Shown: positions 1 through 64,000 of the stretch, piece after piece
Position numbering within the stretch: position 1 is the stretch's first letter
How the letters are laid out: the number at the start of each line of letters is the position of its first letter
From: a virus
DNA: 64,000 bases
IMG/VR virus record: IMGVR_UViG_3300044811_000050
Direction: 5' to 3' (one strand)
Translations under genes and position numbers: made by a program
The notes under the pieces: generated by a model
Databases searched by the model: none
What the model saw: only the letters and a program-made list of their open reading frames with translations
What the model was told of the DNA's origin: nothing

Positions 1-65
1 TCGAACCGGTCTACACGGTCGACGAGGACAGCTGGCGGATGGTGCTGAGCCGGAAGGTGGCCTGA
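1..65 (+). CDS. 3' end of upstream virion gene (partial)
   Basis: Open frame EPVYTVDEDSWRMVLSRKVA* ending at TGA 63-65, 3 nt before the next ATG. Confidence 0.5.
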   Translation, partial: EPVYTVDEDSWRMVLSRKVA

Positions 66-68
66 GCC

Positions 69-755
69 ATGTACCTAGAGGTCCTGATGACCGCCGCCCT
101 GGAGGCGATGCAGGCCACCTTCGACGAGGACTACCCGGAGCCCGACTTCCGAGGCATCAAGATCAGCCTGGAGTACCCCGTCGACCGGACCGACTACCCG
201 GGCATCTGGATCAACTTCGACGACACCGACGAGCTGACCATCGCCGGCATCGGGCACACCGAGTTCGTCACGGTCGACGGAAGCCCCTCCCCGGTCACCC
301 GATGGCGCTTCGCCGGCACCCTGACCTTCACCGTGGCCACGCTGTCCTCGCTGGAGCGGGCCCGGCTCTACGACGAGCTGGTCAAGGTGATCGCCTTCGC
401 CCGGGTGAAGGAGTCGGTCTCGGAGTTCCGCAACAAGATCGAGAACAACGACCTGCTGGCGATGAACGCCAACTTCGACCTGATGCGCCCCTCCGGCGAC
501 AACGCCGCGCCGGGCACCCCGTGGGGCACCGACGAGTTCATCTACGAGAAGTCGATCTCTATCGACCTGATCGGGGAGTTCGTCTCCGACCCGGAGATGA
601 CCCTGGTCTCGCTGGGGGAGATCATCGTGAAGGGCTACCCCGAGAGCACCCCGGAGCCCCCGTTCACCAGCCCGCCCGCCGAAGAGTTGGACCCGGGGCT
701 ACCCGATTCGGTCCCCTCCGGCTTCGAGGCGCACACGCCTCGGGACTGGCATTAG
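69..755 (+). CDS. putative tail terminator/completion protein
   Basis: 228 aa ORF with strong GC3 bias directly upstream of the tail sheath; function inferred from position. Confidence 0.55.
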   Translation: MYLEVLMTAALEAMQATFDEDYPEPDFRGIKISLEYPVDRTDYPGIWINFDDTDELTIAGIGHTEFVTVDGSPSPVTRWRFAGTLTFTVATLSSLERARLYDELVKVIAFARVKESVSEFRNKIENNDLLAMNANFDLMRPSGDNAAPGTPWGTDEFIYEKSISIDLIGEFVSDPEMTLVSLGEIIVKGYPESTPEPPFTSPPAEELDPGLPDSVPSGFEAHTPRDWH

Positions 756-759
756 GGGT

Positions 760-800
760 CCTGTCCCTCATCCGGCCAGACCGGAACAAGAGGTGAAGGG
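760..800 (+). promoter_or_regulatory. conserved putative late promoter CCTGY-N23-AAGAGGTGA(A/G)GGG, copy 1
   Basis: CCTGT at 760 and AAGAGGTGAAGGG at 788; same 28-nt offset at 12254 and 56485. Confidence 0.65.
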
Positions 801-831
801 GTCAGGTGGACGCATGAAGGTGGGTTGGTAA

Positions 832-2367
832 ATGCCGGACTTCACTCGTTATGTGCCGCCTGGCGTTTACGTCGATTCAGGTTCTGTTCCGACGATCGCC
901 CCTGTCGGCGTTGATCCGACCATTGTGGCCCTTATCGGTGCGGGCGTTGGTTATCACACCTACACCGAGACCGTCTCTTTCGCCACGGCATCTTCGACGG
1001 TTCTGACCCAGAAAGGCATCAACCCTTCTTCCATCGTGGTTTCCGGGGTCATCACCGACCCGGCGGCGCCCGGTCAGACGGTGCCCTACACGTTCGCCCC
1101 GGACGTGCCCGGCACCCCGGCCGACTACTCGACCACGGTGGACAGCTCGACCGGGTTGGACAGCTCGGCGGTCACCCTGATCCGCACCACCACCGGGAAG
1201 ATCGAGATTGCGCACCCGGAAGTCACGGTCACCTACCAGTACACCGACGCGGACTACCACGCGCTGCACGCCTTCGACGACTATGACGCGCTCACCGATG
1301 TCTACGGCCAGGCCCTGAACCCCACCACCGGGGTGATCCAGAGCCCGCTCGCGTTGGGCGCCCAGATCGCCATGCAGAACGGCGCCAACCAGATCTACAC
1401 GGTGGCGCTGTCCGGGGTCGGCTCGCTGAGCCAGCAGTTCCTGGACGCCTACGGGCTGCTGGCCAACAACTACCAGGCCAACGTGGTGGTGCCGCTGATG
1501 GGCGGGCTGAGCACCGCCGCCGCCTACGCCGGCATGCTCCAGAGCTTCAAGGGGCTGCTGGAGGCCGACGCGCGCAGCGGGTTCCTGCGGATGGCCATCA
1601 TCGGCTCGGACAAGGCCTACGACCCGACCACCTCGGAGCTGGCCCAGGTCGCCGCGCAGACCAGCTCCAGCCGCATCGTCATCCCCTGGCCGAACCGGCT
1701 GAACGTCTACAACGGCGTGATCAACCAGACCATCGAGGTCGACGGCTACTACCTGGCGGCGGCCTACGCCGGCATGCTCGCGGCCCGGACCCACCAGATG
1801 CCGCTGACCCGCAAGTACCCGAACAGCTTCATCGGGCTGCCCGCCACGGTGCAGCAGAGCCTGACCAAGCTGGCCAAGAACCAGCTGTCCAGCTCCGGGG
1901 TGTGCGTCACCGAGCAGGACCGCAACGGCCGGCTGGTCATCCGACACGGGCTGACCACCGACTACTCCGGCGGCATCCTCAACCGGGAGATCAGCCTGGT
2001 GCGGGCGCAGGACGCGCTCTACTACCTGATCCAGGAGACGCTCGACTCGGCCGGCCTGATCGGCATCCCGATCCAGGCCGACACCGGCCTGCGGGTGAAG
2101 TCGGTCGTGTCCGGCGGCCTGGAGCAGGCCATCACCGCCGGCCTGATCGTCGGCTACAACAACCTGAAGGTGCGCCAGCAGAGCCCGCCGTCGGGTGACC
2201 CGACGGTGATCGAGGTCAAGTTCGCCTACAAGCCGAGCTGGCCGCTCAACTACATCCTGGTCAGCTTCACCGTCGACACCTCCACCGGTGAGTCGACGCT
2301 GACCACGCAGAGCCCCAACGCGATCTCGGACTCGTCGACCAACGCCAGCGCGGCTTCCGGCGGCTGA
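832..2367 (+). CDS. contractile tail sheath protein
   Basis: N-terminal YVPPGVYV motif and C-terminal YKPSWPLNYILVSF motif typical of sheath proteins; 511 aa. Confidence 0.9.
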   Translation: MPDFTRYVPPGVYVDSGSVPTIAPVGVDPTIVALIGAGVGYHTYTETVSFATASSTVLTQKGINPSSIVVSGVITDPAAPGQTVPYTFAPDVPGTPADYSTTVDSSTGLDSSAVTLIRTTTGKIEIAHPEVTVTYQYTDADYHALHAFDDYDALTDVYGQALNPTTGVIQSPLALGAQIAMQNGANQIYTVALSGVGSLSQQFLDAYGLLANNYQANVVVPLMGGLSTAAAYAGMLQSFKGLLEADARSGFLRMAIIGSDKAYDPTTSELAQVAAQTSSSRIVIPWPNRLNVYNGVINQTIEVDGYYLAAAYAGMLAARTHQMPLTRKYPNSFIGLPATVQQSLTKLAKNQLSSSGVCVTEQDRNGRLVIRHGLTTDYSGGILNREISLVRAQDALYYLIQETLDSAGLIGIPIQADTGLRVKSVVSGGLEQAITAGLIVGYNNLKVRQQSPPSGDPTVIEVKFAYKPSWPLNYILVSFTVDTSTGESTLTTQSPNAISDSSTNASAASGG

Positions 2368-2382
2368 TAGGAGCTATGAACG

Positions 2383-2871
2383 ATGCCTAACACCCAGGTG
2401 AGGGTCGTCGGCTCCGGCTTTACGACCTTCAGCTACCAGGGTCACCCGATCGCGTTCCTGGAGGGCGTGGAGGACTCCGGTCAGCGCGCGTTCTCCGACG
2501 CCGGCCAGGGTTACCAGTTCATCCACCCGCTGGGCTACACCCACCCCATCGAGATCGCCACCAGCCGCGTACTGGCCGGCGGCACGCTGAACCTGACCAT
2601 CCGCGAGCTGTGGAACACCTGGGTGTGGGAGCAGCTCCAGGGTCTGGCCGGAACCTCCAACATCGTGGATGTGTTCCGGGTACTGGCCGCTAACCCGGCT
2701 TACGTGACCTGCCAAACGATCATCCAGCCGCCGGGGTCCTCCCGGCCGCGCGGGAAGACCTACCACAACTGCGTCGTCGTGGACATCGCGGACAACGACA
2801 CGATCACCGTGGGCGCGCTCGCGGTGACCAAGGGCATCGTCGTCGCATACACCCACAGCTCGGCCCTGTGA
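2383..2871 (+). CDS. tail tube protein
   Basis: 162 aa beta-rich ORF right after the sheath, GGAG RBS; HPIEI and YHNCVV resemble myovirus tube proteins. Confidence 0.75.
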   Translation: MPNTQVRVVGSGFTTFSYQGHPIAFLEGVEDSGQRAFSDAGQGYQFIHPLGYTHPIEIATSRVLAGGTLNLTIRELWNTWVWEQLQGLAGTSNIVDVFRVLAANPAYVTCQTIIQPPGSSRPRGKTYHNCVVVDIADNDTITVGALAVTKGIVVAYTHSSAL

Positions 2872-2908
2872 GTTGATCACCTGTTGTGGGTGTTGAGAGG
2901 AGCCGCCG

Positions 2909-3481
2909 TTGACCAACCCCGATGAAGCGCTGATCGAGCCATCACTCCAAGCTGCTTCAGCCGCCGCCGCCACTACCGGCCCTCCCCCGTCGAGCGAGAC
3001 TCCGGGGCACCTCCAGGAGCCACCAGAGCGGACCGGATCTGAACAAGAGCAGCCCGACAAAGAAGACCCGTTGCCGCCGACTGAGTTCGACGAACGGTGC
3101 AAGGAACCCTTCACGGGACTGATCTACCTGGGCGCGCTGGACGACGAGTTCAGCATCTGGGGCCACCGATTCCGAATCGCCACTCCCAGCCAGGCCGAGA
3201 AGATCCAGATGGGCCTCCTGCACGCGCCGTACGCCGGCACCATGGCCTCCGAGGTCGCGTACCAAACACTCATGGTGGCCGCGTTCCTGGTCTCCGTCGA
3301 TGATCACGAGCTACCCAAGCCCGTGCTCAACGACGCGAAGGAGAACCGGGTCCGAGACCGTTACGAGTGGGTCGCCGAGAACTTGCGCCAGCCCGTCATC
3401 GACGAGGTGTTCTCCCGGTGCATGGTCTTGGAAGGGCAGGTGCGCGACGTATTGCAGGCCATGGGGGAAGCACGGGGCTAG
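2909..3481 (+). CDS. tail assembly chaperone (G-like)
   Basis: Lies between tube and tape measure; slippery GGGGGAA near its 3' end. Confidence 0.75.
   Translation: MTNPDEALIEPSLQAASAAAATTGPPPSSETPGHLQEPPERTGSEQEQPDKEDPLPPTEFDERCKEPFTGLIYLGALDDEFSIWGHRFRIATPSQAEKIQMGLLHAPYAGTMASEVAYQTLMVAAFLVSVDDHELPKPVLNDAKENRVRDRYEWVAENLRQPVIDEVFSRCMVLEGQVRDVLQAMGEARG
3463..3469 (+). other. programmed -1 ribosomal frameshift site G GGG GAA
   Basis: ATG GGG GAA GCA in frame 0; the -1 frame stays open (GGSTGLVAVDTYL...) to 3918; known mycobacteriophage slippery heptamer. Confidence 0.8.
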
Positions 3482-3918
3482 TCGCGGTAGATACCTACCT
3501 GCGGACTCATCTGCGACTAGCCGAGCGCCAAGGTCTTCTGCAAGGAAAGCACATCTCGCCGGTGCAATCTGCGGCTTTAATCCTGCTCAATCATCTCGAT
3601 GAGCTGGAAAAGGCAAAAGATCGCAGCGTCGCATTCCGGCGGGCATTGCTGTCTCGGGTCGAGACGGACATTCAGAAACTCTTCCCCGAGTACTTCCCGG
3701 AACCCGAACCGAAGGAGGAACCAACAGAGACCGGAGGCGTCGTCCCAGACGACTACAAGGACGTCGAATGGATGTCGCCGAAGGACGCCAACGCGGAATG
3801 GGAGCGCATGTCGAAGCTCCTCGCGGCCGGCGGACGTGGCGTTTTGAACGGCGAAGAAGTGGTCGGTACCGCGCAGGAACGGCCGCTGGACGACATCGAG
3901 TGGACCGAGTGGAGGTGA
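3463..3918 (+). CDS. tail assembly chaperone frameshift extension (T-like part of G-T)
   Basis: -1 frame ORF (track 3367..3918) entered at the slippery site, ending just before the tape measure. Confidence 0.75.
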   Translation, partial: GGSTGLVAVDTYLRTHLRLAERQGLLQGKHISPVQSAALILLNHLDELEKAKDRSVAFRRALLSRVETDIQKLFPEYFPEPEPKEEPTETGGVVPDDYKDVEWMSPKDANAEWERMSKLLAAGGRGVLNGEEVVGTAQERPLDDIEWTEWR

Positions 3919-3922
3919 CCAG

Positions 3923-6547
3923 GTGGCCGGACGACATCGTGAGCCCAGCCGGATGGAGAACATCCAGGCAGCCGCGCGCCGGAAGATCGGCGGCGATCCA
4001 CGCCTCGGTGCTGGTGGCACGGCGGATCGCCCCTGGCACGTGGTCATCGACGACGCGGCGGACAAGTTCTTCGACTCCTTCCGGGCGCCCAGCTCCGACC
4101 AGGGCCCGCAGCGACCGGGGGAGCAGGGTGGGCGCACCGGGGAGGCCATGTTCCGCACCGTGCTGGCCGATCAGCAGGTGGCCGCGCAGGTAGCCCGGGA
4201 GACCGCCACCCAGCTCAAGACGGCGGCCAGCATGGCGGCGCAGTTCTCCGGTGAGCTGGGCCGGTTCACCACCGCGCTGAAGGCCCAGCAGGACGTGGAG
4301 CGCCAGCGGATCTCCGACGTGCTGGACCGTATCGAGCGCACCTTCGGCGGTGGCGGTAGCGGGGGCGGAACGGGCCCCTCAGCTGCCCCCAGAACGACCG
4401 GCGGCGGGGCCGGGTCTCCACGCTCGACCGGGGGCGGTTCCACGCGTCCCGCTGGCCCTGGGCGGCCAGCGCCGCCTGATATGAGCCACGCGAAGCTCAG
4501 CACCCATCAGGCGGCGGCCCACCGGATGAGTCACGGCGGGCTGCGCCGGCAGATCCTGCAACAGACCGGCGAGAGCTACCACCAGGCGTACGGCCAGGGC
4601 ACCGACCAGTCGCCGACCGTGGTCGCCATGCGCGACGCCAATGGCCAGGTCACCCACTACGAGGAGCGCGACGGCGCCGGGCAGCTGCTCAGCACGACGA
4701 GCGTGGACGATCCGCTGGCGCCCAGCATGGCCCGGCGCGCGATGCACGCGTTGACCGTCTCCCGGATGGCCGGCGCGCTCGCCTCCGGCAAGGGAGCCGG
4801 CGGCATCCTGCGGGCCGGCGCCGGGGGCATCGTCTCCGGGGTCTCCGGCTCCGGCGCGGTAGCCGGCGGGGTCGGCATGGCGGCCAAGATCGGCACCCGG
4901 GCCATCCCGTTCATCGGCACCGCGATGATGGTCGGCGACGCGGCCACCAGCGTGCTGCGCTTCGAGCAGGAGCAGCGCGCGAAGAACGCCTACTACCAGT
5001 CCATCCAGGGCGGCAGCAACGCCGCCGGCTTCGGTCAGCGGTTCCAGGAGGAAGGCTTCACCTGGGCCGAGATGTTCCGGGGCGGACTCCAGGACGACGC
5101 GGCCCGGCAGCTGTTCAAGGGCACCAGCGAGCTGGGGTTCAAGGACTCCGAGCGGTCCCGGATGCTCCAGTTCGGCTCGCAGAACTACCGCCAGATGGGG
5201 ATGGGCGTCGACCAGTCGCTGAAGGCCATCCAGATCGCCTCCTCGGGCGCCAACTCCAGCCTGGCCGGGGTGAGCAAGGCGCTGACCGACGTGACCAAGA
5301 CGGCGCGCCTGACCGGCCAGTCGGCCGACGTGATGCGGGACAAGTTCCTCGGCGTCATGGCCGTCGCCACGTCCGCCGGCTACGGCGCGGCGGCCCCCGA
5401 GGTGGCCAGCATCCTCACCCAGGCCGGGCCGGGCCGAGGCCGGGACATGGCCGGGGTGGACTACTCGGGGATGTTCTCCGAGACCCAGCAGCGGCTGCAA
5501 GCCGGTCAGATGGGGCTCAGCTACGGCCAGCTGGTCGCGCAGAACGCGAGCGGCAACGTCGCCCCGGGGCTGGAGGCGAAGGACAAGCAGCTCAAGTCGG
5601 CGGTGCAGAACACGCTCAGCCCCGCCGCGAAACGGATGATGGACGAAAAGATCAAAGCGGCTGGTGGCATCGAGGCGGTGCAGAACAATCCGGGACTGCG
5701 CCGGCAGATCGCCATCGACGTGATGAACGACCCGCGCTCGGGCATGGACCCCGGCATCATCAAGGCGATGGCCGGGGTCTATGGCGTCGACCTGGGTGAA
5801 GACCCGATGGCGGCCGGTGAGTGGGCGGTTGACCAGTACTCCGGCGGCGGCGCGATGGGCCCCAAGGCCAAGGCGGACGAGGCCGCCAAGCAGCAGCGGG
5901 ACATGGTCGACACCGATCGCCCCTGGGACGGCAGCTGGGGCCAGAGCAAGTTCGTCGGGGACAACAAGGCCAGCCAACTGTCCAAGGTCGACGTGTTCGG
6001 CTGGTTCACCGGCGAGGAGAAGAACAAGGACAAGGCCGTCCAGGCCTACGCGGACCGCCAGGGCAGCACCGGCAAGGTGGACCCCGCCATCGAGGCGATG
6101 ATCACCCAGTTGGGCGGCATGTCCGAGGTCGGCATCGAGGTGCAGACCAAAGACGGCCCGAAGGTGGTCAGCCAGTCCGACGCGATCAAGTACTACTCCG
6201 ATCAGGTCGCCAGCGGCCAGGCCACCATCGTGGGCGGCCCGGCCGACATCTCCGGCCGCAAGCTCGGCGAGGTCACCCAGACCACCGAGGGCAACTACCA
6301 GGGCGAATCCTCGGTCGGCAAGTCGGCCCAGGGCGACGCCTTCAGCGAGAAGGATTGGCGCAAAGATCATCCCTCCGGGACCGCCGCCGACGACACCGGC
6401 GGCAGCGGCAAGGTCACCATCGAGTTGTCCGACGAAGCCAAGCGGCTGTTCAAGATCGGCACCGTGTCCGGCAACGTCACCAACGGCCAGGTGGAAGCCG
6501 GCGCCGGGGCCGGCGTACCGCCCGCGCTTAGCCCGGGGCTGCGCTGA
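3923..6547 (+). CDS. tape measure protein
   Basis: 874 aa, Ala/Gly-rich, predicted helical; follows the frameshifted chaperones; GGAGG RBS. Confidence 0.75.
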   Translation: MAGRHREPSRMENIQAAARRKIGGDPRLGAGGTADRPWHVVIDDAADKFFDSFRAPSSDQGPQRPGEQGGRTGEAMFRTVLADQQVAAQVARETATQLKTAASMAAQFSGELGRFTTALKAQQDVERQRISDVLDRIERTFGGGGSGGGTGPSAAPRTTGGGAGSPRSTGGGSTRPAGPGRPAPPDMSHAKLSTHQAAAHRMSHGGLRRQILQQTGESYHQAYGQGTDQSPTVVAMRDANGQVTHYEERDGAGQLLSTTSVDDPLAPSMARRAMHALTVSRMAGALASGKGAGGILRAGAGGIVSGVSGSGAVAGGVGMAAKIGTRAIPFIGTAMMVGDAATSVLRFEQEQRAKNAYYQSIQGGSNAAGFGQRFQEEGFTWAEMFRGGLQDDAARQLFKGTSELGFKDSERSRMLQFGSQNYRQMGMGVDQSLKAIQIASSGANSSLAGVSKALTDVTKTARLTGQSADVMRDKFLGVMAVATSAGYGAAAPEVASILTQAGPGRGRDMAGVDYSGMFSETQQRLQAGQMGLSYGQLVAQNASGNVAPGLEAKDKQLKSAVQNTLSPAAKRMMDEKIKAAGGIEAVQNNPGLRRQIAIDVMNDPRSGMDPGIIKAMAGVYGVDLGEDPMAAGEWAVDQYSGGGAMGPKAKADEAAKQQRDMVDTDRPWDGSWGQSKFVGDNKASQLSKVDVFGWFTGEEKNKDKAVQAYADRQGSTGKVDPAIEAMITQLGGMSEVGIEVQTKDGPKVVSQSDAIKYYSDQVASGQATIVGGPADISGRKLGEVTQTTEGNYQGESSVGKSAQGDAFSEKDWRKDHPSGTAADDTGGSGKVTIELSDEAKRLFKIGTVSGNVTNGQVEAGAGAGVPPALSPGLR

Positions 6548-7401
6548 TGGGTTACTGCTCGCTGGGTAACTACCAGTTCCGGATCGCCCCCTCCAACGTG
6601 GTGTTCCCGTTCGAGGTCGACTCCGTGGTTATCCCCACGGTGGGCGGCCGGGTGGTGCAGGTCTACGGCGTGACCATCGGCGACATGATCGTCCAAGGTC
6701 TGTTCGGCCAGGAACGTGGCACCGGCGGCAGCCGCGACTCCTGGGAGTTGGCCGAAGAGTTCCAGGCCGCCATGGCCAACATCGTCAAGGCGCAGAGCGC
6801 GGCGCCCAGCACCGGGCAGCTGACCGGCTACGACCCGAAGACCATGCACCCGCCGGTCCGGTTCCTGTTCAACGACGACTCAGCGGATCGGCGCGCCGCC
6901 GGGCTCCCCATTCACAACTGGGACTTCCAGGTCTACGTCAAGAGGCTTCAGGACTCGACCAACCAGGGATTTGTGGTCGAGCATTCCACCGGCAAGTTCT
7001 CCTACGGATACACGCTGACTCTCTTCATTGTCGAAGATAACTCTCGCATTCTGCGCCAGGTGGCGGTCGACAAGTTCATTGAAAGATTGGCCACCGGCGT
7101 CGGCTGGAAGCGCACCGAATACAACGGGCCGATGACCATGGAGGACCTGGACAAGTACGTCAAGGAGAATTCTCCGGACGGCTCGATCCATGGCCTGGTT
7201 CTGAAGCGATACCAGGAAGCGTCCTCCGGAAGCACGGCTGGATTCGGACTCACGGCGGGGGGAGATGCCACAGCTGCGGCGGCGCAAGCGGTCGCGCCGA
7301 AACTCGGTCCAGACGGCAAGCCATTGCCTGCCACGCCCGGGACGCCGGGGGCAACCACCCCGCCCGCATCCGGTGGCACAACACCCAACAGTCCTCGGTA
7401 A
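6547..7401 (+). CDS. tail/baseplate protein (tube initiator-like)
   Basis: TGATG overlap with the tape measure; YQFRIAPSNV..VIPTVGGRVVQVYG pattern. Confidence 0.55.
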   Translation: MGYCSLGNYQFRIAPSNVVFPFEVDSVVIPTVGGRVVQVYGVTIGDMIVQGLFGQERGTGGSRDSWELAEEFQAAMANIVKAQSAAPSTGQLTGYDPKTMHPPVRFLFNDDSADRRAAGLPIHNWDFQVYVKRLQDSTNQGFVVEHSTGKFSYGYTLTLFIVEDNSRILRQVAVDKFIERLATGVGWKRTEYNGPMTMEDLDKYVKENSPDGSIHGLVLKRYQEASSGSTAGFGLTAGGDATAAAAQAVAPKLGPDGKPLPATPGTPGATTPPASGGTTPNSPR

Positions 7402-7412
7402 TCAAGGAGAAA

Positions 7413-7631
7413 ATGATGGCAGGGGCAGACTTTGTCGGGATTTCTTGGGGGGCCGACACGGATATCTCCATGCCCGAACCGTTGACCCGCGCAGGGCTGG
7501 TCGACATGGGTGGCTTCACGTTCACCATCCGAGGTATCGCGCATGACTTCACCGAGGCTGACCGCGAGGTCTACCTGATCCCGACGTTCGCCCCGGACCC
7601 CTGGGGCATGGCCGGCGAGGTGGTGCCCTGA
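7413..7631 (+). CDS. hypothetical protein
   Basis: AAGGAG RBS; TGATG coupling to the next gene. Confidence 0.55.
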   Translation: MMAGADFVGISWGADTDISMPEPLTRAGLVDMGGFTFTIRGIAHDFTEADREVYLIPTFAPDPWGMAGEVVP

Positions 7632-8332
7632 TGCCCGTCCTGGAGGCTCTGGAGACCAAGGGCGTCACCGGCGGCACCAACTGCAATATGTCCTTCCAGT
7701 CCAGCAACGGGTCGTTCGCCATCGCCGTGCGGGTCCGGAAGCTGGCCCACAAGTGGGAGGTCATCGCCACCGAGAGCCACGCCCGCATCAACCGCGCGAT
7801 GTACCCCCACCAGCGCGCGGTCGGGCAGTTCGCGCTCACCCTGGATATGAAGGGCTACGCGGAGTTCTCCCTCTTCATGGATTTCATGATGAGTTATGTG
7901 CGAGTGGAGAACAAGCCGCCCATGCTGGTTGTGATGTCAGTCCGGAATTTCTCCCGAAAGGGTATTCCTATCAAGGGAATGTCGATGGGGGATCACGTCG
8001 GGTCCAACCTGATTCAGCCGACCATCCTCTTCGAGTCGGCGCATGATCCGCTCGATACCACCATTGTTGCGCCGTCAGACGCGTCATCCAGCGCCCAGGG
8101 CGGCAAGGCCGAGAAGGACGCGCGGAACTTCTTCTACCCGTTCTCCCCCGGCTCGGAAGACCCCAACGTTAAAGCCGAGACGATCTACGACTTCAGCGGC
8201 TACAACCAGACGGTGATGCCTCCGGGGCCCGTTCCTCCGACCAGCTTGCCCATCGGAGACGCCAACCGATCCACGCCGAATACCGACACCAACGCCATCC
8301 CCTTCCTGGGCAACGTCAGCCCCGTCGGATAA
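7631..8332 (+). CDS. tail/baseplate protein
   Basis: 233 aa translationally coupled ORF within the tail operon. Confidence 0.55.
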   Translation: MPVLEALETKGVTGGTNCNMSFQSSNGSFAIAVRVRKLAHKWEVIATESHARINRAMYPHQRAVGQFALTLDMKGYAEFSLFMDFMMSYVRVENKPPMLVVMSVRNFSRKGIPIKGMSMGDHVGSNLIQPTILFESAHDPLDTTIVAPSDASSSAQGGKAEKDARNFFYPFSPGSEDPNVKAETIYDFSGYNQTVMPPGPVPPTSLPIGDANRSTPNTDTNAIPFLGNVSPVG

Positions 8333-8345
8333 CGGAGGTGTAGCT

Positions 8346-11051
8346 ATGCCGACCTTGCTTTACACGCCGCAGATCCGGGTGCGCATCGCCACGCACGGGA
8401 CCGGCAAGCCGCGCAACGCCGAGACCCTGGACATCTCTGATGATCTGGTGCAGGGCTCGCTGACCATCCGCACCAACGCGATCCACACCTTCTCGTTCCA
8501 GTTGCAGAACGCGCTGCGCAAGTACGACGGCGTCCTCCAGCCCATGGATCGGGTGGTCGTGGAGATGAAGCGGATCGTCTGGGTGCGGGTGTTCTCTGGC
8601 TACCTGAACAACGGCCCGGTCTTCTCGGTCTGGCCCCGGGTGCTCACGCTCACCGCGAGCTGCACCCTCAAGCGACTCCAGTTCTGGTACTGGGACTCCA
8701 CCGCGCCGGCCTCGGTCACCTTGATGGCCGGCACGATGAAGAGCCAGGGCGCCGACACCAACCAGACCACGCCCACCTCGGCCAGTCAGACCGGCCAGAC
8801 CAGCACCACGGCCACCCCCAAGACCCCGGACACCCAGGGCATCACCGGCAACGACCAGGCGGTCCGGGAGACCGCCGTGCGGGTGTTGGAGGAGGTGGTC
8901 GGCTGGAAGCAAGACAAGATCCATATCGCCGAGGTGCCCGCCGACTGGTACAAGATGGCCCAAGATCTCTACCAGATCGTCGTGAAGAAAACCAAGATCT
9001 CCGACGAGCTGTTCGGGGACTTCTCCTCCGGTGGCACGGTGGGCGGCTCGGCCATCGGCGGGGCCGCCGGTGGAGCGTTGGGCCAGGGCACCCTCTCGGC
9101 CGGCAACTACGGCGGCACCGCCTACTCAGCGGAGCAGGCCGCCAACGCCGCGACGATCTACAACGTGGCGGCCGGGCGGGGACTACCGGGGCAGGCGGCG
9201 GTCATCGGCATCGCCACCGCCTGGGCCGAGTCCAGCATGCGCAACCTCAATGCCGGTGACCGGGACTCCAAGGGGCTGTTCCAGCAGCGGCCGTCCCAGG
9301 GCTGGGGGACCGCCGCGCAGGTCACCGATCCGGTCTACGCGGCAGGCAAGTTTTACGACGCCCTGGTGAAGGTGCCCGGCTGGCAGACCATGTCCGTCGC
9401 CGCCGCCGCTCAAGCCGTGCAGCGCTCGGCGTTCCCCGGCGCCTACACGAAGTGGGAGGCCACCGCGCGAGCGGTCGTGGCGGCGATATCAGGCGGTGCC
9501 GCCGGCAAACCCGGGGCCGCCGGGGCCGTGGCGGGCGCCAAGGCAGGAGCGGCGGCCGGAGCCGCGATTGGCGCGGCCTCCGGGTCGGCCAAGATCGGAT
9601 CTGGTCGCAACGTGGCGCTGGTGGCGCACAACGTGATCGCCTCGAAGCCGCCCGGGTCCATCCGGTACTCGCTGGGTGGGGATGACGCCTACAGCGTCGC
9701 CGATCCCAAGGTGCTCGACTGCTCGTCCTTCGTGGACTGGGTGTACTACCACGCCGTCGGTCGCCCGTGGATCTCGCCGCGCAGCACCGCCGCCGCCGAG
9801 CAGGGCGCGGCCAAGAAGATCGACGTGGCCACCGCGAAGGCAACCAAGGGGGCGTTGCTGTTCGTCGGATCCCCCGCCGGCCACGTGGAAGTCTCCCTGG
9901 GCAACGGCATGACCGCCGCCGCGCACACCGACGGCATCCCGCTGGCAAACCAGGTCACCATCAGCGCGGCCGGGGGCAACTTCACCAGCGCCGGCCTGAT
10001 GCCGGGGGTGGACTACTCCGACGCGGCCACCAACCAGGCCGCCGCCGCCGCGTTGTCCAAGGTGCTGGGCATCCCCACCTCGGTGTCGGACCCGAACGAG
10101 GCCGGCGCCGGCACCATGGCCGGTGGTGCCGGGGGCGCGGCAGGAGCGGCGGCCGGGCCGGATGGCAATGCCGCGTTCAACGCCTTCGTCAACGTCTATG
10201 TCTGGGGCTTTCAGCCCGGCGACATATCCGGGGAGTCGTTCGTGGGCCCGGTTGCGCTGATGAACGACGAGCCGATCTTGCCGTGGATCGCCAACCTGAT
10301 GTCCACGATCATGCGGTCGTGGTGCTCGGCGCCCAACGGGGACTTCATGGCCTGGTTCCCGGACTACTTCGGGCTGTGGGACTCGGCGGCCAAGATGAAC
10401 ATCAAGTCGATCGAACTACAGGACTTCACCGTCGACTGGTACGACCAAGAGATCGTCACCCACCAGTACGTGGTGGGCGCCCCGGCGGCCATGTTCGACA
10501 CTCGGACCGCCACCGTGCAGTCGATGGCGGGCAGCGGCTCGTCGCTGGGCTTCCAGCTGGCCACCGACGGCATCGCCACGGTGGACTTCCCGGAGATCTT
10601 CAAAGCGATCTTCGGGATCGCCGCCAGCGACCAGTTCATCAAGGATTATCTGGACCGGTTCGGCGGTCGCCCGAATGTCATCAATGTTCCCTCGATCAGA
10701 ACGAGAAGCGGCGCCGAGTTCTTCTACGCGTTGTATCTGTTCATGCAGCGATGGGCCAACCAATTCCGAGCCGACGTTCCCATGACATTCATGCCGGAGC
10801 TGTGGCCAGGAATGCTGCTGGTGCTGCCTGAATACCAGTTCCAGGCCTACATTATGGAAGTCAATCACACCTTCCAGTTCGGTCCCGGCGGTGGCTTTCA
10901 GACGAAAGCGAAGATCTGTGCTCCGGCACGTACCACCCAGAAGACCGACATTTTCGGATTGTTGCCGTTGGCCGGCAGCGCCCGACCTCCCGCCGCGCCG
11001 ACCGGTACCAACGCGATCACGAATACGGCGAAAGCGAAGAACGCCAAATGA
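8346..11051 (+). CDS. baseplate hub / tail-associated lysin with inserted lysozyme-like and NlpC/P60 domains
   Basis: AWAESSMRN..DRDSKGLFQQRPSQGWG (lysozyme/transglycosylase-like) and YSLGG..LDCSSFVDWVY..GHV (NlpC/P60 Cys-His) lie between hub-like N- and C-terminal parts. Confidence 0.8.
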   Translation: MPTLLYTPQIRVRIATHGTGKPRNAETLDISDDLVQGSLTIRTNAIHTFSFQLQNALRKYDGVLQPMDRVVVEMKRIVWVRVFSGYLNNGPVFSVWPRVLTLTASCTLKRLQFWYWDSTAPASVTLMAGTMKSQGADTNQTTPTSASQTGQTSTTATPKTPDTQGITGNDQAVRETAVRVLEEVVGWKQDKIHIAEVPADWYKMAQDLYQIVVKKTKISDELFGDFSSGGTVGGSAIGGAAGGALGQGTLSAGNYGGTAYSAEQAANAATIYNVAAGRGLPGQAAVIGIATAWAESSMRNLNAGDRDSKGLFQQRPSQGWGTAAQVTDPVYAAGKFYDALVKVPGWQTMSVAAAAQAVQRSAFPGAYTKWEATARAVVAAISGGAAGKPGAAGAVAGAKAGAAAGAAIGAASGSAKIGSGRNVALVAHNVIASKPPGSIRYSLGGDDAYSVADPKVLDCSSFVDWVYYHAVGRPWISPRSTAAAEQGAAKKIDVATAKATKGALLFVGSPAGHVEVSLGNGMTAAAHTDGIPLANQVTISAAGGNFTSAGLMPGVDYSDAATNQAAAAALSKVLGIPTSVSDPNEAGAGTMAGGAGGAAGAAAGPDGNAAFNAFVNVYVWGFQPGDISGESFVGPVALMNDEPILPWIANLMSTIMRSWCSAPNGDFMAWFPDYFGLWDSAAKMNIKSIELQDFTVDWYDQEIVTHQYVVGAPAAMFDTRTATVQSMAGSGSSLGFQLATDGIATVDFPEIFKAIFGIAASDQFIKDYLDRFGGRPNVINVPSIRTRSGAEFFYALYLFMQRWANQFRADVPMTFMPELWPGMLLVLPEYQFQAYIMEVNHTFQFGPGGGFQTKAKICAPARTTQKTDIFGLLPLAGSARPPAAPTGTNAITNTAKAKNAK

Positions 11052-12250
11052 GCTACCCGGTCAGCCAGCCCACCTACCCCGGTGGCACGGGGCATGGCAT
11101 CGCCTACAAGCCGGTCACGGTGGTCAGCGTCAACACCGAGACCCGGATCGCGGTCACCCGCGACTCGTTCGGTAAGTACGACAACGTCCGCTGCGACATC
11201 ATGCGCGCGAAGGGCAACCTGCCGGCGCCCCGCGAGCAATGGCTGATCGACCGGCAGTACGGCGACTGGGTGTTCGGGGCGATCATCACCGGTGGCACCG
11301 AGGGAGTGATCATCCCGCAGGACAACGTCACCGGCTTGAACGAGGCTCAGGCGTCCACCGACGAGCGCATCGTCGGCATCCAGAACGGCACCCTAGGCCA
11401 GATCCAGGGCAAGGGCGACATCCTGGTGGGCACCCAGTCCGGCATCGCCACCGCCCAACCAGCTGGCGGTAGCGGGCAGTATCTGTGCGCCGACCCCACC
11501 AAGGCGGCCGGGCTGGATTACCGAGAGGGCCTCGCGCTCAGCGCCCCGCTGGACGGGGCCCGCGCGGCCGGTCGCTACGTCGGCAACACCGTCTCCGGGC
11601 AGCCGTCCTTCGGGACGTTCCTCGCGGGCGACTGGGTGCGTGATGCCGCCGGCTACGACTGGATCTGTACGTCCGGCGGGACGCCCGGCACCTGGGAGAG
11701 CAAGGACTACACCGCCGAGCAGCCGGGCAAGCACATCTGGCGATACACCGGCGGCTCCGTGGCGGCCAACGTCCCCGTGATGGCCACCGGATTCAACAAC
11801 CTCACCCACGCCGGCATCGCATTGCGATCCGGGGGGACCTTCTCCTGGCGGAAGACCGGGCGGTGGGCCATCCACGCCATGGTGGAATCCGATTGTCCCG
11901 ACGCCGGGGTATTCCATTCATTCTTCCAGTTCGGCTCGCCCAACCCGATAGGGATCGAAAACACCATCTTGCGGGACCGACGCTACCGGCCAGGTAACGG
12001 CGCCTTCACCATCACCACGCAGGTGTGGAACGGGCTCACACCGGGGGCCAACGTACCCACCCCCGTCACCGGAACCACCGGCTTCCCAGGCGCGGGCGCC
12101 ATGACCCAATCCTTGAGCTGGGCTGGCTGGATTTATCCACAGGAAGCCCTGGGGGCATTCTCCCTGAATTTCTACTGGGCCTGCCCCAGCCCCACCGCGC
12201 CGGTAACGTGTGATTACAGGGTCGGCATGGAATACCTAGGACCGTACTGA
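11048..12250 (+). CDS. baseplate spike / minor tail protein
   Basis: ATGA overlap; N-terminal OB-like segment (LPAPREQWLI) followed by a fibre-like KGDILVG region. Confidence 0.6.
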   Translation: MSYPVSQPTYPGGTGHGIAYKPVTVVSVNTETRIAVTRDSFGKYDNVRCDIMRAKGNLPAPREQWLIDRQYGDWVFGAIITGGTEGVIIPQDNVTGLNEAQASTDERIVGIQNGTLGQIQGKGDILVGTQSGIATAQPAGGSGQYLCADPTKAAGLDYREGLALSAPLDGARAAGRYVGNTVSGQPSFGTFLAGDWVRDAAGYDWICTSGGTPGTWESKDYTAEQPGKHIWRYTGGSVAANVPVMATGFNNLTHAGIALRSGGTFSWRKTGRWAIHAMVESDCPDAGVFHSFFQFGSPNPIGIENTILRDRRYRPGNGAFTITTQVWNGLTPGANVPTPVTGTTGFPGAGAMTQSLSWAGWIYPQEALGAFSLNFYWACPSPTAPVTCDYRVGMEYLGPY

Positions 12251-12253
12251 TGG

Positions 12254-12294
12254 CCTGTTCATTCTTGACATTCAGCGGTTTAAGAGGTGAAGGG
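12254..12294 (+). promoter_or_regulatory. conserved putative late promoter, copy 2
   Basis: CCTGT at 12254 and AAGAGGTGAAGGG at 12282. Confidence 0.65.
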
Positions 12295-12301
12295 AGGAAC
12301 T

Positions 12302-12727
12302 GTGAAGACGATCGCGCTGCGAGACGGTGACTTGGTGCTCGGTCAGGGTGGTTATCTGCTACATACCGGGACCGATCGGATCCGTCAGGATCTGACTCTG
12401 GCTTTGATGGAGGAGTACGGCGGCGACCGGTTTCATCCCCGCTACGGCTCGGTGGTCAAGCGGTACATCGGCAACGTGATCACCCCGCACCTCCAGGAGC
12501 TGGTTAAGGCCGAAATCAACCGGGTGGTGCAGAACTACATCGTGATCCAGCAGGCCGAGGTGCTGCGCGATTCCCAGGTGGATGTGATCGGCCGGTTCAG
12601 GACCTCGGACGTGGTGCGCTCGCTGCTGTCGATCAACGTCGCCACGCAGATGGACCGCATCGACATTCAGCTCGCCCTGGAGACATTGGCCCGGACGACA
12701 GTCAAGATCAGCAAGCAGGTGGCCTGA
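12302..12727 (+). CDS. baseplate wedge protein (gp25-like)
   Basis: GDRFHPRYGS gp25-type motif; GGAGG RBS ahead of GTG 12302. Confidence 0.8.
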   Translation: MKTIALRDGDLVLGQGGYLLHTGTDRIRQDLTLALMEEYGGDRFHPRYGSVVKRYIGNVITPHLQELVKAEINRVVQNYIVIQQAEVLRDSQVDVIGRFRTSDVVRSLLSINVATQMDRIDIQLALETLARTTVKISKQVA

Positions 12728-14556
12728 TGCCCACTTCAGGGGAGATCGCCAGCCGGATGATGTCCGCGCTCCGGGCTTCGGAGCCCGATCTGGACACCTC
12801 GATCGGCACCCCGCTGCGCAAGATCTTGGACGCGGTCTCCGAGGCCATCTCCGAGGCCTACGTCGATGAGCACCTGATCACCTACGCCTACGACATCGAC
12901 TCCAAGGTGGAGGGTGATCTGGACGACTTCGTGGCGCTGTTCGGCTTCGCCCGGATCCCGGCCCAGCGCGCCCAGGGTGTGATCACCTTCAACCGGCCGG
13001 CGGACGACGCGTCCAACCAGACCACCGTGGTCATCCCGCCCGGCACCCAGGTAGCCGCGCTGACCAACCCGCTGGTGTACGCCCAGACCATCGTCTCGGC
13101 GTTGATGAACCCGGGCCAGTACTCGGTGGAGGTCCCGGTACAGGCGCTGGTCGCCGGCCCAGACGGCAACGTGGCGGCCGGACTGCTGACCCAGATGGTG
13201 CGCCAGGTCGGGTTGGCCAGCTCCATCGTCAACTCCGAGCCGATGTCTGGCGGCACCCCGCAGGAGTCCGACGACGAGCTGCGCCAGCGGTTCAAGGCCA
13301 CCGTGTTCCGGTCCCTGGCTGGCACTCAGGCGATGTATGAGGGGATCTGTCGGGAGGTTCCCCAGGATCCGGCGCTGCCGGACACCAAGGCGATCCACAA
13401 GGTCAACGTGCTGGGCTCCTCGAAGCGGTGGCGCGAGCAGGTGCAGATCACCGGCGGCACCGCCGGCTCGATCATCACCGGGGCCGCCTACATCTTCCCC
13501 GACAACTGCTTCGTGGGCCCGGACATCGACGGCGGCAGCCTGCTCACCCCCGGGGTGCACTACACCTTCACTCCGAGCAACCCGACCAACCAGGGCGACG
13601 CCAGCGCCGTGCTGGCCTCGTTGTCCACCGCCGCCATGCCCGACGGGCTCTACGACTTGGACTTCGAGTACGTCCCGCAGTCCAGCCGCAACGACCCGGG
13701 CAACACCCGGTTCGGCCAGGGCGGGATCAACAACCGCATCGACGTCTGGTTCGACGGGAAGATCCCGGACATCGCCACCCAGAGCGTGGTGTTCTCCGAC
13801 GTCAAAAAGTTCAGCGGCACCCTGAACAATATCTACTACAACATGAACTTCCGGCAGGATTCGGACACCACCCCCAACCCGCCGGTGAACAACATCTTCA
13901 TTCCCCTGGCATTCGGCCCTCTTCTGGGGGTGCCCGATCAGATGACCATCGGTGGCGTGGTCTACCTGGAGGGGACCGACTACAACATCGTGCACCAATC
14001 CAACTGTTTCGGGTACACCGCGACGAGCCTGTACGGGCTGGCTTGGAGCACCACTAAACGACCGGCGAACAATACCGTTTTCTCGATCACCTACAGCTAC
14101 AACAAGCTCGCCGGGATTGTGCAAGACGCCATCGCACAATGGCGACTCGTCGGCACCGACGCCAAGGCGCATTGCGGCAAGGTCTCTCGATTGAAGTTCA
14201 ATCTCGCGGTCATGTATGACCGCCGGTACGACTCGGTCGCCGTGAGCACCGAGATCAACCAGGCCTTGTCGCAATTCCTGAGTAATCTGGGGTTTGAGGC
14301 CGCGCTTCAGGTATCCGATGTTCTCCAAACCGTGCACAATGTTCCAGGCGTGGACAATGTTCGCTTTCTGACTAGCGCGGATGATCCGGTCAACTATGCC
14401 ATTCAGCGGATCTCAAACACCGGTACCGAAGCGGTGGTCGCCACCTTCTCGTACCTGGGGCGGGCAGCGGACGTCCAGTTCCCCGACGATCGCTACCCGG
14501 TTTTCCATTCCACGAACATCATGCAAAAAGCGGCGAACACGTTCGGCCAAGGCTGA
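12727..14556 (+). CDS. baseplate J-like protein
   Basis: LDDFVALFGFAR, GPDGNVAAG and GGTPQESDDELRQR are baseplate J motifs. Confidence 0.9.
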   Translation: MPTSGEIASRMMSALRASEPDLDTSIGTPLRKILDAVSEAISEAYVDEHLITYAYDIDSKVEGDLDDFVALFGFARIPAQRAQGVITFNRPADDASNQTTVVIPPGTQVAALTNPLVYAQTIVSALMNPGQYSVEVPVQALVAGPDGNVAAGLLTQMVRQVGLASSIVNSEPMSGGTPQESDDELRQRFKATVFRSLAGTQAMYEGICREVPQDPALPDTKAIHKVNVLGSSKRWREQVQITGGTAGSIITGAAYIFPDNCFVGPDIDGGSLLTPGVHYTFTPSNPTNQGDASAVLASLSTAAMPDGLYDLDFEYVPQSSRNDPGNTRFGQGGINNRIDVWFDGKIPDIATQSVVFSDVKKFSGTLNNIYYNMNFRQDSDTTPNPPVNNIFIPLAFGPLLGVPDQMTIGGVVYLEGTDYNIVHQSNCFGYTATSLYGLAWSTTKRPANNTVFSITYSYNKLAGIVQDAIAQWRLVGTDAKAHCGKVSRLKFNLAVMYDRRYDSVAVSTEINQALSQFLSNLGFEAALQVSDVLQTVHNVPGVDNVRFLTSADDPVNYAIQRISNTGTEAVVATFSYLGRAADVQFPDDRYPVFHSTNIMQKAANTFGQG

Positions 14557-14565
14557 GGCGGGCGG

Positions 14566-15930
14566 ATGACAACACCGATCTTTACCAACAGCGGCGACTT
14601 CGCCAGCCGGGTGAACGCGGGCGCGGTCAGCGACCTGAACAACCTGATGGAGCTTCAGTCCGCGACCAACCAGCCCGAGTCGAACGCCACCCAGATCATC
14701 TCCGACCCGATGCTGCCGGACCGCAACGTGATCGACCGGCTCGGGCACATGGACCCCGAGCTGTACGACCTGTCCGACAACAGCCACCTGATGAAGCTGC
14801 TCTCGGTGCTGCTCGGCGGGGCCGGCGCGGGCGGGCTGCGCAAACAGATCGCGGTGGCTCGGCTCCAGAACAGCTTCCGGGGCATGCACTTCTTGGACTT
14901 GGACCGGTTCTACGGCGCGTTGTTCGGCATCAAGCGCACCAAGGCCGAGGTGATGCCCGACTTCGGCACCAAGCTGCGGCCGGCGGTGTTCGACCCCTAC
15001 ACCGACGCGGCCGGCAATGACGTCTGGGACGACGTGCACTCCCGGGACGCCAGCTACCGGGACCGGCTGATCAAGTTCGCCCGCGCGCTGCCGCTGGGTG
15101 GCACCTACCCGGGGCTGCGCGCCGCCGCCGAGGCGCTGCTGAGCGTCGAGTGCGAGGTCTACGAGAGCTGGATCTGGGTGGACGAGCAGTACGCGGCGGC
15201 CACTCAGCCTCCGGTGCTGGTCTACACCTACACCTCGTTGATCAACACCTCTCCGACCTGGGGCCAGATGACGAGCGGGCAGAGCTGGGGGCAGATGTCC
15301 GGCTCGACCAGCGCGGGCTCCTACTTCCTGGGCCGGACCGGGCAGAAGAACCGGGCCGAGGTGCTGATCCAACCCAAGCGGCAGATCCGCAAGGACGAGC
15401 AGTTCCAGAGCATGCGGGTGATGGACCGGCTCAAGCCGGCCGGCAGCCAGATCACCGTGGACCCCGACGGACTGGCCATCCACCAGCCGGTGCCGTTGCG
15501 CGCGGTGGCCGCCGACTCGGAGCATTGGGAGATCATCTATAAGACCACCGCCAACCCGACGTTGATCGCTCCCGATCCAACGAAGCCGGTCTACCCGGAG
15601 CCGGACCCGAAGGTCTGCCAACCCCGGCCGGCGTTGTCGGGCTACCAGGGGGAGAAGTGGTGCTACAACAACGACATCGTGCGGTGCGCCAGCTACAAGA
15701 TGATCCAGCGGGCGATCGTGACCGCGACCAACTTCGACGTGGCGGTCTTCAAGGACGGCCAGTCGAGGAGCTACATGACCAGCTTCGCGGTGATGAGCGG
15801 GTCGCAGGTGGATAGCGCCCGAGCGGTCGCCGATGGGGTGATGACCAGCTTCGCCTTCGCGCCACGGCAGGGCTTCGGTGCGGCCAAGAACGTCACGATG
15901 ACCTCCATGAGATTGCCGAACAGCCGATGA
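14566..15930 (+). CDS. baseplate wedge/tail protein (gpI-like)
   Basis: LDRFYGALFGIKR, D.SYRDRL..GGTY.GLR.AAEA and RLKPAG motifs; follows J. Confidence 0.65.
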   Translation: MTTPIFTNSGDFASRVNAGAVSDLNNLMELQSATNQPESNATQIISDPMLPDRNVIDRLGHMDPELYDLSDNSHLMKLLSVLLGGAGAGGLRKQIAVARLQNSFRGMHFLDLDRFYGALFGIKRTKAEVMPDFGTKLRPAVFDPYTDAAGNDVWDDVHSRDASYRDRLIKFARALPLGGTYPGLRAAAEALLSVECEVYESWIWVDEQYAAATQPPVLVYTYTSLINTSPTWGQMTSGQSWGQMSGSTSAGSYFLGRTGQKNRAEVLIQPKRQIRKDEQFQSMRVMDRLKPAGSQITVDPDGLAIHQPVPLRAVAADSEHWEIIYKTTANPTLIAPDPTKPVYPEPDPKVCQPRPALSGYQGEKWCYNNDIVRCASYKMIQRAIVTATNFDVAVFKDGQSRSYMTSFAVMSGSQVDSARAVADGVMTSFAFAPRQGFGAAKNVTMTSMRLPNSR

Positions 15931-18900
15931 CCAGCGCGCTGACCCCGGCCTGGTCGGACAACATGCCGTTGGACCAGCTCAACGCCACGGCTAAGATCAA
16001 CTCGACGAGCATCAGCTCGAACGAGGGCACCGACCCGCAGCGGTTCTGGGCCACCCCGTCCCGGGACGGCGACGACGAGTCCCAGGAGTGCATGGAGATC
16101 ACCCTCTCCAACGAGCGGCTGGTCAACCACATCACCTTCGACCTGGCCAAGTTCCCGCACGACTGCTGGCTGGAGTGCTTCGACACCACGGTTGGCGACT
16201 GGGTGCCGCTGCGTCGGGCCGACGTGGAACGGGACGAGGATTGCTACCACACGGTGTTGGATTGCAACCCGCCGATCCTGCCGCAGGCCAGCGCCATCGA
16301 GGGGCACAACCACCCGCAGCACTCCTTCTCCGGACATTGGGAGAGCTGCGAGTTCATCACCCGGCCGGTCCGTTTCCAGCGGATCCGGGTGATCCTCAAG
16401 CGGCACACCCGCAGCCGGCTGCCGTGCAACTCCCGGGGCCTCAAGATGGCCTTCTCGTTGGCCGTGCGCGGGCTCTACTGCGGCTACAAGGTCTACTCCC
16501 GAGACTGCGTGCCGACGCCGCAGCCGAAGCTGGTCAGCTACACCGAGCACCAGGAGTTCGCCACCAGCACCGACGTGCTGGGCTCCCAGGTCAGCTACTC
16601 CTACCGGGTCAACAAGGCCGAGAACATCCTGTTCAACAGCCCGAACCCGACCCCGGACACCCAGACCCTGGTCTGGCGCTGCGAGCCGATGCCGTTCCCG
16701 CAGGCGGTGGTCAACTACTTCATGGACGTCCGGGACGATGCCGGCGACCCGCAGGTGCTCGACCGGTTCTACGTCGACCCGCTCTACGACGGCCCGAACG
16801 TCAACCTCTACTACTCCAACGACGAACCGGACGCCGACTTCGAGGCTCCCGACGACCCGATCCCGCCGCAGCTCGCGGTGGTCAACGGACCGACCGACGG
16901 GCTCGACCCGCTGGGTTCAGCTACCTCGCCCTACGGCCGGGTCACCTGGGTGGACGTGGACGCCAAGCCGCTGGGCTTCCGGCCCGGCCGGCGCTGGTGG
17001 TTCGGCGCCCGGCTGAACTGGCGCTTCCTGCGCGGGCTCGACACCCACGACCACCCGATCATCGACTGCGGGGAATTCCACCTGGCCTGGACCCCCCTCG
17101 GCATGCGCTTTGCCACCGCGCGAGGTGACTATTTCCACGTGGACGTGGACAATTTCCACCCGGCCACCGACTTCACCTTCATGAGTTGGTACGAGGACGG
17201 CCACGCCCACGTGAAGATCAAGGTCAACAACCAGGTCTTCCACGATTCCCGCAAGCTGTCCGTCCAGCTCTCCGAGAACACCATCGGCAAGCTGCGCCTC
17301 GGTGGATTCTTCACCAACAATGTCTCGGCGGATTTCCGACTGCGGCACATGTGCCTGAAGGTCGACCAGACCGTCACCGACGACCTGTCCGACGACTTCC
17401 TGGACGACCCCGAGCCGTACTGCCGGAAGCCGGAGTTCCGGGCGGACGACACATTCAAGACGAACAATGCCATCCTCCGGTACAACCCGGGCTATTCCAC
17501 CGACGATTTCCCGACCGGGCTGAAGGGCGGCACCCCGACCAAGTATTCCAACATGGAATGGTCGCCCATCGCCCGGGACTACATTCTCCGGAAGGGCTTC
17601 CTCCAGTTCCCGCCCACCAAGGCGAAGTACTGGAAGTTCGAGTTCTGCGGGTTGGTGGCCGAGCCCTACGAGGTCTACGTCCCGATCAAGAAGACGGTGA
17701 AGACCTTCCGCACCGAGATGTGGATGGTGCCGGTCAAGCCACCGATGGTGGCCACCCGTATCTCGATCATGGTGCCAGGCCTCTCGATTTCGGTGGGCCT
17801 CTCGGCCACCTTCGGCTACCGATCCTCGACCAGCGTCTCGGTCAGCTCACCCGAGTCCAACTTCTCGGTACGTGGCTACAGCGCCACCAGCGTGCGGGTG
17901 GCCGCCTCGGTGAACGTGCACGTGGCGATGATGTCGGTGAGCTGGGTCTGGGGCTTCCTGCCCTGTCACCCGCCCACCTTCGTGCCGCGCTTCGAGACCA
18001 AGTGCGTGCACGTCTACGAGAGCATCGAGATCGCCCAGCAAACCAAGATCGCCTACTTCGTCGGGCTGAAGGCCATCCAGCCCTACAAGGTCAGCTACCT
18101 GGCCACCGACGACACCAGCCAGTACGACGAGCAGTTCCACGACTCGGACAACCTGGACACCGAATCCGGCTGGACCCTGACCAACGACCACGAGCTGACC
18201 TCCGGGGACAGCCGGTACGCCCAGGCCCAGTCCCAGGTGTTCAAATCGAACAGAACCGTCCGCGCGGTGCAGTTCGCCACCACCCAGTCCGCGCCCACCC
18301 AGCTGCTACCCGACGACGACTTCGACGCCGCCGAGCCGGGCACCAACTGGCGGGAGGCCGGGGACGGCACGATGGCGCCGTTCACCACCCAGGACGAACG
18401 GGTGGGCTCGACCCTGCGCGTCGACCGGGGCTCCCGGCAGCCCAGCTGGGACAAGATGGATGGCTCCGACGGGCTCTACCCGTTCTGGTCCTCGATCGAG
18501 ACCCAGGCACCCAGCTGGGATGCGGTGGAACGCTCCGGCAACCCGGCGCAGAACCTCGGTGGCATCGAAGCGCGCAGCGCGGTGGACACCCCGCCCGGCG
18601 GCCGGATCTACGCCGCCGCCCGAGTGATCGCGCCGGCCGACCTGTCCAGCCCGCTGTACGTGCAGATCATCGACGATGTCACCGGCCAGGTGCTCTCGGA
18701 GACCGGCGCCGAGGTCAAGGCCAACCAGATCACCGAATGGTGGACCAGCTACACCCTCGGGGAGAGCGCGGAGCTGGCCTGGCGCTGGCGGGACTTCTCG
18801 GTCCAGACGCTCTACCCGACCTACGTGGACTCCTTCGTCCGGGCCAACTCGTCCAGTCTGGGCAACCTGTCCGCCACCAACCAGGCCTGGCTGAACGTCG

Positions 18901-20648
18901 GCACCGGGCACACCATCGTCAGCGGGGAGGCCACCACGGCCACCGCCGGGGCCTACGACTACGTGGACTCGATCATCCCCTGGGGCATCTACGAGATGGT
19001 GGTCGGCACCCTGGGCACCGGCACCGCCGCGCCGCTGCTCGGCCTGCTGCCGCTGCGCATCGACGACCAAGGGGTGCTGACCTACGCGGGCGGGCGGTCC
19101 AACTTCGGCACCACCTCGGTGATCAACCGCGCGGTGCAGGTCGGTGACGACATCCGGGTGGACGTGCTCCCGATGGCCATGGTGCCGACCAACCGCCGGC
19201 CGGTCGACTGGGTGGACAACGTCAGCCAGCCCTACGCATTGGTGATCTATCTCAACACCACCTGGATCAAGACCATCGGGCACCGGCTGGGAGCCAAGAC
19301 CAGGCGCGGGTTCTTCGGCCGGGTCGGGCAACACTTCCGGTCGTTCTCCTGGCTGCCCTACAACTACGGCCAGCTGCCGGGGCCGACCATCTGGGAGCTG
19401 CCGGTCACCGGCTTCGGCAGCTTCGACTCCTCCGGGCTGACCTGGACCGACACCGAGGGCTTCGTCTGGGCGCTGACCGGCACGGTCAACAACACCACTA
19501 CCGCCGGGGTGCTCACCTTCACCTCCGCCGCGAGCCAGATGCTGGTGGACACCAAGTACTGGTACGGCACGCTGACCGCCGGGGTCCGGCACGTGGCCGA
19601 CGGGACGATGGGCAAGCACGGCAACGTGCTGGTGCTCGACGCCGCCGCGAACGCCTATCTCAACGCCGCCGGCAACGTCATGCTGAACGGGGTCAGCATG
19701 GGCAACCTGGTGCCCGGCGGGGTGGCCAACAACTGCTTCCTTCAGGTGCAGTTCCTGCCCACCGCCTCGGTGGCTTCCTCGATCCGGGGCTCGATCAACC
19801 CGAGCACTTTCCCTCGGATGCTGGTGGCCCGAGTGGACGGCGCCGTGGTGGGCACCGCCGCGTTCACCGAGATGCAGACCTGGCAGGGCACCCGTCGGGG
19901 CCTGGCCGGCGACGTCTACGACGGCACCCCGGGCGCTACCATCGCCGACTACCACACATCGTTTGATTCCTTCGGCTGGGCGCCGGACTCCTCCAACGTG
20001 GCGCTCAACCCGAAGACCCCAACCTGGGACGAGGTCAGCCAGAAGGCCACCGGCACCTACGACAGCCTCGCCCAGTACCGGACCCTGGCCACCGGCCGGC
20101 TGCGCGCCCGGGTGATCCAACGGGGCGCCTCGATCGACGTCTGGGACATGGACACCCTGTCGTTGTTCGCCGACCCGATCGTGTGGAGCTTCTCCAACGA
20201 CGGCGGGCTGAACTTCTACAACGCCTATGACATCAAGAACGACCCGCGTGGCGTGTTGGTCTTCCCCGAGGGGGTGGTGGTCTCGGCGGGCACCGGGGCC
20301 GCCGGCACCACCCCGGGCCAGGCCCTGATCTGGCGGGCGATCAGCTACTCGCCCGGCCAGAAGATCAGTTCGCTGACCATCCGGCCGTGGTACGGCGGAC
20401 TGCTGTCCGGGATCACCCACCGGGTCGGGTTGGCCACCGGCGGACCCAACCAGATGCCGTACGACCACTACCCGCCGATCGAGCAGGACGCCCGGTTTCA
20501 GACCTGGCACAAGCCCATCCCGGCCGATTGGTTCTACCAACGGCGGATCTTGAGGCGCTCCGTCGACCAGGTGGTGCCGGCGCCGAAGGTGCTGCTGCTG
20601 CCGGAGGCCATGACCAGCTACTACCGCACCGAGATCCAGGGGTCCTGA
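15927..20648 (+). CDS. large minor tail/baseplate protein
   Basis: 1573 aa beta-rich ORF, coupled at both ends within the tail operon. Confidence 0.7.
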   Translation: MTSALTPAWSDNMPLDQLNATAKINSTSISSNEGTDPQRFWATPSRDGDDESQECMEITLSNERLVNHITFDLAKFPHDCWLECFDTTVGDWVPLRRADVERDEDCYHTVLDCNPPILPQASAIEGHNHPQHSFSGHWESCEFITRPVRFQRIRVILKRHTRSRLPCNSRGLKMAFSLAVRGLYCGYKVYSRDCVPTPQPKLVSYTEHQEFATSTDVLGSQVSYSYRVNKAENILFNSPNPTPDTQTLVWRCEPMPFPQAVVNYFMDVRDDAGDPQVLDRFYVDPLYDGPNVNLYYSNDEPDADFEAPDDPIPPQLAVVNGPTDGLDPLGSATSPYGRVTWVDVDAKPLGFRPGRRWWFGARLNWRFLRGLDTHDHPIIDCGEFHLAWTPLGMRFATARGDYFHVDVDNFHPATDFTFMSWYEDGHAHVKIKVNNQVFHDSRKLSVQLSENTIGKLRLGGFFTNNVSADFRLRHMCLKVDQTVTDDLSDDFLDDPEPYCRKPEFRADDTFKTNNAILRYNPGYSTDDFPTGLKGGTPTKYSNMEWSPIARDYILRKGFLQFPPTKAKYWKFEFCGLVAEPYEVYVPIKKTVKTFRTEMWMVPVKPPMVATRISIMVPGLSISVGLSATFGYRSSTSVSVSSPESNFSVRGYSATSVRVAASVNVHVAMMSVSWVWGFLPCHPPTFVPRFETKCVHVYESIEIAQQTKIAYFVGLKAIQPYKVSYLATDDTSQYDEQFHDSDNLDTESGWTLTNDHELTSGDSRYAQAQSQVFKSNRTVRAVQFATTQSAPTQLLPDDDFDAAEPGTNWREAGDGTMAPFTTQDERVGSTLRVDRGSRQPSWDKMDGSDGLYPFWSSIETQAPSWDAVERSGNPAQNLGGIEARSAVDTPPGGRIYAAARVIAPADLSSPLYVQIIDDVTGQVLSETGAEVKANQITEWWTSYTLGESAELAWRWRDFSVQTLYPTYVDSFVRANSSSLGNLSATNQAWLNVGTGHTIVSGEATTATAGAYDYVDSIIPWGIYEMVVGTLGTGTAAPLLGLLPLRIDDQGVLTYAGGRSNFGTTSVINRAVQVGDDIRVDVLPMAMVPTNRRPVDWVDNVSQPYALVIYLNTTWIKTIGHRLGAKTRRGFFGRVGQHFRSFSWLPYNYGQLPGPTIWELPVTGFGSFDSSGLTWTDTEGFVWALTGTVNNTTTAGVLTFTSAASQMLVDTKYWYGTLTAGVRHVADGTMGKHGNVLVLDAAANAYLNAAGNVMLNGVSMGNLVPGGVANNCFLQVQFLPTASVASSIRGSINPSTFPRMLVARVDGAVVGTAAFTEMQTWQGTRRGLAGDVYDGTPGATIADYHTSFDSFGWAPDSSNVALNPKTPTWDEVSQKATGTYDSLAQYRTLATGRLRARVIQRGASIDVWDMDTLSLFADPIVWSFSNDGGLNFYNAYDIKNDPRGVLVFPEGVVVSAGTGAAGTTPGQALIWRAISYSPGQKISSLTIRPWYGGLLSGITHRVGLATGGPNQMPYDHYPPIEQDARFQTWHKPIPADWFYQRRILRRSVDQVVPAPKVLLLPEAMTSYYRTEIQGS

Positions 20649-22255
20649 TGAGTAGAGCCCACCTGCACCGCCCGATCACGGACAGCGAAGGCAACGTGGT
20701 GCCCGGTACGAAGGTGACCGTCTACGAGGCGGGCACCAGCGGATTGATCGGGCAAGCGCTCTACACCCAGCCGACCGGCTCGCCGGTGTGGGACAACCCG
20801 CACGTCACCTCGGACGGCTTCGTCGACTTCTACCTGGACCGCCCACAGTCGGTGCGCATCGGGCTGGTGGTGCAGGGCAGCTCCGAGACCTACGTGGACG
20901 ACATCCCGGTGCTGCCGGCACCGGACAACCTGGTGCAGGCCGATGAGGCCTTCCAGGTGACCAATCCGGCCACCGCCGGCTGGTTCCTTCAGGCCGGCCA
21001 GCCGGGGCAGGCCTCTTGGGTGGACGCCGGGGACCTGGTCAATTCCCATCCCAGCCAGCTCAACCAGCTCTACGACTACGACTTCTCCGGCGGCACCATC
21101 CAGGATCTGGTGCTCACCGACGCCACCGGGGCCACCGTCACCCCGACCTACCCGGACGTCACCGCCGATGCGAAGCCGCTCGGGTGGGAGTTCTTCACCG
21201 CCGCCGTGCGGGTGCCGACCACCAGCAAGGTGACGATCAAGGTACCGACCATGACCTGGCCGGAGCGCGGCACGGTGATCTTCCTCTACAAGGTGGTCAC
21301 CGCCAACGCCGGAGTCGGCGCGGCGATGCTGCACGTCGGCATCGACAACGACCTGCTCTTCGTGGAGACCCCCACCTCGGCTGATCTGTGCAATACCTGG
21401 ATGGTCGGCTACCTGGACGAGATCCCCGCCGGCAGCCATGCGGTCACCCTCGAACATCGGCCGGGTACCGACACCGACTCCTACGTGCTGCTCGGCCCGG
21501 TCTGGCTCCAGTACGGCGACAACATCCCGGCCCATGATCACCCTGGCACGGCGGATCAGACCGTGCGACTGGGTACCGGGGCCACGGCGGGCTATGCCGG
21601 GGCCACGGCGGTCGGCGCGGCGGCTTTGGCCCAGGGGCTCAACGCCACCGCCTACGGCTACGACGCGCAGTCCGGCGCCGGCTCGGTGGCGGCCGGCGCG
21701 ATCACCCGGGCCGGCACCGACGCGGTCTCGGTCGGCTACCGGGCCAGCACCGCCGGCAAGACCGGCGGGGTGGCGCTCGGTCGGGACGCGATGACCAACG
21801 ACGACTACGCGGTGGCCGTGGGGCTCTCTGCGCGCGCTCAGGGCCCGAGCGGGGTCGCGGTGGGTTCCGGGGCCCTCACCGGGACTCTGGCCGGCTCCGT
21901 GGCCCTGGGAGCCAGCGCGCAGGCGCTTGCCGTGGGTGCCGTGGCGTTGGGGCAGAACGCCGTGGTGGCCGCCGGGCACGACTACTCGATCGCCATCGGC
22001 CAAGGGGTGGTCACCACCGCCGATCACCAGGCCCGGATCGGGGACTCGGCCACCACCGTGGTGATCCCGGGCAACTTCCGGCAGGTCGGCGGCAACGCCC
22101 TGTTCGGCGCGGCGGACAAGAAGCTCGGCTTCTACGGCTCAGCCGGGATCAACAAACCGACCGTGACCGGTTCCCGGGGCGGCAACGCCACCCTGGCCAG
22201 CCTGCTGACCCTGCTGGCCAACATGGGGCTGATCGTGGATGGGAGCACCAGCTGA
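20648..22255 (+). CDS. tail fibre with YadA-head-like repeats
   Basis: ATG 20648 overlaps the upstream TGA; ~14-aa (A/S)VA(V/L/I)G..A.A repeats at ~21560-22050. Confidence 0.75.
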   Translation: MSRAHLHRPITDSEGNVVPGTKVTVYEAGTSGLIGQALYTQPTGSPVWDNPHVTSDGFVDFYLDRPQSVRIGLVVQGSSETYVDDIPVLPAPDNLVQADEAFQVTNPATAGWFLQAGQPGQASWVDAGDLVNSHPSQLNQLYDYDFSGGTIQDLVLTDATGATVTPTYPDVTADAKPLGWEFFTAAVRVPTTSKVTIKVPTMTWPERGTVIFLYKVVTANAGVGAAMLHVGIDNDLLFVETPTSADLCNTWMVGYLDEIPAGSHAVTLEHRPGTDTDSYVLLGPVWLQYGDNIPAHDHPGTADQTVRLGTGATAGYAGATAVGAAALAQGLNATAYGYDAQSGAGSVAAGAITRAGTDAVSVGYRASTAGKTGGVALGRDAMTNDDYAVAVGLSARAQGPSGVAVGSGALTGTLAGSVALGASAQALAVGAVALGQNAVVAAGHDYSIAIGQGVVTTADHQARIGDSATTVVIPGNFRQVGGNALFGAADKKLGFYGSAGINKPTVTGSRGGNATLASLLTLLANMGLIVDGSTS

Positions 22256-25200
22256 TGGCTCTCTCGAATCGGGCGCAGCTGTATCACCCGGTGGTTGACG
22301 AGGCGGGGGATCTGTTCCGGTACGCGCGGATTCGGGTGTACCTGGAGGACGGGGTCACCCCGTTCGACGGGCAGATCTACCGCGACGGCACCAGCACCAA
22401 GACCTACGGGAATCCGTTCGTCGCGGCGCCCGCGTTGGTCACCGTCTACTTCGAGCGGCCGACCCGGGTCCGGCTGGGCATGCAGGTCGACCTGAGCAAG
22501 CCCGAGGTCATCGGCGACGTGATCGACGTGACCCTCGACGCGGACCATGCGGTGGACACCCTCAGCCCGCTCTACATCCAGGGCGACTGGGTGCCGCAGG
22601 GGCTGCTGTGCGGGCGGGACTCGGCCACCGCGTTCTGGAAGCCGCTGCGCATCGACCACGAGCACGCGGCGGTGGCGTCGGGCACCACCCTGGCCGGGTC
22701 CAGCTCGCTGCCGCTGCGCCAGGCCGGCACCTTCGACGGCGCCACGGTGCTCGGCGCCGGCTCCGGCGGGTGGGGCGCGCACAGTTCGTTGCGCAGCTCT
22801 TCGATGCTCGGCTCGTTGGCCGACGGCTACGGCCGGGGCACCACCGCGATCGGGCACAACGCGCTGGCCGAGGAGGCGGACGCCACGCCCTGGCGCGACG
22901 GCGCGACCGCCCTAGGCCGGGCCGCCAGCGCGATTGATGGGGCGGTCGCGGTCGGGGCGCAAACCGTTGCCGATGACGGCTCGGTCTCCCTCGGCGCCGG
23001 CACCTGGGCCGGCTTGGACAGCGCGGTGGCGTTGGGCACCGGCGCGCGACCGGCCGGCGGCGGGTTGGCCATCGGCGCCAACGCCGGCTCGTCCGCCAAT
23101 GGCATGCCCGGCTCCATCGGGTTGGGCACCGGCGCCCAGTACGGGCTGCCCAGCTCCACCGACGCCGGGGACACCTCGGTCTTGCTCGGTGGCTACGACC
23201 CGAGCCGGGCCCGGATCTTCCCGTGGGCCAACCCGGGCGCCAGCCAATCAGAGAGCCCGTTCAACGAGTTCACCCCGACGATGGCGTTCACCGGGCGCAC
23301 CGTGCAGCTTCAGCGGCACCTGGAGTGGCTGGCCGACATCGTCGGGCTCCAGGTGTCCGGGGACGTCACCCTGGGCGGTCCAGACGGCCTGCTGGGCTTC
23401 TATGGCACCGCCCCGAAGGTCAAGGCCTCCCTCGGTGACGACGAGCCCTCTAGCGGCATCACCGCGCTGGACAACCTGATCTACGCGCTGCGCGACCTCG
23501 GGCTGCTGCGCTACCGCACCGAGGCTTCGATGCTCTACCGGGGCGATGACCTGACCCGCCATTACCGCGACGGCGACCAGGTGGCGGCCTGGCCGGAGCA
23601 CTTCGGTGGGGACACCGCGCGGGCGGTACCTGGCCGGCCGCCCACCTACCGACTCGCCGATGCCGGGTTTAACCGCCAGCCCACCGTGGGCTTCAACAAC
23701 TCGATCTACCTGCGGTCCACCCAGCCGATCGGCGAGCTGCGCGGGGCCAACCTGCTGCCGCAGGAGAAGCACTACATCGCGGTGGCCAGCCACACCCGCC
23801 ACTCGTTCGGGCTCAACGAGGGTTTGCTCAACCTGTCCTACCTCGATCGCACGGTCACCGACGACACCAACGTGCTGGCCGGGGATGGCTACGACACCGG
23901 CCGCTGGCAGGCCCGCAACATCAGCGCGTACACCGCCGACGGGCTCGACCAGACCCGCAACATGGACGCCCGACTGCCTGGCCCGCACGCCTACGCGGTC
24001 AGCCACCCGGCCACCTGGCCGCATGCCCGACCGGTGATCGGCGGGCCGCGCGACAACGCAACCTCGGACTGGAACCGATGGTCGGGCAACATCGCCGAGC
24101 TGGTCGGCATGGACGCCACCTGGGAACCCCGGCACGTGGCCTCGATGGCCACCGGGCTCCAGTTCAAGTACGACATCAACCAGCCCGACTCCGCGCTGAA
24201 GGACCCGGCCAAGAACTTCGTGCTCACCCAGCACGACCCGATGAACGGCACCCTGATCTTCTGGGACAAGGACTACTCGGACGGCTACCTGGGTAAGGTG
24301 CGCGGGCACGTCATCCGAGTGCCCAAGTCGGTCATCTTCGTCCCCTTCATCTCCATTTACATCGCATTCAGCTACTACTTCTTCCGGGGGTCCCTGGTCG
24401 GTAACTGGGGGAACATTTCCGGAAGTTCGGAATACGAGGTCGACATCTCCATCAAGATCGGCGATCTTGACGAGGATGGGGATATCGACGTCGATGTCGA
24501 GTTCGACGTGGAGACCGAGTCGCACGTCGGGACCTTCTCGCTGAACAACAACCTGACCTGGTCCATGGGCCAGCTCAACTGTGACTACGGCTACAAAATC
24601 TGTCGGATCCGGCACCGGATCACCCGAGAGATCGTCTGCATCTCCGGCGAGCCGCCGTTCCGGTACGCCGACACCGACGTGTTGATCTACTCGACCAAGT
24701 CCGACGGCTCGCTGCTGCTGGAGGCCACCACCCCGTTGTGGGGAGACGGTTCGTTCAAGGCCTGGGTGCGCCATCCCGGCAAGAAGATTGCCCGGGTGGT
24801 GGAGCGGTCTACCGGCAATGTATTGGGCACCACCGAGTACCAGGAGAAGGCGCTGCCGCGTACCCAGCTTTATGCCGACGACGATCCCGAGGTGAGCTTC
24901 GCCAACCGGGACAAGGCCAACCCCTACGAGTCGGCCCTGACAACGTTCTCAATCCTTGAGATGTCTCCCCTGTACTGGTACCGGGCTCGGCATATCCTGG
25001 CAACGCTGCGGTTGGTGTGTAACGACGACGGGTCGCTGAACGAGAGTTATTCGGCGGTCCTCCCCGTGAAGGCCACCCGACCCGCAGGAGAATCGCCTGA
25101 GCGCTGGGGAGCGGCTTGGGCGATCCTGGCCGTCCTCCGCTACCAGGCGGTCACGGGGGACGGCCAGTTCCTGGCTTTCGCCACCCAGCTCGCGGACTTC

Positions 25201-26229
25201 CTGGCCGGCTCGACCATGGCCACCAGCACCCGAACTCGGGCGGCGACCTACTTCGCCTATCGGGACCTGGCGGCGGTCACCGGCACCACGAGCTACGCCA
25301 CGGCCGCCCAGAACGTCCGTACGGCCCTGCTGGCCGATTGCTGGGTGGCAAGCCCCGGCCGGTGGAAAGAGGCTAGCGACGCGGACGCGGAGAGCCTGCA
25401 CGCCACCGTGATGGGCGGGCTGTTCGCGTTGGCCATCGGTGACCAGGCCAAAGCGCGCGCCAGCATCCGGCACCTGAAGCGGTTCCGAGTGAAGAACGCC
25501 GGGGTCAGCGCGCCGCACTACGCCGGTCCGACCGGGCTGCTCGGTTACAAGACCTACGCCGACGCCGGCAGCGCGCCGCACACCAGCCCGCCGGCCGTCA
25601 TCGACCAGGAAGGCACCTGGCTGGGTGTGCTGTTCAAGATGCGCTACGGCGAGCCGATCGGTGACGACGTGGTCTCGTTGTACCGCTGGGGACAGAACTC
25701 CATCTCCGCCGACCCCACCCATGACCTCTACTCCCCGCAGTTCCTGCGGTATTCCGGCAACGCCACCACCGCGCCCTACAACCTGCGGGCCCGGCCGCAC
25801 CTGGCGGTGGGCTCCTGGGGCCACATCCTGGCCAACGGCGGCCGAGCCCTGCTCGTCCCGGACCCCCTGCCGGCGCCGGTGCCGACTGAGATGGGGCTCA
25901 GCGTGGCATTCGACTCCGCCTCTGGCCGTTACCAATTCCGGTACACCTGGAAGGCCGATCCGTCGGTACCCGCCGTGGCCTACGAGGCGGTGGCCGAACA
26001 GAGCACCGACTCGGAAGTTACCTGGTCAGCGGCTTCGTCGGGCAGCGTCCAAGGTCAGCTCGGCGGCGCCGCCGATCTGAGCGTTGGCACGAATGGGTTC
26101 AGCGCCACCTGGTCGACCCCGCCGCCGGACAATGCCGGAACGCGGTACCGGGTCCGGGTTCGGCTTCGGAACGCTGCATTCGGTTCCTGGGTGGCTACTC
26201 CGAGCACCGGTTTGCCGACAGCTTCCTGA
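22255..26229 (+). CDS. tail fibre/adhesin: YadA-like repeats, lectin-like region, putative alpha/alpha-barrel glycosidase-like domain, FN3-like C-terminus
   Basis: TTAIG/ATALG/AVAVG repeats; WAILAVLRYQAVTGDGQFL helical-hairpin motif; C-terminal YRVRVR strand. Confidence 0.7.
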   Translation: MALSNRAQLYHPVVDEAGDLFRYARIRVYLEDGVTPFDGQIYRDGTSTKTYGNPFVAAPALVTVYFERPTRVRLGMQVDLSKPEVIGDVIDVTLDADHAVDTLSPLYIQGDWVPQGLLCGRDSATAFWKPLRIDHEHAAVASGTTLAGSSSLPLRQAGTFDGATVLGAGSGGWGAHSSLRSSSMLGSLADGYGRGTTAIGHNALAEEADATPWRDGATALGRAASAIDGAVAVGAQTVADDGSVSLGAGTWAGLDSAVALGTGARPAGGGLAIGANAGSSANGMPGSIGLGTGAQYGLPSSTDAGDTSVLLGGYDPSRARIFPWANPGASQSESPFNEFTPTMAFTGRTVQLQRHLEWLADIVGLQVSGDVTLGGPDGLLGFYGTAPKVKASLGDDEPSSGITALDNLIYALRDLGLLRYRTEASMLYRGDDLTRHYRDGDQVAAWPEHFGGDTARAVPGRPPTYRLADAGFNRQPTVGFNNSIYLRSTQPIGELRGANLLPQEKHYIAVASHTRHSFGLNEGLLNLSYLDRTVTDDTNVLAGDGYDTGRWQARNISAYTADGLDQTRNMDARLPGPHAYAVSHPATWPHARPVIGGPRDNATSDWNRWSGNIAELVGMDATWEPRHVASMATGLQFKYDINQPDSALKDPAKNFVLTQHDPMNGTLIFWDKDYSDGYLGKVRGHVIRVPKSVIFVPFISIYIAFSYYFFRGSLVGNWGNISGSSEYEVDISIKIGDLDEDGDIDVDVEFDVETESHVGTFSLNNNLTWSMGQLNCDYGYKICRIRHRITREIVCISGEPPFRYADTDVLIYSTKSDGSLLLEATTPLWGDGSFKAWVRHPGKKIARVVERSTGNVLGTTEYQEKALPRTQLYADDDPEVSFANRDKANPYESALTTFSILEMSPLYWYRARHILATLRLVCNDDGSLNESYSAVLPVKATRPAGESPERWGAAWAILAVLRYQAVTGDGQFLAFATQLADFLAGSTMATSTRTRAATYFAYRDLAAVTGTTSYATAAQNVRTALLADCWVASPGRWKEASDADAESLHATVMGGLFALAIGDQAKARASIRHLKRFRVKNAGVSAPHYAGPTGLLGYKTYADAGSAPHTSPPAVIDQEGTWLGVLFKMRYGEPIGDDVVSLYRWGQNSISADPTHDLYSPQFLRYSGNATTAPYNLRARPHLAVGSWGHILANGGRALLVPDPLPAPVPTEMGLSVAFDSASGRYQFRYTWKADPSVPAVAYEAVAEQSTDSEVTWSAASSGSVQGQLGGAADLSVGTNGFSATWSTPPPDNAGTRYRVRVRLRNAAFGSWVATPSTGLPTAS

Positions 26230-26322
26230 CCTCGCGTAGTAAGTTTCTTGGACACGTTCTGGGGGAACGTGTCATGATGCGCGTGTCGGCCATGCCGGTC
26301 GGAGCATTCGGAAGGTGCAGCG

Positions 26323-26622
26323 ATGACTCTGGAACTCGCGGTATCTCGCGCGGTGACCCAGAGCCGACTCCTGGAGCGCGCCCTGCACTCCAGGAGATCC
26401 TGGTTCATCAACATCGGCGGGACTTACTCGGAAGCCGAGCGGCTTCAGCGCGACCACGGCGTGGATTTCACGGCGTGCTTCACCGACGTGTCTCCAGACG
26501 TGAATGTTGTGGCCCTTTATGAGGGCGGAACTCTTCTCTCGGTTAAGCCGTTCAGATACCCTGGTTCTGGCAGGTTTTGTCTGACCTGGAACCTTTCCCT
26601 GGAGGAGCGAGTTTCGGCATGA
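26323..26622 (+). CDS. hypothetical protein
   Basis: 99 aa ORF whose stop overlaps the helicase ATG (ATGA). Confidence 0.5.
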   Translation: MTLELAVSRAVTQSRLLERALHSRRSWFINIGGTYSEAERLQRDHGVDFTACFTDVSPDVNVVALYEGGTLLSVKPFRYPGSGRFCLTWNLSLEERVSA

Positions 26623-28280
26623 GCATCAATGACGCGCCGGTCTACGTGCCGGCGCGCAAGATGCCCAACGGAAAGCTCTTCTACTCCCCGCTCGGTGTGT
26701 TCCCCTTCCAGGCTGACGGCGTGGCGGAGTGCTATATCCGCACCGAGCCGGACCAGGCCGGTGGGGTACTTCCGATCTGGGACTGGGGCATCGGCAAGAC
26801 GGTGCTCTCGCTGCTGCTGGCGACCTACCTGATCGAGGACGGCCAGATCGACCAGGTCATGGTCATCTGCGAGGAGAACAAGGTCCGGGAGTGGCCGGCG
26901 GACATCGCCAAGTTCACCGGGATGTCCGCCGTGCGCTATCACGGCCCGGGTCGCCAGCAGCGCCTCGCCAAGTGCGGCGTACCGCAGGCGCTGGTCACCA
27001 CCTACGAGACCGGCCGCTCCGAGCTGATGGCCCGGGTGCGCAAGAACAACACCCGGGGCAAGGGCTCGGCCACCGACGGGCCGCTGGTCGAGCACCTCGG
27101 CTTGCGCGACAAGCGGATCCTGTGGATCTTCGACGAGCCGATCAAGCTGCGCAACCGCAGCTCCACCACCTACCAGGCCTACTGGTACATCCTCAACCAG
27201 CTGCGGCGCGGCCCGCACCACCAGCGCTGCATCGGGCTGACCGCGACCAGCTTCGAGACCGAGATCGGCCAGGCGTTCAACATCGCCCGGATGATGGCCC
27301 CGAACAGCCAGCCCCAGGTGGGCCAGTTCGAGCAGGAGTTCACCTCCGGGCGCGACGACTTCGGCCGCTACCGGTACAAAAACAAGCAGGTCTACGCGCA
27401 CGTCTACTTCCAGCCGATCATGATCCGGAAGAAGAAGACCGACGCCGATGTCATTGATCAGTTCCCCGCGCTGATCGAGGAATCCGACCCGGTAGCCATG
27501 CACAAAGATCATCGGGACTTCTACCACGCGGTGATGACCATGCTCGACCCGCCGGACGGCGCGGAGGACCCGCGCGACGATGATCAGATCGTCGCCGACG
27601 AGCAACGGATCCGCCGACTGCTGCGGATGACCGCCGGGCACCCGGCCAGCCACCTGCACGTGCCCAACGAGTTGTCCAAGCAGATCGTGGAGAGGGTCGG
27701 CGCCGACGGGCTGCGGGCCATCCACAGCTCCAAGTCGCAGCGGCTGATCGAGCGGCTCACCCCATTGATCAAAGGCCAAGGCGCCCAGGTGATCATCTAT
27801 GAGTTCTTCACCTCGGTGCTCCGCGAGGTGGCCAGGGAGCTGCGGGAGGCCGGGTTCACCGTCGCCGAGTACCACGGCGGGCTGTCCGGCCCCGAGCGCG
27901 AGCGGCAGAAGCAGGCCTGGAAGCGCGGCGAGTTCGAGATCCTGTTCATGTCCGACGCCGGGCAGCGCGGGATGAACCTGCCCGAGGCCACCTACGTGTT
28001 CGAGTACTCCAGCGCGACCACCTACGCCGGCCGGATGCAGCGGATCAACCGCAACAACCGGATCGACCACAAGCGGCCCAGCACCACCGCGATCACCATG
28101 GTGCTGGAGCACACCCTGGAAGAGGACATCTTCGCCGGCATGAGCGCGCGCAACGAGGACATGGACACCCTCTACGGTGATCGCGCGGATGGCTCCCAGT
28201 TTGTCTCGGCCGCTCAGCGCCGGCAGATCCTGGGCGCCTACCGCCGCCGTATCAGCCCAGGAGAGGACGCAGCAGCGTGA
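26619..28280 (+). CDS. SNF2-family (SF2) helicase
   Basis: GIGKT, FDEP, GLTAT, YHGG, SDAGQRGMNL and QRINRNNR motifs; start set at the ATGA overlap. Confidence 0.85.
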   Translation: MSINDAPVYVPARKMPNGKLFYSPLGVFPFQADGVAECYIRTEPDQAGGVLPIWDWGIGKTVLSLLLATYLIEDGQIDQVMVICEENKVREWPADIAKFTGMSAVRYHGPGRQQRLAKCGVPQALVTTYETGRSELMARVRKNNTRGKGSATDGPLVEHLGLRDKRILWIFDEPIKLRNRSSTTYQAYWYILNQLRRGPHHQRCIGLTATSFETEIGQAFNIARMMAPNSQPQVGQFEQEFTSGRDDFGRYRYKNKQVYAHVYFQPIMIRKKKTDADVIDQFPALIEESDPVAMHKDHRDFYHAVMTMLDPPDGAEDPRDDDQIVADEQRIRRLLRMTAGHPASHLHVPNELSKQIVERVGADGLRAIHSSKSQRLIERLTPLIKGQGAQVIIYEFFTSVLREVARELREAGFTVAEYHGGLSGPERERQKQAWKRGEFEILFMSDAGQRGMNLPEATYVFEYSSATTYAGRMQRINRNNRIDHKRPSTTAITMVLEHTLEEDIFAGMSARNEDMDTLYGDRADGSQFVSAAQRRQILGAYRRRISPGEDAAA

Positions 28281-28789
28281 CCGAGCAACACATCCACCAG
28301 CTTGACCAGACCGACGTGGCCGGGCCCCAGCAGACCACCGGGGTGGTCAACGTCCTGGCCGATTTGAACGAGCGCTACCAGCGGGCCTTCGAACGCCTCG
28401 GCGGGGGAGAGCGGGTGCGCTTCGGCCTGGGCCTGGTGCCGATGCCCACCGAGCAGATGGACGCCTCCGGACAACGGCAGCTGATCTCGATGCTGGCGCT
28501 CTACGTGGAGGTGCCCGGCGCGTTGCTGGGCACCGCGATCTCCGGCACCCAGATCACCCAGATCGCCGGCACCAAGGACGAGGAGATCGAGCTGCGGGTC
28601 CGGGAGATCCTGGACGGCCTGTTGGAGGCCCGCAGCCAGCAGCTGGAACAGCAGCGCATCGACACGGAGGCGGCCCAGGCGAACGGTCAGCCGCCCCCGA
28701 CTAGCGGCATCATCGCGCCGGGCCAGGGAGCGAACCCCTCCTGGGACGACGCAGAGCGAGCGTTGGGTGACTACAGAGCCGGTCGGTAA
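28277..28789 (+). CDS. hypothetical protein
   Basis: GTGA overlap, GAGG RBS, GC3 bias. Confidence 0.65.
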   Translation: MTEQHIHQLDQTDVAGPQQTTGVVNVLADLNERYQRAFERLGGGERVRFGLGLVPMPTEQMDASGQRQLISMLALYVEVPGALLGTAISGTQITQIAGTKDEEIELRVREILDGLLEARSQQLEQQRIDTEAAQANGQPPPTSGIIAPGQGANPSWDDAERALGDYRAGR

Positions 28790-28799
28790 CACGATCGGG

Positions 28800-29400
28800 T
28801 GATCCGTAGAGGTCATTTACCGACGCTCGGTTGCCGCCCATCCCACCAGAGGCGCCGCAGGGGTGTTACTGATCTTTTAGCTCGACGACCGTCAGGTGGG
28901 TAAGTCCGCTCCCCAGCGCGCCCACCGGGCGGAGTGAACCTCAGCCCGGTGGGCATTCCCCCCGCTCCCCAGCGAGCGGAGTCATTTCTGGGCAACAGTA
29001 GCGCCGGGGGCGATGACCGCAGAGGCCCGGATCCCTGGCATCCGGCCATCGCTGCGCCCGACCCCAGCGACGGCCTTGGTTTTTCGACCGAGACGCTACT
29101 GCCGCCGGGCTCGCTCCTGATCAAGGAGTGAGTAGACCAGCGTAGCGCGCCCGTCCAGCGCACCTGACGTGCTCGGTTGGCCCACGCGAGGTGGTGGTTG
29201 AAATACCCCGACGAGAACCCTTGGTGACGCCCGGGTAGGGTGCTACGCGCGCACGCGCCCCCGCTCATGTACCTACGCGTGTGTGCGCGTCTGTCTTTAT
29301 CTTTAATACATAAAGAAGAATTAGAGAGTGGTCTCAGAGGGTATTGTGTTTGTTTAATGTCAGACGCTGTCTCATTCAAAGCGAAGCTATGGGGGGCAAA
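28800..29400. other. structured non-coding region (candidate ncRNA or replication origin) with AT-rich tract
   Basis: Several inverted and direct repeats; AT-rich 29295-29380; no convincing ORF. Confidence 0.5.
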
Positions 29401-29488
29401 CCTCCTCGCGCTTAGCAACGCTAATGACCGCCGCTAACGACCTGGCCCGGGATCCCCGACGAACTGGGCTGACGAAAGAGCTTGGCGG

Positions 29489-29510
29489 TGTCAGCTTGTC
29501 AGGGTAGGGT
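29489..29510 (+). promoter_or_regulatory. PafBC/RecA-NDp-like promoter TGTCAG-N10-TAGGGT
   Basis: Spacing matches TGTCRG-N10-TAnnnT, 41 nt upstream of the DinG ATG. Confidence 0.55.
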
Positions 29511-29551
29511 GAGACCTTGAAGCACCGACCCCGAACCTGAGGGAGCACCCC

Positions 29552-31513
<1,962 letters not shown>

Positions 31514-31521
31514 AGCTAGGG

Positions 31522-31557
31522 TGTTGTTTGCCCTCCGGCAACGGAGGGTATTCAACA
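31522..31557 (+). terminator. stem-loop after dinG
   Basis: TGCCCTCCG-GCAA-CGGAGGGTA hairpin with outer TGTTG/CAACA pairing. Confidence 0.55.
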
Positions 31558-31654
31558 GCCATTCAGCCATGTCCAACGGTTCTCGACACCAATTGGACAA
31601 TCTGGCACTCTACGATCAGTTTCTTACTGGACCCGCCTGAGGGAACCATTTCAA

Positions 31655-32137
31655 ATGATGGCGCTATTCGATGGGCTGGTTCGCTTTATGACCAGAGACA
31701 CCACGCCTCGATGGGCGCACCCGCTCATCGAGGCGGTCCGCCGTATCGAGAGAAAGGTCAACACGATCATGGCACTCGACTTGGACGTCCTCCACCGGAT
31801 TCTGGTGGGGGCGCAGTTCCTCGCTGACCGGGAGAAGGCTAATCAGCAGAAGATCGCCGATCTGACCACGCAGCTCACCGCCGCTCAGGATCAGCTCGGC
31901 CAGGCGACGGCCGCCGAGGCGGCCGAGGACGAGGCGGAGCAGGCGGCCAACACGGCCGCGACCACCGTGGCCGACACGATCGACTCGCTGGTCAAGGGCC
32001 CGGACACTCCGACCGTGGAGCAGCCCGCCGACCCGGGCCAGGTGGCCGACGTGGTCACCGGCGACGCGCCAGTTGTCGTGACCGACCCGGGCCCGACCGC
32101 CGACACTCCGCCCGACGCCGCGCCTTCGGTGGAGTAA
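31655..32137 (+). CDS. hypothetical coiled-coil protein
   Basis: Heptad-like QQKIADLTTQLTAAQDQL followed by an acidic/Pro tail; start uncertain. Confidence 0.6.
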   Translation: MMALFDGLVRFMTRDTTPRWAHPLIEAVRRIERKVNTIMALDLDVLHRILVGAQFLADREKANQQKIADLTTQLTAAQDQLGQATAAEAAEDEAEQAANTAATTVADTIDSLVKGPDTPTVEQPADPGQVADVVTGDAPVVVTDPGPTADTPPDAAPSVE

Positions 32138-32159
32138 GTCTGATCTCTCCGCGTTACCT

Positions 32160-32195
32160 GACATCCCTGTGCTCGTTATGGAGCACAGGGATGTC
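32160..32195. terminator. perfect 15-bp inverted repeat
   Basis: GACATCCCTGTGCTC-GTTATG-GAGCACAGGGATGTC, intergenic. Confidence 0.55.
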
Positions 32196-32215
32196 GCGCG
32201 TTCGGAGGAGATGAG

Positions 32216-32998
32216 ATGACGACCGAGGCCAGCGATTCCGACGCGATCGGCCCACCGGAGCTGCCTGCCAGCCCGGCGCTGCCCGAGGGCAATCCATCGA
32301 CCGCGCAGGCGGAACCGGCGATCGGGGTGGCCACCGTGGTGTCCGGGCTGACCCTGCTGGTCGACGGGCTGATCGCCTTCGGGCTGGTGACCATCACGCC
32401 CGACCAGAAGGTCTACCTGCTGGGCTTCATCGGGCTGATGGCCCCGCTGGTCGTTGGGTTCATCACCCGGGGCAAGGTGTTCTCCCCGGCCACGGTGAAG
32501 GCTCTGATCGACTACTACCAGCGGATGCATCAGGACACCACCAGCCAGCTGATCGCGGCTCGCGCGGAGAACGGCGCGGTGCAGGCGGTGGCCAGCGCGA
32601 TCCAGGCCGTGGTGCCCGCCCCCGCGCCGCCCCCAGAGCCCGCCCAGCCGCCGGCTTCGGCCCAGCCGGTCACCCAGCCCTGGCTGCCGGAGTACGACCA
32701 GTACGAGCCCGCTCAGGCCCCGCCGCCGGTGGAGACTGAGCGTGCTGTGCCACGGCAGATGCCGGTCTACCCGCCGCGCGAGTACTACTACGGCCCGCCG
32801 CCGCCCGCTGAGCAGGTCTACGGCCAACAGGCTTACGGCCAGCAGCAGGGTTACGGGCACGGTCCCTCCGGCTGGGAGCCGCCGGAGCAGAAGAATCGTT
32901 CAGCGGAGGCTGAGCCCCGGCAGGCCGAAACCCGGCAGTTCGACCCCCGCCAGGGCGACCCTCGTAACCCTGGGCGACATGCGGCTGGCAACCAGTAA
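32216..32998 (+). CDS. holin-like membrane protein with Pro/Gln/Tyr-rich tail
   Basis: Two hydrophobic segments ending in RGKVFSP, as in actinophage holins. Confidence 0.55.
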   Translation: MTTEASDSDAIGPPELPASPALPEGNPSTAQAEPAIGVATVVSGLTLLVDGLIAFGLVTITPDQKVYLLGFIGLMAPLVVGFITRGKVFSPATVKALIDYYQRMHQDTTSQLIAARAENGAVQAVASAIQAVVPAPAPPPEPAQPPASAQPVTQPWLPEYDQYEPAQAPPPVETERAVPRQMPVYPPREYYYGPPPPAEQVYGQQAYGQQQGYGHGPSGWEPPEQKNRSAEAEPRQAETRQFDPRQGDPRNPGRHAAGNQ

Positions 32999-33109
32999 CA
33001 CGGCGTAGCGAGAAAACTCGTTACCCGAAACGCTTGGTGTCAGGGGTGTGTGGCATTATCTTGGTGATCGGAAGTGAAGCACGCACCACAACGTCGAACC
33101 AGAGACGGG

Positions 33110-33808
33110 ATGATCACCATGACTGAGCCCACCGCACAGCCCACCTCGCCCACCACCGACCTCGTTGCCACCGGCGGCAAGCTGGCCGCCGTCGCGGGCC
33201 AGACCATCCGGGGTTTCCTCGCCGGCTTGTCCAAGGCGGACGCCAAGGCGACCGAGCGGCCCGAGCCGGTGCTGCCGGCGCCGGTGGTCGTGACCGATGA
33301 CCAGCGCAAGGCGTTGGATGCCCTGGCGGACGCCACCGCCGCGCTGAAGTGGCCCACCAAGCGGCGCGCGCTGAGCGCGGCCGAGCGGACCGCCCTCGCG
33401 GAGTACCTGGTCACGGTCAAGGAAGTCGACAAGCTGGTGACGCAGGCCAAGGAGAGCTTGCGGACCGCGCTGTTCAACGACCTGGACGTGGAGGCCGAGC
33501 TGGACGGTACGGCCGATGAGAGCACCCCGCGTGACGGCAAGGGCTTCTACCTGCTCGCGGCGACCCGCCCCGGCTACGCCCGGGAGGTCCGTTCCGGCAC
33601 CCCGTCGGCGGACGCCCAGGAGCTGGCCCAGCTGGACGTCGAGGGTGCCATCAGCCACGAGGACTACCTCGCGGCGACCAAGCAGGTCCGGGTGGTCTCC
33701 GAGGAGGGCTTCCTGCGCCTGGTGGCCCGCAAGCCCCACCTGCTGCCGGCGCTGCGCCGGGCGGTGAAGCTCTCCCGGGCCGCCAGCGTCTCGCTGAAGC
33801 TCAAGTAA
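33110..33808 (+). CDS. hypothetical protein
   Basis: GC3-biased ORF; start ATG 33110 or 33119. Confidence 0.65.
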   Translation: MITMTEPTAQPTSPTTDLVATGGKLAAVAGQTIRGFLAGLSKADAKATERPEPVLPAPVVVTDDQRKALDALADATAALKWPTKRRALSAAERTALAEYLVTVKEVDKLVTQAKESLRTALFNDLDVEAELDGTADESTPRDGKGFYLLAATRPGYAREVRSGTPSADAQELAQLDVEGAISHEDYLAATKQVRVVSEEGFLRLVARKPHLLPALRRAVKLSRAASVSLKLK

Positions 33809-33817
33809 CCATCAGCT

Positions 33818-33858
33818 TGGCCTGGGTCTTCGTAGGAGGGGGACGAAGACCCAGGCCA
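33818..33858. terminator. perfect 16-bp hairpin
   Basis: TGGCCTGGGTCTTCGT-AGGAGGGGG-ACGAAGACCCAGGCCA. Confidence 0.55.
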
Positions 33859-33877
33859 CTCCCCAGGAGGGGGCCCA

Positions 33878-34243
33878 ATGCCTGAGCCGATGGTCTTGGC
33901 CACCCCGGAAATGATCACTCCCGGGGACAGCGAGTTCTGGACCAGCCCGGACATGTACGACTCGATCCGGCACCACCCCGCGTTCCGGATCTCCGAGACC
34001 GCGCGAGCCTTCTACGGGATGTCGCCGGGCTGGCTGCGCAAGCACGTCAAGGTGGGTTACGAGTGGGACGGCCAGCTGTGGCAGCCGCCCCGCACGGCGA
34101 CCAACGACATGTACTTCCGGCTCTTCGACATCGAGCTGTTCGCGCACATCTTGGCCGAGGAGCACGTGATCAGCGGCCAGCATCTGAAGTTGACGGTGAC
34201 CATCGTGAAGAGCGTGGCCCAGCTCAACCACTTCATCGTCTGA
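33878..34243 (+). CDS. HTH (MerR/excisionase-like) DNA-binding protein
   Basis: FRISETARAFYGMSPGWLR..R.FDIE pattern; AGGAGG RBS. Confidence 0.6.
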   Translation: MPEPMVLATPEMITPGDSEFWTSPDMYDSIRHHPAFRISETARAFYGMSPGWLRKHVKVGYEWDGQLWQPPRTATNDMYFRLFDIELFAHILAEEHVISGQHLKLTVTIVKSVAQLNHFIV

Positions 34244-34253
34244 AAGGAGCGTC

Positions 34254-34754
34254 GTGACCAGCGGAGACATCCCGATCTGCGGCTACCGCGAGGAGGCTCT
34301 CGGCGTGTGCCGAACCGCCCGGATGACGCGTCCGGACGGTCGTTTGGCCAAGCGGTGCGAGAAGCATGATCTTCCGCGCTACGCGGTCTGCACCGGGTGC
34401 GCGGGGGAGGCGATCGGGGAATGTGGAGCGGGGCTGCGCAACGGTCAAGGCTGCACCGCGCCGGTCTGCGAGAACTGCCGGCACCTGCCCGAGGACGACA
34501 CCCACGGCAATGCCCCGCCAGGCGCGTTCGCCGGCCAACGCCCCGGCCCGAAACCGGCCGACTTGGCCCGCGCTGGGATGATCGAAGCGTTGGCGACCGC
34601 GCTGGAAGACCTGGATCAGCGTCACTACATCAAGATCAACCCCGCCCTGGATGATGGCGCTCAGCGGGTCGCCGGGGTCCTGGTCGATGAGCTGGCCACC
34701 CACGTGCTGGTGCAGACGGTGGGCGGCATCATCTCCGGGCAGGTGAACTCGTGA
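34254..34754 (+). CDS. Cys-rich zinc-binding protein
   Basis: Multiple CxxC/CxxH motifs; AAGGAG RBS. Confidence 0.6.
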   Translation: MTSGDIPICGYREEALGVCRTARMTRPDGRLAKRCEKHDLPRYAVCTGCAGEAIGECGAGLRNGQGCTAPVCENCRHLPEDDTHGNAPPGAFAGQRPGPKPADLARAGMIEALATALEDLDQRHYIKINPALDDGAQRVAGVLVDELATHVLVQTVGGIISGQVNS

Positions 34755-35698
34755 CCGGCACCGCCCTTCTGGTCGACGGCCAGAACCTCTTCATGAGATC
34801 AATGTTCGCCGCGCGGCACTCCCAGATGTCCGCCCACGGGGTGCCCACCGGCCCGCTGGTGCTGTTCATCAACTCGTTGGCGCTGCACGTGCGCCGGGAG
34901 GAGCCGAGCCGGCTGGTGATCCTGTGGGACGGCGGGACCAGCGCCGCGCGAACCCGCGCGCTGCCCAGCTACAAGGCCCGCCGCCGCCCGGTGCCCGAGG
35001 AGGAGAAGCGTTTCCGCGACGACTCCGCCGAGCTGGTCGCCCGGTTCTGCGCGCTGGCCGCCGTGCCCGGCTTCCGGCTCACCGGGGTAGAGGCCGACGA
35101 CCTGATCGCCGGGGCCTGGGCCAGCCTCCGGCCCGCCGACGCGGAGAAGATCGTCGTCCTCAGCTCCGACAAAGACTTCTTGCAGATGCTCGGCGCGAAC
35201 CCCCACGGCATCCCCACCGAGCAGCTGCGGCTGTCCAGCGCCGGCACCCCCACCGACCGCTGGACCGAGGCCCGGGTCACCGCCGAGCTGGGCCACACGC
35301 CGGCGCAATGGCCCCTGGTGACCGCGCTGGCCGGAGATACCGGGGACGGGGTGCCCGGCCTACCCGGGATCGGAGTGGTCAGGGCGATGAAGCTACTGAA
35401 GGCCGCCAACTGGGATCTGGCCGAGGCGGTAGCCACCCGAGGTGAGGATGATCGGAAGCTGGTCGAGGCGTGCCGGTTCTGTGTGGACCTGCGGGCGCTG
35501 CCCCCGCTGCCGGTCGCGGTGCCCCCGTGGCGGCCGTCCAGGCAGGACTCTCCGCTGTGGCCGGGATTGATCGAGTTCCTCTCGGCCTACGAGCTGCGGG
35601 ACATCCAGGACCGTATCCAGGACGGCTCGCTGTGGTCAGATCGTGACCTGATCACCGCCCCGACCCCCGGCGGCAACGTCGATGACAGGGCTGGGTAG
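34751..35698 (+). CDS. 5'-3' exonuclease / flap endonuclease (Pol I N-terminal type)
   Basis: LLVDGQN, WDG, YKARR, EADD, SSDKDFLQ and GDTGDGVPGLPGIG motifs. Confidence 0.92.
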   Translation: MTGTALLVDGQNLFMRSMFAARHSQMSAHGVPTGPLVLFINSLALHVRREEPSRLVILWDGGTSAARTRALPSYKARRRPVPEEEKRFRDDSAELVARFCALAAVPGFRLTGVEADDLIAGAWASLRPADAEKIVVLSSDKDFLQMLGANPHGIPTEQLRLSSAGTPTDRWTEARVTAELGHTPAQWPLVTALAGDTGDGVPGLPGIGVVRAMKLLKAANWDLAEAVATRGEDDRKLVEACRFCVDLRALPPLPVAVPPWRPSRQDSPLWPGLIEFLSAYELRDIQDRIQDGSLWSDRDLITAPTPGGNVDDRAG

Positions 35699-35958
35699 TG
35701 ATGTTTCTTGTTACCGAGAAGTGTCTTGCTCCCGTTCACCGCTTAAAACGATGCGGTGGTCTACGAGAATCCTTGCTGGTACCCGGATCGCTCGATACGG
35801 TCAGCCGCCGTACCTTCCCGGGGCACCAACTCCCGGAAAACCCCCTGGATCTCTCGGGCTTCAGGGCTACCTGCACGTCTAGCAAGCGGTGGTGGTTCCG
35901 CCCGGCCTTGACTGGCCGGGACCGGGCGGAACAACCCTCGCTCTACCTGGAGGCCCTC

Positions 35959-36327
35959 ATGGGGAGTATTGAAACTCCGGGTAATGGCGTGCTGCCGGAC
36001 GGGCTGCTGATGGTTCTGCGGCAGCTCGCCGAGACCGTGAAGCATGGTCGGCGCGTGACGTTCCAGGTAAGAAGTGCTGAGTCGGTCACCGGCTATCTAG
36101 CCGGGATTGACGAGACGCATTTCTTTGTGCTCGCTCCTGAGGGGGAGCGAGTACGGCTCTTATTTGTGACGCGTGACGCAAGTCCCGTCTTCGAAGTGCA
36201 TCCAGAATCAACGTATCAAGATGAAGAACAACATCCATATATGGAACGCATTATCGGCAAGTTCCGGAGTGCGATAATCAACCGCATTCTGGTGCCTGGC
36301 GACTCCGACGCTAGAAAGGCCGGCTGA
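35959..36327 (+). CDS. hypothetical protein (Sm/SH3-like beta core)
   Basis: GGAGG RBS precedes ATG 35959; the longer 35698 start is less likely. Confidence 0.55.
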   Translation: MGSIETPGNGVLPDGLLMVLRQLAETVKHGRRVTFQVRSAESVTGYLAGIDETHFFVLAPEGERVRLLFVTRDASPVFEVHPESTYQDEEQHPYMERIIGKFRSAIINRILVPGDSDARKAG

Positions 36328-36332
36328 ACTTC

Positions 36333-36758
36333 ATGTTCGACTTCGAAACCGATCTCGATGTGGCCCGCTCCCAGGGTCAGCGCACCATCCGTGTCTCCAC
36401 GTCCGCCCCGAGGGTGCGGGAGACCGTGACCGTGACCCGTGACGAGACGTTGGCCACCGAGGTGCGCACCACCGATGTCGGCAAGAACCCTGCTGAATGG
36501 AATTGGGAAGACCTCCGGAACTACGTGGTCCGGCAGATCCAGACATTCCACGGGGAGTTCCCCATCGACCAGATGAAGTTGAGCGGCATTTTCAAGGGCT
36601 TCCTGCGCCGGCACGGCGCCATGGCCGGCCCGATCGCGGTGGCCGCCTTCGACCTGCACCACGGCCGCTGGAAGGGCGCCCCGATCTCAGTCACCCGCTT
36701 CTGCGCGGGCTCGGACCCCTACTTCGCCGAGCCCATCAAGCGCAGCCTGCTCGGTTAG
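36333..36758 (+). CDS. hypothetical protein, possible replication initiator partner
   Basis: GC3-biased ORF immediately upstream of the DnaC-like loader. Confidence 0.6.
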   Translation: MFDFETDLDVARSQGQRTIRVSTSAPRVRETVTVTRDETLATEVRTTDVGKNPAEWNWEDLRNYVVRQIQTFHGEFPIDQMKLSGIFKGFLRRHGAMAGPIAVAAFDLHHGRWKGAPISVTRFCAGSDPYFAEPIKRSLLG

Positions 36759-36791
36759 TCGAGCGGGGATCCACTACCCGGGGGCGCCGCC

Positions 36792-37640
36792 ATGCCCCGC
36801 CTACAGGAGATCACCATGCATGAGTTGCCGGCGCTACCCCGCGCCATTCCGATCTTGCCCACGGTCGACAGCGAACGGCTGCGCGACCTGCACCCCGGGC
36901 TGCCGGTCAGCCCCCGCGACTGCGTCACCTGCAAGGGCACCGGACAGTTCCGCTGGTACGACGAGGCTGGCGAGCCGACCGACTGGAAGTGCAACTGCGA
37001 GGAGCAGTTCATCCTGCACCGCTACTTGCTGGCTTCCGGGGTCGCGCTGCACTACCAGCGGCTGCGCTGGGATGACGCGGAAGGTGTCCCGAACGATGTC
37101 TTGGATGTGATCCAGGACTACATCGACAACTGCGATGCCTACGTACAGGCGGGGCTCGGCCTGGTGCTCTGGGGCAGGGTCGGTACCGGCAAGACGCTGC
37201 TGGCCAGCCTGCTGCTGAAGTCGCTGCTGGAGAAGGGCGTCCGGGGCCAGTTCGTCACCTTCCACACCATGCTGGACATGTTCACCGCCGGCTGGGAGCA
37301 GAAGGAAGCCAAGGTCTGGTTCGAGCAGCGGATCACCCACGCCGACGTGCTGGTGCTCGACGACATCGGCCGGGAGCACGAGGGCCGGCGGACCGCCATC
37401 GCCGAGTCGACCTTGGACCACGTGTTGCGCAGCCGGGTGGCCGCCGACAAGCCGACCATCATGACCACCAACCGCAGCCCCGACGAGCTGGGCACGCTGT
37501 ACTCCGGCAACGCGCTGAGCCTGCTCTCCGAGTCGGCCATCGTGAAGGAGTTCCGGGGCGCGGACTTCCGGCCCGAGCACCAGACCCGGAAGATCACCGA
37601 GGCCAAGGCCCGGCTGACCCGACCGATCGTGCTGTCATGA
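36792..37640 (+). CDS. dnaC: DnaC/IstB-like helicase loader
   Basis: CxxC..CxC zinc site, GRVGTGKT, LVLDDIGRE, TTN and GADFR motifs. Confidence 0.9.
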   Translation: MPRLQEITMHELPALPRAIPILPTVDSERLRDLHPGLPVSPRDCVTCKGTGQFRWYDEAGEPTDWKCNCEEQFILHRYLLASGVALHYQRLRWDDAEGVPNDVLDVIQDYIDNCDAYVQAGLGLVLWGRVGTGKTLLASLLLKSLLEKGVRGQFVTFHTMLDMFTAGWEQKEAKVWFEQRITHADVLVLDDIGREHEGRRTAIAESTLDHVLRSRVAADKPTIMTTNRSPDELGTLYSGNALSLLSESAIVKEFRGADFRPEHQTRKITEAKARLTRPIVLS

Positions 37641-38959
37641 TCCATCCCGAGCAGGTGCTGCTGGAGCACCTCAACGACCCCGAGTCCCTGGACTACCTCT
37701 CCCAGGAGGGCTTCCACCAGAGCGTCAGCCTGGCCGTGGTGCCCACCGAGCTGGTCCGGAAGATCACCGGCTGGGCGATCTCCTACTACTGGGAGAACGG
37801 CCGCAAGGTCGGCCCGTCCCACGAGGCCACCAAGGAGACTTGGGGTGATCAGATGGAGGCAATGGAGATCGCCTTCGGTGACCCCACCGACGAGATTGAC
37901 TCCATCGAATGGGCGGTGCAGGCGCTGCGGTCCCAGTACGCGGTCAGCCAGTCCCAGAAGCTCAACCGGGAGATGGCGACGAGGGTGGCGCGGGCCGATC
38001 AGACGGGCAAAGTTGAGGCGATCATCGACGGCGCCCGCGAATTTCATCGGCTCGTCCAGGCGCTGTCTTCCCGGCGGGATGAGTCCGAGGCCGGGCTCGC
38101 CTTCGAGGCCGCCGTGTTGCGTCATGAAGATCGTCGCGTCAGCGGCCACCATCAGCACGGGCTCACCCTGGGCATGGATCTGATCGACAACCACACCCTG
38201 GGGGTGCACCCCGGTGAGCTGGCGGCGTTCGCCATGACCACCGGCGGCGGCAAGAGTTGGATCGCCGGCAAGGTGCTGCTCAACGAGTGGAGACGCGGCC
38301 GGCGGGCCGTGCTGGTCACCCTGGAGAACGACCTGGAGATGACCTCCGACCGGCTGGCCTGCATGTACGCCCACGTCGACTACACCCGTTGGCAGCGCGG
38401 TGAGGCCAAGGACGACGAGGTGTTCCGGGTGCTGGAGGCCGCCGAACAACTCAAGGCCAGCGAGCACCAGCCGGTCATCACCATGATCCAGGCGAACGAG
38501 CGCGACCCGCTGTCCATCGTGCGCCGGGCGCACACCCTGGGCGCCGAGAGCCTGATCGTCGACCAGCTCTCCCACATCGAGTCGGTGCCGGGCACCAAGA
38601 GCCGGGAACGGCACCAGCAGGTCGCCGAGATCATGCGCGAGCTGAAAGCACAGATCCGCGATGACGCGGTCGGCCGGTTGCCCTGCCTGCTGCTGGCCCA
38701 GATCAACCGGGCGGGCCGGGACGCGGCCCGCAAGAGTGGCCGCTACGAGCTGGAGCACCTGGGGCTGTCCACCGAGGTGGAGAACACCGTCGACCACCTG
38801 TGGGCCGGGTACCAGTCCGCTGATCATGAAGTCCTTCAGCGCGCGGTGTGGCAGTTCCTCAAGTTCCGGCGCGGGCCCAAGGTCGACTTCGACATGCGCT
38901 GGCGTCTGGACGTCGGTGACATCCGCGCGCTCAACGTGGCCGAGCGGGACTCGACATGA
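37637..38959 (+). CDS. dnaB: DnaB-like replicative helicase
   Basis: TGGGKS, TLE, IVDQL, LAQINR and KFRRGP motifs. Confidence 0.9.
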   Translation: MIHPEQVLLEHLNDPESLDYLSQEGFHQSVSLAVVPTELVRKITGWAISYYWENGRKVGPSHEATKETWGDQMEAMEIAFGDPTDEIDSIEWAVQALRSQYAVSQSQKLNREMATRVARADQTGKVEAIIDGAREFHRLVQALSSRRDESEAGLAFEAAVLRHEDRRVSGHHQHGLTLGMDLIDNHTLGVHPGELAAFAMTTGGGKSWIAGKVLLNEWRRGRRAVLVTLENDLEMTSDRLACMYAHVDYTRWQRGEAKDDEVFRVLEAAEQLKASEHQPVITMIQANERDPLSIVRRAHTLGAESLIVDQLSHIESVPGTKSRERHQQVAEIMRELKAQIRDDAVGRLPCLLLAQINRAGRDAARKSGRYELEHLGLSTEVENTVDHLWAGYQSADHEVLQRAVWQFLKFRRGPKVDFDMRWRLDVGDIRALNVAERDST

Positions 38960-39141
38960 GCGACCACCAGCACCACTACGTGCCCGCCGTGCACACCAAG
39001 GGCAGCGATCTTCGCTGGGAGCGCCAGCTCACCGCTGTCCCGCGCTATGCCTTCCGGTGCGCCTGCGGGCATGTGGTCTGGATGGGCATCGAGCAAGCCT
39101 CCGCCGAGGGTTTGATCTTCGTGGTGGGGAGGCTGGCATGA
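38956..39141 (+). CDS. hypothetical protein
   Basis: 61 aa with ATGA overlaps at both ends. Confidence 0.55.
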   Translation: MSDHQHHYVPAVHTKGSDLRWERQLTAVPRYAFRCACGHVVWMGIEQASAEGLIFVVGRLA

Positions 39142-40172
39142 GCGACGTCTTCGAGCCGGCGTTCCTGCCTGATCAGGAGAAGCGTGAGCTGTGCGAGGGG
39201 CTGCTGCGCGAGTTCGGGGTGACCCGGTGGCGGTCCACCGAGAAGGGCGAGTTGATCCATTCCTGCCCGATCCCGGGCGGGCACCGCAACGGGGACAAGA
39301 ACCCCTCGGCCAGCCTCAACTACAAGAAGTTGACCTTCAACTGCCTCGGCTGCGGTAGCCGGGGTGGGCTGCTGTTCTTCATCGCCCGGTGCCGGGGAGA
39401 AGACGCTCAGGGCGTCCGTGACTGGCTCGGTGAAGCCACCGGCACCGGCGGCCACACCATGGACTTGGGGCGCCTCCTGGAGGTCCTGGACGCCCTGGAG
39501 GCGCCCTCCGCGCCGCCGCCCCCGATCCCTCGTTTCGCCGCTTCGATGCTGGACCCGTGGACCCGCTGGCCGATCCACCACCCGTACCTGACCGACCCGT
39601 TGCCAGAGGGCCGGGCCTGCCCGCCCGAGACGCTGTCCCGCTTCAAGATCGGCTATGCCGAGGACTACGCGATGGGCGGCGACCGGGGCGCTCAGGAGCG
39701 CATCGTCATCCCGCTGTTCTGGCGCGGTGACCTGGTCGGCTGGCAGGCCCGCCGGCTCAACCCCTACGAGGAGCCCAAGTACAAATTCAGCCCCGACTTC
39801 CCCCGGGACCGGACCCTCTACAACCACCATGGCGAGCGCGAGGCGCTGGTGGTGGAGAGCCCGCTGTCGGTGCTGCGCCATTACCACCACGTGCCGGGGA
39901 TCTTGTCCACCTTCGGCGCCCAGGTGACCGAGGCCCAGATCCGGCTGCTGCACCGCTACGACCGGGTGGTGCTGTGGTTCGACAACGACGACGCCGGCTG
40001 GCAAGCCACCCGCTCGGTGGGCACCGCATTGCTGCCGTTTTGCGACGTGTGGGCGGTGGAGAGCCCTTTCGAGGCCGATCCTGCCGAGCTGGACGACACC
40101 ACGCTAGAAGGGTTGATAGAGGGTGCTGTGCCGTTCGCGGTATGGGCCCCTCCGAAAACTCTTGTTGGTTGA
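39138..40172 (+). CDS. dnaG: DNA primase (CHC2 zinc finger + TOPRIM)
   Basis: CPIPGGH..D..PS..CLGC, RIVIP..GWQAR, VVES and FDNDDAG motifs; start at the ATGA overlap. Confidence 0.9.
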   Translation: MSDVFEPAFLPDQEKRELCEGLLREFGVTRWRSTEKGELIHSCPIPGGHRNGDKNPSASLNYKKLTFNCLGCGSRGGLLFFIARCRGEDAQGVRDWLGEATGTGGHTMDLGRLLEVLDALEAPSAPPPPIPRFAASMLDPWTRWPIHHPYLTDPLPEGRACPPETLSRFKIGYAEDYAMGGDRGAQERIVIPLFWRGDLVGWQARRLNPYEEPKYKFSPDFPRDRTLYNHHGEREALVVESPLSVLRHYHHVPGILSTFGAQVTEAQIRLLHRYDRVVLWFDNDDAGWQATRSVGTALLPFCDVWAVESPFEADPAELDDTTLEGLIEGAVPFAVWAPPKTLVG

Positions 40173-40185
40173 CATGAGAGGGTGC

Positions 40186-40341
40186 ATGATGGGTTTCCGG
40201 AAGTTCGGTGAAGAGCAGAGAATCATTCCGGTGAAGGAAGACGTTGACCCGCAGGGGATCAACGTCACCGCCGCCAGGGAAGACGACGAGCGGGTTTCAC
40301 CCGAGGAGATCCTCAGAGAGGGGGACGACGAGATTAGATGA
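40186..40341 (+). CDS. small acidic hypothetical protein
   Basis: GAGGG RBS; stop overlaps the next ATG. Confidence 0.5.
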   Translation: MMGFRKFGEEQRIIPVKEDVDPQGINVTAAREDDERVSPEEILREGDDEIR

Positions 40342-41162
40342 GCGTCACCGCCATGAAGATCACCCAGCGGCCCGTCCCGATGCACTACGTCGAGACGCCG
40401 CTGCTGTCCGGGCTCGGGCCGGCCAATTGGTCGACCTGTACCGAGCTGGTTCCGGACCCGGTGATCATTCATGACGGCAACTTCTACTACCGTGCGCTGG
40501 GGTTCGCGTGGCCTTTCCTGGGGATCACCCGGGCGATGCTGCGGGACGCCTACCAGGAACGTGGGGGACCGGACGACGAGTTCATGACCTACGCGTTTAA
40601 AAGGCTCTGGGATACCGATTACCGGCGGTGGTACTCCCGCCTGGAATTGGGTGACGCCGACATTGACGAGTATTTCTGGACGAGGGTGCGACTGGCTGCC
40701 GCGCAGGAAGCCGCGAGGCGTTCCGTAGAGCAGCGCAGGATCGTAACCAAGTCCGAAGTGCTCGACAGCTGGGGTATCGCGCACGGGGATCACGAACCGA
40801 TTGAACCGGTCGTCGATGGGGGACGACCGGCTGGCGATGGCCAACCCGATGAAGAACTGTCGGGAACGCCCGATACGGTCCGCAGGCCGTGGGCGTGGGG
40901 TTACTACCGCTGGCGTACTGACTGCTCGGAAATCGAGCGGTTGGAGCGCTGGCAGGTGCTGCTACTGACGGCGGCACGACGGGCGGGGCTGCGGACCCAC
41001 CTGTGTACGGGCTTCGTGGGGCAGGTTCTCCAGGAGGTGATCACCGGCCGCCTCGGCGACCACTACGTGATCTTCCTTCGGGCGGACGTTCAGCCCACCG
41101 AGGAGCTGGCGACCAACGCGGTCGCCACCGTGATGATGTTGTTGACACATGACAGGAGTTGA
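40338..41162 (+). CDS. protein with degenerate J-domain-like region
   Basis: FYYRALG..LRDAY..AFKRL.D..RRWY resembles a DnaJ J-domain but lacks HPD. Confidence 0.55.
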   Translation: MSVTAMKITQRPVPMHYVETPLLSGLGPANWSTCTELVPDPVIIHDGNFYYRALGFAWPFLGITRAMLRDAYQERGGPDDEFMTYAFKRLWDTDYRRWYSRLELGDADIDEYFWTRVRLAAAQEAARRSVEQRRIVTKSEVLDSWGIAHGDHEPIEPVVDGGRPAGDGQPDEELSGTPDTVRRPWAWGYYRWRTDCSEIERLERWQVLLLTAARRAGLRTHLCTGFVGQVLQEVITGRLGDHYVIFLRADVQPTEELATNAVATVMMLLTHDRS

Positions 41163-42289
41163 TGATGGTCGATATTAGGGGCGCGATTGCTCAGGGGGCC
41201 GATCAGGCCGAGCAGATGGTCCAGGACAACAGGCCCGGAGGCAGCTTCGAGAAGACCGACTGGTTCGGCCTGGAGGACAAGGAAACGATGATCTTGCGTT
41301 TCCTGCACGACCACGACGAGTGGTACAGCGTGATGCAGCACGTGTTCACCGCCACCCGCCCGGCCCCGCCGGACTACCCGGCGGACCGCACCTGGCCCAA
41401 GCAGATGGGCGCGGTGTGCCGCAAGACCAAGCAGTTCGCGCCGTTCTTCCCGGACGGGTGCTACATCTGCGACCACATGCACGAGGTCCGGCCCAACCCG
41501 AAGACCAAGAACAAGAAGTGGTTCCCCGCCGTGCGGCTGTGGGCCATCGCCGTGGTGCGCGAGGAGGTCCGGGCCACCAACGCCGCCGAGGCCGAGCGCT
41601 ACGGCGTGGGCGTCGGGCAGGTGGCCGGCTACCGGGACGCCGAGATCGAATCCGACGAGATCGGCGAGGACGGCAAGCCCACCGGCAACAAGGTGATGAA
41701 GAAGCGGACCGTCGTCGTAAATATGGCGTGGAAGAACTTCTACAGCCCGCTTCAGGGCTACGCCAACGTGTACGGCACCGTGTTGGACCGGGACTACCAC
41801 ATCACCCGGAAGGGCTCGGGTACCGACACCGACTACATGATCGTGCCGATGAACCCGATCACCCGGTCGGACGGCACCGTGCTGGACCTGCGCACCACCA
41901 TGGAGGTGGTCGGAGGCAAGGAGACCGGGCGGACCCGCAAGCAGGCCTACCTGGAGGACTTCTCCCCCGACCCGATCCAGCTGATCGAGGACCGGCTGTC
42001 CGACGACCTGTTCGACAAGTTCTTCGACGACCGCCACGCCTACCCCGAGTTCAAGGGTGGCAACAAGGAGGACGGCGACAAGGGATCCGCGCCGGCCGCC
42101 GGCTCGTCCCAGAACGGTGCGGCGAAGGAGGCCCCCTCGGAGGCCGACCAGCAGGGGGTCAAGGACCGCCTGGCGGCCATGCGCGCCCGGGTGAAGGGCG
42201 ATCACGTGCCGGCCGCCGAGGAGGAGCCGCCGGCCGAAGAGAGGCAGCCGGCCACAGTCGCCGCCGGCCGACCGAGCGAGTTCGACTAG
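41162..42289 (+). CDS. single-stranded DNA-binding protein (gp32-like)
   Basis: ILRFL, H..C..CYIC zinc ligands, YHITRKGSGTDTDY and an acidic tail; lies just before the polymerase. Confidence 0.75.
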   Translation: MMVDIRGAIAQGADQAEQMVQDNRPGGSFEKTDWFGLEDKETMILRFLHDHDEWYSVMQHVFTATRPAPPDYPADRTWPKQMGAVCRKTKQFAPFFPDGCYICDHMHEVRPNPKTKNKKWFPAVRLWAIAVVREEVRATNAAEAERYGVGVGQVAGYRDAEIESDEIGEDGKPTGNKVMKKRTVVVNMAWKNFYSPLQGYANVYGTVLDRDYHITRKGSGTDTDYMIVPMNPITRSDGTVLDLRTTMEVVGGKETGRTRKQAYLEDFSPDPIQLIEDRLSDDLFDKFFDDRHAYPEFKGGNKEDGDKGSAPAAGSSQNGAAKEAPSEADQQGVKDRLAAMRARVKGDHVPAAEEEPPAEERQPATVAAGRPSEFD

Positions 42290-42303
42290 GAGCACCCGGC
42301 CGA

Positions 42304-42335
42304 GGGCGTCCGTCTGAGCCACCAGACGGACGTCC
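42304..42335 (+). terminator. stem-loop between SSB and dnaE
   Basis: GGGCGTCCGTCTG-N6-CAGACGGACGTCC. Confidence 0.5.
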
Positions 42336-42350
42336 CGGCCCGGTGTCGGC

Positions 42351-45300
42351 ATGAGCTACCGACTGATCGAGCAGCGTCCTGATCAGCACGAGACACCCGC
42401 CGAGGTAGGAGGACGCACCTACCCCGTGCCGTCCATCGTTGAGGATGACGATGGGCTCCGGCTACTGCTGACCCGCAATCTGTGGGTTCCGGTTGACCTT
42501 TGGACCTGGGCGAGCGCTTCTGGCGCCGTCGCCCTGATCAACGTCGAGCGGATGCTCTACGTGCTGGCCAGCGACTTCGCCGAGCACCACACCGAGAATC
42601 CGAAGATGCGCGGGCTGGTGCTCGCGGAGAACCATTGGCACCCCTACCGGCCCGGGATGACCTACCTGGAGATGGCCGGGGTACAGCACACCGACCGCCA
42701 GGACGCCGCTCTGGCCGCGCAGGGGCTGGCCGAGGAGGACCTGGAGGATCTCGGCGAGTTCGTGCACCTGCACACCCACAGCGAGTACTCCCCGCTGGAC
42801 GGGGTGACCGGCCTGGACGACATGATGAAGATCATCGTCGATGACGGGCAGCGAGCCATCGCGGTCACCGACCACGGCAACGTCGCCGCGCACCCGGCGC
42901 TTCAGCTGGCCGCCGACAAGGCCGGTGTCCGGCCGATCTTCGGCATGGAGGCCAACTTCGTCGATGACCGGACGGTCAAGGGCGCCGAGGTACGCGGCGC
43001 CTACTGGCACCTGGTGCTCTGGGCGATGAACGACACCGGGCTGCGCAACCTGTGGGCGATGTCCACCGAGGGCTACGGCGAGGAGGCCTTCTACGCCCGG
43101 CCCCGGATCGACTGGGACACCCTGGAGCGCCACGCCGAGGGCGTGATGGTCTCCACCGCGTGCGAGCGCGGCCCGGTCGCCCAGCCGTTCCTGGACGGCA
43201 ACGAGGAGCGGGCCCTGGCCAACCTGGGCCGGCTCCAGCAGATCTTCGGTGACCGGCTCTACGTGGAGATCCACACCAACGGTCGGGCGGAGACCCGGCG
43301 GGCCAACGAGTGGTTGGTCAAGATCTCCGAGGACCGGAACCTGCCGATGGTCGCGGTGGTGGACAGCCACTACGGGCGGGCCTGCGACCAGCACACCCAT
43401 CGGGTGTGGCTCTCGGTGCAGACCAACGACGACGTGTCCGACGACAACGGGCTGTTCGGCGGTGGGCACGACTACCACCTGATGACCGCGCAGGAAGTCC
43501 GGGAGGCGCTGAGCTACCTGCCCGGCCCGGTGGTGGCTGAGGCCATGCACAACACGGTGCGGGTGGCCCGGCGGTGCACCGCGAAGATCGAGCCGCAGGT
43601 GCACCAGCCGGTCTACTCCAAGCCCACCGACGAGTGGCCCGACCCGGTGGCCCACGACGTGGACCGGCTCTGGGCGATGGTCATGGACCGGTGGGCCGAT
43701 CGTGTGCCCACCAACCGGGATCAGGACGCCTACCTGGCCCGGGTGGACCGCGAGATGACCCTGTTGGTCAAGAAAGGCTTCTGCGGCTACTACCTGATGG
43801 AAGCCGACCTGGTGAACTGGGCCAAGGATCACGGCATCCTGGTTGGCCCCGGCCGGGGCTCCGGCGGTGGTTCGTTGATCGCCTTCATCACCCGGATCAC
43901 CGAGATCGACCCGGTGGAGCACGAGCTGCTGTTCGAGCGGTTCCTGACCGAGGGCCGCAACTCCCCGCCGGACTTTGACATTGACTTCCCGTCCTCGAAG
44001 AAGAGCGAGCTGTTCGACTACGTGGCCGAGCGGTGGGGCGCGGAGAACATGGCGATCGTCGGGACCCACCTGCGGCTGAAGAGCAAGGGCATTCTCAACG
44101 ACATCTCCCGGGCGTTGAAGAGCACCCTGCCCGAGGACTACTACGTCGACTTCCGGAAGATCGCCGAGATCGTGAGCGAGGCCGAGGCGGGCACCGCCGG
44201 GCTGGGCATGTCCTGGGAGGACCTCTGGATCCAGCACGGTGACCAGCTCGACCCGTACCGGGAGAAGTACCCCGAGGTGTTCCGCTACGCCGACGAGCTG
44301 CACGGCAAGCTGAAGACCTTCGGCACTCACCCGGCCGGGGTGATCATCTCCACCGAGGGCTCGATCGTCGACTCGCTGCCCCTGCGCCGGGGCGCCGAGG
44401 GCGGGCCGATGGTCTGCCAGTTCGACATGGAGGCGCTGGACCGGCTCGGTTACGTCAAGTTCGACCTGCTCAACCTGCGCACCCTGGACACCCTTCAGAT
44501 GTGCGTTGATCTGATCAAAGAGACTACCGGGGAGTGGGTGGACCCCTACGGCTGGCGGCACGACGAGCAGTACGCCGACCCGCAGATCTTCGACGAGATC
44601 TCGGCCGGCTGGACGCTGGGTATCTTCCAGATCGAGACCCAGTCCGGCACCCGGCTGACCCGCCGGTTCCAGCCGCAGACGGTGGCCGAGCTGGCCGATG
44701 TGATCACCCTGGTCCGGCCCGGTCCGATGCGCTCCGGGCTGACCGAGACCTACTTCCGGCGGCGCAACGGCGAGGAGGAGGTCAACGTCCCGGACCCCCG
44801 ACTGGAGCCGGTGCTGGTCAAGACCAACGGCTGCATGCTCTACCAGGAAGACATCATGCGGATCTGCATGGAGCTGGCCGGCTACGACAGCAACGAGGCC
44901 GACGAGGTTCGGAAGATCCTGGGCAAGAAGAAGGTCGACAAGGTCGCGGCGGCCGGCTCCCTGTTCGAGACCCGGGCGGTGGAGAACGGCACCGACCCGA
45001 TGGTGGCGCACCTGCTCTGGGAGCAGATGGCCGAGTTCGCCAAGTACTCGTTCAACCGGGCGCACGCGTTCGCCTACGCGATCTTGGGGATGTGGACCGC
45101 CTGGTTCAAATTCCACTACCCGATCCAGTTCCTGTGCGCGGCGCTGTCCACGGTCAAGGAAGAGCGGATCGCCGAGTTCGTGGAGGAAGCCCGGCGGATG
45201 GGCTACAGCATCCAGCCACCGGACATCAACGAGTCCAAGGCCGGATTCACCGCCTCGGCGATGGCGGTCCGTTACGGCTTCCTGTCCATCAAGGGGATCG

Positions 45301-46133
45301 GGGAGTCGGCCTCGGATGCCATCCTGGCCGGTCAGCCCTACACCGGCTGGGAAGACTTCCTGGAGCGCAAGACCAGCAAGTGCAACTCCGGGCACGTGCA
45401 GCTGCTGGCCCAGATCGGCGCGTTCGACTCGCTGGTACCCAACCGCCGGTGGCTGCTGAAGCTGCTGGAGATCGACAAGATCGCCGGCTCGGACCGGTGC
45501 CAGCACAAGACGAACGAGCCGGTACTGATCACCGGGCAGCTGTCGGTGGGCGAACCACCGGAGCCGGAGACCCAGCTGCTGCCGTGCGCCTACGACTGGC
45601 CCAGCGAGCCGCGCGAGCCGAGCCGGCAGGCCGGCCGGTTCAAGAAGGCCAAGCCGCTGCCCAAGAAGTGCTTCCGGGGCTGCCGGCAGTTCACCCCAAC
45701 CGCGCCGCCCACCTCGGAGGAGGTGGCGCCCTTCACCGACGAGGACATCCGTCGGATCGAGATCGACACACTCGGAGTTTTCCTGTCCTCCACCCCGTTC
45801 GACCGGATCCCCGAGGAGGACCGGGCGGCGTGCTCCACGGCGGTGGAGGTGCTCTCCGCTGAGCCCGGGGAGTACATCGTGCCGGCCCTGATCCGCACCG
45901 TGCGGCGCACCAAGGACCGCCACGACCGGGACATGGCGTTCGTCAAGCTGGCCACCGAGCGTGGCGAGCTGGAGGCCGTGGTGTTCAGCGGTGAATACGC
46001 CCGCTACCACAAGATGCTGACCGCCGGTCGCCTGGTGTTCGCCGCCGTGAAGAAGACCTACCGGGGCTGCAATCTCACCCTGCTGGAGGACCTAGACACC
46101 TCCACCGCCAAGCAAGGAGAAGATCACCAATGA
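42351..46133 (+). CDS. dnaE: DNA polymerase III alpha subunit
   Basis: FVHLHTHSEYS.LDG, TDHG, GPGRGSGGGS, PDFDIDF, KFDLLNL, FNRAHA and C-terminal OB motifs; no intein seen. Confidence 0.97.
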   Translation: MSYRLIEQRPDQHETPAEVGGRTYPVPSIVEDDDGLRLLLTRNLWVPVDLWTWASASGAVALINVERMLYVLASDFAEHHTENPKMRGLVLAENHWHPYRPGMTYLEMAGVQHTDRQDAALAAQGLAEEDLEDLGEFVHLHTHSEYSPLDGVTGLDDMMKIIVDDGQRAIAVTDHGNVAAHPALQLAADKAGVRPIFGMEANFVDDRTVKGAEVRGAYWHLVLWAMNDTGLRNLWAMSTEGYGEEAFYARPRIDWDTLERHAEGVMVSTACERGPVAQPFLDGNEERALANLGRLQQIFGDRLYVEIHTNGRAETRRANEWLVKISEDRNLPMVAVVDSHYGRACDQHTHRVWLSVQTNDDVSDDNGLFGGGHDYHLMTAQEVREALSYLPGPVVAEAMHNTVRVARRCTAKIEPQVHQPVYSKPTDEWPDPVAHDVDRLWAMVMDRWADRVPTNRDQDAYLARVDREMTLLVKKGFCGYYLMEADLVNWAKDHGILVGPGRGSGGGSLIAFITRITEIDPVEHELLFERFLTEGRNSPPDFDIDFPSSKKSELFDYVAERWGAENMAIVGTHLRLKSKGILNDISRALKSTLPEDYYVDFRKIAEIVSEAEAGTAGLGMSWEDLWIQHGDQLDPYREKYPEVFRYADELHGKLKTFGTHPAGVIISTEGSIVDSLPLRRGAEGGPMVCQFDMEALDRLGYVKFDLLNLRTLDTLQMCVDLIKETTGEWVDPYGWRHDEQYADPQIFDEISAGWTLGIFQIETQSGTRLTRRFQPQTVAELADVITLVRPGPMRSGLTETYFRRRNGEEEVNVPDPRLEPVLVKTNGCMLYQEDIMRICMELAGYDSNEADEVRKILGKKKVDKVAAAGSLFETRAVENGTDPMVAHLLWEQMAEFAKYSFNRAHAFAYAILGMWTAWFKFHYPIQFLCAALSTVKEERIAEFVEEARRMGYSIQPPDINESKAGFTASAMAVRYGFLSIKGIGESASDAILAGQPYTGWEDFLERKTSKCNSGHVQLLAQIGAFDSLVPNRRWLLKLLEIDKIAGSDRCQHKTNEPVLITGQLSVGEPPEPETQLLPCAYDWPSEPREPSRQAGRFKKAKPLPKKCFRGCRQFTPTAPPTSEEVAPFTDEDIRRIEIDTLGVFLSSTPFDRIPEEDRAACSTAVEVLSAEPGEYIVPALIRTVRRTKDRHDRDMAFVKLATERGELEAVVFSGEYARYHKMLTAGRLVFAAVKKTYRGCNLTLLEDLDTSTAKQGEDHQ

Positions 46134-47179
46134 CCGCCAACAAGGCCGCCATCCGGGCGTTCGAGCAGAAGTTCGCCAAGCGCTTCGGCGAGCACACCCT
46201 GGTCCGCAACCGCACCCGCCAGGTGGTGAGCACCGGCTCGCTGCTGCTCGACCATCGCCTGGGCGTGGGCGGGCTGGTGGTGGGCCGCTGCTACGAGAGC
46301 TGGGGCGCGCCCAGCATCGGCAAGACCACCATGAACCTGCTGATGATCGCCCAGCAGCAGCGCACCTTCCCGGACCGGATGATCGGCTGGGTCGACGTGG
46401 AGCGCAGCTTCGACGAGACCTGGGCCAGGGCCCACGGGGTGGACATCAACCGGCTCTGGCTGGCCGAGCCGGACACCGCAGAGGAGGTGTCCGACCAGGT
46501 GCGGGACTTCCTGGACTCGGGGCTGTGCAGCTACGTCTGTGTCGATTCGATCGGTGCGCTGATCTCCCAGAAGGAGATCGAGAAGGATGCCGCCGATCAT
46601 GTGGTCGGCACCGTGGCGAAGATCGTCACTCGGATGATCCGGATGGCTTCGCCGGCCGCCAGCCGCAACAACGCGACCTTCCATGTGATCAACCAGGTGC
46701 GGGCCAACATCAGCGCCTACGGCCCGGACACTTCGCCCGGCGGTGGCTTCGCTCTCCAACACGGCACCACCGCGCAGATGCACTACAAGCCGACCGGCGA
46801 GTCCCCGCCGGTGATCGGCGCGGGCAAGGAACGCCAGGTGGTCGGCAAGGTGATCAACATCCTGGTGGCCAAGAACAAGGTCGCCCCACCGAACCGTTCG
46901 GCCATGATCACCCTGACCAACCAGCCGACCGCCGAGTTCGGTCCGATCGGGATCGACCGAGCGTCCGAGGCGTTCCAGCTCGCCGACCAGCTCAGCCTCT
47001 GGAACGAGCGCAAGAGCAGCTACTACACGCTGCTGGACGGCAGCCGGCACAACGGCCAAGACGCCGTGTGCACCTACCTGCGTGGTCACCCGCAACTGAT
47101 CGACGACATCCGCGAGCGAGCCCTGGCCACCGTGGCCGACACGGTGATTACCGACGAGCTGAAGGAGGGCACGGCATGA
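46130..47179 (+). CDS. recA: RecA/UvsX recombinase
   Basis: STGSLLLD..LG.GG, GAPSIGKTT, DVE, VDSIGAL, INQVR, PGG and KNKVAPP motifs. Confidence 0.95.
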   Translation: MTANKAAIRAFEQKFAKRFGEHTLVRNRTRQVVSTGSLLLDHRLGVGGLVVGRCYESWGAPSIGKTTMNLLMIAQQQRTFPDRMIGWVDVERSFDETWARAHGVDINRLWLAEPDTAEEVSDQVRDFLDSGLCSYVCVDSIGALISQKEIEKDAADHVVGTVAKIVTRMIRMASPAASRNNATFHVINQVRANISAYGPDTSPGGGFALQHGTTAQMHYKPTGESPPVIGAGKERQVVGKVINILVAKNKVAPPNRSAMITLTNQPTAEFGPIGIDRASEAFQLADQLSLWNERKSSYYTLLDGSRHNGQDAVCTYLRGHPQLIDDIRERALATVADTVITDELKEGTA

Positions 47180-47610
47180 TCGACCTGTTCAGCCTGATGC
47201 TGGGCGTCTACGCGGTGGCTGCGTGCATGGTGTTCGCCGGCCTGGTCGCGTTCGCCTGGCGCTGGGTCAACCGGCGCATGAAGCTCCGCGAGGTGCGCCT
47301 GGCACAGCCCGCGCCACCGGCGGGTGGCGGGCTCTTGGCGACGTTCTCCCCGGAGATCACCGAGCTACCCAGCGAGCAGCCCCGCATCGTGCCCTGCCTT
47401 GGTCTCCCGGAGCAGGTCGAGTACCACCCCGAGGATTACGTCGAACCGCTGCGATGCACCTTGGGGTTCCGCTGTGACGATGCCTTCCTCTCCGCCGGAG
47501 AGACCTTCACCAAGATCCCCTGGGTGGGTGACCCGCAGGGGCGCTTCCTGGTGATCTGCGCGCAGGACATCTGGCGGATGAACCCGGCCCAGGAGGTCCC
47601 CCGTGGCTAA
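47176..47610 (+). CDS. membrane-anchored hypothetical protein
   Basis: ATGA overlap; N-terminal transmembrane segment followed by RR; Cys-containing C-terminus. Confidence 0.6.
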   Translation: MIDLFSLMLGVYAVAACMVFAGLVAFAWRWVNRRMKLREVRLAQPAPPAGGGLLATFSPEITELPSEQPRIVPCLGLPEQVEYHPEDYVEPLRCTLGFRCDDAFLSAGETFTKIPWVGDPQGRFLVICAQDIWRMNPAQEVPRG

Positions 47611-47983
47611 GGACCCCACCACCCGGGATCTCTCGGACAAGCACGCCGACTACATCGCCGATCTGTTCGGCGCGCCGGTGCAGCGTGGCTCGGGCAACCA
47701 GCCCAACCGGCCCACCGACAACCGGATGCGGATCGGTCGGCACACCCCGATCGCCTTCGCCTTCGAGGGCAAGGCCACCCGCAACCGTTCGCTGTCGGTC
47801 TCGTTGGCCGACTGGCGGAAGGTGTGCGAGCAGGCCCACGGGCTGCGCCCGGCGATGGCCTACCGGTTCTACCGGCCGGACAACCTACTCGTCCCCGAGG
47901 CCGACCTGATCGCGGTCAAGGCTGACGACTTCGCCGAGGTCCTGGAAGGGGCCAACCTCTACGCGGAGATGAGGTTCCGGTGA
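47603..47983 (+). CDS. PD-(D/E)XK Holliday junction resolvase-like nuclease
   Basis: GSGNQ..D..EGKAT motif. Confidence 0.7.
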   Translation: MAKDPTTRDLSDKHADYIADLFGAPVQRGSGNQPNRPTDNRMRIGRHTPIAFAFEGKATRNRSLSVSLADWRKVCEQAHGLRPAMAYRFYRPDNLLVPEADLIAVKADDFAEVLEGANLYAEMRFR

Positions 47984-48735
47984 CCGCGATCCGGGACAGC
48001 TTCAAGGCCACCTTGCGGGCCATCCACGACGACAAGGTGCTCACCCCGATCACCCACGCGGTACTGCTCGATCCCAAGTTCAAGGGCTTCACCGTCGATG
48101 TGGAGGCCTGGACACCCCGGCCCTACGACGGGATGTTCCACCCGAGCACGCACGCCGAGTGGACCACCTTGCAGCTCTACTTCTACCTGACCCAGCCCAA
48201 CCTGCTGGAGGTCGAGCAGATGGGGCTGACCTCGGTGCTGGCCATCACCCAGGGCAAGTTCTGGCACAGCTTCCTGCAACTGCTCTGGCTGGCCCACGGG
48301 GTGCTCACTCAGGACGAGGTGCCGCTGCGGGACGAGCTGCATAACCGCATCGGGCACATGGACGGCAAACTGACCGACGGCGACGGGCTGGAAATCAAGA
48401 CGATCAACGACTTCAAGCTGCCCAAGATCTTCGACGCGGACACCCTGCGGGTGCTCAAGCCCGGCTACTACGCGCAGACCCAGGACTACCTGGACATGGC
48501 CGGGCTCACCGCGATGCGCTACTTCATGATCTCCACCAGCTACCCGTACCCGACCAGCGAGTTCGTGGTGCCCGCCGACCCGCCGTTCCAGGCCGCGCAA
48601 CGGGCCAAGTACCGCGCGGCCATCGACGCGGCGGCGGGCACTCGGGCCCTGCCGCAGCCTTGCTGCGCGCTGAAGTCGGCCCAGGCCCGGAGCTGCCCCG
48701 TTCGGGGCGCGTGTGACATCGGGAGGGCCTCGTGA
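47980..48735 (+). CDS. Cas4/RecB-like exonuclease
   Basis: FHPS, GHMDG, EIKT, AQTQDY and C-terminal CC..CP..C motifs. Confidence 0.8.
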   Translation: MTAIRDSFKATLRAIHDDKVLTPITHAVLLDPKFKGFTVDVEAWTPRPYDGMFHPSTHAEWTTLQLYFYLTQPNLLEVEQMGLTSVLAITQGKFWHSFLQLLWLAHGVLTQDEVPLRDELHNRIGHMDGKLTDGDGLEIKTINDFKLPKIFDADTLRVLKPGYYAQTQDYLDMAGLTAMRYFMISTSYPYPTSEFVVPADPPFQAAQRAKYRAAIDAAAGTRALPQPCCALKSAQARSCPVRGACDIGRAS

Positions 48736-49358
48736 AGACCCTGGATGACTTCGCCCCCGGTGCCGCGCCGACCCGTAGGCGGGCCAAGGCCAAGCCGGAG
48801 TGGCGCCCGCCGACGTTGGCCGACCTGTTCGTCTGCCGGGTGCTGGCATTTGACCCGTCGTTGAGCAGCACCGGCTTCGTGGACATGGAGTTCACCGGCA
48901 CCGAGCTGTTCGTGCACCACGGGGAGACGTTCACCGGCCAGATCCAGCCAAGCCTGACTGGCTGGGCAAAGGACTTCCATGCCGCTGAGGACCTGCGCCG
49001 GCAGTTCTATGACCGGTTGTCCCGCTACCAGGGGGTGGATGTGTCCGTGGTGCACGAGGCGCCCCCGTTGGGCGGCGGCAAGCTGGCTTCCCCCGAGTCG
49101 GCGATCCAGGCTTCGCTGATGCTGCGGGTGGCGGCCCACGATCTGGGGATGGCCGTGTTGCCGATGGTGCGCACCCAGGACCACAAGCGCCTCACGGTGA
49201 ACCAGGCGAACGCGAAGAAGCAGGACTACCACCGGCTGCTCAAGCCGCTCCTGGAGGAGCTGAGCCCCGGCTGCCTGTCGATCATTACCAACGAACACCA
49301 GCGGGACGCGGCCGGGGTCGGGCTTGCCGTCATGCTCAGAGGGAGGGTGGACCGGTGA
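48732..49358 (+). CDS. ruvC: RuvC-like resolvase
   Basis: LAFDPSLSSTG, VHEAP, AKK and HQRDA motifs. Confidence 0.8.
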   Translation: MKTLDDFAPGAAPTRRRAKAKPEWRPPTLADLFVCRVLAFDPSLSSTGFVDMEFTGTELFVHHGETFTGQIQPSLTGWAKDFHAAEDLRRQFYDRLSRYQGVDVSVVHEAPPLGGGKLASPESAIQASLMLRVAAHDLGMAVLPMVRTQDHKRLTVNQANAKKQDYHRLLKPLLEELSPGCLSIITNEHQRDAAGVGLAVMLRGRVDR

Positions 49359-50032
49359 ACGTGCGGGCCAGCGGCAAGACCGCTGATGAGGAGGCGCTCG
49401 ACGAGATCCGCAAGGACGTCGACAAGCCAGCCGAGACCGAACTGCCCGAGGAGCGCGAGCGCAGGTTCCGGTTTCCCGGCTTCTCCCGGATGCGCACCGA
49501 CTGGTACGGCGAGGACGCCATGACGATGACCAGGGTGCACACCACCGTGGACAACGTCATCAATGATCAGTTCAAGGACCTGCTGGCCATCCGCCAGGAG
49601 CTGTACGACCTGGTGCGCCAGCCGGAGATGTTCCAGGGCGCGCCGCGCCGGGACGTCTACGGCTGGATCGTCTGGGCGCGCGACGAGGACGGCAACTACC
49701 AGGAGGACTGGAGTCGTCTCGGCCACAAGGAGCAGGAACGGTTCCTGTTCTTGATCACTACCCGGCTGTTCGAGTGGAAGGAGCGCGAAGACAGGCTGTG
49801 GGCCGAGTCGATGATGGCCAAGACGCAATGGGAGGAGGCATTCTCCACCGGCTGGCAGGCCACCGAGGGGGCTCGCCCCACCGAGGGCGACAAGACCGCC
49901 AATGGGCGCTTGACCAGCCAGGAAGAGCGCTACTTCGCCATCTTCCAGACCTACCTATCCCGCCGAGGGGAATCCCTCGTGGAGGGGATGAAAATGTTGG
50001 CCCAAAGGATAAAAGACGTGCACACGGCATGA
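49355..50032 (+). CDS. hypothetical helical protein (possible recombination mediator)
   Basis: GTGA overlap, GC3 bias; function inferred from context only. Confidence 0.6.
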   Translation: MNVRASGKTADEEALDEIRKDVDKPAETELPEERERRFRFPGFSRMRTDWYGEDAMTMTRVHTTVDNVINDQFKDLLAIRQELYDLVRQPEMFQGAPRRDVYGWIVWARDEDGNYQEDWSRLGHKEQERFLFLITTRLFEWKEREDRLWAESMMAKTQWEEAFSTGWQATEGARPTEGDKTANGRLTSQEERYFAIFQTYLSRRGESLVEGMKMLAQRIKDVHTA

Positions 50033-50592
50033 TCAGGAAGCCTCCCCACCCTTTGATCAACGAGGTCCGTGACGGAAAGATCATCTGCGTTCGCTGCGAG
50101 GAGTGGAAGCTACCGGAGGAGTTCTCCGCATCTCCCAGGATGAAGCGAGGATTGCACTCCTGGTGCACGAGCTGCCAGACGGGGTCTCAGCAGACCAGGG
50201 TGGCGGACCCGGTGGTGCGCGAGAACATCAACTCTCGTCGGCGGGAGACCTACGATGCTGAGATGCGCCGCGCCTACCGCGAGGAGCGCTACGAGACGAT
50301 CCGGCTGATCGAGCGTCGGTATCACCTGAAGAGCAAGTACGGGATGACGCCGGAAGAGTATGACTTGATGGTGGCTGAACAGGAGGGCCGCTGTCGTATC
50401 TGCAAAGACGAGGTCGACCTGCTTTACGTCGACCATTGTCACACCACCCTAGTTCGGCGTGGTGGGCTCTGCGACGGCTGCAACTTCGGCCTGGGGCACT
50501 TCAAGGACGATCCTGCTCGGCTGCGCGCGGCAGCCGATTACTTGGAGGAGTTCCAGTTGGCTCAGCGCATCAAGGATGTGCACACCGCGTAA
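50029..50592 (+). mobile_element. free-standing endonuclease VII-family (HNH) homing endonuclease gene
   Basis: CxxC..CxxC, LKSKYGMT.EEY..Q.GRC.IC..VDHCH..RGGLC..CN.GLG.F.DD; flanked by a duplicated LAQRIKDVHTA coding sequence. Confidence 0.85.
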
Positions 50593-50885
50593 CCCTTACC
50601 ATAGTGTCGAATCGTTATCTAAGAGGGGGCCCGCCTTGCCGGGGTGACCACCTCATGTAATCGTGACCTCTTAGAGCCGGGAATGTGCTCGCCCCACCTA
50701 CTGGGGTTTCGGACCTACGGCCAGGGAACCGGGTGTGCATGGTCTGAGGTGATTGACACCATTCCCCTCTGGCGACCCCGAGCCGTCCTGTTGACGCCGG
50801 TCGCTCACGGTTCTCTCCGCTCCCCGTTGCGGATCCCCCGCTCGATCGTTGGACCTCCCATGCTCCCCCGCATCTTCGCTGGAGC

Positions 50886-51623
50886 GTGCGGGTGACCGCC
50901 GTTCCGGCCAGCGATCGGATCTCGGAACTCCGAGACCTGTTCCGGTACCTGTCCGAGTTTCGGGCCTGCCACGAGCTGACCGGCCTGGAAGACATCACCA
51001 CCCCGTACGGCAACACCTGGTCGTTGTGGGACCTGGAGTACCTCTACCGGGCCGCCTGCGAGCGGCTCACCATGCGCCAGCAGCAGGCCATCACGCTGTG
51101 CCTGATCCACGGCATCAAGGAGTCCGACGCCGCCGAGCTGATGGGTGTCTCCCGGTCCAACCCGGTGATGATGTACGCCTCGCTGGGCATCCAGCGGCTG
51201 CTCGACATGATCGACTATGGCGAGCTGGACCGCTTCAACAAGCCCCGGCTGCGACCCGAGGACGCCAGTCGCCGCCGCGAGATAATGATCAAGGAACTGG
51301 CGCAGATCATCACGTCCAAGATCATTGAGATCAACGGCTGCTGGCTGTTCCCCAACCGGTTCTCCCGCCCGCCCAGGGTGCTGCTGCGCGCCCCGCAGAC
51401 CAGCACCGGCTACATCCTGGTCTCCCCGATGCAGATCCTCTGGCAGGACCAGATCGGTCCGGTACCCCCGGGCTGCCGGGTCGAGCACCAGATCGCCATC
51501 CCGGCGGTCTCCATCGCGTGCGTGAACCCCATCCACGGTGAGCTGATCATGTCTGCCCAGCGCAAGGCCTGGCTCCAGTCGCTCGCCAAGCAGTACATCC
51601 GATCAAGAGAGGTGTCGGCATGA
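50886..51623 (+). CDS. sigma-70 region 4-like regulator fused to a degenerate HNH domain
   Basis: LTMRQQQAITLCLIHGIKESDAAELMGVS (HTH) plus GCWLF..GPVPPG..EH..CVNPIH; true start may be GTG 50892. Confidence 0.7.
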   Translation: MRVTAVPASDRISELRDLFRYLSEFRACHELTGLEDITTPYGNTWSLWDLEYLYRAACERLTMRQQQAITLCLIHGIKESDAAELMGVSRSNPVMMYASLGIQRLLDMIDYGELDRFNKPRLRPEDASRRREIMIKELAQIITSKIIEINGCWLFPNRFSRPPRVLLRAPQTSTGYILVSPMQILWQDQIGPVPPGCRVEHQIAIPAVSIACVNPIHGELIMSAQRKAWLQSLAKQYIRSREVSA

Positions 51624-51949
51624 GCGAAGTGGTCCGCTGCGGCGTGCATCCCCATCTGGAGGCGGTGGCCAACGAACTGATCTTTGGCTCGCTGAAGGGG
51701 GTCACCAGTCAGAGCGCCAAGTCCGACGTGCTGACCCCCTGGAAAGAGCAGGACCGGCGCAGCCGGGAGGTGCAGTCCGTCACCGGCAGCGTGGACCCGG
51801 CGCTGCGGAGGGGGATGTATCACCGAGCGGCGAACACCGTGCAGACCCACCTCAACGCCCGCGACGGGGTGGCCGGGATGACCGGCGGCACCCATTCCGA
51901 GATGCGGGACGACTGGCCGGCCTGGGGCGGCCCGCTGGGCGCGGCATGA
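51620..51949 (+). CDS. hypothetical protein
   Basis: ATGA overlaps at both ends. Confidence 0.6.
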   Translation: MSEVVRCGVHPHLEAVANELIFGSLKGVTSQSAKSDVLTPWKEQDRRSREVQSVTGSVDPALRRGMYHRAANTVQTHLNARDGVAGMTGGTHSEMRDDWPAWGGPLGAA

Positions 51950-52665
51950 CCCGCAGACGGCCTCGTAACTCGGCGACGGTCAGCGAGTTCCGCCAGTCGA
52001 TGGTGCAGGTCCGGATCGGCAGCCGGACCTACGACGCGGTCTACCAGACGAACTGCCACACCTGCACGCACCCGGCCCGGATGTTGATCGAGGAGAAGAT
52101 CCTCCAGAACTTCTCCTTCCGGTCCATCGCCGAGCTGTACTCGCAAAAGACGATCGAGGGCGAGGGCGGCCGGCCGATCACCCTGCCCAAGATCGGCCAC
52201 ATGTCGATCTACAACCACTTCCACAACGGGCACATGCCGCTGGAGGCGGCCACTCTGCGCAAGATGGCCGAGCGCCGCGCCCGGCAGATCGGCCACCAGT
52301 ACGAGGAAGCGGTCGATCAGTTCGTCGACCACATGGTGCTGGCCGAGGCCACCATCGCCCGGGTCTACGACCGGATGGTCAAGGGTGAGATCGAGCCGGA
52401 GGTCCGCGACGGCCTGGCGGCGGCCAAGCTGATGGCCGACGTGGAGGCCGAGCAGTCCGCCGGGCTGGACTCGGAGGCCTGGAGCGAGGCCATGTCGGTC
52501 TACTTCGAGACCGCCCGCCACCACATGGACGAGCAGACCTGGACGCGATTCACCGCCGATCTTCAGGTCAACCCGATCCTGCGGGCGCTGGAGCGCCGCC
52601 TCAACCCGGGCATGACGGTCGACGGCGAAGTGGCCGAACCGCTGCCCCTCAAAGGAGCCTCATGA
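51946..52665 (+). CDS. putative terminase small subunit
   Basis: CHTC..H..H zinc/HTH region and helical C-terminus; upstream of TerL. Confidence 0.55.
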   Translation: MTRRRPRNSATVSEFRQSMVQVRIGSRTYDAVYQTNCHTCTHPARMLIEEKILQNFSFRSIAELYSQKTIEGEGGRPITLPKIGHMSIYNHFHNGHMPLEAATLRKMAERRARQIGHQYEEAVDQFVDHMVLAEATIARVYDRMVKGEIEPEVRDGLAAAKLMADVEAEQSAGLDSEAWSEAMSVYFETARHHMDEQTWTRFTADLQVNPILRALERRLNPGMTVDGEVAEPLPLKGAS

Positions 52666-53015
52666 GCATCGACCTTTACGATCATGACCTGATCGCCATC
52701 GACCGGGGCCCGGTGGCCTGGATGACCCGTCACCAGGGCAGTTCGATGAGCTTGGAGAACTTCCGCCGGGCCGCCGAAGAGCAGTTCGCCGAGGTCGGTT
52801 TCCGGGCCACCGTGAAGTGCTACGAGACGAACGAGTCCGGCACCTACGCGTTCGACATCGAGATCAACGGTCGGATCGAGCAGCACGCCTTCGACTTCGA
52901 CCGCCAGGTGCACGAGGTGACCAACGGGGTGCTGCTCGGTGAGGCCGCCGGCACCATCAAGACCTCCGAGGCGATGAAGAACGTCGACCTGAAGGGGCAC
53001 AAGTGCGGTGGGTGA
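52662..53015 (+). CDS. hypothetical protein
   Basis: AAGGAG RBS, ATGA overlap. Confidence 0.65.
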   Translation: MSIDLYDHDLIAIDRGPVAWMTRHQGSSMSLENFRRAAEEQFAEVGFRATVKCYETNESGTYAFDIEINGRIEQHAFDFDRQVHEVTNGVLLGEAAGTIKTSEAMKNVDLKGHKCGG

Positions 53016-53170
53016 TCCGCGCGGTCGGCGCCCTCTTGGCCGCCGCCGTCGGTTCCGTGCTGTTGGTCGCCGCCTTCTGCGCGGTCGCCCAGGGCCTCAG
53101 GCGGGTCCTGGACGACCATTGGCACCACTACGGGCTGGATGACCCCAGCGAGTGCCGCCGGGCCCCGTGA
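53012..53170 (+). CDS. small membrane protein (52 aa, not in ORF track)
   Basis: GTGA overlaps at both ends; MIRAVGALLAAAVGSVLLVAAFCAVAQGLRR... Confidence 0.5.
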   Translation: MIRAVGALLAAAVGSVLLVAAFCAVAQGLRRVLDDHWHHYGLDDPSECRRAP

Positions 53171-55170
53171 CGAGCGCTCAGCGCCCCGGACGGGCGGCCA
53201 AGACGATGCTGCGCCCCACCGACTATCGGTTGTGGGCGGGGCTCGACGTGCCCGATCCGATCACCTTCGTGGTCAGCCCGGGGTGGCTGGACCGCCCGCA
53301 GCTCTACCCCCGCCAGGCCACCCTGCTCAAGGTGATCTTCCTGCGGGAGGACCTGTTCACCGACTACGACTACCAGGTGGTGGCCGAGTGGGAGGACAAC
53401 TTCCGGCGGACCGGCAACAACGGGATCACTCCGGGGATCCTGGACCGGATGCGGCACCTGCGTGAGCACGGCTACAGCCACTTCCGCGAGGTGTTGCTGG
53501 TGATGGGTCGCCGCGCCGGCAAGGGCTACGTCTCCGCGCTGGCCATGGCCTACGTGCTGTGGCGCTACGTGAGCCGGAGTGATCCGCAGGGCTACTACGG
53601 GGTGGACCGGGACAAGCAGCTGGCCTGCTTCATCTATGCCGGCAAAAAAGAGCAGGCTAGGGAAAATCTCTGGAAGGACCTCGCCAACGTCATTCTGAGC
53701 GCGCCCTGTTTCACCGAATACGTGTCCCGGCCGATGGGGGAAACGCTCACCGTCTACGCCCCGAATGATTTCCTGCGGATGCGCAAGCGGGAACAACGCG
53801 GCATTGTCACCGCCGCCGATCAGGCCACCTTCACGATTCAACCGAAGGAAGCGACCCTGATGTCCGGCCGTGGCCCGGCCAGCTTCATGCAGGGCTACGA
53901 CGAGATGGCGCACCAGGTGAGTGCCGGCGGCGCGGCGCGCTCCGCCGAGGAGATCTACGGGGCGGCTACCCCGGCGCTGGACCAGTTCAAGAAGGACGCG
54001 TTCATCATCGAACCCAGCTCGCCCTGGCAGATGATCGGCCAGTTCTACACGAACTGGGAGAACAGCCTGGCTACCGACGCCGCCACCGGGCAGCCGATCT
54101 ACCCCGAGATGATGATGGTGCAGCTCACCAGCTGGGACATCTATCAGGACTGGCAGCAGGCCCATGAGCTGGACCTTTTACCCTCCGATTACCTGGGTGA
54201 CCTGAAGGAGTACCAGGACCAGCCGCACCCTCAGATGATCCGGCTGAAGGGTGCCATCCAGGACTACGACGACGGGATGCGCCGGCTGGAGCGGGCCAAC
54301 CCGGAGACCTTCTCGGTCGAGCGGCTGAGCCATTGGCAGGCCACCATCGACGCCTACCTGGACCCCAAGAAGATCGACGCCGTCTTCGGGCCCTACCGGG
54401 ACGAGGCCCTCCAGATGAACCGCAGCGGGGTGCTGTCCGTGTTCTACAAGGGACACGCGGACCCCAGCTTGGCCAACGCCAACTTCGGGGTGGCCATCGC
54501 GCACCCCGAGGTCGACGACGAGGGCTTCACCCATTGCGTGTTCGACTACATCTCGCATTGGAGCCCCACCGACTTCGACGACAACACAATCGACTACGTC
54601 CAGATCGAGCAGGAGCTGTGGGAGCTGGTCCAGGACTTCAAGACCGACGAGTTCACCTTCGACCAATGGAACTCGGCCAGCGTCATTGCCCAGCTCAAGA
54701 AACGGGTCTACGAGGCCAAGTTCCCGAAGCGGGTGCAGATCTACGAGCAGACCGCCACGGTGTCGCACAACTGGAAGCGCGCGGAGAACTTCAAGATCTC
54801 CATCAACCAGGGCTGGGTGCACGCCCCGTTCTACGAGCTGGCCGCCATGGAGCTGCGGTTCCTCCAGCTCAAGAACGGCAAGGTGGAGAAGCAGGAGACC
54901 GGTCCGGTGACCACCAAGGACGTCGCGGACTGCATGTTCGAGTGCGTCTGGAAGATCCTCGGCGACCAGGTCGGCGCGTTCATTGGCGGCAAGCTCAACC
55001 AGCTCCCGCTGGGCGCCAACGCGCAGGGCGGATTCAACCCGTATACCCGCGAGATGGAGCGCCCCGAAGTGATGAACCAGCTCGGTGGCCTGCACCGGCG
55101 GGACTTCATGGCCCGGGGCGGCCGGATGAACCCGGCCCGGTCGGCAAGCCGAGGTGGGCGCCGTCGTTGA
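53167..55170 (+). CDS. terL: terminase large subunit
   Basis: LYPRQ, GRRAGKG (Walker A), YDEMAH (Walker B), SSP, nuclease HADPS, FDQWNS and KDVAD motifs. Confidence 0.9.
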   Translation: MTSAQRPGRAAKTMLRPTDYRLWAGLDVPDPITFVVSPGWLDRPQLYPRQATLLKVIFLREDLFTDYDYQVVAEWEDNFRRTGNNGITPGILDRMRHLREHGYSHFREVLLVMGRRAGKGYVSALAMAYVLWRYVSRSDPQGYYGVDRDKQLACFIYAGKKEQARENLWKDLANVILSAPCFTEYVSRPMGETLTVYAPNDFLRMRKREQRGIVTAADQATFTIQPKEATLMSGRGPASFMQGYDEMAHQVSAGGAARSAEEIYGAATPALDQFKKDAFIIEPSSPWQMIGQFYTNWENSLATDAATGQPIYPEMMMVQLTSWDIYQDWQQAHELDLLPSDYLGDLKEYQDQPHPQMIRLKGAIQDYDDGMRRLERANPETFSVERLSHWQATIDAYLDPKKIDAVFGPYRDEALQMNRSGVLSVFYKGHADPSLANANFGVAIAHPEVDDEGFTHCVFDYISHWSPTDFDDNTIDYVQIEQELWELVQDFKTDEFTFDQWNSASVIAQLKKRVYEAKFPKRVQIYEQTATVSHNWKRAENFKISINQGWVHAPFYELAAMELRFLQLKNGKVEKQETGPVTTKDVADCMFECVWKILGDQVGAFIGGKLNQLPLGANAQGGFNPYTREMERPEVMNQLGGLHRRDFMARGGRMNPARSASRGGRRR

Positions 55171-55386
55171 GATCACCAATCTCTAGACGGTTCCTCCTGA
55201 CAAACGATATCCTCGCGGTGCCCCACATGGGCTTTGCGGTCACCTTTGGCGGGGTGACCGCGCGAAAGCACCGGACGGCTCGGGTTTGTGGTGATCCCCG
55301 AGTCTCCGGTGCTCAAACCCTTCGTGCTTTGCCCTTCGGGCCTTACCGTGAGCTGTCGATTAGACATCAGCTGAGGGGATTACCGC

Positions 55387-55920
55387 GTGGACGCGGACGA
55401 GATCGAAGTGGGTAAGAGCTACGCCTATGTGGCCCAGGGTCATCAATCCGGCCCGCATCACCCGGTACGGGCGGTGGTCACCGCCGAGCCCGAGGGCGGC
55501 TACGCCGAGGTCACCCTCTACTTTCCTGACACCGGTCAGGACGGCGGCCGGGTGAAGACCCGCGAGCTGGTCGGTGAATGGGATGCCGAGCCGGTCAACC
55601 AGCAGTACGCCGCCGCCCGGCAGGCCGCCCACGACCGGGGCGAGACGCTCACCTGGGAGCACATCGCCGAGCGGCGCTACGCCGAGGTCGCCCGGCAACG
55701 GGCGCTGGCCTCACGCCTGTTGCGGTTCGGAATCCAGCGCGAGGCTCGGCCCTACGCCGGGCGCGGCGGCAGCTCCACCAAGCCCCACGACGTGGATCTC
55801 CAGCTCAACTACGACGAGATCGAAAAGCTGCTTGACGCCGCCGAACGCGGGCCCGGCACACCGGCCCCTTTCGCCGGGGCATTCACCCCGCCAGAAACGG
55901 TTGACGTAAACGCTGGGTGA
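55387..55920 (+). CDS. hypothetical protein
   Basis: GAGGGG RBS, GC3 bias. Confidence 0.6.
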   Translation: MDADEIEVGKSYAYVAQGHQSGPHHPVRAVVTAEPEGGYAEVTLYFPDTGQDGGRVKTRELVGEWDAEPVNQQYAAARQAAHDRGETLTWEHIAERRYAEVARQRALASRLLRFGIQREARPYAGRGGSSTKPHDVDLQLNYDEIEKLLDAAERGPGTPAPFAGAFTPPETVDVNAG

Positions 55921-55966
55921 TCGCCAGTAGACCCCGTAAACTAGGTTCTGTAAGGCACCACCAGGA

Positions 55967-55978
55967 CCGAACCGGAGG
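55967..55978 (+). promoter_or_regulatory. start-associated repeat CCGAACCGGAGG (also 61796-61807 and 63888-63899)
   Basis: Identical 12-mer containing the RBS ahead of three accessory genes. Confidence 0.6.
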
Positions 55979-55985
55979 TCTTCCG

Positions 55986-56480
55986 ATGACCCGCTACGAC
56001 GCGCAGAACCAGCCAGCCGATCTGTTCGACAGGTACGGCCTGTACGCCCGCTACGACGCGTCCAGCCAGACGTACGACCGGGACCGCGCTCGGAGTCGTC
56101 CCGTGCGCCAGGCCCGCCGGACCCAGCGCGCCGCCACCCCGAAGGGTTCGATCGTGGGGCGCCGGCTGTGGATCGTCGGCCTGCTGGAGCTGCTCTACAT
56201 CATCTTCTTCATCCTGGCGCCGGCCATGCAGGGTGCCGAGATGGCGGACGGCGCCACCGGCGGGGTCCTGGGCTTCCTGTTCTTCACCGCACTCGGCACC
56301 TTCGCCACCAGCTTCCTGGTGTGGTTCGCCCGCAGGGACGACGAATCGGGCGGCGTGTGGTCCCGCAACGCCCACACGGCGTTCCGGCTGGGCCTGCCGA
56401 TCATCGGCACCACCTACCTCGCCTACAAGGGCAGCGTGGGTGTCGCCCGGCACCTGCACCGCGTAATCACCAAGGACTGA
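55986..56480 (+). CDS. membrane protein (about 3 TM)
   Basis: Three hydrophobic segments; GGAGG RBS. Confidence 0.65.
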   Translation: MTRYDAQNQPADLFDRYGLYARYDASSQTYDRDRARSRPVRQARRTQRAATPKGSIVGRRLWIVGLLELLYIIFFILAPAMQGAEMADGATGGVLGFLFFTALGTFATSFLVWFARRDDESGGVWSRNAHTAFRLGLPIIGTTYLAYKGSVGVARHLHRVITKD

Positions 56481-56484
56481 CGTG

Positions 56485-56525
56485 CCTGCCATCTCCGCCG
56501 TGAGCCCGCCTCAAGAGGTGAGGGG
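56485..56525 (+). promoter_or_regulatory. conserved putative late promoter, copy 3
   Basis: CCTGC at 56485 and AAGAGGTGAGGGG at 56513. Confidence 0.6.
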
Positions 56526-56548
56526 CGACTCACGGCGGGAGGCTGTTT

Positions 56549-57337
56549 ATGCCCAACGCGGTCGACGTGTTGGCGGGTGGTGGCATCGCTCGTGCGGCCG
56601 AAGTGATCGAGCTGGCCGGGGCGGCCAAGCTGGAGCTGGCCTGCGCGGTGGTGCTGCTGCTGAAGGAGAGCGGCGGCGGGGCGAACCTGTTCGGCCACGA
56701 CGGGGTGCCCGACGGTGGTCAGTACGTCAAGGGCGGCCCGGTGGATCAGGCCAGCTACGCCCGGTACAAGGCGTGGCGCCAAGCCGGCTCCGGCCGGATG
56801 CAGGGCGTCGGACCCTGCCAGCTGACCTACTACACCATCCAGGACCAAGCCGACGCCCGTGGCGGCTGCTGGGACTGGCGGGTGAACTGCGCGGTCGGCT
56901 TCGACCTGCTGGCCACCCAGATCCGGACCAAGGGCGTGCAGGACGGCTTCCGGGCCTACAACGGCGCGGGGCCGGCGGCCGAGGCCTACGGCCGGGACGC
57001 GATGGCCCGGCTCGGGATCTGGCGACCCCTGCTTTCCGGGGTCTCCACGACGGTCTTGGTCTCCAACGTCACCCCGGCCTCCAGCGGCGCGGACAGCTTG
57101 CCGGACCTGGCCTACGGGTTGATGAACAACCCGGGCGTGGCCAGCCTCCAGCGCTTCCTCAACGCCTACAACTGGCGTCCCGCGCTGCCGCTGCTGCCGG
57201 CGACCGGGAACTACCTGGATCAGACGGTCAACGTGCTCCGGCAAGCGCAGGCCCAGATGGGCGTGCGGGGAGGCGACGGCCGCAACGTGGGACCGGCGAC
57301 CAAGGCCGCGCTGTGGCGGCGCGGCTGGAGAGGCTAA
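56549..57337 (+). CDS. endolysin (lysozyme-like catalytic domain + peptidoglycan-binding domain)
   Basis: KESGG, GVGPCQLT and AYNG in the N-terminal half; VASLQRFLN..TG.Y..T..Q..DG.VGPAT PG-binding pattern at the C-terminus. Confidence 0.8.
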   Translation: MPNAVDVLAGGGIARAAEVIELAGAAKLELACAVVLLLKESGGGANLFGHDGVPDGGQYVKGGPVDQASYARYKAWRQAGSGRMQGVGPCQLTYYTIQDQADARGGCWDWRVNCAVGFDLLATQIRTKGVQDGFRAYNGAGPAAEAYGRDAMARLGIWRPLLSGVSTTVLVSNVTPASSGADSLPDLAYGLMNNPGVASLQRFLNAYNWRPALPLLPATGNYLDQTVNVLRQAQAQMGVRGGDGRNVGPATKAALWRRGWRG

Positions 57338-57346
57338 GGAGAGACC

Positions 57347-57502
57347 ATGATCGTGTTCGGAGTGATCTTGCTATTGATCGGCTGGCTGACCGGGATCGGC
57401 ATCCTCTACACCGTGGGGGCGATCCTGCTGGTGGTCGGCCTGGTTCTGCTGCTGCTCGGCTCGGTGGGCCGGGGCATTGGCGGGCGGCGCTGGTACTACT
57501 GA
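57347..57502 (+). CDS. small 2-TM membrane protein (DUF6131-like; not in ORF track)
   Basis: AAGGAG RBS; MIVFGVILLLIGWLTGIGILYTVGAILLVVGLVLLLLGSVGRGIGGRRWYY. Confidence 0.7.
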   Translation: MIVFGVILLLIGWLTGIGILYTVGAILLVVGLVLLLLGSVGRGIGGRRWYY

Positions 57503-58161
57503 TGAAGCTCCGCGCGTGTCTGCCCGCTGTGGCGCTGACCGTCCTGCTGGCCGCGTGCGGCTCAGCTCCGGTGGTGTCGACTCCAGCGCCAGCGCAGGGA
57601 TTCAGCGCGCCAGCATCAACGACCGGGTTCGGCACGGCGGTGCCGCCGATCACTCCTGCGGTGATCGTGCTGCCGGCGTCGATCCACGTCACCGGCACGT
57701 ACCCGAAGACCTGCCATGCGATCAACCTGGGTGGCGGCGCGCTGGGTCCGGACCCGAGGTGCACCCCGGGCGCGGCCACGGCGGCGGTCACCCAGGCCAA
57801 CATCAAGACGACGATCTGCAACCCGAGTTGGCGGACCGGCTCGATCCGGGCCCCGCAGTCGGAGACCGGCCGGGTCAAGAAGCTGGCCATGATCGCCTAC
57901 GGCCTGCCCGCCAGCTCGATCGGCACCACCGAGCTGGACCACCTGGACTCGCTGGCGTTGGGCGGGTCCAACGACGTGCGCAACCTCTGGCCCGAGCCCA
58001 GCGACATCCCCGGCGCCGGGTTCCGCAACCGCAAGGACGACGTGGAGAGCAAGTTGCACGCGGCGGTCTGCCGCGCGCTGCGGCCGGTCCTACTGGCCGA
58101 CGCGCGTGCCGCGCTGGCCGCGAACTGGACCACGGCGCTGACCCGGTTCGGCCTGAAGTGA
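57502..58161 (+). CDS. lipoprotein with HNH nuclease-like domain
   Basis: TGATG coupling; lipobox LLAAC; ELDHLDSLALGGSNDVRNLWPE..N.KD. Confidence 0.75.
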   Translation: MKLRACLPAVALTVLLAACGSAPVVSTPAPAQGFSAPASTTGFGTAVPPITPAVIVLPASIHVTGTYPKTCHAINLGGGALGPDPRCTPGAATAAVTQANIKTTICNPSWRTGSIRAPQSETGRVKKLAMIAYGLPASSIGTTELDHLDSLALGGSNDVRNLWPEPSDIPGAGFRNRKDDVESKLHAAVCRALRPVLLADARAALAANWTTALTRFGLK

Positions 58162-58177
58162 TCGAAGGGATACGGGA

Positions 58178-58927
58178 GTGAGACACCTCAGCCAGAGCTG
58201 GCGGATGGCACGGGTCGGAGCCACCGGCGCGCGGTTCCAGCACTTTTTCCTGCCCGAGGACCCGGACGAGGCCCATCGCGCGTTGGTACACCTGACCCGC
58301 ACCGCGCACCGACGCGTGGCCGCCGGCAGCTACGAGCACGGCCGGCTGCACGACCTGGTGGCCAACGAGGGGTTCAGCCACCACCCGCTGCACGGCGCCG
58401 CGCCCAGCACCGGCTACATGGCCGCCTACGACGCCCCGGAGGGCTCCGGGCAGGCCGTGACACACCACATCAGCCAGATCACCCCGGAGCACATCGCGGC
58501 GCACCGAGCGGCCATCTCCGAGCACCTCGATAAGGGGGCTTATCAGGGCGGATGGCACGACACCGCCGACGGGAATGTCTACCTGGACGCCTCGCACCAC
58601 TTCGACGACAAGCATTCGGCGCTGAACTTCGCCGGGCACCAGCAGCAGAAGGCGATCTTCAACCTGCATGACTTCTCCGAGCACTTCCTGAACCCCCGGC
58701 AGGACCCGCTGGCGATGAAGGACCACGAGGCGTGGAAGGCCCGTTACGCCGACACCGGCACCGAGCCGCACCCGGCGTTCCACAGCTACGCGCACCGCTA
58801 CCCGAACACCCCCGAGCAGGACGAACATTGGAACCTGCACAGCAAGGGCGCGATGGCCGGCCGCCCGGTCGGGCAGTTCCGCTCCGCGCGCTACGTGGAA
58901 GATCAGCTCCGTAGGCGGCGGTCATGA
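58178..58927 (+). CDS. His-rich hypothetical protein
   Basis: GGGAG RBS; GGW..VYLDAS..Q.AIFNL domain. Confidence 0.7.
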   Translation: MRHLSQSWRMARVGATGARFQHFFLPEDPDEAHRALVHLTRTAHRRVAAGSYEHGRLHDLVANEGFSHHPLHGAAPSTGYMAAYDAPEGSGQAVTHHISQITPEHIAAHRAAISEHLDKGAYQGGWHDTADGNVYLDASHHFDDKHSALNFAGHQQQKAIFNLHDFSEHFLNPRQDPLAMKDHEAWKARYADTGTEPHPAFHSYAHRYPNTPEQDEHWNLHSKGAMAGRPVGQFRSARYVEDQLRRRRS

Positions 58928-60933
58928 GGGTCGCTAGCAATGACCTGCCCGGTGGCGCGGAGTTCCACTTCACCCCGAGCCCGGCCCGACACATCCACCA
59001 CGAGCTGGAGCTGCATGCCCGGGGCCAGCAGCTGGGCAAGCTCTCCTGGGGCCAGGACGGCGATATCAGCGGCGTGGAGGTGCACCACCAGCACCGGCGC
59101 CAGGGGATCGCCACCGCGCTCTACACCCGGGCGCACGAGCTGTCCCGCGAGCACCGCATCGAGCCGCCCGGCGCCTCGGTCTTCCAGACCGGCGCCGGCC
59201 ACGCCTTCCGGACCAGCTTCGACGTGGGCGAGCGGCCCGACGTCAGCCACATCCCCACCCACCTGCACCGAGGCGCCGGGGAGCACGACACCGACCTGCA
59301 CGAGCACCTGATCAAACACCACTACCCCGCCTCGGCGGACATGGTGCACAGCTGGGACCAAGAGACCGCCGAGAAGGCCCACGACCAGATCAGCCGGTTC
59401 AGCCCGTGCGGCTGGGGCAAGACCGGAGCGATGGAGGGCGACGCGATGGCAAGTGACGCCGACCAGCTCAAGTTCCACCACGAGGAGTGGCAGTCCGGCG
59501 GCTCGCTCTACCCGAACGAGGAGAGGATCACCGCGCACCACCCGGAGCGCGGCGCGGTGGGCTCCGTGCACTTCCTGCGGGGCAAGCGGATCAACTCACC
59601 GATCCTGATCAAGAAGCTGGATATCGGCAAAGATCACCGGCGGCGCGGTTACGGCTCGGCCCTGATGGACCAGCTCCAGGCCCAGTACCCGAAGGCCAAG
59701 ATCAACCACGGGGACCGCACCGACGACGGCAAGGCCTGGTGGAAGAGCTACGGCCAGGGCGCGGACCGGCGAGGTCGGACCAGCAGCCGCCCTTTTGACC
59801 ATGCGGCACGACTCGGCGACGGCCGGATCTGCCAGGGCTGTGCCGGGATCGGTGAGCTGCACGACGGTCACGAGTGTGGAGCTTGCGACGGGTCCGGCCG
59901 CGACCCCGAGTGCATCTGCGGCCGAGAGGTGGCCAAGCAACCCGGCGAGGACTGGTGGTCGCACCTGGACGGCTCGATCAGCCACGACTACGAGGACAAG
60001 GTGCCGCAGGACGAGCACGGCCCCCTCGGGGTGGCCGACTGCATGCGGATGCTGGGCAAGACCGAGCTGCCTACCAAGAGGCTGTTCGGCCCGACCTACG
60101 GACTCGACCACCGGCTGTTTGACGGGGACTGCCTGCGCGACGACGTCACCGAGTACGTGCTGGGCACCCTGGGTCGGTTCTGGGAGCCGCTGTACGGGCC
60201 GAACTGGCGCAAGTGGGCCCGGGTGTACCTGGCCGGCTCGGAGGCCTCTGAGTGGACCTCAGAGACGCTGGAGGGCAACAACGACTTCGATGTGCTGATC
60301 GGCATCGAGTACGACGACATGCGCGACGACATGAAATCCCGGCCGGGGCTGGACACGCTGTTCGGGATGATGAGCGACGAGCAGGTCACCAACGCGCTGA
60401 ACCAGCAGTTCCGGGCCGGGCTGATCCCGCACACCGACCCGGTGATGATCTCCATCGACGGCCAGGAGACCGGCCCCTGGAGCAACACCTGGTATGTGAA
60501 CCAGGACAGCTGGGACATCACCAAGATCAAGCCCTACGCGGCCTACGACGTCACCAACCACCGGTGGGCGGTGCGCCCGCCGCACCTGCCGAGTTGGGAT
60601 ATCAGCCAGTTCCCCGAGGGCCACGCGCTGGTGCAGGAATGCAAGGCGGTGGAGGCCTACGTGCGCGCCGTGCTGCGCCTGCCCGAGCCTTACCGGGCCC
60701 AGCAGGCCGACTCGCTCTGGAAGCACCTGCACGGTGACCGCAGCCGGGCGTTCGGCCCGCAGGGCGAGGGCTGGTACGACCCGGGCAACGTGCTGGAGAA
60801 GTTCCTGGACCAGAAGGGCATCTGGGAGCCCCTCGCCCAGGCCCACTTCGACGCGGTGGCCGACCCCAGCCGGCTGCTCGCTCCGAGTGACTGGTCGAAC
60901 GACCCCGTCTCGGTTACGGCGCCGCCTCGTTGA
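58924..60933 (+). CDS. multidomain protein: two GNAT domains, CxxCxGxG zinc finger, Pol-beta-type nucleotidyltransferase
   Basis: HRRQGIATAL and HRRRGYGSAL (acetyl-CoA motif A); CQGCAGIG/CGACDGSG; LAGSEAS..DFDVLIG. Confidence 0.75.
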   Translation: MRVASNDLPGGAEFHFTPSPARHIHHELELHARGQQLGKLSWGQDGDISGVEVHHQHRRQGIATALYTRAHELSREHRIEPPGASVFQTGAGHAFRTSFDVGERPDVSHIPTHLHRGAGEHDTDLHEHLIKHHYPASADMVHSWDQETAEKAHDQISRFSPCGWGKTGAMEGDAMASDADQLKFHHEEWQSGGSLYPNEERITAHHPERGAVGSVHFLRGKRINSPILIKKLDIGKDHRRRGYGSALMDQLQAQYPKAKINHGDRTDDGKAWWKSYGQGADRRGRTSSRPFDHAARLGDGRICQGCAGIGELHDGHECGACDGSGRDPECICGREVAKQPGEDWWSHLDGSISHDYEDKVPQDEHGPLGVADCMRMLGKTELPTKRLFGPTYGLDHRLFDGDCLRDDVTEYVLGTLGRFWEPLYGPNWRKWARVYLAGSEASEWTSETLEGNNDFDVLIGIEYDDMRDDMKSRPGLDTLFGMMSDEQVTNALNQQFRAGLIPHTDPVMISIDGQETGPWSNTWYVNQDSWDITKIKPYAAYDVTNHRWAVRPPHLPSWDISQFPEGHALVQECKAVEAYVRAVLRLPEPYRAQQADSLWKHLHGDRSRAFGPQGEGWYDPGNVLEKFLDQKGIWEPLAQAHFDAVADPSRLLAPSDWSNDPVSVTAPPR

Positions 60934-60973
60934 GCGGAGTGTGACCGGCTCCCCGACCTGGAAATGGTTCCCC

Positions 60974-61135
60974 ATGAAGATCAAAGTTCAGATCCTCGGT
61001 TTCACCATCGTCTCGCTGAGTATCGAGCGCGGCGAGGACGGCACCTTGGAGAACCTCGGCGAGATCGCCGACAACATGGCCGAGTTCGCCCGCTCCCCGA
61101 TCGGCGGCTGGTGGCACCGCCGCCACCGCGACTGA
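60974..61135 (+). CDS. small hypothetical protein
   Basis: MKIKVQILGFTIVSLSIERG.. fills the gap between two genes. Confidence 0.5.
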   Translation: MKIKVQILGFTIVSLSIERGEDGTLENLGEIADNMAEFARSPIGGWWHRRHRD

Positions 61136-61145
61136 CCCCGAGGAC

Positions 61146-61640
61146 ATGACCATGACCGCTCCCCCACCCGGCACCATCGGCCTGACCTCCACCCCCGACC
61201 TGAGCGGTGCGATCATCCGGCTCGGCACCCGGTCCCCGATCAACCACGTGTTCATCGTGCTGGCCGGTGGGCAACTGTTCGAGGCCCGCCCGTCCGGCGC
61301 CGGACTCAACAATCTGTCCCGCTACCCGCACGCCAGCTTCCGCACCGACATCATCCCCACCGACGAACAACGCGGCGCCATCATCGCCAGCGTGACCGGG
61401 CTGATGGGCACGCCGTACAACTGGTTGGACATCGCCGCGCTGAGCTGGTGGTGCCTGACCGGCAACCGGGTGCCGGTGAAGGTGCAGCGGCGGATCGAGG
61501 ACACCAAGACGTTGATCTGCTCGCAGCTGGTGGATCTGGTCTACGAGCGCGCGGGTATCCACCTGTTCGATGACGGCCGGCTGCCCGGCGCGGTCACCCC
61601 GGGCGACCTGATTGACTGCGTGCCGGTGCTCGCGGCCTGA
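61146..61640 (+). CDS. permuted papain-like NlpC/P60 (YiiX/YebB-type) enzyme
   Basis: His (NHVFI) precedes Cys (LICSQLV); GTPYNW and VTPGDL motifs. Confidence 0.85.
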   Translation: MTMTAPPPGTIGLTSTPDLSGAIIRLGTRSPINHVFIVLAGGQLFEARPSGAGLNNLSRYPHASFRTDIIPTDEQRGAIIASVTGLMGTPYNWLDIAALSWWCLTGNRVPVKVQRRIEDTKTLICSQLVDLVYERAGIHLFDDGRLPGAVTPGDLIDCVPVLAA

Positions 61641-61653
61641 GGGACCCCGGACA

Positions 61654-61689
61654 CACAAACAGCCCCGCGATCCCCCGGGGCTGCTTGTG
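61654..61689. terminator. stem-loop
   Basis: CACAA.CAGCCCC-N10-GGGGCTG.TTGTG. Confidence 0.5.
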
Positions 61690-61813
61690 CTGAGATTTTG
61701 ATGCAAGGAGCGATTTACAGGGTAGGGACCGACAATTGATCTATGTCGTCGGGGGTGTGTCGGGTACATTGAGCGCTAGTTCGTATCCGACCCATCCGAA
61801 CCGGAGGATGACC

Positions 61814-62209
61814 ATGAGCATGCCGTTGTTCCAGGGTGTCATGGGCGCAGAGCCCTATGAGCCACCCGACTATGACGAGATCGAACGCGAGCAGGATCGG
61901 GTCGACGCCAGGGAGCGGCGCCCGACGCGCCGGGTCTCCTACACCCCCGCCCCGGTGTCCGAGGACGAGCTGGCCCAGATCAAAGAGGACATGCGCCTCA
62001 CCCGGACCCAGATCACCCCGGACACCCTGCGCCACGCGCTGGAGGCCGAGGAGATCCGCAAGGCGCTGCGCCATTTCGGCATCCGCTCGCTCCGCAAGGT
62101 CTCCGCCACCCGAGACTTCCAAGGCGTGGTGAAGCTGACCTTCGACGAGTTCCGCGTGCTGGTGGAGCGGCTGCTGCAAGAAGCCTCGGTATCTGAGAAA
62201 GACGACTGA
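61814..62209 (+). CDS. hypothetical protein
   Basis: ATG follows CCGAACCGGAGG; GC3 bias. Confidence 0.6.
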   Translation: MSMPLFQGVMGAEPYEPPDYDEIEREQDRVDARERRPTRRVSYTPAPVSEDELAQIKEDMRLTRTQITPDTLRHALEAEEIRKALRHFGIRSLRKVSATRDFQGVVKLTFDEFRVLVERLLQEASVSEKDD

Positions 62210-62275
62210 AACCCTGGGTGGTCCTCAGGTGAGCGTTTAAGGTCAATGACTCATGCGCTCCCCGGAGGATCTTCC

Positions 62276-62533
62276 ATGTCGCAGAACTACCGCTGGGTCC
62301 TGACGCACGCCGAGGCCGACACCGGGCACTACGCCCGCGCTGACCAGCAGCCTGGCCATCGGTCGATGTGCGGCGAGGCCACCATCGGGCCGGACTGGAA
62401 CGGGCCGGTCGACGAGTACGACCGGCCCGCCGGGGTGCTCGCCTGCGGGCCCTGTGTGGTGGAGAAGATGGCCGACGCCGGGCAAATCAAACTGGTCCGC
62501 ACCACCGGCCGTCGGATGATTCCTGCCGGCTGA
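62276..62533 (+). CDS. small zinc-binding hypothetical protein
   Basis: GGAGG RBS before ATG 62276; H..CG..CGPC. Confidence 0.55.
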   Translation: MSQNYRWVLTHAEADTGHYARADQQPGHRSMCGEATIGPDWNGPVDEYDRPAGVLACGPCVVEKMADAGQIKLVRTTGRRMIPAG

Positions 62534-62629
62534 GCGTTACCCTCCGCGCTATCAGTCGTTGTGATCAAGGTAATGGTCTATTGATCACACGCGATAGCAA
62601 GGGAAGCTCCCCGCTCCCCCGGAGGGATC

Positions 62630-63103
62630 ATGACTCGTAACATCCGACTGGCCGCCGCCGGACTAGTGGTGGCCTTCGTAGTGGTCATCCTGGGTGTGGT
62701 CTCCCTGGTCCAGGCCCCCGCCGCCAGGGCAGACACCACCCTGATCAACGTCTGCAAGGCGACCAACCTGTCCGAGGTCAACCAGGCCATCGGGGACTCC
62801 ACGATCGACAACACCCTGGCCCTGGTGGATGTCCAGCTCAAGCCGATCACCGACCTGGTGGTCAAGGTCGGCGACACGGTGAAGGTCCGGGACGGGGTGA
62901 CCCTGACCGACGTGTTGGCCAAGCTGAAGTGCGAGACCACCGAGGTCACCACCACCGAGACCCCGACCCCGACCACGCACCACAAGCGTCATCACCACCA
63001 CTCGTCCAGCTCGCCCAGCAGCTCGTCGTCCAGCTCGTCGAGCAGCAGCTCCAGCGGCCCGGTGACCGCGCCTCCGGTGGGTGGGGCGGAGACCGGCGGA
63101 TGA
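62630..63103 (+). CDS. secreted protein, candidate sortase F substrate
   Basis: Signal peptide with ARA cleavage site; His/Ser tracts; C-terminal PVGGAETGG; coupled to the sortase. Confidence 0.7.
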   Translation: MTRNIRLAAAGLVVAFVVVILGVVSLVQAPAARADTTLINVCKATNLSEVNQAIGDSTIDNTLALVDVQLKPITDLVVKVGDTVKVRDGVTLTDVLAKLKCETTEVTTTETPTPTTHHKRHHHHSSSSPSSSSSSSSSSSSSGPVTAPPVGGAETGG

Positions 63104-63711
63104 GGGCGGCGCTCGCGGGCCTGGTTGCCCTGCTGAGCGTCGCTCTGGCCGGCTGTGGGGGTTTGCCGCCGGTGGCCGGCCCGAGCAGCTCCACGGTCAG
63201 CACAGCGCCGACGGTGGCCGTTCAGCCGCTGGTCCCACCGCAGCAGGTCGAGGTCCCTAAGATCAATGTCTCCCAGGGTCTAGTGGCCACCGGGCTCAAC
63301 CAGGACAAGACCGCCGAGGTGCCGCCGGTCACCCAGCCGTTGCAGGCCAGCTACCTGGACTGGGCGGACACCCAGGCGCCGATCCGGCCGATCGTGATCT
63401 TCGGACACATCAACGGGCGCAACGCCGCTGGTGACCATGTGCCAGGGATCTTCGCCCACCTGGGCCAACTGGCGGCCGGCGACGACGTCATCGTGCGCTT
63501 CGCCGACCAGTCGGTGCAGTACTACAAGGTGACCCGGGTCGAGCAGGTGCCCAAGTCAGGATTCCCGACCGACGAGGTGTATGGCCCGCCGCAGGGGCTG
63601 CCGGCCGATGTCCCGGCGCGCTCGCAGATCCGGCTGATCACCTGCACCGGGTTGTTCGACCCCGGGTCCCGCAGCTACAAGGACAACCTGATCGTTTATG
63701 CCCAGCAGTAA
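63100..63711 (+). CDS. class F sortase (lipoprotein-anchored)
   Basis: LAGC lipobox; VPP, IFGHING, GIFAHL..L.AGD, V.K..FP...VYG and RLITC.G.FD..Y.DN.IVYA motifs. Confidence 0.9.
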   Translation: MRAALAGLVALLSVALAGCGGLPPVAGPSSSTVSTAPTVAVQPLVPPQQVEVPKINVSQGLVATGLNQDKTAEVPPVTQPLQASYLDWADTQAPIRPIVIFGHINGRNAAGDHVPGIFAHLGQLAAGDDVIVRFADQSVQYYKVTRVEQVPKSGFPTDEVYGPPQGLPADVPARSQIRLITCTGLFDPGSRSYKDNLIVYAQQ

Positions 63712-63842
63712 AGATCGAGTCGCCGGGTTGTAGGGCCGCCGACGCACGCTCTTATGTGCTCTGTAGATGAGCTGCCCTCGGGCACCCCACGAGGTTCATT
63801 CGATCGGAGCAGAGACGACTGGCTGACGGAATGACTTGGTCC

Positions 63843-63864
63843 TGTCAACCTCAGGCGGTACGGT
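63843..63864 (+). promoter_or_regulatory. PafBC-like promoter TGTCAA-N10-TACGGT
   Basis: One mismatch to TGTCRG-N10-TAnnnT; upstream of the RBS repeat. Confidence 0.4.
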
Positions 63865-63906
63865 AGGTCGACCAAGCTCTTTCCGAACCGAACCGGAGGT
63901 TCTCTG

Positions 63907-64000
63907 ATGACCCGATCCATCGTTGCCGTCGACCCCGACGCGTTGACCACCTACGTGCGCCGCACCCAGATCGCTGTGCGGGTACATGCCCGCGACGGCT
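63907..64000 (+). CDS. 5' end of hypothetical gene (partial)
   Basis: ATG follows CCGAACCGGAGG; frame is open to the window end. Confidence 0.55.
   Translation, partial: MTRSIVAVDPDALTTYVRRTQIAVRVHARDG

Follow-up and report, generated by a model that had tools for sequence, protein, structure and literature searches.

Near the 3′ end of a conserved phage gene we find an Endonuclease VII-type homing endonuclease ORF together with two synonymous spellings of one 11-codon gene end, the first of which closes the host gene and the second the nuclease. We read this arrangement as a free-standing DHHRN homing endonuclease cassette that entered the conserved gene and brought with it a re-spelled replacement for the end it displaced, and we put the probability of this reading at about 0.85. 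The locus lies in a 64-kb stretch of a viral contig, referred to here as the window. Its architecture recurs in four assemblies, with intact nuclease motifs and an exactly defined insertion point, and in a nearly isogenic pair of alleles with and without the nuclease (filled L039 and empty L048) the upstream copy is foreign and the downstream copy native.

One gene end in two spellings

The host gene and the nuclease ORF both end in LAQRIKDVHTA followed by a stop codon, as the first-pass annotation had stated; direct reading of the letters and the list of open reading frames agree with it down to the positions of the two copies (copy 1 and copy 2, Table 1). A recount also upheld its statement that 8 of the 11 codons differ and do so silently, with nine nucleotide differences separating the copies and the peptide intact. 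Silent changes make up 23 of the 99 single-base changes possible in copy 2, nine successive silent differences under unconstrained drift have a probability of ~2 × 10−6, and the peptide was kept in none of 300,000 simulations. Across the whole 64-kb window this is the sole 9-residue peptide repeated at most 4 kb apart on one strand in any of the six frames; the uniqueness of the repeat and the improbability of nine all-silent differences together indicate more than chance.

The two spellings differ in how typical they are of the window. Copy 1 contains ATA (1.2% of Ile codons in the window), AGG (4.1% of Arg), AAA (8.8% of Lys), CAA (10% of Gln) and GCA (3.2% of Ala), and ranks at the 0.4th percentile of codon typicality among 1,924 eleven-codon stretches of the window's genes, whereas copy 2 ranks at the 32nd. 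The contrast in rare-codon use drawn by the first-pass annotation thus holds for the copies themselves, but its extension to the ~45 nt ahead of copy 1 was too strong, those codons being mildly unusual at about the 4th–6th percentile. The host stop codon and the nuclease start codon overlap as ATGA at 50029–50032. From copy to copy the spacing is 560 nt in both the window and L039; a 9-nt deletion reduces it to 551 nt in L038.

Table 1 Coordinates of the host gene, the cassette and adjoining features in the window
Feature	Position	Strand	Basis
Host gene, conserved hypothetical protein (phrog_2769), 225 aa	49355..50032	+	ORF
Inserted cassette, net 560 bp: re-spelled tail, overlapped start and stop-less nuclease coding sequence	49997..50556	+	Copy spacing; segment absent from L048
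Copy 1, probably element-borne re-spelled last 11 codons and TGA, working end of the host gene	49997..50032	+	Codon typicality; shared copy-1 features
Endonuclease VII-type (DHHRN, beta-beta-alpha-metal) homing endonuclease ORF, 187 aa	50029..50592	+	Pfam, PHROG, motifs
N-terminal CxxC...CxxC four-Cys segment, presumed zinc ribbon	50086..50175	+	Residues 20–23 and 46–49
Copy 2, probably the displaced native last 11 codons and TAA, now C-terminal extension and stop of the nuclease	50557..50592	+	Codon usage; match to empty alleles
Conserved intergenic region	50593..50885	+	Homology in every locus, empty or filled, immediately past the tail stop

In homing, the conserved intergenic region would be the homology arm on the right. 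It probably also contains the regulatory sequences of the sigma-like gene that follows; no sigma-70 consensus and no intrinsic terminator was found in it. Between positions 49900 and 51000 no Rfam family matched at E up to 1. Regulatory roles considered for the copies were dropped: a terminator after copy 2, of which none was found; a promoter made by copy 1, where no sigma-70 consensus is present; and a Shine–Dalgarno sequence for the nuclease made by copy 1, since AAGGA also occurs in native tails and lies ~12 nt from the start. A group I or group II intron or an intein was rejected as well, given the lack of an Rfam family in the same interval and the frame of the nuclease, which is offset by one base from that of the host gene and separated from it by a stop codon.

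The host gene and the nuclease

Metagenomes contain 123 homologues equal in length to the host protein, whose last 11 residues are among the best conserved. As copy 1 supplies the gene end, the host gene is intact. Its neighbourhood contains RecA-like, exonuclease, Holliday junction resolvase-like and RuvC-like genes. In an AF2 model of the protein (pLDDT 83) the tail belongs to a long C-terminal helix (residues 189–221), and comparison of the model with T4 UvsY gave a Z of 8.4 and an rmsd of 2.8 Å (119/127 residues). Judged from this model, the host protein is possibly a UvsY-like recombination mediator; since it is helical, we count the resemblance as a lead and not as a finding, and a Foldseek search of the model against the PDB returned no significant match (E 0.75, at a probability of 0.98).

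The region has no Megablast match among 50,697 phage records; no deposited genome is a close relative of the phage. Distant homologues only (<30% identity) were found by tblastn, in phages of Mycobacterium, Rhodococcus and Gordonia of ~135–158 kb. The window is phage-like in that distant relatives of the host gene occur in those actinobacterial phages and in viral contigs.

The nuclease ORF matches Pfam Endonuclease_7 (PF02945; E 8.4 × 10−21, 74.1 bits against a cut-off of 23.6) and the 'endonuclease VII' family phrog_2633 (1.8 × 10−37, residues 13–175). Its motifs are CRIC at residues 122–125, DHCH at 135–138, RR at 143–144 and CDGC at 148–151 followed by N152. In PMC6083498 the DHHRN family is defined by CX2-4C...D-H-x-H...R...CX2C-N, comprising zinc ligands and the catalytic D, H, H and N; the window nuclease has the full CxxC...DHxH...R...CxxC-N motif, which places it in that family. 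The four-Cys segment near its N-terminus, conserved in the nucleases of L038, L039 and L049, is presumably a zinc-ribbon DNA-binding part.

Profile alignments and an alignment to the nuclease domain of Hpy99I all stop at residues 173–176, where the shared 11 residues start. The nuclease fold therefore ends at about residue 176, at the junction, and the 11-residue tail is an appendage to it. The nearest nuclease relative outside such a context, P0124, stops at the fold end, and because it ends without the tail, what the nuclease borrows is probably just a stop. At 0.80, the GC3 of the nuclease compares with 0.90–0.92 in the neighbouring genes. Gene callers had shortened these nucleases to 130, 131 and 106 aa where ~187 would be expected; the conserved N-terminus begins right at the stop/start overlap.

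Filled and empty alleles in nearly the same phage

The JGI contig L048 (empty) and the Logan contig L039 (filled) represent nearly the same phage. Their host proteins are identical, their left flanks show 1 mismatch in 1,528 nt and their right flanks, past the cassette, show 2 in ~840 nt, so that the nuclease is a presence/absence polymorphism at one exact site between flanks of ~99.9% identity. The net insertion is 560 bp and separates codon 214 (CGG) from codon 215, the first of the last 11, and neither junction of the filled allele reproduces the sequence of the empty site.

The tail of L048 is identical to copy 2 of L039 at 35 of 36 bases, the sole difference being CTG/CTC in the first codon, whereas it differs from copy 1 of L039 at 10 of the 33 coding bases and in the stop codon, with the peptide identical. 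These 10 mismatches fall within 25 nt, are all silent, include Ser AGC versus TCT and Arg AGG versus CGA, and are densest in the first five codons past the insertion point. Since the empty tail corresponds to copy 2 and copy 1 has diverged, the upstream copy is the foreign one in this pair and the downstream copy the displaced original. The proposal of the first-pass annotation that the element brings a re-spelled tail and leaves the original downstream is thereby borne out for L039/L048.

The insertion among related loci

A homologous Endonuclease VII gene occurs at the same codon in four assemblies: the window's 157-kb contig, L038 (JGI 3300062856), L039 (Logan SRR30535977) and L049 (JGI 3300048999), the last found through P0017, a fragment of the L038 host protein. 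These assemblies come from different samples and pipelines and differ by 7–35% in sequence. The overlapped start described earlier for the window is kept in all four, as ATGA or GTGA. Three of the loci extend far enough to include the second tail copy, and in each of them the nuclease continues into it in frame, which, with the fold ending at about residue 176, agrees with the earlier suggestion that the nuclease borrows the stop of the native tail. The second copy in L038 is without three codons and looks like the product of a deletion between two CAG repeats. The peptide is kept in copy 2 in all three loci and could matter to the nuclease.

Seven close relatives (L001, L043, L044, L045, L002, L046 and L048) have no nuclease here, and in these seven and in L003, which has its nuclease at another site, the stop codon directly adjoins DNA homologous to the window from 50593 onward, as expected of an insertion near the 3′ end of the gene. 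The distribution of the nuclease at this site is sporadic (4 of ~48 related loci). An alignment-based scan of viral contigs gave 34 distant loci, none with the nuclease; a single-protein scan of viral contigs gave no match, and a scan of metagenomes gave 3 short loci only. Among filled loci the nucleases are 66–74% identical in amino acid sequence and the host genes 65–68%, a similar divergence that is compatible with long vertical co-inheritance and repeated loss.

Spelling of the two copies across loci

In three filled loci, copy 1 ranks at the 0.4th, 0.5th and 10th percentile of codon typicality and copy 2 at the 32nd–58th, with ordinary empty tails at the 57th–94th. Copy 1 has CAA for Gln, a codon other than ATC for Ile (ATA or ATT) and TGA as its stop in all four filled loci, while ordinary empty alleles have mostly CAG and ATC. 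The copy 1 sequences of the window and L038 are identical at 31 of 36 positions, compared with 72.6% for the gene bodies (binomial P ~0.045), as would be expected if copy 1 travels with the nuclease. Compared with the ordinary empty alleles L045, L002 and L003, window copy 2 is identical at 30–31 of 36 positions and window copy 1 at 24–26. We infer from its spelling that the window's own copy 2 is probably its native tail.

Changes also reach beyond the tail: in the window and L038 the two codons to the left of the insertion are altered, and a nearly invariant Glu-Arg has become Lys-Met or Asn-Arg. The Asp codons GAT and GAC are inconsistently assigned between the copies in three loci, pointing to exchange between copies or to variable conversion tracts. 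The variable second residue of the tail agrees between the copies within a genome, being Ala/Ala in the window and Ser/Ser in L039.

Empty alleles had been expected to end in codons like those of copy 2. This is the case in L048, L045, L002 and L003, but not in the two nuclease-free relatives closest to the window, L001 (82% aa identity), whose tail ranks at the 0.1st percentile, and L043 (71%), where the 11 codons just upstream of the tail rank at the 0.4th. Both have AGG/CGA, xTA/GTG and AAA GAC in common with window copy 1, so that copy-1 codons in empty alleles, which the first-pass annotation had named as evidence against its reading, occur superficially in L001 and L043 but not in L048. 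It follows that rare codons alone cannot prove which window copy is native. Third-position identity between the window and L001 is 81% over the 264 nt ahead of the tail but 50% within it, a drop that makes the region a local hotspot under either polarity. L001 and L043 are possibly scars left after loss of the nuclease and copy 2, or escape alleles under nuclease pressure; a copy-1-like tail could also be native in the window's clade.

Proposed mechanism and its alternatives

In the mechanism that we propose, the 560-bp cassette inserted between codons 214 and 215 of the host gene, its 5′ end bringing 11 replacement codons and a stop, so that neither an intron nor an intein is needed to keep the host protein as it was. 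The replacement finishes in four bases (ATGA or GTGA) that contain the start codon of the nuclease, which is probably expressed by termination–reinitiation at the overlap and so coupled to translation of the host gene. Having no stop of its own, the nuclease reads through the displaced native 11 codons and ends on theirs.

The predicted target of the nuclease is the empty-allele sequence across the insertion point. Once filled, the allele would keep the left half-site at its left junction, with the right half re-spelled, and the right half-site at its right junction, with nuclease sequence to its left; with both junctions altered, no intact site would be left. A replacement in the native spelling would restore the empty site at the left junction, which would account for the silent re-spelling and explain why it clusters in the first five codons, and because the target is made of common codons, a different spelling would force rare ones. 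During mixed infection the enzyme, presumed to be active, would cut empty alleles, repair from the filled genome would copy the cassette in, and the re-spelled tail would make the filled allele immune.

A reversed polarity, at least in the window, would make copy 1 native and the mobile unit a nuclease with a copy 2 from the donor phage, inserted after the host stop. We regard this as improbable, even though window copy 1 has AGG, xTA and AAA GAC in common with the L001 tail (28/36 positions identical, against 24/36 for copy 2) and the Asp GAT of copy 2 is found otherwise in filled loci only. The sole near-isogenic pair has an empty tail that corresponds to copy 2 and not to copy 1, copy 2 is the better fit to ordinary empty alleles, CAA and a non-ATC Ile codon unite copy 1 of all four filled loci, and window copy 1 is nearer to copy 1 of L038 than to L001, although the gene body is far nearer to L001. 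It is very improbable that no tail was carried in at all and that the gene end was duplicated in place on insertion, as a target-site or tandem duplication, and then drifted under purifying selection. The peptide kept in both copies at every locus and the second residue matching within each genome would fit such an origin, but in L039 and L048 a divergence of 40% within 25 nt stands beside ~0.1% over 2.4 kb of flanks, which rules out drift in place, and the change from Ser AGC to TCT has no single-step silent path.

A further alternative keeps the architecture and denies that the re-spelling confers immunity: copy 1 would reflect the spelling of some divergent donor, or dissimilarity between the repeats would have been selected against recombination that deletes the cassette. 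We think this unlikely. Fungal cases in Allomyces and Glomus have been read as foreign alleles acquired by horizontal transfer (PMC3630166), either L001, with its rare-codon tail, or L043, with rare codons upstream of it, could be a donor lineage that has no nuclease, and the 9-nt deletion between CAG repeats in L038 indicates that repeat-mediated deletion happens here. The distribution of the changes, however, densest in the first five codons and extending to two residues leftward in the window and L038, resembles the footprint of a half-site, and the relatives are all high-GC, so that a random foreign allele should use common codons. That all sequences are metagenome assemblies raises the thought of an artefact or a chimeric contig, which is scarcely credible given the same architecture in four assemblies that differ in sample, pipeline and sequence.

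A mirror-image case at the adjacent gene

In L003 the sigma-like gene downstream has a related Endonuclease VII ORF (hmmsearch, 9 × 10−34) at its 5′ end, and the gene's first 16 codons occur twice. The upstream copy (4683–4730) differs at just 7 of its 48 bases from L002, an empty allele, and now starts the nuclease ORF, and the downstream copy (5198–5245) overlaps the nuclease stop as ATGA and starts the working gene. Between the downstream and the upstream copy there are 12 base differences, all silent, including a Ser TCA/AGC switch. Taken together, the 5′ case and the 3′ case indicate that the same nuclease family makes both kinds of terminus swap, at adjacent genes.

Relation to known systems

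Mobile endonuclease ORFs (mORFs) of fungal mitochondria form 'gene hybrids' in atp6 of Allomyces macrogynus, in atp6, atp9, cox2 and nad3 of Glomus sp., in atp9 of Rhizopus oryzae and in cox2 of Mortierella verticillata (PMC3630166). As in the locus described here, gene core, inserted C-terminal copy, endonuclease ORF and displaced native copy follow one another in that order; the native copy hardly differs from its counterpart in an element-free close relative, the inserted copy is diverged in DNA and ~100% conserved in protein, and the mORF is sometimes in phase with the native remnant (PMC3630166). The present case differs in residing in a high-GC tailed phage and not in a mitochondrion, in having an Endonuclease VII/DHHRN nuclease, a type that PMC3630166 does not report for mORFs, in a duplicated piece of just 11 codons that is purely synonymous, and in its ATGA/GTGA overlapped start and a native stop that is always borrowed. 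The phage cassette thus works like an mORF but is not a member of that group by descent.

Among phage nucleases, F-CphI of cyanophage S-PM2 is likewise free-standing, has the CxxC...DHxH...R...CxxC-N motif and carries its catalytic module at the C-terminus behind a separate N-terminal part, according to the available part of PMC6083498, which does not report a terminus duplication for it. F-CphI and the window nuclease are related at the family level only (Pfam/PHROG). The seg and mob elements of T4 resemble the cassette in their 'intronless homing': they have no intron or intein, ride host transcripts as promoter-less cassettes, spread by double-strand-break repair and co-conversion, and target conserved genes including recombination genes, SegA cutting uvsX (PMC2988022). 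Unlike the cassette, they are intergenic and cut hundreds to thousands of bp from their insertion, and no duplicated gene end is mentioned for them (PMC2988022), whereas here the insertion lies 11 codons inside the host coding sequence and is mended by the re-spelled terminus that the cassette carries. In the open-access literature we found no published phage precedent for a terminus-carrying endonuclease cassette. Judged against that literature, the layout is known from fungal mitochondria, and the phage form and its synonymous 11-codon version are what is new.

Implications

The locus indicates that a free-standing homing endonuclease can occupy an essential-looking coding sequence without splicing machinery, by replacing the piece that it displaces, and comparison of the filled with the empty contig places the insertion with single-nucleotide precision and gives a concrete predicted target. 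There is also a risk for annotation, as gene callers mis-start such nucleases and duplicated gene ends can mislead both annotation and recombination analyses. The occurrence of the swap in both orientations suggests that terminus swapping is common in phages. We advance only tentatively, as something we would not yet bet on, the wider idea that terminus-swap homing is a general two-directional phage strategy in which the re-spelled end doubles as an immunity determinant and may persist as a resistant scar. If this is true, it would entail episodes of rapid synonymous change and turnover of alleles where conserved phage genes begin or end, and a patch of rare codons at a gene end would point to a nuclease target, past or present, and may serve as its footprint.

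Terminus swaps and sequence context of the insertion site

The arrangement in L003, a related metagenome locus, is a mirror image of the terminus swap in the window, in which a nuclease cassette probably brings a silently re-spelled replacement for the gene end that it displaces. In L003, the sigma-like gene, which lies downstream of the host gene past an intergenic region, has lost its native start and opening 16 codons to a related Endonuclease VII ORF, and in its working form begins with a re-spelled version of the same 16 codons. The two copies differ at 12 bases, every one of them silent (12/12), and the nuclease stop overlaps the re-spelled start of the working gene in an ATGA. The gene caller annotated the nuclease start 27 nt too late.

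Features in the window and related loci.
Feature	Location	Remark
Conserved intergenic region	window 50593-50885	~290 nt
Sigma-like gene	window 50886-51623	
Mirror-image terminus swap	L003:4683-5245 (JGI Ga0604931_0002020)	related Endonuclease VII ORF and sigma-like gene
Strongly atypical codons at the insertion spot	L001:5100-5162; L043:660-722	nuclease-free
Long downstream ORF in a related contig	L044:6008-6684	faint LAGLIDADG_3 match

The L038 locus carries the nuclease at the window's site, and its copy 2, the probable displaced native tail that ends the nuclease ORF, lacks three codons (9 nt; L038:2176-2221). Two CAG repeats seem to have been the end points of this deletion, which shows that the nuclease's borrowed tail withstands shortening.

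Among nuclease-free relatives, codon typicality in eleven-codon windows falls to the 0.1st percentile in the L001 tail and to the 0.4th in the 11 codons upstream of the L043 tail; a cassette since lost may have left these codons behind as scars, or they may be alleles that escape the nuclease. The L044 ORF, with its faint profile match, could represent either an intein or a further homing endonuclease of this neighbourhood.

The intergenic region is kept in all related loci, with common blocks that include CGTTATCT and a GC-rich stretch with CTTGC at its end. Searches of it for Rfam families, a sigma-70 consensus and intrinsic terminators gave no match. It is probably the regulatory region for the sigma-like gene, whose start, as alignment with relatives suggests, is the GTG at 50892 (VTAVPA...) rather than 50886.

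The AF2 model of the host gene product (pLDDT 83) superposes on nearly all of T4 UvsY with Z 8.4 and rmsd 2.8 A over 119/127 residues, a score that is not decisive for a helical protein. Because of this superposition and the RecA-like, exonuclease and RuvC-like genes that adjoin the host gene (window 49355-50032), it may encode a recombination mediator.
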